This document shows positions 1 through 32,000 of a stretch of DNA of 32,000 nt, piece after piece. The notes below the pieces were generated by a model. That model did no database searches. It worked only from the letters and a program-made list of their open reading frames with translations, and was not told the DNA's origin. Source of the stretch: Trichlorobacter lovleyi SZ (lineage in GTDB: Bacteria > Desulfobacterota > Desulfuromonadia > Geobacterales > Pseudopelobacteraceae); contig NC_010814.1 in NCBI RefSeq assembly GCF_000020385.1, positions 3,750,001 through 3,782,000 on the forward strand, read 5' to 3'. Position 1 is the stretch's first letter. The number at the start of each line of letters is the position of its first letter. The position numbers and the translations under genes are program-made.

Positions 1-405
1 TGGAAGTTCTGTTACATTACTTCTGGCTTTTTGCAGCCGATAGTCACGCAAAGCCTCAGTTGCATGCCTAATAACTGCCAGCGGTGTCTTCTGGGTTTTC
101 TTTACAAAGGCATGGCAGCACGCAACAATCTTGCCTTCATCGTAAAACCATACCACTCTAATATGCCCTTTTCTGAACTGCCAAATATCAGTTGCAATTG
201 TGTGACATATTTCAGGTGGCAAAAGTCTCGGACCATTTAACGCCACATAGGCAAATAGCCTCCTGATCGCCACGCCATCTTTTTCATAATTTGTAGGAAG
301 GCTGGAAAGGAAATCATCAACCTGACATTCCGTTTGGCTTTCGCAGGTAGCAACAACCTTCCAGGTGCTATTTAATTCGGTAGGTATCAGGCTTTTTATG
401 AACAC
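1..405 (-). CDS. RelE/ParE-superfamily toxin, phage Gp49-like (HigB-type); 3' end runs off the window
   Basis: Own minus-strand translation; the ORF is absent from the track because there is no stop in the window. GTG at 405..403 is preceded by an in-frame TGA at 429..427. The reading frame stays open to position 1: MFIKSLIPTELNSTWKVVATCESQTECQVDDFLSSLP...DIWQFRKGHIRVVWFYDEGKIVACCHAFVKKTQKTPLAVIRHATEALRDY. The W-x-F-R...RV-x-F/Y...IV...F-x-KKTQKTP...I..A pattern is the hallmark of Gp49-like addiction-module killer proteins. There is no in-frame ATG, so the GTG start is inferred. Confidence 0.55.
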   Translation of the reverse strand, partial: MFIKSLIPTELNSTWKVVATCESQTECQVDDFLSSLPTNYEKDGVAIRRLFAYVALNGPRLLPPEICHTIATDIWQFRKGHIRVVWFYDEGKIVACCHAFVKKTQKTPLAVIRHATEALRDYRLQKARSNVTELP

Positions 406-541
406 TTTTAACCTATAGGTAAAATATCATTGTTAACTATTTTCTTCAACCGCACATATCGGTATTTTCAAGGGCGACACCACAACATATAGATGCACTT
501 TTTTGACAAGACATGCACTAGAGCATAACTTCAATTATGGA

Positions 542-1771
542 TTATGCAAGCACTTTACTTTTCTCTGGGGTCGCCAATTCGCCAGCGATCAGTTCCGTGA
601 TCCTGTCTGCAATTTTCTGCATCGGCTCACGCAACCGCTCCGTTGTGATCTGGATATACCCACCGGTGACATCATTCCCCATGCTGTGATTCAACAGCGC
701 CTTCAGGCTGTAATGCGGCACGTCCAGGCCTTCAGCAATGGTGATGAAGGTGCGTCGCAGATCATGGAAACAGAACTGAACGCCAGATGCTGCGATTATA
801 TCCCGCTTGTAATTATCAGGATTACTCAGGAATGGTGCCGGGTGCTTGCCAGGAAAAATATATTCGTTCTCATACCCAGCCGCCCGGCGCTTCAACAGCA
901 GCTTGTAGAGCTGCTCTGACATCGGCATGGTCACCTGATCATCTTCCGGCTTTTCACCCCGCTTCTTTTCAGGGGTAAAGGTAAAGGCCTTCCTCTTAAA
1001 ATCAATATCAGACCATTTCAGTCGGGCCGCTTCATTACGCCTTAAACCGGTGTAGAGCAGCAACAGCATGTAATCCCGGCCCTTGGGGTTGTCGTAAGCA
1101 TTCACCGCCTTAAACCATATTGGCAGGTCTTCAGGCTTGATAAAGGTGATGCGGCGCTTCTTCTTGGCCCAATCCCGTTCACGCACTTCCCGCACACCAT
1201 CGACAGGGTTTCTGTGAATAACACCAGGGTGCAAGGCCAGCCCAAACCGGAAAAGGCTTCTAAGCAGCTTCACAGCGTTAATTGCCTGTGACTTGCCGTT
1301 GGTGATCTCCATCAGCTCCAGACGCTCCAGGACCATACTGCCGGTGATAGTGTCCGCTGGTAGTGTCAACCAGTCCTTGAAGTGATTCTCCATCCAGGCG
1401 GCATATTGCCGTATTGTTGCCGGGGCCAAGGTCTTCTTGGTAGACATATATTGACGGTGAAGGTCTGCAACGGTTATTGTCACTAACTTAGGTTGCCGGT
1501 CAGGGTGTGGATTAATGCCCTCTTTAAGCTTTTGAAGGTAGCCAGTAGCCTGTGCTCTGGCCTGTTCGCAGGTATAGAGACCAAAGGCCCCAATATGTAT
1601 GAACGGCTTCTTGCTGGTGCCCCGCTGCCGAGCACGCACAAAAAAGGTCAAAGCCTCTTTTGTTGCCCTGACACCAAAACCGGCAAGCTCAGTATCAAAG
1701 TAATCAACCTGTCCAGCTGTCGGCTTGACTATCTCTTTCAGGTTGGCTTTGGTGATTTTTAGGCTTGGCAT
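542..1771 (-). CDS. Tyrosine-type site-specific integrase (P4-like, N-terminal arm-binding DUF4102-type domain)
   Basis: ORF 542..1846, trimmed to the ATG at 1771 (MPSLKITKANLKEI...). The N-terminus YFDTELAGFGVRATKEALTFFVRAR is typical of P4-family integrase arm-binding domains. The C-terminal catalytic motifs are present: GLRRNEAARLKW (Arg), HDLRRT (His-x-x-Arg) and LLNHS...GGY (His/Tyr). Confidence 0.9.
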   Translation of the reverse strand: MPSLKITKANLKEIVKPTAGQVDYFDTELAGFGVRATKEALTFFVRARQRGTSKKPFIHIGAFGLYTCEQARAQATGYLQKLKEGINPHPDRQPKLVTITVADLHRQYMSTKKTLAPATIRQYAAWMENHFKDWLTLPADTITGSMVLERLELMEITNGKSQAINAVKLLRSLFRFGLALHPGVIHRNPVDGVREVRERDWAKKKRRITFIKPEDLPIWFKAVNAYDNPKGRDYMLLLLYTGLRRNEAARLKWSDIDFKRKAFTFTPEKKRGEKPEDDQVTMPMSEQLYKLLLKRRAAGYENEYIFPGKHPAPFLSNPDNYKRDIIAASGVQFCFHDLRRTFITIAEGLDVPHYSLKALLNHSMGNDVTGGYIQITTERLREPMQKIADRITELIAGELATPEKSKVLA

Positions 1772-1784
1772 AGTAGCCCCCTGT

Positions 1785-1817
1785 AGTGTCCAACTCAGTG
1801 ACCCAAAAGTGGACACT
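1785..1817. repeat. 8-bp inverted repeat AGTGTCCA-N17-TGGACACT just upstream of the integrase start, overlapping a second small hairpin (ACTGTG-acaaaaa-CACAGT, 1814..1832)
   Basis: Read directly from the sequence between the integrase ATG (1771) and the smc ATG (1902). Function is unknown; it could be an operator or a recombination site. Confidence 0.3.
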
Positions 1818-1901
1818 GTGACAAAAACACAGTAACAAATGAGCATACTCTATGCAACAGCTTTCAAGTGAATATCATATGTTAGACAACACCATCACAC
1901 T

Positions 1902-4900
1902 ATGAAAATCAAACGACTTGAGATAGCCGGGTTTAAATCGTTTGCCGATAAGGTGGTACTGGATTTCCAGCAGGGGGTGACCGGCGTGGTAGGCCCCAAC
2001 GGCTGCGGCAAATCCAACATTGTGGATGCGATGCGCTGGTGTATGGGGGAGCAATCCGCCAAGAACCTGCGCGGCAAGGCGATGGAAGACATCATCTTTG
2101 CAGGCAGCGACAGCAGGAAACCGTTGGGGATGGCAGAGGTTTCGCTTGTTTTTTCCACCGAAGACGGACGCGCCCCGGCCAAATATCTGGAATTTAGCGA
2201 GATACAGCTGACCCGTCGCCTCTATCGTGATGGCGAGAGTGAATACCTGATCAACAAGACCCCCTGCCGCCTGCTGGATATCTCGGAGCTGTTCATGGAT
2301 ACCGGGGTGGGCACCAAGGCCTATTCAATCATCGAGCAAGGCAAGATCGGCCAGATTCTGCATTCACGTCCTGAAGAACGGCGCCTGCTGATTGAAGAGG
2401 CCGCCGGCGTTACCAAATACAAGACCAGAAAACAGCTTGCCCTGAAAAAGATCGAAGCCACCCGCCAGAACCTGCTGCGGCTGGCAGATGTACTCGGCGA
2501 GATCAAGCGACAGCTCAACAGCCTGCAGCGCCAAGCCAAAAAGGCGGAAAAATTCCGGGAATACCGTGAAGAGCTGCGGGAGATCGACCTGCAGTTCACC
2601 CTGCACCAGGCCTCAACGCTGCAGCACGATCAGCACCAGGCCGAGCAGCAGCTGGCGGAACTGAAAAACCGGATGCAGGAGATAGTAACGGCAGCCGACA
2701 CAGCAGACAATCAGGTGGAACTGCAGCGCCTGGCCATGCTGGAAGCCGAAAAGGCATTAAACATCCAACAGGAAGAACAGTTCCGGTTTCGCAGCGAAGC
2801 CGCTGCCTGTGAAAGCGACCTGAACTTCTGCCGCAAAGAGCGCGACGCCATTGCAGAACGGCTGACCAGACTGGTGGCCGAGCTTCAAACCATCTCCCTG
2901 CAGAGAGATGCACTTGCAACAGAACTGACCAACCTGCTCCAGCTGCAGCAGACGACCGGCAGTGATCTGCTTACGGCGGAAACAGAACTGGCCGGCCTGC
3001 TTGAGGGTCATAAAGAACAGGAACAGCGCTATGAAGAGCTGAACCGGCAGCTTGATGCAAAACGCAGAGAGCTGTTCAGCGCAACCGGTGAGGCAACCCA
3101 CTGCCGTACCCGTCATGAACAGGCACAGAAACGCCTGGTCATGCTGGCAGAGCGCCTTGAACGCCACACACGGGAAGAAGCCCAGCTGATTGAAAAGCAG
3201 GCCGAAAACGCAGCCAGCCACACAAAGGTTGAAGCGGAATGGCGGCACTGCACCCTTGAGCATCAAGCGGCAACAACCGAGCTTGCTCGGCTTACCGAGC
3301 AGGAGCGGGTGCTGAAGGCGCAGCTGCCCGAGCTGGAACAGCTGGTGCAGAACCGTCGTGATGCCTTGAGTCAAAACCGCTCCCGCCTGACATCACTACA
3401 GGAGCTTGAGGCCCAGTTTGCCGGCTACGGTCAGGGGGTACGTCTTTTAATGACGGAATCACCGCTGCGGAGCCGCTTCGGAGGATTGCTGGCCGACAAC
3501 CTGCTGGTGCCCGAGGAGTACGAGGTTGCTGTTGAGGCGGTACTGGCTGAACGTCTGCAAACAATCCTGTGCGGATCAGAGCAGGAACTGATCAGCTCAA
3601 TCCAGTATCTTCGACAGCACTCTGCAGGACGCGCCCAGCTGACCTTTCCCGCCGGCAACACACCACCCCGCACCACCAGTGAGATTATCGGTGCACCAGA
3701 CCTCCTCTCGCTGGTGGAGGTCAATGACAATGCCAGGCTGCCGGTACAGCGGATGCTTGCCCAGGTGCTCCTGGCGAACAGTCTTGAAGAGGCCCTGGCC
3801 TATTCCCGCCGCTATCCGGAACAGACCTTTGTCACCAGAGAGGGTGATGTTGTTGCACCCGACGGCACTGTCAGCGGCGGTTCAGTCGAGACCGCCCAGA
3901 ATGGTATCATCCATAAAAAACGTGAAATCAGGTCGCTCGAGCTGCCGGTGGAAAACCTGCTGGCCGAACTGGAATCCTGCGAGTCCGAGCGGGACCGGGT
4001 ACGCGCCGATCTGCAGGGTGCGGCTCAAGAACTGCTGCAGGCACGCAGCAACCTGCATCAGCTCGATCTGACCCTGACAGGGCTGGTCAAGGACCGGCAG
4101 CAACTTGAGGCTCAGTCGGCCCAGCTTGCTGAACGACTCAAGCTGTTAGTGCTTGAACGTTCCACGCTTGACGAAGAGCAGTGCCTACTGCAGGAAGAAC
4201 AGAAAAGCGCCGCGATCGGCCAGGAGGCTGCAGAACTTCAGGCCAGACAACTTGAGCAGGAATCCCGCGGCATTACTGCCGAGATCGAGGGGCAGCGCCT
4301 GATCCTGGCTACGGCACGCGAGACCCTGACCACACAACGGGTCACCGTTGCCACCCTCCGGGAGCAGGGCGAGGCCCATCAGCGCACCAGGGCCTCCCTT
4401 ACAGCCCAACTGGATGAGCATGAGCGCAGAATCAAAAACGGTGCGGACGAACAGGAGCAATCCGAGAACAACCGCCAAGAGCTGCATAACCGGATAGAAT
4501 CCGAGGAGATCCGTCTTGCAGCCCTGCTTGAACAGCAACGCCGGCAGGATGAACTGCTGCTGCTTGTCAGAAAACAGTACGAGACAGCGGCAGCAGAGCT
4601 AACCACGGCAGAACATGATGCACGCCTGCGTCGCGACGAACGCGAGGCGATCCGCCAGCTGCATGCCGACCTGTCGCTGAAGGTCTCATCGCTCACCCTG
4701 CAGCGGGAACACCTTGAGCAGTCCCTGCAAGACCGCCACCGGATCGGCCTGTCCGAGGTGCGGGAGCGCCTGGGTGAACAGACGCTGGACCCTGTGGTTG
4801 CGCGGGTCCGCCAGACCGACCTTGAACGGCTGATCGACGAGTTGGGTGAAGTTAACCTGATGGCCATCGAAGAGTATGCCGGCATGGAACAGCGCTATGA

Positions 4901-5435
4901 TTTTCTTGCCTCGCAGAAATCAGACCTTGAAGAATCGCTGCAGGATCTGCAACAGGCGATCCACCGCATCAACCGCACCACCCGCAAACGCTTCCTTGAG
5001 GCCTTTACCCTGATCAACGAAAAGTTCCAGGAGGTCTTTCCACGTCTGTTCTGCGGCGGCCGGGCAGAGCTGAAGCTGACCGACGAGCAGGATCTGCTGG
5101 AGACCGGTATCGACATCATCGTCCAGCCTCCCGGCAAAAAGCTGGCCAATGTGATGCTGCTGTCAGGAGGCGAAAAGGCGCTGACCGCTGTTGCCTTGAT
5201 CTTCTCGATCTTTTTGATCAAGCCGACGCCGTTCTGTCTGCTTGACGAGGTTGATGCCCCGCTGGACGATGCAAACATCGGGCGTTTCAACGACATGGTG
5301 CGTGAGATGAGCGCCATATCCCAATTCATCATTATCACGCACAACAAAACCACCATGGCGGTTGCCGACACACTGTACGGCGTCACCATGGAAGAGCCGG
5401 GGGCGTCGCGACTGGTGTCTGTACGATTGCATTAG
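1902..5435 (+). CDS. smc: Chromosome segregation protein SMC
   Basis: 1177 aa. It has an N-terminal Walker A (GPNGCGKSN), long heptad-rich Q/E/L/R coiled-coil arms and a central hinge. The C-terminal head carries the signature LSGGEKALTA and Walker B LLDEVDAPLD. Confidence 0.97.
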   Translation: MKIKRLEIAGFKSFADKVVLDFQQGVTGVVGPNGCGKSNIVDAMRWCMGEQSAKNLRGKAMEDIIFAGSDSRKPLGMAEVSLVFSTEDGRAPAKYLEFSEIQLTRRLYRDGESEYLINKTPCRLLDISELFMDTGVGTKAYSIIEQGKIGQILHSRPEERRLLIEEAAGVTKYKTRKQLALKKIEATRQNLLRLADVLGEIKRQLNSLQRQAKKAEKFREYREELREIDLQFTLHQASTLQHDQHQAEQQLAELKNRMQEIVTAADTADNQVELQRLAMLEAEKALNIQQEEQFRFRSEAAACESDLNFCRKERDAIAERLTRLVAELQTISLQRDALATELTNLLQLQQTTGSDLLTAETELAGLLEGHKEQEQRYEELNRQLDAKRRELFSATGEATHCRTRHEQAQKRLVMLAERLERHTREEAQLIEKQAENAASHTKVEAEWRHCTLEHQAATTELARLTEQERVLKAQLPELEQLVQNRRDALSQNRSRLTSLQELEAQFAGYGQGVRLLMTESPLRSRFGGLLADNLLVPEEYEVAVEAVLAERLQTILCGSEQELISSIQYLRQHSAGRAQLTFPAGNTPPRTTSEIIGAPDLLSLVEVNDNARLPVQRMLAQVLLANSLEEALAYSRRYPEQTFVTREGDVVAPDGTVSGGSVETAQNGIIHKKREIRSLELPVENLLAELESCESERDRVRADLQGAAQELLQARSNLHQLDLTLTGLVKDRQQLEAQSAQLAERLKLLVLERSTLDEEQCLLQEEQKSAAIGQEAAELQARQLEQESRGITAEIEGQRLILATARETLTTQRVTVATLREQGEAHQRTRASLTAQLDEHERRIKNGADEQEQSENNRQELHNRIESEEIRLAALLEQQRRQDELLLLVRKQYETAAAELTTAEHDARLRRDEREAIRQLHADLSLKVSSLTLQREHLEQSLQDRHRIGLSEVRERLGEQTLDPVVARVRQTDLERLIDELGEVNLMAIEEYAGMEQRYDFLASQKSDLEESLQDLQQAIHRINRTTRKRFLEAFTLINEKFQEVFPRLFCGGRAELKLTDEQDLLETGIDIIVQPPGKKLANVMLLSGGEKALTAVALIFSIFLIKPTPFCLLDEVDAPLDDANIGRFNDMVREMSAISQFIIITHNKTTMAVADTLYGVTMEEPGASRLVSVRLH

Positions 5436-5492
5436 ACAGGCTGTTCTGCTATTTAATGAGGATATTTCCTGCGTATCTGCAAGGAGTTTTCC

Positions 5493-5849
5493 ATGCCGTT
5501 TCATGCCATACTGAAAGAGCTGGTGGATGCCGTCCCCGGTGCCGTGGGTGCCATTCTGGTAGACTGGGAGGGCGAGGCGGTACAGGAATACTGCCACTGC
5601 GACTCCTACGATATACGCTTTGTCGGCGCCCACAAGGGAATTATACTGTCACGGCTGCGTGAGACCCATGCCGAAAGCCAGGGGGGCGAGATCGAAGATG
5701 TGGTGATCACCTCGGAGCGCCAGGTCCTGCTGATCGGCACGGTAGACCCGGATTACTCACTGGTACTGCAGACAGAGAGGACCTGTCCGGCCGGTCTGGC
5801 ACGCCACCATTTCAACAATGCGTTGACACGCTTGAAGAAGGAGCTTTGA
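5493..5849 (+). CDS. Roadblock/LC7 (MglB-like) domain protein
   Basis: 118 aa with an AAGGAG RBS upstream. The sequence LKELVDAVPGAVGAILVDWEGEAV...VVITSERQVLLIGTVDPDYSLVLQT matches the Robl/LC7 pattern by eye (GA.GA.LVD.EG...a beta-strand-rich core). Confidence 0.65.
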   Translation: MPFHAILKELVDAVPGAVGAILVDWEGEAVQEYCHCDSYDIRFVGAHKGIILSRLRETHAESQGGEIEDVVITSERQVLLIGTVDPDYSLVLQTERTCPAGLARHHFNNALTRLKKEL

Positions 5850-6877
5850 TGTCTGAAGAGCGGAAAGGGTTTTTGCGGGGGATGTTTGAACGGGCAACCG
5901 GAGCCGCTCCCCAGGAGTTACAAACCGAACAGCCCCCTGCAGACGAATCCCGGAATAAGCCGGGCCTGTTTGAACGCCTCAAGGCAGGCCTGAAAAAGAC
6001 CACCGACGGCCTGGTGGGCCGGATCGATGCGCTGGTACTCGGCAAAAAGGAGATTGATGCCGACACCCTGGAGGAGCTGGAAGAGATCCTGATCACATCC
6101 GATATCGGGGTCAAGACCACGGTAGAGCTGATCCGCAGCCTGGAGCAGCGCCTCTCACGCAATGAACTGAAAGATGGTGCCGCCTTGCGCGGTGCCTTGA
6201 AAGACGAACTGCTGGCACGCCTGCTGGCACACCATACCCCGCTGCGGCTTGAGGGAACGGCACCGTTTACCATCCTGGTCGTAGGGGTCAACGGCGTCGG
6301 CAAGACCACCACCATCGGCAAGCTGGCCGCCAAATACGCTGCTGAAGGCCGCAAGGTACTGCTGGCGGCAGGAGACACCTTCCGTGCCGCTGCAGCAGAG
6401 CAGCTTGAAATTTGGGGCGACCGGGCAGGGGTGTCCGTTATCCGCCATCAGGAGGGTGCCGACCCGTCGGCAGTTGCCTTTGATGCCTGCAAGGCTGCGG
6501 TCAGCCGTGGCACCGAGATCCTGATTATCGACACGGCCGGACGGTTACACACCAAGGTCAACCTGATGGAAGAGATGAAGAAGATCCATCGTGTTATCGG
6601 ACGTGAAATCCCCGGGGCCCCCCACGAAACGCTGCTGGTACTTGATGGCGCCACCGGCCAGAACGCCCTTTCCCAGGCCCGGCTCTTTAAGGAGTCTGCC
6701 GGGGTGACCGGCATTGCCCTGACCAAGCTGGATGGCACTGCCAAAGGCGGTATTGTGGTGGCGGTTTCCCATGAATTCGGCCTGCCTGTCCGCTTTATCG
6801 GGGTAGGCGAAGGTATTGACGACCTGCGCGAATTTGAACCCAACGAGTTTGTGGATGCCCTCTTCCAAACCTCATAA
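5849..6877 (+). CDS. ftsY: Signal recognition particle receptor FtsY
   Basis: SRP-GTPase motifs are present: [15 protein letters not shown] (G1), DTAGR (G3) and [10 protein letters not shown] (G4). The ATG at 5849 shares one nucleotide with the upstream TGA (TGATG), and a GAAGAAGGAG RBS lies upstream. The track ORF starts 3 nt earlier at a TTG. Confidence 0.95.
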
Positions 6878-6968
6878 CCAGCACGGCACGGACGCCCCCA
6901 TGCAAATGGGCCTTGACTTTATTCAGGAAAATCAATACATTATTGCACCTTCAGAAGGAGACATCGTC

Positions 6969-7145
6969 GTGGAAGCAGAACTTTTTGAAAAACTTGAAGA
7001 AAAAATCAGCACCCTGTTGTCCAACTATGCGGCCCTCAAGGAAGAAAAGCGGATGCTGGCTGAAGAAAACGCACGTCTGCAGCAGGAGCGTGAAGGGCTG
7101 AAAGGACGCATTGATAGCATACTGAGTAGACTTGAAGGCGTGTAA
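6969..7145 (+). CDS. zapB: ZapB-like coiled-coil cell-division protein (start uncertain; alternative ATG at 6900)
   Basis: Short all-coiled-coil product: VEAELFEKLEEKISTLLSNYAALKEEKRMLAEENARLQQEREGLKGRIDSILSRLEGV. The GTG at 6969 has a GAAGGAG RBS 8 nt upstream. The position directly before zapA supports the call. The longer track ORF (6816) overlaps the ftsY 3' end. Confidence 0.55.
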   Translation: MEAELFEKLEEKISTLLSNYAALKEEKRMLAEENARLQQEREGLKGRIDSILSRLEGV

Positions 7146-7148
7146 GGG

Positions 7149-7427
7149 ATGATCAGGGGCCATCTGGTCACGGTACTGGGACGTGAAATCCCGGTCCGTA
7201 GTGCTGCACCTGAGGAAAAGGTGCGTGAGGTCGAGGCCTTTGTCAATGAGCGGATTGAAGCGATCCGCTCCCGGCTGACCACAGCCGACCCGCAGCTGCT
7301 GGTGACCCTGGCATTGCTGAACCTGTCGGAATCATACCTGGAACTGCAGCACCGGCAGGACGGCTCAGGCAGCACACTGGAGGCCAGACTTACCAGCATG
7401 CTTGATCAGTTGGATCACGTTTTGTAG
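7149..7427 (+). CDS. zapA: Cell division protein ZapA
   Basis: 92 aa. V-x-(I/V)-L-G-R-E-(I/Y)-P-(I/V) near the N-terminus followed by a coiled-coil tail fits the ZapA family pattern. The zapB-zapA-(6S)-5-FTHF-ligase neighbourhood supports the call. Confidence 0.8.
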   Translation: MIRGHLVTVLGREIPVRSAAPEEKVREVEAFVNERIEAIRSRLTTADPQLLVTLALLNLSESYLELQHRQDGSGSTLEARLTSMLDQLDHVL

Positions 7428-7449
7428 TCTAGTAAATAATTGATAAACT

Positions 7450-7735
7450 GCCATCAACGACGCAGCTTTCTGCGGCATGGATGAATGGGCGTACAGGAAC
7501 AGACAGTAATAATCAGCAGGTTACAACAGTGAAGCCAGGCCTGGACAGCGGCCTGAACTGGCATGAGCACCCGGTCTCTTCAGGGAGACTTGATATATAC
7601 TACCAACGCATGAACCATCTGTATTAGTTCAGTTTTCGCATTTGTTGCGTACTGATACCTGCACTGGCTTTATATATCCCCGGCATGAAAGGGGCATCCG
7701 GTAACAGCAGAACCGGCACTACCGGATTTTTCTTC
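7450..7735 (+). ncRNA. ssrS: Candidate 6S RNA (ssrS); boundaries approximate
   Basis: The 369-nt gap (7428-7796) between zapA and the 5-formyl-THF cyclo-ligase gene has no credible ORF. This is the conserved ssrS position (zapA-ssrS-ygfA in E. coli). Several local hairpins are present: CAGGCC-N8-GGCCTG at 7536-7555, GTCTC-N6-GAGAC at 7574-7589, and CCGGT-N9-ACCGG followed by a T-run at 7698-7731. I could not fold a convincing closing stem by hand. Confidence 0.35.
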
Positions 7736-7808
7736 CATCCTCCCTGCAGCAGACCAGACCCAGCTCCTGGGTAACATCCTGTTTGTACGCATTTTTATGA
7801 GGGCTGGC

Positions 7809-8402
7809 ATGCCCAAGAAATCATTACGCTCCGATCTGTTGGCCCACCGCCGGGCCATTGATCACGCCCTCTGGCAGGATGCGAGTACAGCGGCACAGTT
7901 ACGCCTGATCAGCCTTGAGGCCTTTCAACGGGCAGCGTGCATCGCACTCTATTCGCCGATCCAGCGGGAAATCGATACCGGGCTGCTTTTTTCCAAGGCA
8001 CGTTCCAAGGGAAAGCGGGTGCTGTATCCCCTCGTCTGCGGCGCAACCCTGCAATTCAGGGAGGTTAACGCGCCAGAGCAATGCACTCCCGGTGCCTTTG
8101 GCATCCTCGAGCCATGCCGGCTGGGCGAGGACCACGCACTTGAAACGGCGGACCTGATTGTAGTGCCGGGGGTTGCCTTTGACCTGCAGGGGCACCGTAT
8201 CGGTTTTGGCAAAGGCTACTATGACCGTTGCCTGAGCCAGCTGCAAAGACATGGCGTTCTTGTTGGATTATGCCATGATTTTCAGTTGTTGGAGCGAATA
8301 CCGGCAGAGGGGCATGACATCAGGATGCAGCATATTATAACGGACAAACGCCTGATCAGTGTATCAGGAACCGAGGCAGGAACCGGCAGTACGCCGGATT
8401 AA
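7809..8402 (+). CDS. 5-formyltetrahydrofolate cyclo-ligase
   Basis: [17 protein letters not shown]...[12 protein letters not shown]...ILEP...[28 protein letters not shown] matches the family, including the G-x-G-x-GYYDR motif. The ATG at 7809 has a GAGGG RBS 5 nt upstream. The track start at 7797 has none. Confidence 0.85.
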
Positions 8403-8421
8403 ATATACGGAAGGAGGCGGT

Positions 8422-9987
8422 ATGATAACCAGTATCGTCATGGCGTTGGTGATCGTTGCGGTCGCCGGTGTAGCGTATGTCGCAGGCAACCGTTTTGGAC
8501 GCAAAAGCACTGAGGGACTTGTAGCTCAGGCGGAAGAGTTGGCAGCACGCCTGCTTGAAGATGCCCGTCGTGAAGCAGACAACATCGCAAAAGAGGCTGA
8601 ACTGAAGGCAAAGAACGCGGCCCTTGAAGCTAAAGAGGCTGCTGAAGGTGAATTAAAAGAAAAAAAGCGTGAAATTCAGGTACAGGAAAAAAGGATACAG
8701 CAGAAGGAAGAGCATCTGGACAAAAAATCAGCTCTGGTCGACCAAAAAGAGATGGACCTGCTGAAGAAAGAACAGTCCGTATCTACAAAAGAACAGGCAT
8801 TAGCCGCAAAGGAAGATGAACTGACAAAGGCCGCTAGTGAGCAGCGTGCCCGACTTGAGCAGATCTCCGGCATGTCCGCAGAAGAGGCAAAAAACACACT
8901 GATTGAAGCGATGGAGAGTGAGGCCAAGCATGACGCGGCCAAACGGATCAAACTGATTGAGGAAGAAGCCAAGGAAACTGCTGACAAGAAGGCAAAGGAG
9001 ATCATCGCAGCGGCGATTCAACGTTATGCCGGCGAGTATGTCTCTGAAAAATGCGTCTCAGTGGTACCGCTGCCGTCTGATGAAATGAAAGGCCGGATTA
9101 TCGGGCGTGAAGGCCGCAACATCCGTGCACTGGAGGCTGCCACCGGTATAGACCTGATCATTGATGACACCCCTGAAGCGGTAATCCTGTCCGGCTTCAA
9201 CCCGGTCCGCCGTGAGGTTGCCCGTCTGTCGCTGGAAAAACTGCTGGCCGATGGCCGGATTCATCCGGGCCGGATCGAAGAGGTGGTTGCAAAATCTGAA
9301 GAAGAGGTTGAAAAGGCGATCAAGGAGGCTGGCGAACAGGCCGCCTTTGACCTGGGTGTACATGGCATCCATCCTGAGGTGCTCAAGCTGATCGGCCGCC
9401 TCAAATACCGCACCTCGTACACTCAGAACGTCTATCAACACTCCCTTGAAGTTGCCTTCCTGTGCGGTATCATGGCCGCCGAACTGGGGATCAACGTCAA
9501 GCAGGCCAAGCGGGCCGGCCTGCTGCATGACCTGGGCAAGGCGGTTGACCATGAGGTTGAAGGTTCCCATGCCGTCATCGGCGCTGATCTGGCACGTAAA
9601 TACGGGGAATCACCAAAGATTGTCCATGCCATTGCGGCTCACCATGAAGACGAAAAACCCTCCACGATCCTGGCGGTACTGGTACAGGCAGCCGATGCCC
9701 TCTCCGGGGCACGCCCGGGTGCACGGCGCGAGATGATGGAATCCTATGTCAAGCGGCTGGAAGACCTGGAGCGGATCGCCACCTCCTTTAACGGTGTCAG
9801 CGGTTCCTTTGCCATCCAGGCCGGTCGCGAGATCCGGGTCATGGTCTCCAGCGATCAGGTTTCCGACGAACAATCGGTACTGCTGGCACGGGATATTGCC
9901 AAAAAGATCGAGAGCGAGATGACCTACCCCGGCATGATCAAGGTCAATGTGATTCGTGAAACGCGCGCCACAGAGTTTGCACGGTAA
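8422..9987 (+). CDS. rny: Ribonuclease Y
   Basis: It has an N-terminal TM helix ([22 protein letters not shown]), a K/E-rich coiled coil, a KH domain ([15 protein letters not shown]) and an HD domain (HSLEVA...LLHDLGK). A GGAAGGAGG RBS precedes the ATG at 8422. The track ORF start at 8359 overlaps the previous gene. Confidence 0.95.
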
Positions 9988-10773
9988 ATGTCAGTCCGCA
10001 TCTTATTCATAGGCGACATCGTCGGCAGCCCGGGCCGGACCGCCATCAGCCGGGAACTGCACCGGCTGGTGGATCGTCATGCGGTTGATCTGGTGATTGC
10101 CAACGGCGAAAACGCTGCCGGTGGTTTCGGCATCACCCCGGACACGGCTGACGAACTGTATCGTCAGGGGGTCCATCTGCTGACCAGCGGCAACCATATC
10201 TGGGATAAAAAAGACAACAGCGGGTTTCTGGATCGGGAAGAACGGATCATCCGTCCGCTCAACTACCCGCCCGGCACCCCGGGCCGCGGCTCCACCCTGC
10301 TCGAGACCCCGGGCGGTATCAAGGTCGGCGTGCTGAATCTGGAAGGCCGGGTCTACATGAAGAACCTGGACTGTCCTTTCCGTTGTGCCGATGCGGAGCT
10401 GGAACTTTTGAGAAAACAAACGTCCATCATTCTGTTGGATTTCCATGCCGAGACCACCTCTGAGAAGGCCTCCCTGGGCTGGTACCTGGATGGCCGCGTC
10501 TCTGCGGTGGTGGGCACCCATACCCATGTCCAGACCGCTGATGAGCGGATCCTGCCGAACGGCACCGCCTACATCACCGACGTGGGGATGACCGGTTCCT
10601 TTGATTCGGTGATCGGCGTGGACAAAGGACAGGCGATCCAGCGTTTCCTGACCCAGCAGTCAGTCAAGTTCGACATCCCCAAGAAGGATCTGCGGATTAA
10701 TGCCGTGGTGATCGGGATAGACACCAAAACAGGCAAAGCCGTCAGCATTGAGCGAATCAATGCTGCCTGTTGA
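9988..10773 (+). CDS. YmdB-like metallophosphoesterase (TIGR00282 family 2',3'-cyclic-nucleotide phosphodiesterase)
   Basis: Motifs FIGDIVG, NGENAAGGFGIT, SGNHIWD and DFHAETTSEK...GTHTHVQTAD are present. The ATG immediately follows the rny TAA. The rny-ymdB pairing is a well-known arrangement. Confidence 0.9.
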   Translation: MSVRILFIGDIVGSPGRTAISRELHRLVDRHAVDLVIANGENAAGGFGITPDTADELYRQGVHLLTSGNHIWDKKDNSGFLDREERIIRPLNYPPGTPGRGSTLLETPGGIKVGVLNLEGRVYMKNLDCPFRCADAELELLRKQTSIILLDFHAETTSEKASLGWYLDGRVSAVVGTHTHVQTADERILPNGTAYITDVGMTGSFDSVIGVDKGQAIQRFLTQQSVKFDIPKKDLRINAVVIGIDTKTGKAVSIERINAAC

Positions 10774-10791
10774 AGATAGAAGGAGTTTGAA

Positions 10792-11997
10792 ATGAGTGGA
10801 ACCGTTGCCGAACAGATTGCCGTGATCAAGCGCGGCTGTGTTGAACTGCTGATCCAAAAGGAACTGGAAGACAAACTGGCCACCGGCCGCCCGCTGATCA
10901 TCAAGGCCGGTTTTGACCCCACCGCACCCGACCTGCACCTGGGGCATACGGTACTGATTCAGAAGCTGCGTCAGTTTCAGCAGTTAGGCCATGATGTCCA
11001 CTTCCTGATCGGCGACTTCACCGGTATGATCGGCGACCCCACCGGCAAATCCGAGACCCGCAAGGTCCTGACCCGCGAAGATGTCCTGCGCAATGCCGAG
11101 ACCTACAAAGAGCAGGTCTTCAAGATCCTTGACCCGGAAAAGACCAAGGTGGTCTTCAACTCCTCCTGGCTGAACGAACTGGGCTGCGGCGGCATGATCG
11201 GCCTGGCCTCAAAATACACCGTGGCCCGCATGCTGGAACGGGATGACTTCCACAAGCGCTACAGCACCCAACAGCCGATTGCGATCCACGAATTCCTGTA
11301 CCCGTTGATTCAGGGCTATGACTCGGTGGCCATGAAGGCCGATGTGGAGCTGGGCGGCACCGATCAGAAGTTCAACCTGCTGATGGGGCGTGAGCTGCAG
11401 CGGGAGTGGGGTCAGACACCCCAGTGCGTCTTGACCATGCCGCTGCTGGAAGGTCTGGACGGCGTCAATAAGATGTCAAAATCGCTGGGCAACTACATCG
11501 GCATCAGTGAGGCGCCGGACGAGATCTTCGGCAAGGTGATGTCGATCTCTGACGAGCTGATGCTGCGTTACTACGAACTGCTTTCAGACAAGAGCCTTGC
11601 CGAGATCGAGCAGTTGAAGAGCGGCCTGGCAGATGGCTCACTACACCCGATGGCAGCCAAGAAGGCGTTGGGACGCGAGATTGTGACCCGTTTCCACGGT
11701 GCCGGTGCCGGTGATACAGCGGAAGAGAACTTTGTGAAGCGGTTCAAGGAAAACGAGATTCCGGACGAGATGCCCCAGGTCAGCTATGGCACGGCTGATT
11801 GCCCGCTGCTGCTGGCAAAGGCGCTGACCGAGGCCGGCCTGACCAAGTCCAATGGTGAGGCCCGCCGCTCCATTGATCAGGGCGGGGTCAAGCTGAACGG
11901 CGAGAAGGTCAGCAACACCAACCTGGAGCTGACAGCGGCTGGTGAGTACATCGTCCAGATCGGCAAACGCCGCTTTGTCAGGATCGTGATCGCCTGA
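10792..11997 (+). CDS. tyrS: Tyrosine--tRNA ligase
   Basis: Class I signature HLGH (DLHLGH) and KMSKS are present. The C-terminus is S4-like ([16 protein letters not shown]). A GAAGGAG RBS lies upstream. Confidence 0.97.
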
Positions 11998-12020
11998 AAC
12001 AGTGCTGCCGGATAACGCAT

Positions 12021-12054
12021 AAAACCCCGTAAGAAGTTGTTCTTACGGGGTTTT
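12021..12054. terminator. Bidirectional intrinsic terminator between convergent tyrS and the collagen-like gene
   Basis: AAAACCCCGTAAGAA-gttg-TTCTTACGGGGTTTT forms a perfect 15-bp stem with a 4-nt loop. It is flanked by an A-run and a T-run, so it can work on either strand. Confidence 0.85.
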
Positions 12055-12067
12055 CTTTCAGAGCTGA

Positions 12068-13078
12068 TCAGTAATTCACCGTTGCCATGATGCTCATCTT
12101 TAGATAGTTTGCACCCTGGGTCGGCGGGTCTGCCGAGCCGTAATAGGTGTCACCTGTAGCCGACAATGTCGTTGTTGTCCCGGAATAGTAAAACCCGATG
12201 TATTCTCCGGCATTGATGAAGACCGAAGGAAATGTGACCGTCACCAATCCGGTTGAAGTAATTGCGACATCGGAGCTTGAACGCAGTGTTTTATGGGTAC
12301 TGTCCTTGATCAGCAGCCTGAAGGTACCGGTTGAATTCACACGAATATCAACCGATGAGATGGTACCTGCATGGGGGGCCATATACCCGGTAAAATAGTA
12401 CATATTCGAATTGAAACCCGAAGTGCCGCTGGTCTGGCCCAGAAGATCCTGCTGGACAATGGCAACGGTGTTCCAGGCCGTACCGTTGTAGAAGTTGAGC
12501 ATTTTATCCGTGGTGTTATAGATCATCAGCCCGGCCGGCGGCGAAGCGATGGCATTACGCTGCGCCGTGGTCAGCCGTGGCGGCAGGAAACCTTTACTGG
12601 TGGAAGTGACATCCAGCGCGGCAGCCGTGGCAGGCGAACTTACTCCGATCCCGAGCGAGCCGTTTGTATAGACCGCATTAGCACCGTTCAAGGTAAAGGG
12701 ACTGGCACCGGTATCACCCTTAAGCCCCTGAACACCTTGAGGGCCTTGGACCCCCTGAGCCCCGGTTGCACCGGTATCACCCTTGGGGCCCTGTGGTCCC
12801 ACCAACGCCACCCCCGCCCCCCAGCTCCCGGTGTAGGGGCCGTAGAGCAGATTGTTGGCAGTATCGATATAAAAGTCACCGGGATTGGCAACCACATTGT
12901 TCACAACCGGTGAGCCGCTGCCGTTCAGGACACTCTTGCCGTCCTTGGGAGCCCTGGTAATGAAACTGCCGTCAGGAAAGTACAACGCATCATTTGAAAT
13001 CATGAAGGCACCCTCTGCAGCCAATAAAGCAGATGGCAGGACAGACAGCACCAGCGCAACAACAAGTCGCTTTAGCAT
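12068..13078 (-). CDS. Secreted collagen-like triple-helix-repeat protein with unknown C-terminal beta-rich domain
   Basis: ORF trimmed to the ATG at 13078, which has an AGGGG RBS. It has a signal peptide (MLKRLVVALVLSVLPSALLAAEG). There are 11 uninterrupted G-X-Y triplets, GPQGPKGDTGATGAQGVQGPQGVQGLKGDTGAS, encoded at 12701..12799. The motif KGFLPPRLTTAQRNAIASPPAGLMIYNTTDKMLNFYNGTAWNTV follows. Confidence 0.8.
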   Translation of the reverse strand: MLKRLVVALVLSVLPSALLAAEGAFMISNDALYFPDGSFITRAPKDGKSVLNGSGSPVVNNVVANPGDFYIDTANNLLYGPYTGSWGAGVALVGPQGPKGDTGATGAQGVQGPQGVQGLKGDTGASPFTLNGANAVYTNGSLGIGVSSPATAAALDVTSTSKGFLPPRLTTAQRNAIASPPAGLMIYNTTDKMLNFYNGTAWNTVAIVQQDLLGQTSGTSGFNSNMYYFTGYMAPHAGTISSVDIRVNSTGTFRLLIKDSTHKTLRSSSDVAITSTGLVTVTFPSVFINAGEYIGFYYSGTTTTLSATGDTYYGSADPPTQGANYLKMSIMATVNY

Positions 13079-13275
13079 ACAAACACCCCTAAGATTGATT
13101 ACAGTACACGGTGATCCGGCCTCAGCCTGCCGGTTACAACAGCTTTGGATATAAAGTCGTATAGTACCACAAGTTACCTGTCTGTCCAGACTTGCCATTT
13201 TGCTCGAAAATATGAGCGCCCTTTGGTAGGGTGTGGTGAAGGTACCGGCACATTTCAAGATTCCCGAGGTATCGA

Positions 13276-14472
13276 ATGGAACAACGGATAGTAGGGGCTG
13301 ACACGGTCAGGATGCTGGAACTGGGGCACCCCTGGATCATTGCGGATACTTTCACCAGGCGCTGGCCCAAGGCAAAGGCCGGCGATCTGGTAGAGCTGAC
13401 TGATGAGCGGGGCAGACCACTGGCCATTGCCCTGCTGGACCCGGCTGACCGGATCGTGGCACGGGTGCTTGCCCATCATTCGATGCAGCTGGATCGCGGC
13501 TGGATCAAAAAGCGGCTGCAGGCCGCCATCACCCTGCGGGAACGGTATGCCGATCTGGACGACACCAGCGCCTACCGCCTGGTGAACGCCGAGGGCGACG
13601 GCCTGCCCGGCCTGACCGTGGACCGTTATGCAGACTACCTGATGATCCAGCTCTACTGCGAAGGCTGGCGACCCCACCTGAAACTGGTGACCAGCGTCCT
13701 GCAGGAACTGTTGCAACCACTCGGGATCTATGAGAAGGCACGCCCCCAGAACACCCGTGAACTGGAGGCGGTCAGTGACAGCAAGAAGTACGGCAGATTG
13801 TTGACAGGCAGCGCAGCACCGCAACGGCTGGAGGTGCAGGAAAATGGTCTCAGCTTTCTGGTTGCTTTGGAAGAAGGGCTCAACACCGGACTGTTTCTGG
13901 ACCAGCGGGAGAACCGCCGCAGTCTGATGCCGCGCATGGCCGGCAAGCGCTTCCTGAACCTGTTTGCCTACACCGGCGCCTTTTCCGTGGCAGCTGCGGC
14001 AAGCGGCGCAAGCCAGGTCACCTCGGTGGATGTCTCACCCGGCTATACCGACTGGAACCGGGCCAACTTCAGCGCCAACCGCCTGAATCCCAAGAAGCAC
14101 CGCTTTCTGGTGGGAGACTGTATGACCAGACTTGCGGAGCTGGCTACCGCCAACGAGAAGTTTGACATCATCCTAATGGACCCCCCCTCTTTTTCCACCA
14201 CCACCAAAGGACGTTTCACCACCCGTGGCGGCACCAGCGACCTGGTGGCGGCCTGTCTGCCGCTGCTGGTTGATGGCGGCCTGCTGATCTGCTCCTCCAA
14301 TCACCAGAAGACCGATCTGGCCGACTACCTGAAGGAGCTGCGCCGGGGTGCCCTGCAGGCCGGTGCAGAGCTGTGGGTGATTGAACAAAAGGGGCAGCCG
14401 GTTGACTTCCCCTATCCGGTTACCCTGCCAGAGGGACGCTATCTCAAATATCTGGCCTGTGTGAAAGGATAA
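13276..14472 (+). CDS. Class I SAM-dependent rRNA (cytosine-C5) methyltransferase, RlmI/RlmK-like
   Basis: The N-terminus is PUA-like (GHPWIIADTF...GDLVEL). SAM-binding motif I (LNLFAYTGAFSVAAA) and motif IV (ILMDPPSFS) are present. The length and architecture fit RlmI. Confidence 0.85.
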   Translation: MEQRIVGADTVRMLELGHPWIIADTFTRRWPKAKAGDLVELTDERGRPLAIALLDPADRIVARVLAHHSMQLDRGWIKKRLQAAITLRERYADLDDTSAYRLVNAEGDGLPGLTVDRYADYLMIQLYCEGWRPHLKLVTSVLQELLQPLGIYEKARPQNTRELEAVSDSKKYGRLLTGSAAPQRLEVQENGLSFLVALEEGLNTGLFLDQRENRRSLMPRMAGKRFLNLFAYTGAFSVAAAASGASQVTSVDVSPGYTDWNRANFSANRLNPKKHRFLVGDCMTRLAELATANEKFDIILMDPPSFSTTTKGRFTTRGGTSDLVAACLPLLVDGGLLICSSNHQKTDLADYLKELRRGALQAGAELWVIEQKGQPVDFPYPVTLPEGRYLKYLACVKG

Positions 14473-14475
14473 GCG

Positions 14476-16191
14476 TTGACTGAAAAACAGGACAATATGA
14501 CCATCCCCCCCAGCCCTGAAGCCTGGCTGCGCCAGCAGGCCCGCACGGTCAAAGGCAGCATGCTGGCGGCCATCCTGGCGGCCTTTGGCGGTGGTCTGCT
14601 GATCATCCTGCAGGCACGCCTGTTGGCCCTGGTCTGCCAGCGGGTGGTGATTGAGGGGATCGGGCTGGCACCGCTGCTGCCGTTACTGGCCTGGGTGGGG
14701 GCGGTGGCCCTGTTGCGTGGCCTGGCCGCCTACCTGAGCGAACATGCGGCCATCAAGGCAGCAGCCCAGGTCAGGCAACAGGTCCGCACCGCCCTGTACC
14801 AGCGCTTGTTGCTGCTGCGCCCGACCGGCCTGTCCGGAGAGGTAGGGCCGTTGACCGAGGCGGTCACTGCCGGGATCGAGGGGCTTGAGGCCTACATTGC
14901 CCGCTTCCTGCCCCAGATGGTGTTGGCCGGACTGCTGCCGCTGGCAGTGCTGCTGGTGGTGCTGCCATCAGAGTGGCGCTCGTCACTGGTGCTGATCTTC
15001 TCCGCACCGTTTATCCCGCTCTTGATGGTCCTGATCGGCAAGGGGACCGAGACCCTCAACCGCCGCCAGTTCAGCCGGCTTTCCCGCATGGCAGGCCATC
15101 TGCTGGACCTGGTGCAGGGGCTGCCGGACCTGAAGATCTTTGGCGCCGCCAAACGGGAGGCCGAGCTGGTGGCGCTGGTTTCTGACCAGTACCGCACCGG
15201 CACCATGGCCGTGCTACGGGTGGCCTTTCTGTCCGCCTTTACCCTGGAGTTTTTCTCAACCGTGGGCACGGCGGTGGTGGCAGTCATCATCGGCTTCCGC
15301 CTGCTGGCCGGAAACCTGTCGCTGCTGGACGGCCTGTTTGTGCTGCTGCTGGCCCCGGAGTACTACCTGCCGCTGCGCAATCTGGGGCTGGCCTACCACA
15401 GCCGGATGAACGGCATGGCCGCTGCCGAGCGGATCATACCGCTGTTGCAACAACCGCTGCCGGATGCTGCAGGCGGCCAGTTGGTTGTACCGTTCAGGGC
15501 ACCGGAAATCAGCTGTGATTCCGTCAGTTTTCGTTACGGCGGCCAGCGGGGCGGCGTGCAGGAGGTCTCGCTGACCATCCCTGCCAACAGCATAACCGCC
15601 CTGGCCGGTGCCAGCGGCAGCGGCAAATCAACCCTGGCACGTCTGTTGCTGGGGCTGGCCCGGCCGGAGTCCGGCCAGATCCTGGTAAACAGCGTTGACC
15701 TGGCACAACTGGATCAGGCTGCCTGGCGGTCGCAACTGGCCTGGGTGCCGCAGCAGCCGTTCTTCTTCAGCGCCACGATCCGGGAGAACCTGCTGCTGGG
15801 CAGACCCAATGCTGATCAGCAGGCAATCCAGCAGGCCCTTGCGGCAGCAGCTTTAACAGACGTGATCAAGGCACTGCCGGAAGGGCTGGCTACCCGGCTG
15901 GGTGATCGCGGGGCTGGGCTGTCCGGCGGCGAACTGCGACGACTGGCCCTGGCACGGGTCTTTCTGCGGGATGCCGGGCTGGTGGTGCTGGATGAGCCCA
16001 CTGCCGGGCTGGATACTGAGAACGAACAGCTGGTGCTGAATGCCGTTGAACAGCTGGCAGCTGGCCGGACCGTGCTGATCATCAGCCACCGTGAGGCCAC
16101 CATCAGCCGCTGCCAACAGATTGTAGTGCTGGCCGCAGGCAGGCTGGAGCAGGTCACCACCTCTCAGGAGTATCTGGAGGTGACCCCGTGA
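14476..16191 (+). CDS. cydD: Thiol reductant ABC exporter subunit CydD (alternative ATG start at 14497)
   Basis: It has a six-helix TMD plus an NBD with Walker A GASGSGKST, signature LSGGELRR and Walker B LVVLDEPT. It is collinear by eye with E. coli CydD (W-L-(K/R)-Q-Q...ILQA...LP(Q)M...PLIPL(F/L)M...R(Q/R)F..LS(R)M(S)GH(F)LD). Confidence 0.9.
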   Translation: MTEKQDNMTIPPSPEAWLRQQARTVKGSMLAAILAAFGGGLLIILQARLLALVCQRVVIEGIGLAPLLPLLAWVGAVALLRGLAAYLSEHAAIKAAAQVRQQVRTALYQRLLLLRPTGLSGEVGPLTEAVTAGIEGLEAYIARFLPQMVLAGLLPLAVLLVVLPSEWRSSLVLIFSAPFIPLLMVLIGKGTETLNRRQFSRLSRMAGHLLDLVQGLPDLKIFGAAKREAELVALVSDQYRTGTMAVLRVAFLSAFTLEFFSTVGTAVVAVIIGFRLLAGNLSLLDGLFVLLLAPEYYLPLRNLGLAYHSRMNGMAAAERIIPLLQQPLPDAAGGQLVVPFRAPEISCDSVSFRYGGQRGGVQEVSLTIPANSITALAGASGSGKSTLARLLLGLARPESGQILVNSVDLAQLDQAAWRSQLAWVPQQPFFFSATIRENLLLGRPNADQQAIQQALAAAALTDVIKALPEGLATRLGDRGAGLSGGELRRLALARVFLRDAGLVVLDEPTAGLDTENEQLVLNAVEQLAAGRTVLIISHREATISRCQQIVVLAAGRLEQVTTSQEYLEVTP

Positions 16192-17840
16192 AAGAACTAC
16201 TGCGGATGCTGAAACCTGCCAGACACCACTGGCGCTGGATGGCTGGCGATATCGGGCTGGGGGTGGCGGTCATCGCTGCCAATGCGGCCCTGATGGCGAT
16301 CTCCGGCTGGTTCATCGCCTCCATGGCCGTGGCCGGGGTTGCTCAAGCCTCCTTTAACTACTTCTTTGCCTCTGCCTCCATCCGCGCCCTGGCTATTCTG
16401 CGGGCTTTGGGCCGCTATGGCGAGCGGCTGGTAAGCCATGAGGCGGCTTTTCATATTCTGGCTGAATTGCGGGTCTGGCTGTTCCGGCGCCTGATTCCCC
16501 TGGCACCGGCCGGGCTTGAAAGCTACGCCGGCGGCGATCTGGCTGGCAGGCTGCGGGCTGATGTGGACAGCCTGGAAAACCTCTACCTGCGGATTATTGC
16601 ACCCCTTGCCACCGGTGGCTTTACGGTCCTGTTGGCAGGGCTGTTTGTGCTGGTCTGGAGCGGATCAGCAGCTCTGGTACTGGTGGGGTTATTACTGCTG
16701 GCCGGCCTGCTGCTGCCGCTGCTGGCACGTCATCTGGCTGCACAGCCGGGCAAACGTTCAGCAGAACTGGCCGGGGCACTGCGCACCACAGTAACCGAAG
16801 GACTGCAGGGCGCAGAAGAACTGCTGCTCTTGGGGGCAACCGATAAGCAGGCCCAAGCTGTTGAGGCGCTCTCCAGCGGTCTGGTACAGCAACAGGTCCG
16901 CTTGGGACAGATCAGCAGCCTGACCCTGGCCGGTGTCACCACCTGCGGTGCCCTGGCCATGGCCGGTCTGGCCCTGGTCTGCATCCCGCTGGTACAGTCC
17001 GGTCAATTGGCAGGCCCCAATCTGGTGATGCTGCTGCTGTTCAGCGCAGCCTCCTTTGAGGCGGTCGGCCCCCTGGCTCACTCGCTGCAACTAATCCCTG
17101 CCACCAGTGAAGCGATCCGCCGGATTCGTGAACTGGCTGATGCACCGATACCGCTGCCGGAACCGCTGCAGCCGCAGCTACCGGAGTCATGCAGGATCGT
17201 ACTGGATCAGGTCAGCTGTAGCTATGGTGAAGGCCAGGCAGTACTGAAGCAGTTCTCGCTGGTCATCAACCCAGGTGAACAGGTGGCGGTGGTGGGCCCC
17301 AGCGGCAGCGGCAAGTCCACCCTGATTGAGCTGTTACTCCGCTTCCGCCCCTATCAGGGCAGCATCAGCATTGGTGGTTGCGAGCTGCGTGACATATCAC
17401 CAGACCAGCTTTCCCGACTGGTTGCCGCAGTACCGCAGCAACCGCACCTGTTTAACAGCACAATCCGGGAAAACATCCTGCTGGGACGCGAGATAATAGA
17501 TGAACAACTGAGTGCTGTTCTGGCTGACAGTGGCCTTAAGCAGTGGATTGCGGGTTTGCCGCAGGGACTGGACACCCCGGTGGGTGAGACCGGCAGCGCC
17601 GTGTCTGGTGGCGAGGCACGGCGGATCGCCCTGGCCCGTGCCCTGGTCAGCAATGCGCCGATTCTGCTGCTGGATGAGCCGACCGAAGGGCTGGATGGCG
17701 CTATTGAGCAGTCTGTGGTACAACATCTGAAAGATCGCTTGCAGGGCACGACTGTGCTGGTGGTGACCCACCGACCGGCCTGTCTGCAGATGGCTGAACG
17801 TATTGTCAAGATTGGAGCAACAAAAGGAGCTGCCACATGA
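16188..17840 (+). CDS. cydC: Thiol reductant ABC exporter subunit CydC
   Basis: The GTG start overlaps the cydD stop (GTGA). It has a TMD plus an NBD with Walker [10 protein letters not shown], signature VSGGEARR and Walker B ILLLDEPT. Confidence 0.9.
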
Positions 17841-18172
17841 GTCTTGCCATCAACTGGGTTATTTCCGGCATTGCCATTGTGATTACCGCTTACCTGCTGC
17901 CGGGCATACATCTGTCCGGCTTCAAGGCCGCCCTGCTGACAGCACTGGCACTGGGTCTGATCAATGCCTTTATCAAGCCGGTCCTTTCTTTGCTGACCCT
18001 GCCGTTGACGGTCATGACCCTGGGACTGTTCAGTCTGGTGCTGAATGCCCTGCTGATCATGCTGACCGCCAAGCTGGTGCCCGGTTTTCAGGTGCAGGGC
18101 TTTCTCTGGGCAGTGGCGTTCAGTGTTGTGCTGACCATCACCAACTGGATCTTGAGCATCTTCAAACAATGA
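17837..18172 (+). CDS. Four-TM membrane protein of the phage holin superfamily IV (Phage_holin_4_2 / YvlD-like)
   Basis: 111 aa with four hydrophobic helices. The N-terminus [57 protein letters not shown] is the characteristic family pattern. The start overlaps the cydC stop (ATGA). Confidence 0.75.
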
Positions 18173-18492
18173 GCATTGAGATCAACGAAACAGATATCCG
18201 GGTGGAGTTCTACCGTGCATCAGGCCCGGGCGGGCAGCACCGCAACACCACCGATTCAGCGGTGCGGATCAGACACCTGCCGACCGGGATAGTGGTACAT
18301 GCTGCAGAAAACCGCTCCCAGCTGCGCAATCGTGAAGTGGCTATGGAGCGGCTGCGGCTGGCGCTGGAGAAACGCAACCGGGTAGAAAAGAAACGGATGG
18401 CCACCAAAGTGCCAAAAGGCCAGAAATTGCAGCGGGTTGCGGAAAAACGGATGGCAGCGCTACGCAGGAAGATGAGAAAGCCAGAGGATTAG
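18169..18492 (+). CDS. Mini release-factor protein: GGQ (RF-1 domain) peptidyl-tRNA hydrolase core plus basic tail (ArfB/ICT1-like architecture)
   Basis: [48 protein letters not shown] closely follows the class I RF domain-3 signature. The C-terminal tail is K/R-rich. The ATG at 18169 overlaps the previous stop (ATGA). The 229-aa track ORF (17803) is an artefactual 5' extension across the holin-family gene. Confidence 0.75.
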
Positions 18493-18610
18493 AAAACGTA
18501 CGAGGAAGGCCGTCTACAAGACGCACGGAGCGCAGCGACTGAGACATACCATTCAGGTAGGCAAAGGAGCGAGCACCGCGCAACACAGTAGGCGGCCTCC
18601 GCAGAAGTTT

Positions 18611-18868
18611 TCACATCAAGAATGATGCTGCCAGTGCCTGATCAGCCCCCTTCTCCCGCGTCACCATCTTGTGCCGCTCATCCGCCGGAATCAGGGCAGC
18701 CAGGTGCTCACGGGCACTGTCAGGACTGCCGGCAATGGCAGACGCCATTTTGAAAAGGATCTCAAGGGAAAGCCCGGCACGATGGCCCTCCACCAGCTTG
18801 CCTATTTCAGCGCGGCGTTGGTCCTCACTCCAGGTTTTATAGATATCAGCACCGATATTTGCGAGCAT
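18611..18868 (-). CDS. Hypothetical 85-aa protein
   Basis: A GAAGGGA RBS lies 7 nt upstream of the ATG. Codon usage looks like that of neighbouring genes. No family was recognised. Confidence 0.45.
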   Translation of the reverse strand: MLANIGADIYKTWSEDQRRAEIGKLVEGHRAGLSLEILFKMASAIAGSPDSAREHLAALIPADERHKMVTREKGADQALAASFLM

Positions 18869-18940
18869 GGGATTGTCCCTTCAGGTTTGGTATGAAGTTG
18901 CGTTGGTAGCATGAAGAAGCAATGGATGGCAACCGCAAAA

Positions 18941-19159
18941 CTAACGTATCAGGCGATCCAGCAGCCGGTCAATCTCCTCAACCACGACAGTTGGCAACTG
19001 ATCAGTCTGCACGATCCGGTTCACCAGATCAGCCTGAATAAAACCGGGCAACAGCTTCAGGATCTCTCCGGCATGTTCAGCGGGCAGGCGGGACAAGGCC
19101 ACTGCAATGGTCTGGGGATGTTCATTCAGCAACTCTTTGGCGGTACGACGGTAGTCCAT
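18941..19159 (-). CDS. Stand-alone FliG-middle-domain-like 72-aa protein (EHPQ motif)
   Basis: A GGGAG RBS lies 5 nt upstream. LLNEHPQTIAVALSRLPAEHAGEILKLLPGFIQADLVNRIVQTDQLPTVVVEEIDRLL is collinear with E. coli FliG [59 protein letters not shown], aligned by eye from memory. Confidence 0.55.
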   Translation of the reverse strand: MDYRRTAKELLNEHPQTIAVALSRLPAEHAGEILKLLPGFIQADLVNRIVQTDQLPTVVVEEIDRLLDRLIR

Positions 19160-19230
19160 GGCGACTCCCTTGACGGTTTTTCAGATAGTACGACACTGCA
19201 GATAAATTGCAACAACAGGATTGGAATAGT

Positions 19231-21015
19231 ATGGCCCTGATTACCCTGCGCGACATATCCCTGGCCTTTGGCGGCCCTCCGCTGTTTGACGGCATCAACC
19301 TGCAGATCGAACCGGGGGACCGGCTCTGTCTGATGGGCAGAAACGGTACCGGCAAATCCACCCTGATGAAGCTGATCAGCGGAGATATCCCGCCGGAGGG
19401 TGGCGAAGTCATCCGCAGCCAGGGCCTACGGGTGGCGTTGGTCTCCCAGGAGATCCCCCAGGAGGTGGCCGGTACGGTCTTTGAGGTGGTGGCACAGCAT
19501 CCCCATGCTGTAGCCGGTGCTGAGCAATGGGAGCATGAACAACAGGTGGAACGGGTGCTGAACCGGCTGCATCTGGAGCCGGAGGCGGAGTTTGCCACCC
19601 TCTCCGGCGGCACCAAGCGACGGGTGCTGCTGGCCCGCGCCCTGGTGTCGGCACCGGATATCCTGTTGCTGGACGAACCGACCAACCACCTGGATATTGA
19701 GACCATCCTCTGGCTGGAGGAGTTTCTGGCCAGAAACATCACCACCTGCATCTTTGTCACTCACGACCGTGCCTTTGCCCGGCGGCTGGCGAACAGAATT
19801 GCCGAGCTGGACCGGGGTAGAATCTATGCCTTCTCCTGCGGCTACGACCAGTTTGTGGATCGTCGCGAGGCACTTTTGGAGGCGGAAATTACCCGGATGG
19901 CCCTGTTTGACAAGAAGCTGGCCCAGGAAGAGGCATGGGTCCGCCAGGGGATCAAGGCCCGCCGCACCCGCAATGAAGGCAGGGTCCGGGCACTGAAGGC
20001 GTTGCGGGAGGAGTACCGCCAGCGTCGCACCCGTCAGGGTACCGCAACCATCCGGCTGCAGGAGGCTGAGCGCTCCGGCCGGCTGGTGATTGAGGCGGAA
20101 CAGGTCAGGTTCAGCTATGGCAACCGGACCGTGATCCGCGACCTCTCCACCACCATCATGCGGGGTGACAAGCTGGGGATCATCGGCCCCAACGGCTCCG
20201 GCAAGACCACCCTGCTGCGGCTGCTGCTGGGCGAGCTGGAGCCACAGTCCGGCTCGATCCGGCAGGGCACCCGGCTGGAGGTGCTCTATATGGATCAGAT
20301 GCGTGACCAGCTTGATCCCCAGAAAAGCGTGGCTGAAAATGTGGGGGAAGGGAATGACACCCTGGTGATTGGTGGCAAATCACGCCATATTATCGGCTAC
20401 CTGCAGGACTTTCTATTCTCGCCGGAGCGGGCCCGCTCTCCGGTTTCAATCCTCTCCGGCGGCGAGCGCAACCGGCTGTTGCTGGCCAAGCTGTTCACCA
20501 AACCGGGCAATGTACTGGTGCTGGATGAGCCGACCAACGACCTGGATGCCGAGACCCTGGAGCTGCTGGAGGACCTGCTGATGGAGTACAGCGGCACCCT
20601 GTTGCTGGTCAGCCACGACCGGGAGTTCCTGAACAACGTGGTCAGCTCCACCCTGGCGATCAACGCTGACGGCACGGTCAAGGAAACGGTGGGCGGCTAT
20701 GATGACTGGCTGCGGGAACAACAACTTGAGGCTGCCCCGCCTGTTGCAACAAAGCCGGCTCAGGAAAAGGGCAAACCGCAGAAAGAGCGGCCCCGCAAGC
20801 TCTCTTTCAAGGAAGAGCGTGAACTGGAGGGGTTGCCGGAGCGGATCACCACCCTTGAGGCGGAACAGGAGCAGATCCACAGCACCCTGGCTGATCCTGA
20901 ATTCTACAAAAATGCCGGGCCGGAGGTGGCGCGCCTCAACAGCCGTCTGGAAGAGCTGGATGCCGAACTGCTGGCCGCCTACGGACGCTGGGAAGAGCTG
21001 GAGGCGCTGCGATGA
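19231..21015 (+). CDS. uup: ABC-F family ATPase (Uup-like)
   Basis: It has two NBDs and no TMD. The first has GRNGTGKST / LSGGTKRRV / LLLDEPTNHLD and the second has GPNGSGKTT / LSGGERNRL / VLVLDEPTNDLD. A C-terminal coiled coil is present. The ATG at 19231 (MALITLRDISLAFGG) is preferred over the TTG at 19207. Confidence 0.9.
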   Translation: MALITLRDISLAFGGPPLFDGINLQIEPGDRLCLMGRNGTGKSTLMKLISGDIPPEGGEVIRSQGLRVALVSQEIPQEVAGTVFEVVAQHPHAVAGAEQWEHEQQVERVLNRLHLEPEAEFATLSGGTKRRVLLARALVSAPDILLLDEPTNHLDIETILWLEEFLARNITTCIFVTHDRAFARRLANRIAELDRGRIYAFSCGYDQFVDRREALLEAEITRMALFDKKLAQEEAWVRQGIKARRTRNEGRVRALKALREEYRQRRTRQGTATIRLQEAERSGRLVIEAEQVRFSYGNRTVIRDLSTTIMRGDKLGIIGPNGSGKTTLLRLLLGELEPQSGSIRQGTRLEVLYMDQMRDQLDPQKSVAENVGEGNDTLVIGGKSRHIIGYLQDFLFSPERARSPVSILSGGERNRLLLAKLFTKPGNVLVLDEPTNDLDAETLELLEDLLMEYSGTLLLVSHDREFLNNVVSSTLAINADGTVKETVGGYDDWLREQQLEAAPPVATKPAQEKGKPQKERPRKLSFKEERELEGLPERITTLEAEQEQIHSTLADPEFYKNAGPEVARLNSRLEELDAELLAAYGRWEELEALR

Positions 21016-21065
21016 TGGTGCGCCTGTGCAGGCTGTTACAAAATAAAACCTACCGGTAACATGAC

Positions 21066-23840
21066 ATGACCCCTGAAGCGAAAGCACGACAGGAAATTGA
21101 TCAAAAACTCGAACAAGCTGGCTGGGTTGTCCAGGATCTGAAAAAGATCAACCTGGGTGCCGGTCCGGGTGTTGTAGTGCGTGAATACCCAACTGATACC
21201 GGACCAGCGGATTATCTGCTGTTTGTGGATCGCCAGCCGGTCGGGGTAATCGAGGCCAAACCGGATAACACCATACTCACCTTTGTGGAAGACCAGACCG
21301 AACGCTACGCCCGCAGTACCCTTAAGTGGCGGATAACCTCCACACCACTGCGCTTCCTGTTTGAAAGCACCGGTCAGGTCATCCATTTTACCGACGGCGC
21401 TGACCCATCAGCCCGTGCCCGCGAGATCTTCTATTTTTTCAAGCCGGAACAACTTGCCGAATGGCTGCAGCAGCCTGAATCATTCCGTCGTCGCCTCAAG
21501 GCACAGATGCCGGAACTGCCGACCCGCAACCTGCGTGATTGCCAGATCAGCGCGGTGACTGGGCTGGAGAAATCTCTTGCCCAGAACAGGCCCCGCGCCT
21601 TGGTGCATATGGCAACCGGCGCTGGCAAAACCTTCACCGCCATTACCTCGGTCTACCGACTGCTCAAATATGGCGATGCCAAGCGGATTCTTTTCCTGGT
21701 TGATACCCGCAACCTGGGGAAACAGGCACATCAGGAGTTCATGGCCTACACCCCGCCCGACGATGCCCGCAAGTTTACGGAACTATACAATGTACAGCGC
21801 CTGAATGGCCCCACCATTGACCCGGCAGCCAAGGTCTGCATCAGCACCATTCAGCGGATGTACTCCCTCCTTTCTGGTGAACCGATTGATGAGTCTGCCG
21901 AGGATGTGCCGCTGGACCAGATTGTCCAAACCGACAAGCAGGCAAAGGTTGTGAGGTACAACCCGGCTGTACCGGTGGAGACCTTTGATGTCATCATTAT
22001 TGATGAATGCCACCGCAGCATCTACAACCTCTGGAAACAGGTGCTCGACTACTTCGATGCCTTCCTGGTGGGCCTCACCGCCACCCCTGACAAACGCACC
22101 TTTGGCTTCTTCAATGAAAATATCGTTGCCGAATACACCTACGAGCAATCGGTGGCCGATGGCGTGAACGTGGGGTATGACGTCTTTGAGATTGAAACCG
22201 AGATCACCAAAAAGGGGGCTGAACTGAAGGCCAAAGAATGGGTGGATCACCGCGACCGGCAGACCCGCAAGAAACGCTGGGCCGAGGCAGAGGAAGATCT
22301 GCTCTACACCGGCAAGGAACTGGACAGGTCGGTGGTAAACATCAGCCAGATCCGCAAGGTGATCCAGGCCATGAAAACAGCGGTGGAGACGCAGATATTC
22401 CCCAGCCGTAACGAGACCCCCAAGACCCTGATCTTTGCCAAGACCGACAGCCACGCCGACGACATAATCCAGATCGTGCGCGAGGTCTACAACCAGGGAA
22501 ACGCCTTCTGTAAAAAAGTCACCTACAAGGCAGAAGAAGACCCGGACAGCATCCTTGCCAGCTTCCGCAACGACTATAACCCGCGCATTGCCGTTACCGT
22601 GGACATGATTGCCACCGGCACTGATGTAAAGCCTTTGGAAGTCTTGCTCTTCATGCGTGATGTCCGCTCTAAGGGGTATTATGAGCAGATGAAGGGACGC
22701 GGTGTCCGCAGTCTTGACCATGATGCCCTGAAACGGGTATCCAACAGCGCTGACAGCGCCAAGAGCCGCTTTGTCCTGATTGATGCTGTGGGGGTGGAAA
22801 AATCCCTCAAGACCGAAAGCCGCCCGCTGGAGAAAAAGCCGTCAGTACCGCTGAAAGACCTGATGCTGGGTGTGGCCATGGGGCACCGGGATGAAGATAC
22901 CGTACTCAGTCTGGCCAATCGTCTGGTGCGGCTGGCCAAGCAGTTGGATGACAAGGCCCTGGCGCGGATCGAAAAGAGATCCGGCGGGCTGACGGTTGGC
23001 GCTTTGGGCAAGACGCTGATTACCGCCATTGACCCTGATCGGGTTGTTGCAGCTGCCATTGCCACTGCCAAGGAAAAAGGGATCACCCGCACCGAAGAGA
23101 CCCTGACCGAAGAGGAGCTGACCGCTGCCCGCGCCCAATGCGTGGCTGCTGCCTGCGCCCCCTTTGACAGCCCGGAACTACGGGATGAAATCGAAGCAGC
23201 CCGCCGGGAACAGGAGCAGGTCATTGACCATATCAATCTGGATCAGGTCACCTTCTCCGGGTACAGCGCCCAGGCTGAAGAGCAGGCACAGAAGGTCATC
23301 CAGAGCTTTGCCGACTACATTGCCCAACATAAGGATGAAATCCAGGCGCTCAGTTTCTTCTACCAGCAACCGTACCAACGCCGTACCCTCACCTTTGAGA
23401 TGATCGAAGAGCTGCACGATGCCCTTTCCCGCCCGCCATTGATGCTGACCACCGAACGGCTCTGGAACGCATACGCCCGGGTGAAAGGTTCGCAGGTAAC
23501 CGGCGCTGATACAAAACGGCAACTGACTGATCTGGTGGCCCTGGTTCGTTTTGCCATTGGGCTGGATACGGAATTGAAGCCGTTCCGTGATCAGGTGGAC
23601 AGGCGTTTTCAGGAATGGATCTTCCGCCACAACGCCAAGCGCACCACCGCCTTCAGCACAGAGCAGACCGAATGGCTGCGGCTGATGAAGGATCATATCG
23701 CTTCCAGTTGCTCCATAGCCCGTGACGATTTTGAGTATGCCGAGTTTGCCGCCAAAGGTGGCCTGCAGAGGGTGTGGGGGCTGTTTGGTACGGAGCTGGA
23801 TGGGGTGATGACGGAGATGAATGAGGAGCTGGTGGCGTAA
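21066..23840 (+). CDS. hsdR: Type I restriction enzyme R subunit (HsdR), EcoEI-type C-terminal domain
   Basis: The N-terminal nuclease region is ARQEIDQKLEQAGW...DYLLFVDRQPVGVIEAK (PD-(D/E)xK). The helicase has motif I MATGAGKT and motif II IIIDECHRS. The C-terminal region (FSGYSAQAEEQAQKVIQSFADYI...FEMIEEL...) resembles the EcoEI R C-terminal domain. Confidence 0.95.
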   Translation: MTPEAKARQEIDQKLEQAGWVVQDLKKINLGAGPGVVVREYPTDTGPADYLLFVDRQPVGVIEAKPDNTILTFVEDQTERYARSTLKWRITSTPLRFLFESTGQVIHFTDGADPSARAREIFYFFKPEQLAEWLQQPESFRRRLKAQMPELPTRNLRDCQISAVTGLEKSLAQNRPRALVHMATGAGKTFTAITSVYRLLKYGDAKRILFLVDTRNLGKQAHQEFMAYTPPDDARKFTELYNVQRLNGPTIDPAAKVCISTIQRMYSLLSGEPIDESAEDVPLDQIVQTDKQAKVVRYNPAVPVETFDVIIIDECHRSIYNLWKQVLDYFDAFLVGLTATPDKRTFGFFNENIVAEYTYEQSVADGVNVGYDVFEIETEITKKGAELKAKEWVDHRDRQTRKKRWAEAEEDLLYTGKELDRSVVNISQIRKVIQAMKTAVETQIFPSRNETPKTLIFAKTDSHADDIIQIVREVYNQGNAFCKKVTYKAEEDPDSILASFRNDYNPRIAVTVDMIATGTDVKPLEVLLFMRDVRSKGYYEQMKGRGVRSLDHDALKRVSNSADSAKSRFVLIDAVGVEKSLKTESRPLEKKPSVPLKDLMLGVAMGHRDEDTVLSLANRLVRLAKQLDDKALARIEKRSGGLTVGALGKTLITAIDPDRVVAAAIATAKEKGITRTEETLTEEELTAARAQCVAAACAPFDSPELRDEIEAARREQEQVIDHINLDQVTFSGYSAQAEEQAQKVIQSFADYIAQHKDEIQALSFFYQQPYQRRTLTFEMIEELHDALSRPPLMLTTERLWNAYARVKGSQVTGADTKRQLTDLVALVRFAIGLDTELKPFRDQVDRRFQEWIFRHNAKRTTAFSTEQTEWLRLMKDHIASSCSIARDDFEYAEFAAKGGLQRVWGLFGTELDGVMTEMNEELVA
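23817..23840 (+). repeat. Direct repeat copy 1: last 7 codons plus stop of hsdR (ATGAATGAGGAGCTGGTGGCGTAA)
   Basis: It is 22/24 identical to 24461..24484. Confidence 0.9.
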
Positions 23841-23845
23841 TGGTA

Positions 23846-23982
23846 CTGGCTTCGACTGCGCTCAGCCAGCGGAACCGCAACCTCCCCCTGAACTAGTCCG
23901 TAACCGCTCCCTGAGCGCAGTCGAAGGGAGCATCCAGCGGGACTGTCCCAGCTCCCGTTCCCTGAGCGCAGTCGAAGGGAAC
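23846..23982. repeat. Repeat module 1: 31-nt A box (23846-23876) and two 26-nt hairpin B boxes (23906-23931, 23957-23982)
   Basis: The A box is CTGGCTTCGACTGCGCTCAGCCAGCGGAACC. The B boxes are GCTCCCTgagcgcagtcgaAGGGAGC and GTTCCCTgagcgcagtcgaAGGGAAC, each with a 7-bp stem. The B core CTGAGCGCAGTCGAAG is the exact reverse complement of A positions 23850-23865. Confidence 0.9.
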
Positions 23983-24012
23983 ACACTCGAAGAGAGCGAA
24001 CAGGAGAACTAA

Positions 24013-24468
24013 ATGCCCTATATGTACATTCTCGAATGTGCCGATGGCAGTTACTATACAGGCAGCACATGGAATCTTGAAAAGCGCCTTTGGGAGCACC
24101 AACAGGGGATTGGTGCCCGTCATACAGCAAAGCGTCTTCCTGTAAAGCTGCTTTACTGCGAAGAATATGCGCGTATCGATGAAGCATATTTTCGAGAAAA
24201 ACAAGTGCAAGGCTGGGGTAGGAAGAAAAAGGAAGCCTTGATGGCTGGAAAATTTGATGAATTGCATCAGCTGGCCGTGTGCGGAAATGAAACGTCGCAC
24301 TTGAGAGATGCTGGCTTCGACTGCGCTCAGCCAGCGGAACCTTCCCGCTCCGACTCCGGCTCCCGTTCCCTGAGCGCAGCCGAAGGAAGCAACCAGCGGA
24401 GCTACACCCCCCGCTCCCTGAGCGCAGCCGAAGGGAGCACAGTCATAGAGAAAGACGTAAATGAATGA
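24013..24468 (+). CDS. GIY-YIG nuclease family protein (domain in about the first 95 aa; the C-terminal about 55 aa is read-through of repeat module 2)
   Basis: MPYMYILECADGSYYTGSTWNLEKRLWEHQQG...VKLLYCEEY...AYFREKQVQGWGRKKKEAL carries the GIY(-x10)-YTG, R..EH and E motifs of small stand-alone GIY-YIG proteins. The tail FDCAQPAEPSRSDSGSRSLSAAEGS...SLSAAEGS is simply the A/B repeats translated. Confidence 0.8.
   Translation: MPYMYILECADGSYYTGSTWNLEKRLWEHQQGIGARHTAKRLPVKLLYCEEYARIDEAYFREKQVQGWGRKKKEALMAGKFDELHQLAVCGNETSHLRDAGFDCAQPAEPSRSDSGSRSLSAAEGSNQRSYTPRSLSAAEGSTVIEKDVNE
24311..24438. repeat. Repeat module 2: identical 31-nt A box (24311-24341) and two B-box variants (24365-24390, 24413-24438)
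   Basis: The A box is 31/31 identical to 23846-23876. The B cores read CTGAGCGCAGCCGAAG, one T-to-C change relative to module 1. The first B' stem is degenerate. Confidence 0.9.
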
Positions 24469-24484
24469 GGAGTTGGTGGCGTGA
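24461..24484 (+). repeat. Direct repeat copy 2 (ATGAATGAGGAGTTGGTGGCGTGA), overlapping the hsdS GTG start
   Basis: It is 22/24 identical to 23817..23840. The GTG at 24481 is the hsdS start and the TGA at 24482-24484 would be the ancestral hsdR stop. Confidence 0.9.
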
Positions 24485-26025
24485 CAAATACCGTGTTTTC
24501 TAATGGTTGGTTAACTGTTCCATTAAGTGATTTGTTAATGTCACTTGAAACTGGTAGTAGGCCAAAAGGTGGTGTTAGAGGAATTACTGCTGGCATACCA
24601 AGCTTGGGTGGAGAACATCTGGATTCAAATGGAGGATTTAAGTTAGATAACATACGCTATGTTCCATTGGAATTTGCAGAATTAATGACCCGTGGAGCTA
24701 TTAACAATGGTGATATTTTAGTCGTAAAAGATGGCGCCACGACTGGTAAGGTTTCGTTTGTAGACAATTCATTCCCGTTAAGTATAGCCGTTGTTAACGA
24801 ACATGTATTTTTATGTCGCTGCTCATCACTGCTTAATTCTAAATACATTTTCTTCTATTTGTTCTCAAATTCAGGAAACCAACAAATTCTTGAGGATTTT
24901 AGAGGGGCGGCACAAGGGGGAATAAGCCAACGTTTTGCAGACCTCGTAAAAGTCCCATTAGCTCCAGCAGCTGAACAAACGCGCATCGTCGAAAAACTCG
25001 AAGAGCTTTTCTCTGATCTTGATGCCGGAGTAGCCGAACTCAAGGCCGCACAAAAAAAGCTGGCCCAATACCGCCAATCGCTGCTGAAAGCAGCGGTGGA
25101 AGGTTCACTTACTGCTGAGTGGCGTACCAAAAACACACCCAAAGAAACCGGCGCGCAACTGCTGGAACGCATCCTGAAAGAGCGCCGTGCCCGCTGGGAA
25201 GAGAAGCAGCTTGCCAGGTTTAAGGAGCAGGCCAAAACCCCGCCCAAAGGATGGCAGGACAAGTATCCCGAACCGGTGCAGCCGGATACCACCAATCTGC
25301 CGGAATTGCCGGAGGGGTGGGTGTGGGCGAGTGTTGATCAAGTCGGAGAAGTGTTCTTAGGCAAGATGCTTGATAAGACAAAACACCAAACTGGTGCAAT
25401 GTTACCTTATTTGCGAAATATCAGTGTTCGTTGGGGCAGCATTGAGACTCACGATCTTCCTGAAATGTATTACGAGGAAGATGAGCTTGAGCGTTACGGC
25501 CTTGCATCTGGGGACGTGCTGGTGTGTGAAGGTGGTGAGCCGGGGCGTGCAGCAGTATGTGGCAAGGAGCATGAAAAGTTGAAATACCAAAAAGCACTTC
25601 ATCGGGTTAGGCTGTTCAGTTTATATGAATCAGATTTACTGGTCTTTTATCTCGAACACTTAGCTAAAACGGGTATGCTTGAACAATATTTTACCGGAAG
25701 CACAATTAAGCATTTTACAAAAGAAAGCTTTATAGCGTTGCCGATACCGCTTCCTCCTATTTGCGAACAGTCAGAAATCGTAGAGCATCTAAAATTAGCA
25801 ATTCAGTGTGCACAAGAGCAAGATGCCGCAATTATCCACTCCCTCACCCAAGCCGCTGCCCAGCGCAAAAACATCCTCAAATCCGCCTTCTCCGGCCAGC
25901 TTGTACTGCAAGCCCCCAACGATGAACCGGCAAGCCTGCTGCTGGAGCGGATACGGGCAGAGCGGCAGAAGGGTGAATCCAGCACCAAGAAGCGTAGTAG
26001 CCGCAAAAAGGTGGCTAAGCTATGA
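24481..26025 (+). CDS. hsdS: Type I restriction enzyme specificity subunit (HsdS), two target-recognition domains
   Basis: The N-terminus WLTVPLSDLL...ETGSRPKGG is typical of a TRD. The central conserved helix is LAPAAEQTRIVEKLEELFSDLDAGVAELKAAQKKLAQYRQSLLKAAVEG. The second TRD starts LPEGWVWASVDQVGEV. The C-terminal conserved helix is LPPICEQSEIVEHL...RKNILKSAFSGQL. Confidence 0.95.
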   Translation: MTNTVFSNGWLTVPLSDLLMSLETGSRPKGGVRGITAGIPSLGGEHLDSNGGFKLDNIRYVPLEFAELMTRGAINNGDILVVKDGATTGKVSFVDNSFPLSIAVVNEHVFLCRCSSLLNSKYIFFYLFSNSGNQQILEDFRGAAQGGISQRFADLVKVPLAPAAEQTRIVEKLEELFSDLDAGVAELKAAQKKLAQYRQSLLKAAVEGSLTAEWRTKNTPKETGAQLLERILKERRARWEEKQLARFKEQAKTPPKGWQDKYPEPVQPDTTNLPELPEGWVWASVDQVGEVFLGKMLDKTKHQTGAMLPYLRNISVRWGSIETHDLPEMYYEEDELERYGLASGDVLVCEGGEPGRAAVCGKEHEKLKYQKALHRVRLFSLYESDLLVFYLEHLAKTGMLEQYFTGSTIKHFTKESFIALPIPLPPICEQSEIVEHLKLAIQCAQEQDAAIIHSLTQAAAQRKNILKSAFSGQLVLQAPNDEPASLLLERIRAERQKGESSTKKRSSRKKVAKL

Positions 26026-27077
26026 AAAAGCACTCAAAGACCACTCCAAGCCAGGTAGCACCTGAGGTAATGCCGCTGCTTGCCGATTTACGCCGATTGA
26101 TCGATGATGCCCGGCGCTCAGCAGCGGTGGCGGTCAACGCTGAACTGACGCTGATGTATTGGCGCATTGGCAAACGCATCCACGACGATGTGCTTCAAGG
26201 CGAACGGGCCGGTTACGGTAATCAGATTGTCGCCACACTGTCACGACAATTGAGCCTTGAGTACGGACGCAGCTTTAGTGAAAAGAACCTGCGTCATATG
26301 ATGCGGTTTGCCGAGTCGTTTCCCTCTGAGGAAATTGTCTCGACACTGTCGAGACAATTGGCATGGAGTCATTTTCTCGAGCTGATCTACTTGAAAGATC
26401 CTCTGGCACGGGAATTTTACGCGAACATGTGTACTGTGGAGCGTTGGAGTGTACGTACCCTGCGTGACAGGATCGGTTCACTGCTTTTTGAACGTACCGC
26501 CTTGTCACGCAAGCCTGAAGAGTTGATCCGACATGAACTTGCTGCTCTGCATGCCTCGGATGTCATCTCGACCGGCATGGTGCTGAAAGACCCGTACCTG
26601 CTCGATTTCCTTGAGTTGCAGGATCGCTATCTGGAAAAAGACCTGGAAGACGCCATTTTGCGGGAGCTGGAAAATTTCCTGCTGGAGCTAGGCGCCGGTT
26701 TTTCTTTTGTGGCGCGACAAAAGCGGATTCAGTTGGATAACGATGACTTTTACATAGATTTGCTCTTCTACAACCGCAAGTTGCGGCGTCTGGTGGCCAT
26801 TGACCTGAAACTGGACGATTTTCGCGCTGAATTCAAAGGGCAAATGGAACTGTATCTGCGCTGGCTGGCCAAGTACGATCAGGAGCCCGGTGACTTGCCG
26901 CCGCTTGGAATAATTTTGTGCAGTGGCAAAAAACATGAACAGGTTGAGTTACTTGAGCTGGACAAGGCTGGCATCCATGTTGCCGAATATCTGACTGTGT
27001 TGCCGCCGCGCGAACTGTTCCAAAAAAAGCTTCATGAAGCTATGATTCAGGCACGAGCACGTTTAGACCAAGGATAG
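26022..27077 (+). CDS. DUF1016 / YhcG-type PDDEXK nuclease family protein
   Basis: The N-terminal region (LLADLRRLIDDARRSAAVAVNAELTLMYWRIGKRI...GYGNQIVATLSRQL...FSEKNLRHMMRFAESFP) is typical of the YhcG family. The C-terminal nuclease core is GFSFVARQKRIQLDNDDFYIDLLFYNRKLRRLVAIDLKLDDF, with D...(D/E)-x-K as IDLK. The ATG overlaps the hsdS stop (ATGA). Confidence 0.85.
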   Translation: MKKHSKTTPSQVAPEVMPLLADLRRLIDDARRSAAVAVNAELTLMYWRIGKRIHDDVLQGERAGYGNQIVATLSRQLSLEYGRSFSEKNLRHMMRFAESFPSEEIVSTLSRQLAWSHFLELIYLKDPLAREFYANMCTVERWSVRTLRDRIGSLLFERTALSRKPEELIRHELAALHASDVISTGMVLKDPYLLDFLELQDRYLEKDLEDAILRELENFLLELGAGFSFVARQKRIQLDNDDFYIDLLFYNRKLRRLVAIDLKLDDFRAEFKGQMELYLRWLAKYDQEPGDLPPLGIILCSGKKHEQVELLELDKAGIHVAEYLTVLPPRELFQKKLHEAMIQARARLDQG

Positions 27078-27090
27078 TACGTCTGCCTAG

Positions 27091-27164
27091 CTCCTGTGGT
27101 AACGCTTTTTACCACAGGAGTACTAACGAATAACCACAGGAGCTTCGATCTGTTACCACAGGAG
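27091..27164. promoter_or_regulatory. Candidate operator/iteron array: perfect 12-bp palindrome arms plus phased direct copies of T(T/A)ACCACAGGAG upstream of hsdM
   Basis: CTCCTGTGGTAA (27091-27102), cgcttt, TTACCACAGGAG (27109-27120). Further copies are TAACCACAGGAG (27131-27142) and TTACCACAGGAG (27153-27164). Direct copies start exactly 22 bp apart. The last copy ends 25 nt before the hsdM ATG. Confidence 0.5.
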
Positions 27165-27189
27165 CTCAACAACGATAAAGGATTGACTC

Positions 27190-28650
27190 ATGACCACCTC
27201 CGCCCTGATCCAGAAAGTCTGGAACTTCTGCCATACCCTGCGCGATGATGGCGTCAGCTATGGCGACTATCTGGAACAACTCACCTACCTGCTATTTCTG
27301 AAAATGGCGGACGAGTACGCCCAGGAACCGTATAACCGGGATACCCATATCCCCAAGGGGCATGACTGGGCTTCCTTGCGTGGTAAATCCGGTGAACCGC
27401 TGGAGGCACACTATCTGGCTATTCTCCACAAACTGGGCACTGGTCCCGGCATGCTGGGGGCAATCTTCTTCAAGGCACAGAACAAGATCCAGGACCCGGC
27501 TAAACTGGCCCGTCTGGTACAGATGATTGATGCCGAGAAGTGGGTCGGCATGGACACCGACACCAAGGGTGACCTGTACGAAGGGCTGTTGCAGAAAAAC
27601 GCGGAAGACACCAAGAGCGGCGCTGGCCAGTACTTCACCCCCCGGCACCTGATTGACGCCATGGTGGCCTGTATCAGGCCGGAACCGCTAAAGACCATTG
27701 CTGATCCTGCCTGCGGCACCGGCGGTTTTTTTCTTGGTGCCCACAAGTGGCTTACCCGGCCAGGGAGCAGTCTCGACAAAAAACAGAAGGAGTTTTTGCG
27801 CCACAAGACCTTTCACGGCAATGAGATTGTACCCAACACCCGCCGTCTCTGCTTGATGAACCTGTTTCTGCACAATATCGGCGAACTGGATGGTGAGCCG
27901 AACGTTGACCGTTCCGATGCCCTGATTGCAGAGCCCAAACAACGCTTTGACTACGTGCTGGCCAATCCGCCCTTTGGCAAGAAAAGCAGCATGACCTTCA
28001 CCAACGAAGAAGGGGAAGAGGACAAGGACGCCCTGACCTACGAGCGCCAGGATTTCTGGGAAACCACCTCCAACAAACAGCTTAACTTCCTGCAGCATAT
28101 CGCCTCAATGCTCAAAGAAACCGGCAAGGCAGCCGTGGTTCTGCCCGACAACGTCCTTTTTGAAGGGGGCGCTGGCGAAAAGATCCGCAAGAAACTGCTG
28201 GAAAACTGCGATGTTCACACGGTTCTGCGCCTGCCCACTGGTATCTTCTACGCCCAGGGGGTCAAGGCGAATGTGGTGTTTTTCGACGCCAGGCCGAAGG
28301 ACGGGAAGATACAGACCAAGGGTGTCTGGTTTTATGACCTGCGCACTAACAAGCATTTCACCCTGAAAACCAGAACACTGAAAGAGGAAGATCTAAAAGA
28401 GTTCATAACCTGTTACAACCCGGAGAATCGCCATGAACGCACGGAAGCTGAACGCTTCAAGTATTTCTCCTATGATGAACTGATTGCCCGCGACAAGGCC
28501 AGCCTGGATATCTTCTGGCTAAAGGATGACAGCCTTGATAATCTGGACGAACTACCTGCGCCTGATGTCCTGGCGCAGGAGATTATTGATCATCTGGAAG
28601 CGGCGTTGAATTCTTTCAGGGATGTGGCGGCAGGGTTGGCTGTCAAATAA
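27190..28650 (+). CDS. hsdM: Type I restriction enzyme methyltransferase subunit (HsdM), N6-adenine
   Basis: It has an HsdM N-terminal domain (IQKVWNFCHTLRDDGVSYGDYLEQLTYLLFLKM), a SAM motif I (DPACGTGGFF) and the catalytic motif IV (NPPFG). Confidence 0.95.
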   Translation: MTTSALIQKVWNFCHTLRDDGVSYGDYLEQLTYLLFLKMADEYAQEPYNRDTHIPKGHDWASLRGKSGEPLEAHYLAILHKLGTGPGMLGAIFFKAQNKIQDPAKLARLVQMIDAEKWVGMDTDTKGDLYEGLLQKNAEDTKSGAGQYFTPRHLIDAMVACIRPEPLKTIADPACGTGGFFLGAHKWLTRPGSSLDKKQKEFLRHKTFHGNEIVPNTRRLCLMNLFLHNIGELDGEPNVDRSDALIAEPKQRFDYVLANPPFGKKSSMTFTNEEGEEDKDALTYERQDFWETTSNKQLNFLQHIASMLKETGKAAVVLPDNVLFEGGAGEKIRKKLLENCDVHTVLRLPTGIFYAQGVKANVVFFDARPKDGKIQTKGVWFYDLRTNKHFTLKTRTLKEEDLKEFITCYNPENRHERTEAERFKYFSYDELIARDKASLDIFWLKDDSLDNLDELPAPDVLAQEIIDHLEAALNSFRDVAAGLAVK

Positions 28651-28689
28651 CGCCTTGATGTGTTTCATGAATAGATTGGAGGCGTTACG

Positions 28690-28917
28690 GTGACAGCAGG
28701 CGATCCTTTACACGGCATCACCCTGGAAACAATACTGAAGACGCTGGTTAAGCAGATCGGCTGGACTGCAATGGGCAAGGCTGTTGAGATCCGCTGCTTT
28801 ACCCATGACCCGGACATCAAATCCAGCCTTACCTTTCTGCGCCGTACCCCCTGGGCCAGAGCCAAGGTCGAAGAACTGTATCTTCGACAGAAAGCGACAA
28901 CCTGTGAAAAACATTGA
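28690..28917 (+). CDS. VF530-like (DUF2132) small putative DNA-binding protein
   Basis: The GTG start has a GGAGG RBS 7 nt upstream. DPLHGITLETILKTLVKQIGWTAMGKAVEIRCFTHDPDIKSSLTFLRRTPWARAKVEELYL matches my recollection of the DUF2132 pattern (LHG.TL..IL..L...YGW..L...I.I.CF...PS..SSLKFLRKTPWAR.KVE..Y). Confidence 0.7.
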   Translation: MTAGDPLHGITLETILKTLVKQIGWTAMGKAVEIRCFTHDPDIKSSLTFLRRTPWARAKVEELYLRQKATTCEKH

Positions 28918-30214
28918 CGTATCTTTTGACTCCCTTGGCCTGCGCCCCGAACTGCTGAGCGCCATTACCAGCCTGGGGTATACCTCCCCCACCCCGATTC
29001 AGGCCGAGGCGATTCCGGTGATTTTTGAGGGGTGCGACCTGCTTGCCGGAGCCCAGACCGGCACCGGCAAGACCGCGGCCTTTGCCCTGCCGATCGTCCA
29101 GATGCTGGCAGAAACCACCCCCGCAGAGAAGCGCAGAAAGCCACGTGCCCTGGTGCTGGTGCCCACCCGTGAGCTGGCCGCCCAGGTCAGCGACGAGATG
29201 AACCGCTATGCCCGCCGTCTGTCACTGCGTTCAACCATGATCTATGGTGGCGTAACCATCCAGGCCCAGATTGAACGGCTGCACCGTGGTGTTGATATTG
29301 TGGTGGCAACGCCGGGACGGCTGCTGGATCATGCAGAACGGGGCACAATTGACCTGTCGCGGATCAAGTTTCTGGTGCTGGATGAGGCAGACCGGATGCT
29401 GGATCTGGGCTTTATCGATGAGATCAAAAAGGTGGCAGAGTACCTGCCTGCAAAGCATCAGGCATTGCTGTTTTCGGCCACCTATTCACAAAATATCAAA
29501 CAGTTGGCTGATCAGCTGCTGGATCAACCCAAACGGGTTGAGGTGGCTCGCCGTACCCTGACCGCTGAGGCCGTGACCCAGGCGGTGTATCAGGTGGAGC
29601 GCAGCCGTAAACGGGAGATGCTGTCGTTTCTGATCCGTAAAAACGGCTGGAATCAGGTGCTGGTCTTTACCCGTACCCGCTACGGCGCAGACAAACTGAC
29701 TGAAGAACTGCTGTTTGACGGGATCAAGGCGGCTGCCATCCACAGCAACAAGAGCCAGTCGATCCGCACCCGTACCCTGGCGGAATTCAAACAGGGCGCT
29801 TTCCGGGTGCTGGTGGCAACCGACGTGGCTGCCCGCGGACTGGATATTGAACGGCTGCCCCATGTGGTCAACTATGACCTGCCCCAGGTGCCTGAAGATT
29901 ATGTGCACCGGATCGGCCGCACCGGCCGTGCCGGAGAAGAGGGGATCGCCATCTCGCTGGTGAGCCAGGAAGAACAGATCCTGCTGGCTGCCATCGAAAA
30001 GCTGGTCAAGCAGAGCATCCCGCGCCAAAGCCTTGCAGAATTTCCTCAGTATGCGGTCAGGCGGACCGTAAAGGCAAAGGAAGGTAAGCTGGCTAAAGAG
30101 CAGGCCAAACCAAAGAAGACAGAAGTTAAAGCTGCAACCCCCAAGCGGAAGAAGGTGGTGCCGGAGCGTCCTGCCCCCAAGACCGGCCGCCGGGGACAGC
30201 GGTCAGGCAGATAA
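28904..30214 (+). CDS. rhlE: DEAD-box ATP-dependent RNA helicase (RhlE-like) with basic C-terminal tail
   Basis: Q motif (FDSLGL...GYTSPTPIQ), motif I AQTGTGKT, motif II VLDEADRM, motif III SAT and motif VI HRIGRTGRAG are all present. The GTG at 28904 lies 6 codons before SFDSLGL, as at the E. coli RhlE N-terminus. The track start at 28784 is a 5' extension running through the VF530 gene. Confidence 0.9.
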   Translation: MKNIDVSFDSLGLRPELLSAITSLGYTSPTPIQAEAIPVIFEGCDLLAGAQTGTGKTAAFALPIVQMLAETTPAEKRRKPRALVLVPTRELAAQVSDEMNRYARRLSLRSTMIYGGVTIQAQIERLHRGVDIVVATPGRLLDHAERGTIDLSRIKFLVLDEADRMLDLGFIDEIKKVAEYLPAKHQALLFSATYSQNIKQLADQLLDQPKRVEVARRTLTAEAVTQAVYQVERSRKREMLSFLIRKNGWNQVLVFTRTRYGADKLTEELLFDGIKAAAIHSNKSQSIRTRTLAEFKQGAFRVLVATDVAARGLDIERLPHVVNYDLPQVPEDYVHRIGRTGRAGEEGIAISLVSQEEQILLAAIEKLVKQSIPRQSLAEFPQYAVRRTVKAKEGKLAKEQAKPKKTEVKAATPKRKKVVPERPAPKTGRRGQRSGR

Positions 30215-30405
30215 AAGGATCAACCTCTGCAGATACTCCAGCCGGGGAGCAGCTGTTCAGACAGCGCTGCAGCAGCGATCACTTTTTGCTCAAACGGAAA
30301 AAACAGCCCCCGGCCTGCCCCTGCTGGATCTAACTGCTTGCGTAATCAAAAAATTGTGGTACCTCTATATGCCTCACAGCAGCCCGGCATACCCAGGCTG
30401 TATGT

Positions 30406-32000
30406 ATGGTGAATCACAACTCCGAGCATGACAGGTTTGGTATGGCAGATACCGGCAACGTCCCCCGTTTTCCCCGATCAGCGGTTCCCGCCCCCCACCC
30501 CCAAAGCGGTTTCTGTTACCGGTACATCCCTTTCCTGGTGCTTCTGGTAACGCTCTTCCTCTCGTACCAGACCTGGAAAAACACCCGGCTGCTGACTCAG
30601 CAGGAACTGCAGTTAAACTTCGATCACCACACCAAAGCGGCCTATGACAACATCATACGGCGAATGGCCGCCTATGAGCAGGTATTGCGCGGTGTACAAG
30701 GCTTTTTTGAAGCATCCCGCTCGGTGAGCAAACATGAATTTGCCATGTATATAACCACGTTGCGTCTTGAAGAAAGTTATCCGGGCATTCAGGGGATCGG
30801 CTTTGCGCCACAGCTCCGGCATGACCGGAAGGCCGCCCATATCGCAGCCATGCGAGCTGAAGGGTTCCATTCCTATACCCTCTGGCCGGTCGGTACCCGC
30901 CGGCAATATGCGCCGGTCATTTATCTTGAGCCGACCAACGAACGGAACCGGAAGGTCTTCGGGTACGATCTGCTGTCTGAATCCTCCCGGCGAGAGGCAC
31001 TCGAACGGGCGCGTGACAACGGAACCGCCGCCCTGACCGCCAAACTGCAACTGGTGCAGGAGGGCAGCCGGAACCCCCAGCCCGGCTGCATCATGTACCT
31101 GCCTGTCTACCGGCACGGGTCGGCACACAGATCGATTGAACAACGGCGTGCTGAGCTGGCGGGATGGGTCTCGGCGCCTTTCCGGATGAATGATCTGATG
31201 GTTGGTATTCTTGGCCCACAGAACGATACGCTTGATATTGAGATTTATGACGGCAACGAGATTTCGGACAAGGCCTTGCTGTACGATAATGACACCGCCC
31301 GCCATACCAGCGGCCCGGCCCCCCGTTTTCAATCCCGGCGCTCAATCGAGATTGGCGGACGTCAATGGACCATGATTACCAGCTCCATGCCCGGCTTTGA
31401 AAAAACGGTCCATAAGCGTGAACTGACGCTGGTTGCCGTAGCGAGTATCGGAGGCAGTCTCCTGCTCAGCCTGATTACCTGGTTGCTGGTATCAGCCCGC
31501 AGCAATGCACTCAGGGCAGCCTACAATGCACGCTTAACCGCCCACGCCCTTCAAGAGGCAGAGAAACTGGCTCAAATCGGCCATTTTGACTATGATCCCC
31601 GCAGCGATAAGACTTACTGGTCAGAAGGGCTGGAGCGTATCTGGGGGCTTGAGCCGGGCAATCATTATCGTCAGTTCAAAGAATTTCTTGCAACCGTACA
31701 CCCTGACGACCTGCAGATCATCCTTGACTCTGATGCCGACAAAAGCTGGCATGAAACCAACAATGAGTACCGCATCATCCGCGCTGACGGAGAAATCAGG
31801 CACATCTATTCCTACGGGTACCGGGAATCTGCCCCGGACGGCACCATCACCCGCGTTTTCGGTATCAATCAGGATATCACCGAGCGCAAACGGGCTGAAG
31901 AAGCGATCATCCGTTCACGGGATTACTATCTCCAACTGCTTGAAAACTTTCCGTCACTGATCTGGCGGGCCGGACTTGACGGCAAATGCGATTATTTCAA
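30406..32000 (+). CDS. CHASE-domain sensor protein with TM helices and PAS domain(s); 3' end runs off the window (alternative start 30442)
   Basis: Own translation, open from the TAA at 30343 to the window end, so absent from the track. It has a TM helix (YIPFLVLLVTLFLSY). The CHASE pattern is SYPGIQGIGFAP...WPVGTRRQYAPVIYLEPTNERNRKVFGYDLLSESSRREALERARDNG...YLPVY. A second TM helix (LTLVAVASIGGSLLLSLITWLLV) is followed by a PAS domain (GHFDYDP...YWSEGLERIWG...EYRIIRADGEIRHI...GINQDITERKRAEE). Confidence 0.85.
   Translation, partial: MVNHNSEHDRFGMADTGNVPRFPRSAVPAPHPQSGFCYRYIPFLVLLVTLFLSYQTWKNTRLLTQQELQLNFDHHTKAAYDNIIRRMAAYEQVLRGVQGFFEASRSVSKHEFAMYITTLRLEESYPGIQGIGFAPQLRHDRKAAHIAAMRAEGFHSYTLWPVGTRRQYAPVIYLEPTNERNRKVFGYDLLSESSRREALERARDNGTAALTAKLQLVQEGSRNPQPGCIMYLPVYRHGSAHRSIEQRRAELAGWVSAPFRMNDLMVGILGPQNDTLDIEIYDGNEISDKALLYDNDTARHTSGPAPRFQSRRSIEIGGRQWTMITSSMPGFEKTVHKRELTLVAVASIGGSLLLSLITWLLVSARSNALRAAYNARLTAHALQEAEKLAQIGHFDYDPRSDKTYWSEGLERIWGLEPGNHYRQFKEFLATVHPDDLQIILDSDADKSWHETNNEYRIIRADGEIRHIYSYGYRESAPDGTITRVFGINQDITERKRAEEAIIRSRDYYLQLLENFPSLIWRAGLDGKCDYF

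Follow-up and report, generated by a model that had tools for sequence, protein, structure and literature searches.

How did a small nuclease gene flanked by palindromic repeats come to lie between hsdR and hsdS of an EcoEI-family Type I restriction-modification (R-M) operon, and what kind of element is it? In the window, which is the whole 32-kb stretch of DNA analyzed here, the host gene 5' of the insertion is hsdR (Table 1). The preliminary description had noted that the 3' end of hsdR recurs just upstream of hsdS, and had read the interval as an insertion that duplicated its target. The recurrence is present with all of the features that it had described. The two 24-mers agree at 22/24 positions with a start-to-start distance of 644 nt, two matches occurred in 0/100 shuffles, and the similarity extends over 29 nt (23810-23838 versus 24454-24482, 90% identity). 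Tail copy 1 now ends in a TAA stop, which removes the residual GTG start, and an in-frame TAA lies 5' of tail copy 2. The latter is the same as the empty-site consensus and, as had been proposed, contains the GTGA stop/start overlap with the HsdS GTG, together with the hsdS Shine-Dalgarno (SD) sequence, GAGGAG (24467-24472).

Table 1. Features of the hsd operon and of the cassette between hsdR and hsdS (window coordinates)
Feature	Position	Strand	Basis or remark
hsdR, 924 aa, EcoEI-family Type I restriction subunit	21066..23840	+	ORF; Pfam ResIII, SWI2_SNF2, EcoEI_R_C
Tail copy 1, last 7 hsdR codons and stop, ATGAATGAGGAGCTGGTGGCGTAA	23817..23840	+	
Upstream REP-like stem-loop array, untranslated	23845..23985	+	
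GIY-YIG SD, AGGAG	24002..24006	+	6 nt 5' of ATG, read from sequence
GIY-YIG ORF, 151 aa	24013..24468	+	Pfam GIY-YIG, E=2e-15
Downstream REP-like stem-loop array, in frame within GIY-YIG ORF	24311..24440	+	
Tail copy 2, duplicated hsdR 3' end, ATGAATGAGGAGTTGGTGGCGTGA	24461..24484	+	
hsdS, 514 aa, Methylase_S	24481..26025	+	start GTG 24481; ORF and Pfam
DUF1016/YhcG PD-(D/E)xK gene, second guest of the operon	26022..27077	+	PADLOC candidate PDC-S02
hsdM, 486 aa, methyltransferase subunit of the same R-M system	27190..28650	+	ORF and Pfam

The proposed insertion into an ancestral, overlapping hsdR/hsdS junction is borne out by relatives, in which GTGA overlaps of the two genes were found as empty sites. 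Homologs of hsdR with 80-97% identity are widespread. About 50 of 77 related GTDB loci have the hsdR/hsdS overlap ...GGTGGCGTGA, and in Geobacter pickeringii the empty site reads ...ATGAATGGGGAGTTGGTGGCGTGAgtaat, with hsdR and hsdS sharing GTGA. The existence of these sites identifies the 24-mer as target sequence and the ~620-bp interval as the insertion. Among 80 loci of GIY-YIG relatives, the 24-mer was present only where the locus is an hsdR/hsdS junction, so that it belongs to the target, as presumed; it did not accompany the cassette to unrelated loci, nor do all of the orthologous loci have a spacer lacking the duplication. No tail-tail tandem without an insert occurred among the 77 loci. 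In the empty sites, the stretch ...GGTGGCGTGA also serves as the ribosome-binding site (RBS) and start of hsdS, and third-codon-position conservation (0.92 over the last 8 hsdR codons versus 0.68 upstream) indicates that the tail is under dual constraint; it is nearly invariant as DNA across classes. Since the hsdR 3' end is at the same time the hsdS RBS and start, and now stands on both sides of the guest, both genes survive.

Two repeat modules and an AT-richer GIY-YIG ORF lie between the tail copies, as the preliminary description had it. The modules (23846-~23985 and 24311-~24440, ~140 bp) are homologous and flank the ORF, with a column identity of 81% in an alignment that takes in flanking sequence too. 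The upstream array comprises an F unit (stem CTGGC/GCCAG, loop TTCGACTGCGCTCA, 23851-23864) and two R-orientation units (cores 23911-23927 and 23962-23978), and the downstream array an F unit (24311-24337) and R cores at 24370-24386 and 24418-24434. The units have covarying stems and a 14-nt conserved loop. None were found in the rest of the 32-kb window, and few at the other loci, which total 513 kb. Hairpin units surround the core in nearly all of the 80 relatives, and in most of them the first downstream unit lies at +294..+310. The copy number is highly unstable among relatives, and varies even among the diverged operons L009, L094 and L096, which have the same cassette at the same site.

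The conserved Slx1/UPF0213-like core of the protein covers ~aa 1-93 (24013-~24291; GC 0.45-0.48 versus 0.56-0.65 in the flanks), while the C-terminal ~50 aa are the stem-loop array in translation; the ORF indeed reads through the downstream module and stops in the second 24-mer (TGA 24466-24468). In the AF2 model, pLDDT is >90 for the core and ~50 for the tail. The protein matches the UPF0213 proteins BH0048 (1ZG2, E=2e-13) and EF2693 (1YWL, E=7e-12) in sequence and Slx1 in fold (Foldseek, rmsd 1.8-3.0 Å over 65-71 residues), and its Tyr/Tyr/Arg/Glu positions are invariant. By sequence and model, the cassette product is a stand-alone predicted GIY-YIG nuclease of the Slx1/UPF0213 type. On branched DNA, Slx1 acts together with Slx4 and a RING domain, while we know of no function for the bacterial UPF0213 proteins. 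When differences in the nuclease gene are sorted by position within the codon, third positions dominate (0/0/9, 0/1/9 and 17/6/55), which indicates that the gene is under purifying selection.

The preliminary description had inferred a homing-type cassette. If the GIY-YIG element were autonomous, whether homing-type or transposon-like, it would have made its own staggered cut at hsdR/hsdS and left a defined target-site duplication, which would suit a very conserved site that is polymorphic for the cassette, the target-sequence direct repeats at both ends, the use of the same junction by at least two GIY-YIG subfamilies (the window type and that of L029/L056/L080/L053), and several hsdM/hsdS junctions at which the tail of the upstream gene itself is duplicated. 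However, the duplication varies from 0 to 41 nt across the GIY-YIG family (~30 nt in L096, 35 nt in L129, 41 nt in L131, 11 nt in L108, absent in L174 and L178). The same hsdR-tail duplication also brackets unrelated guests, some of them lacking any GIY-YIG, with MazEF-like, ParDE, DUF559, AAA and MITE-like examples (MITE-like in L012/L016, toxin-antitoxin (TA)-like in L023/L065, ParDE in L085), and at some loci 3-4 tail copies mark off guest arrays (DUF559 and MazEF with 3 tails in L015; AAA, TA and GIY-YIG with 4 tails in L053). In Thiocapsa, the GIY-YIG cassette lies within what is left of an earlier TA guest, and the duplication there is therefore probably older than the cassette. The duplication is thus neither a fixed-length target-site duplication nor specific to GIY-YIG. 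Furthermore, Pfam, PDB, AF2 and Foldseek revealed no DNA-binding module, only the catalytic domain and a disordered tail, and the protein is closest to Slx1/UPF0213 rather than I-TevI-type enzymes. The putative target is still intact in both copies (24/24 in L009), and cassette divergence tracks that of hsdR, the cassette being no younger than its flanks. We therefore consider a homing-type element quite improbable: the insertion with duplication stands, while a defined duplication made by the element itself does not.

The window cassette is one member of a widespread family that strongly prefers the site just 5' of hsdS. At 39/80 loci of GIY-YIG relatives, hsdM or hsdR lies upstream and/or hsdS downstream. 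The query for this count came from an hsd operon and the loci are those of its nearest relatives, so that the association may in part reflect shared ancestry rather than targeting. The cassettes directly 5' of hsdS use hsdR/hsdS or hsdM/hsdS junctions, and many carry a duplicate of the tail of the gene that precedes them, with the order hsdM-GIY-hsdS in Geotalea uraniireducens and Thiothrix lacustris, and an HsdM-tail peptide forms the C-terminal end in 31/120 homologs. The junction types differ, as do the duplicated tails, which speaks for several independent insertions. No mobility event was directly observed.

The scan detected neither a promoter-like nor a terminator-like site in the cassette, which probably rides on operon transcription. 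In the long modules of relatives, the GIY frame is open in 12/17 cases, and the other two frames in 4/17 and 3/17. Of 27 hsd-linked loci, 9 have a GIY stop that shares 4 nt with the hsdS start, and 16 have the stop within -10..+21 nt of that start; in the window the ORF ends 12 nt 5' of the GTG. The earlier claim that the cassette uncoupled R from S is thus half right, as the coupling appears from these distances to be relayed through the guest rather than lost.

The consistent place just 5' of hsdS, the frame kept open up to the hsdS start and the purifying selection could also mean that the cassette is a domesticated R-M or defence accessory and not a selfish element, acting either through a nuclease that serves in defence or the processing of DNA, or through translated hairpins that tune hsdS expression and mRNA stability. 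Other neighbours of GIY-YIG relatives include Fic, AbiTii and HsdR, and Type I R-M operons are known to host embedded defence genes (PMC12255303; bioRxiv 10.1101/2024.01.29.577857). We nevertheless regard this possibility as unlikely. Most of the operons closest to the window are intact without the cassette; relatives also turn up in unrelated surroundings (near OmpW in HdN1; an ion channel; QueG); the cassette has no PADLOC or NCBIfam model; and its unstable hairpin number is more that of a repeat element than of a tuned regulator.

Given the co-divergence with hsdR, the cassette could be an old, mostly vertical passenger of the operon. Alternatively, its persistence and spread could rest wholly on hitch-hiking: the nuclease would be idle in movement, and the cassette, at the left edge of the often-exchanged first target-recognition domain (TRD1) of hsdS, would travel along with TRD and operon recombination. 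The AT-rich TRDs have a foreign appearance. Between the window and L009, TRD1 (aa 1-~160) is swapped from a left edge at the hsdS start, while the remaining hsdS and the cassette are 90-100% identical; the near-invariant tail DNA would provide the homology for recombination. Such a passive role is doubtful, as it leaves unexplained the recurrence of the nuclease/hairpin family at different junctions with independently duplicated tails, the purifying selection on the nuclease, and the solo hairpin doublets found in frame within hsdS.

We consider it reasonably likely that the cassette is instead a guest that entered by repair or recombination, with the junction rebuilt on both sides. The guest comprises 23841-24460, an Slx1/UPF0213-type gene between two REP-like arrays, which entered at the ancestral 4-nt GTGA overlap. 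Copy 1 retains the hsdR C-terminus and stop, and copy 2 the hsdS SD and GTG. Translation of the nuclease ORF, which has its own SD, would run on into the downstream hairpins and turn them into a disordered tail, and its stop so close to the GTG would relay translation of hsdS via the guest. As a proposal for how the first duplication arose, guests may enter overlapping junctions by template switching at hairpins or by unequal homologous recombination that uses the highly conserved tail, and only events restoring both gene ends would be retained. With the tail repeats in place, guests could then be lost precisely, be stacked, or be exchanged between hsd operons. The cognate hairpin or cruciform DNA may be a substrate of the nuclease, which is of a structure-specific type and would thereby stimulate such recombination.

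This habit is widespread and apparently undescribed before. In agreement with the preliminary description, which knew of no such elements, we found no prior account in the literature beyond one 2006 anecdote (PMC1564403). Dunin-Horkawicz et al., who defined the 'Slx1 cluster, non-Eukaryota', reported that in Methylococcus capsulatus the HsdR ORF MCA0838 has, in its 3' part, a 'recently inserted' Slx1-like GIY-YIG domain, which an 80%-identical homolog lacks (PMC1564403). This is very probably a further example of what we describe here, interpreted as one fused ORF. However, it was presented as a lone curiosity and a domain insertion, without hairpin arrays, junction duplication, empty sites or a general hsdS-proximal preference (PMC1564403).

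Other known systems share parts of this architecture. In the REP/REPIN-RAYT systems, too, cognate short palindromic stem-loops lie on either side of a nuclease-type gene, with doublets in both orientations, varying copy number, covarying stems and a conserved core. However, the RAYT enzyme is an HUH tyrosine transposase rather than a GIY-YIG protein, and REPs are dispersed in hundreds of copies, whereas the hairpins described here are often translated and seem concentrated at the cassette and hsd operons. T4-type phages harbor free-standing GIY-YIG homing endonuclease genes of the Seg/Mob type, which are also small and host-transcribed, lie between conserved genes, and are polymorphic for presence among close relatives. 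Unlike these, the window gene lacks a NUMOD/HTH module, has an Slx1/UPF0213-like fold, is flanked by REP-like hairpin arrays and resides at a Type I R-M junction of a bacterial chromosome, with its target duplicated rather than disrupted. Successive unrelated guests in L053/L015, each bounded by a copy of one and the same short sequence 5' of a fixed gene, recall integron cassette arrays by analogy only: they have no integrase or attC-type sites, and what recurs is the 3' end of the host gene itself, with its RBS, in drifting copies of 24-40 nt.

Foreign genes between hsd genes are a further parallel, and PrrC is another guest of Type I R-M operons. DarTG2 lies between hsdS and hsdR at a proposed recombination hotspot (PMC12255303), and guest genes within such operons have been used for 'guilt-by-embedding' (bioRxiv 10.1101/2024.01.29.577857), the main text of which does not mention GIY-YIG. 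These reports do not describe insertion at a stop/start overlap that reiterates the junction sequence at the guest boundaries. The window operon also has the DUF1016/PDC-S02 guest, the start of which overlaps the hsdS stop; in other operons its position is occupied by Fic or AAA_15 and DUF4276.

Our survey of related operons revealed that the cassette at 23841-24460 was inserted into an ancestral junction in which hsdR and hsdS overlapped, as the preliminary description had proposed. HsdR is 80–97% identical across many Proteobacteria. In Geobacter pickeringii (CP009788) the two genes overlap by 4 nt (...ATGAATGGGGAGTTGGTGGCGTGAgtaat), and a GTGA or ATGA overlap is present in about 50 of the 77 scorable junctions among the 80 hsdR loci from GTDB genomes that were surveyed. 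At empty sites in these loci, i.e. junctions without a guest, the hsdR tail is almost always ATGAATGAGGAGTTGGTGGCGTGA. Third-codon-position conservation at empty sites reaches 0.92 in the last eight hsdR codons, as compared with 0.68 in the preceding 41, and is just 0.43 at the 5' end of hsdS. The high value for the last hsdR codons fits a tail that is at once the HsdR C-terminus and the Shine-Dalgarno (SD) sequence (GAGGAG) and start of hsdS.

The window operon has the features of a restriction-modification system of Type I in one cluster, with Pfam matches for an HsdR helicase-nuclease of the EcoEI-type family, an HsdS with two target-recognition domains (TRDs) and an HsdM N6-methyltransferase, and its order, hsdR-hsdS-(guest)-hsdM, is also found in relatives. 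The duplicated hsdR tail was confirmed at both positions, with 22 of 24 nucleotides identical (two 24-mer matches occurred in 0 of 100 shuffles), and the ungapped similarity reaches 29 nt (GACGgagATG... vs GACGtaaATG...). Tail copy 2 equals the empty-site consensus. Two changes in tail copy 1 are derived: a T>C, which is synonymous, and a TGA>TAA, by which the GTG start left over there is abolished. TAA also occurs in the occupied loci L094, L096, L056, L085 and L065. The 24-mer is target sequence rather than part of the element, since it is found in empty sites. Cassettes outside hsd loci, or at least most of these copies, lack a flanking duplication. The two repeat modules of the cassette are homologous (about 140 bp each, 81% column identity in an alignment that also takes in flanking sequence), and the GC content of the GIY-YIG ORF is 0.45–0.48, against 0.56–0.65. 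The upstream neighbor of hsdR in the window, an ABC-F gene that is kept in the T. lovleyi MAG contigs L002 and L003, is replaced by uvrA in G. pickeringii, and the hsd operon therefore occurs in different chromosomal contexts.

Features of the hsd region in the window
Feature	Position	Remarks
ABC-F (Uup-like) ATPase gene	19207-21015	directly 5' of hsdR
hsdR		924-aa HsdR: ResIII, SWI2_SNF2, EcoEI_R_C; tail copy 1 is its 3' end
Tail copy 1	23817-23840	
GIY-YIG ORF	24013-24468	between two repeat modules; stop TGA (24466-24468) within tail copy 2
Tail copy 2	24461-24484	
hsdS	24481-26025	514 aa; GTG start in the GTGA closing tail copy 2
DUF1016/YhcG gene	26022-27077	downstream of hsdS
Near-palindrome ATTGTCGCCACACTGTCACGACAATTG	26226-26252	27 nt, in the DUF1016 ORF
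Near-palindrome ATTGTCTCGACACTGTCGAGACAATTG	26334-26360	27 nt, in the DUF1016 ORF
Direct repeats of TTACCACAGGAG	27109-27164	three copies, one with a single mismatch
hsdM	27190-28650	downstream of the DUF1016/YhcG gene

The duplication had also been regarded as a defined target duplication made by the element, a view that our comparisons do not bear out: reiteration of the junction is variable in length and is not specific to the GIY-YIG guest. The tail duplication measures 24–31 nt in the window and in L009, L094 and L096, where this cassette occupies the corresponding junction. At several different hsdM–hsdS junctions, the upstream gene's own tail is duplicated over 35 nt (L129), 41 nt (L131) or 11 nt (L108), and a duplication of this kind is also present in L130, L126 and L150. 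Its length is 0 nt in L174 and L178. The cassette of Geotalea uraniireducens (L174) is located some 18 nt within hsdM without duplication, and the displaced tail serves hsdS; no duplication surrounds the cassette of Thiothrix lacustris either. A universal TSD was likewise rejected, because most cassettes scored at background in a flanking-duplication test (4–9, vs a control mean of 6.3).

Moreover, unrelated guests are bracketed by the same hsdR tail. In L023 and L065 the guest is an antitoxin together with a MazF-like toxin. In L085 it is ParDE, encoded on the opposite strand, and the duplication measures 39 nt. A MITE-like palindromic guest of about 110 nt is found at the hsdR–hsdS junction of L012:3731-3850 and also of L016. 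The ends of the L012 element are TIR-like (CACATAAC.CCCC / GGGGTTATGT), two hairpins lie within it, and it is flanked by the duplicated tail (GAGGAGTTGGTtGCGTGA ... GAGGAGTTGGTGGCGTGA). In L015, DUF559 and MazEF guests are accompanied by three hsdR-tail copies. L053:3580-6122 has four copies ahead of hsdS, starting at 3580, 4936, 5551 and 6099, which separate an AAA ATPase, a TA-like pair (antitoxin and MazF-like toxin) and a GIY-YIG cassette. Both loci look like cassette arrays in which the host junction recurs as the boundary. The GIY-YIG cassette of Thiocapsa sits inside the remnant of a TA guest. At the hsdR–hsdS junction of a Lamprocystis MAG (L028:3604-3757), we observed REP-like palindromes of another family (GCTCCCACGCTCCAGCGTGGGAGC and variants), after which comes a tail-like AATAAGGAACTCGCCGCGTGA.

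The position between hsdS and hsdM is a second guest hotspot of the operon. In the window it holds the DUF1016/YhcG PD-(D/E)xK gene (PADLOC candidate PDC-S02), whose start overlaps the hsdS stop; a junction duplication was looked for at this guest and none was found. The same position is taken by Fic in G. pickeringii and by AAA_15 with DUF4276 in L012, and is probably empty in L009.

Our analyses of the repeat modules revealed that each arm is a small stem-loop with a variable 6–8-bp stem and a conserved 13–14-nt loop, such as GCTGGC-TTCGACTGCGCTCA-GCCAGC or the complement GCTCCC-TGAGCGCAGTCGAA-GGGAGC. Both orientations are represented, copy numbers run from 1 to more than 10, and the loop variants are TTCGACTnCGCTCA, TTCGACArGCTCA and TTCGAGArCCTCA. 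Among 324 non-redundant units pooled from all loci, 184 have at least five of six Watson-Crick pairs beside the loop, as compared with about 36 in the permuted control, and 81 distinct well-paired stems are represented. In 122 aligned units, 73% of the cells are paired, vs 53% in shuffles, and the stem covariation score is 0.49, vs 0.19 when shuffled, a value that none of 500 shuffles reached (slid controls, 0.12–0.22). Since these paired stems covary and are found in both orientations, the modules are REP/REPIN-like hairpin arrays. As in REP/RAYT systems, cognate palindromic stem-loops stand in both orientations on both sides of a nuclease gene; the HUH (Y1) transposase of those systems is absent, the cassette protein being a GIY-YIG protein. 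There are no units outside the cassette in the 32-kb window, and in the 513 kb of hsdR loci scanned, units were confined to hsd genes or their vicinity. A sense-strand RNA structure is unsupported, as G.T pairs are somewhat commoner on the antisense strand (104 vs 67) and the units lie in both orientations. No Rfam family reached threshold in the window; the sole sub-threshold match in the cassette, Mu-gpT-DE (19 bits vs a gathering score of 49, E=0.09), was taken as chance.

The partner of these REP-like hairpins in the cassette is an Slx1/UPF0213-type GIY-YIG gene. Its product, 100% identical to a Trichlorobacter (Geobacter) lovleyi protein, belongs to the GIY-YIG superfamily (PF01541, residues 2–73, E=2e-15), and 39 homologs show no variation at Y5, Y15, T16, G17, R25, E28, H29 and E62. 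Among solved structures, the nearest are those of BH0048 and EF2693, two uncharacterised UPF0213 proteins (sequence matches to 1ZG2, E=1.9e-13, and 1YWL, E=7e-12). With the AlphaFold model (pLDDT above 90 for residues 1–90, about 50 for residues 100–151), Foldseek returned 1ZG2 and 1YWL, then the Slx1 structures 7CQ3, 6SEH, 7CQ2 and 7CQ4 (rmsd 1.8–3.0 Å over 65–71 residues), UvrC being weaker; homing enzymes were absent from the matches. The nuclease is thus a stand-alone catalytic domain of the Slx1/UPF0213 clade, and the C-terminal ~50 residues, predicted to be disordered, are translated hairpins (GFDCAQPA..., RSLSAAEGS...). No NCBIfam or PADLOC model matches the nuclease, and the plasmid collection gave just four distant, uninformative matches. 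Such proteins were assigned to the prokaryotic Slx1 cluster by Dunin-Horkawicz et al. 2006 (PMC1564403), who also mentioned one HsdR, MCA0838, into which a GIY-YIG domain was 'recently inserted'.

The cassette family strongly prefers the hsdS-proximal position. In 80 metagenomic loci with core relatives 60–99% identical, hairpin units adjoin the core in nearly all, the first downstream unit usually lying at a near-fixed offset (+294 to +310). In 39 of the 80, the same-strand neighbors are hsdM or hsdR upstream and/or hsdS downstream, although the median flanks are just 1–1.5 kb. The order hsdM-GIY-hsdS occurs in Geotalea uraniireducens Rf4 and Thiothrix lacustris, and not in the HdN1 locus; 31 of the best 120 protein homologs end in an HsdM tail (K-G/R-I/M-V/L-x). 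Other neighbors are EcoR124-type HsdR, Fic, AbiTii and a ResIII helicase. A second GIY-YIG subfamily, clearly divergent in sequence and with TTCGACAAGCTCA-type loops, occupies the hsdR–hsdS junction in L029, L053, L056 and L080. Guest genes embedded in Type I operons are already known (PMC12255303; bioRxiv 10.1101/2024.01.29.577857). Our literature searches found no description of the hairpin/GIY-YIG cassette, its hsdS-proximal preference or the reiterated junction; the 2006 remark on MCA0838 was the sole related match when a GIY-YIG/palindrome element or an hsd-junction duplication was sought.

The proposal that the cassette uncoupled hsdR from hsdS holds in part. The GIY-YIG gene has its own AGGAG, and its stop lies 12 nt ahead of the hsdS GTG, right at the SD; hsdS has therefore lost its coupling to hsdR and is now probably coupled to the guest instead. 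Of 27 hsd-linked loci, 9 have a 4-nt overlap between the GIY-YIG stop and the hsdS start, and in 16 the stop falls within -10 to +21 nt of that start. In 12 of 17 relatives, long downstream hairpin arrays leave the GIY-YIG frame open, vs 4 and 3 of 17 for the other frames. No terminator-like or promoter-like site was found in 23600-24700.

An identical arrangement is seen in T. lovleyi strains and MAGs, and L009, L094 and L096 differ from the window in their hsdS specificity domains and hairpin-unit numbers. Nucleotide identities to the window are alike for the GIY-YIG core and the hsdR 3' region: 96.9% and 96.2% in L009, 96.5% and 96.4% in L094, 72.9% and 68.5% in L096. The GIY-YIG differences fall mostly on third codon positions (first/second/third: 0/0/9, 0/1/9 and 17/6/55, respectively), indicating that purifying selection acts on the nuclease and that it did not arrive recently. 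The hsdR genes of empty sites (81–89% identity) are nearer to the window than the occupied L096 hsdR, which implies losses or more than one gain. The window HsdS is 15–20% identical to that of L009:2288-3814 over residues 1 to ~160 and 90–100% over ~160–480, a swap of TRD1 only. TRD swaps occur with and without the cassette, so a specific link between cassette and TRD1 exchange cannot be claimed. The TRDs of the window hsdS are AT-rich (GC 0.33–0.41 vs 0.55–0.6 in the conserved parts).

The cassette had been called homing-type, and it does share with homing endonuclease genes a presence/absence polymorphism at a conserved target among related genomes. However, Pfam detected just the catalytic domain, with no DNA-binding module of the homing kind, the fold is Slx1/UPF0213-like and the cassette is not younger than its flanks. 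If the 24-mer were the recognition site, it would persist twice in the occupied allele (24/24 identical in L009), which argues against disruption of the site. The fixed-length TSD of a transposon is also lacking. Classical homing or a fixed-TSD mechanism is therefore unlikely. Instead, guests may enter the junction through repair or recombination events, of which only those leaving both genes intact would be retained. The conserved tail repeats would then permit precise loss, stacking and exchange between operons, and the nuclease might stimulate these by acting on its own hairpins.

We tentatively consider a joint reading, possible rather than probable, in which the junction upstream of hsdS (hsdR–hsdS or hsdM–hsdS) would be an integrase-independent cassette-acquisition site and the hairpin/GIY-YIG cassette a dedicated mobile family. 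A 24–40-nt dual-function sequence, the upstream C-terminus together with the hsdS RBS and start, would be reiterated at every guest boundary, permitting guest stacking, precise loss and exchange. The REP-like hairpins and Slx1-type nuclease would constitute an undescribed family targeting the hsdS-proximal niche, also inserting in frame into the hsdS linker and possibly promoting recombination of the adjacent TRD1. The hsdS-proximal junction shows a concrete route for foreign genes to settle between translationally coupled, overlapping genes while killing neither, both surviving because the overlap is reiterated at each boundary. This may explain how Type I operons gather toxin-antitoxin, nuclease and other guests, and suggests why they shed them cleanly.

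We know of no function for the numerous bacterial UPF0213/Slx1-like GIY-YIG proteins. Here they are linked to a niche just upstream of hsdS and to a partner in DNA, the stem-loop whose 14-nt loop is conserved, which makes the stem-loop a candidate substrate for this orphan family. For annotation, 'extended' GIY-YIG proteins and the odd GFDSAQP/SLSGVEG segments in HsdR, HsdM and HsdS are translated hairpin repeats. The HsdM and GIY-YIG proteins annotated in L174:4836-5400 (G. uraniireducens Rf4, CP000698) both have repeat-encoded ends: hsdM has lost its last ~6 codons and reads into a stem-loop unit, and the GIY-YIG ORF, which overlaps the hsdS start, terminates in KGMVE, the HsdM tail that was displaced. 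In public annotations, proteins of this kind are chimeric.

Solo hairpin doublets of about 90 nt were also observed in hsdS (L037:4201-4264, L029:4767-4820). They lie in frame in the central conserved region (...LTAEWRA.RK-insert-ETGAQLL...) and the ORF stays open; no GIY-YIG gene adjoins that of L037, and the window hsdS has no insert at the equivalent point. Within the window, the two near-palindromes in the DUF1016 ORF are 108 nt apart, and the TTACCACAGGAG copies follow each other at intervals of exactly 22 nt within the 112-nt gap upstream of hsdM, and might serve hsdM as an operator or promoter-region repeat.
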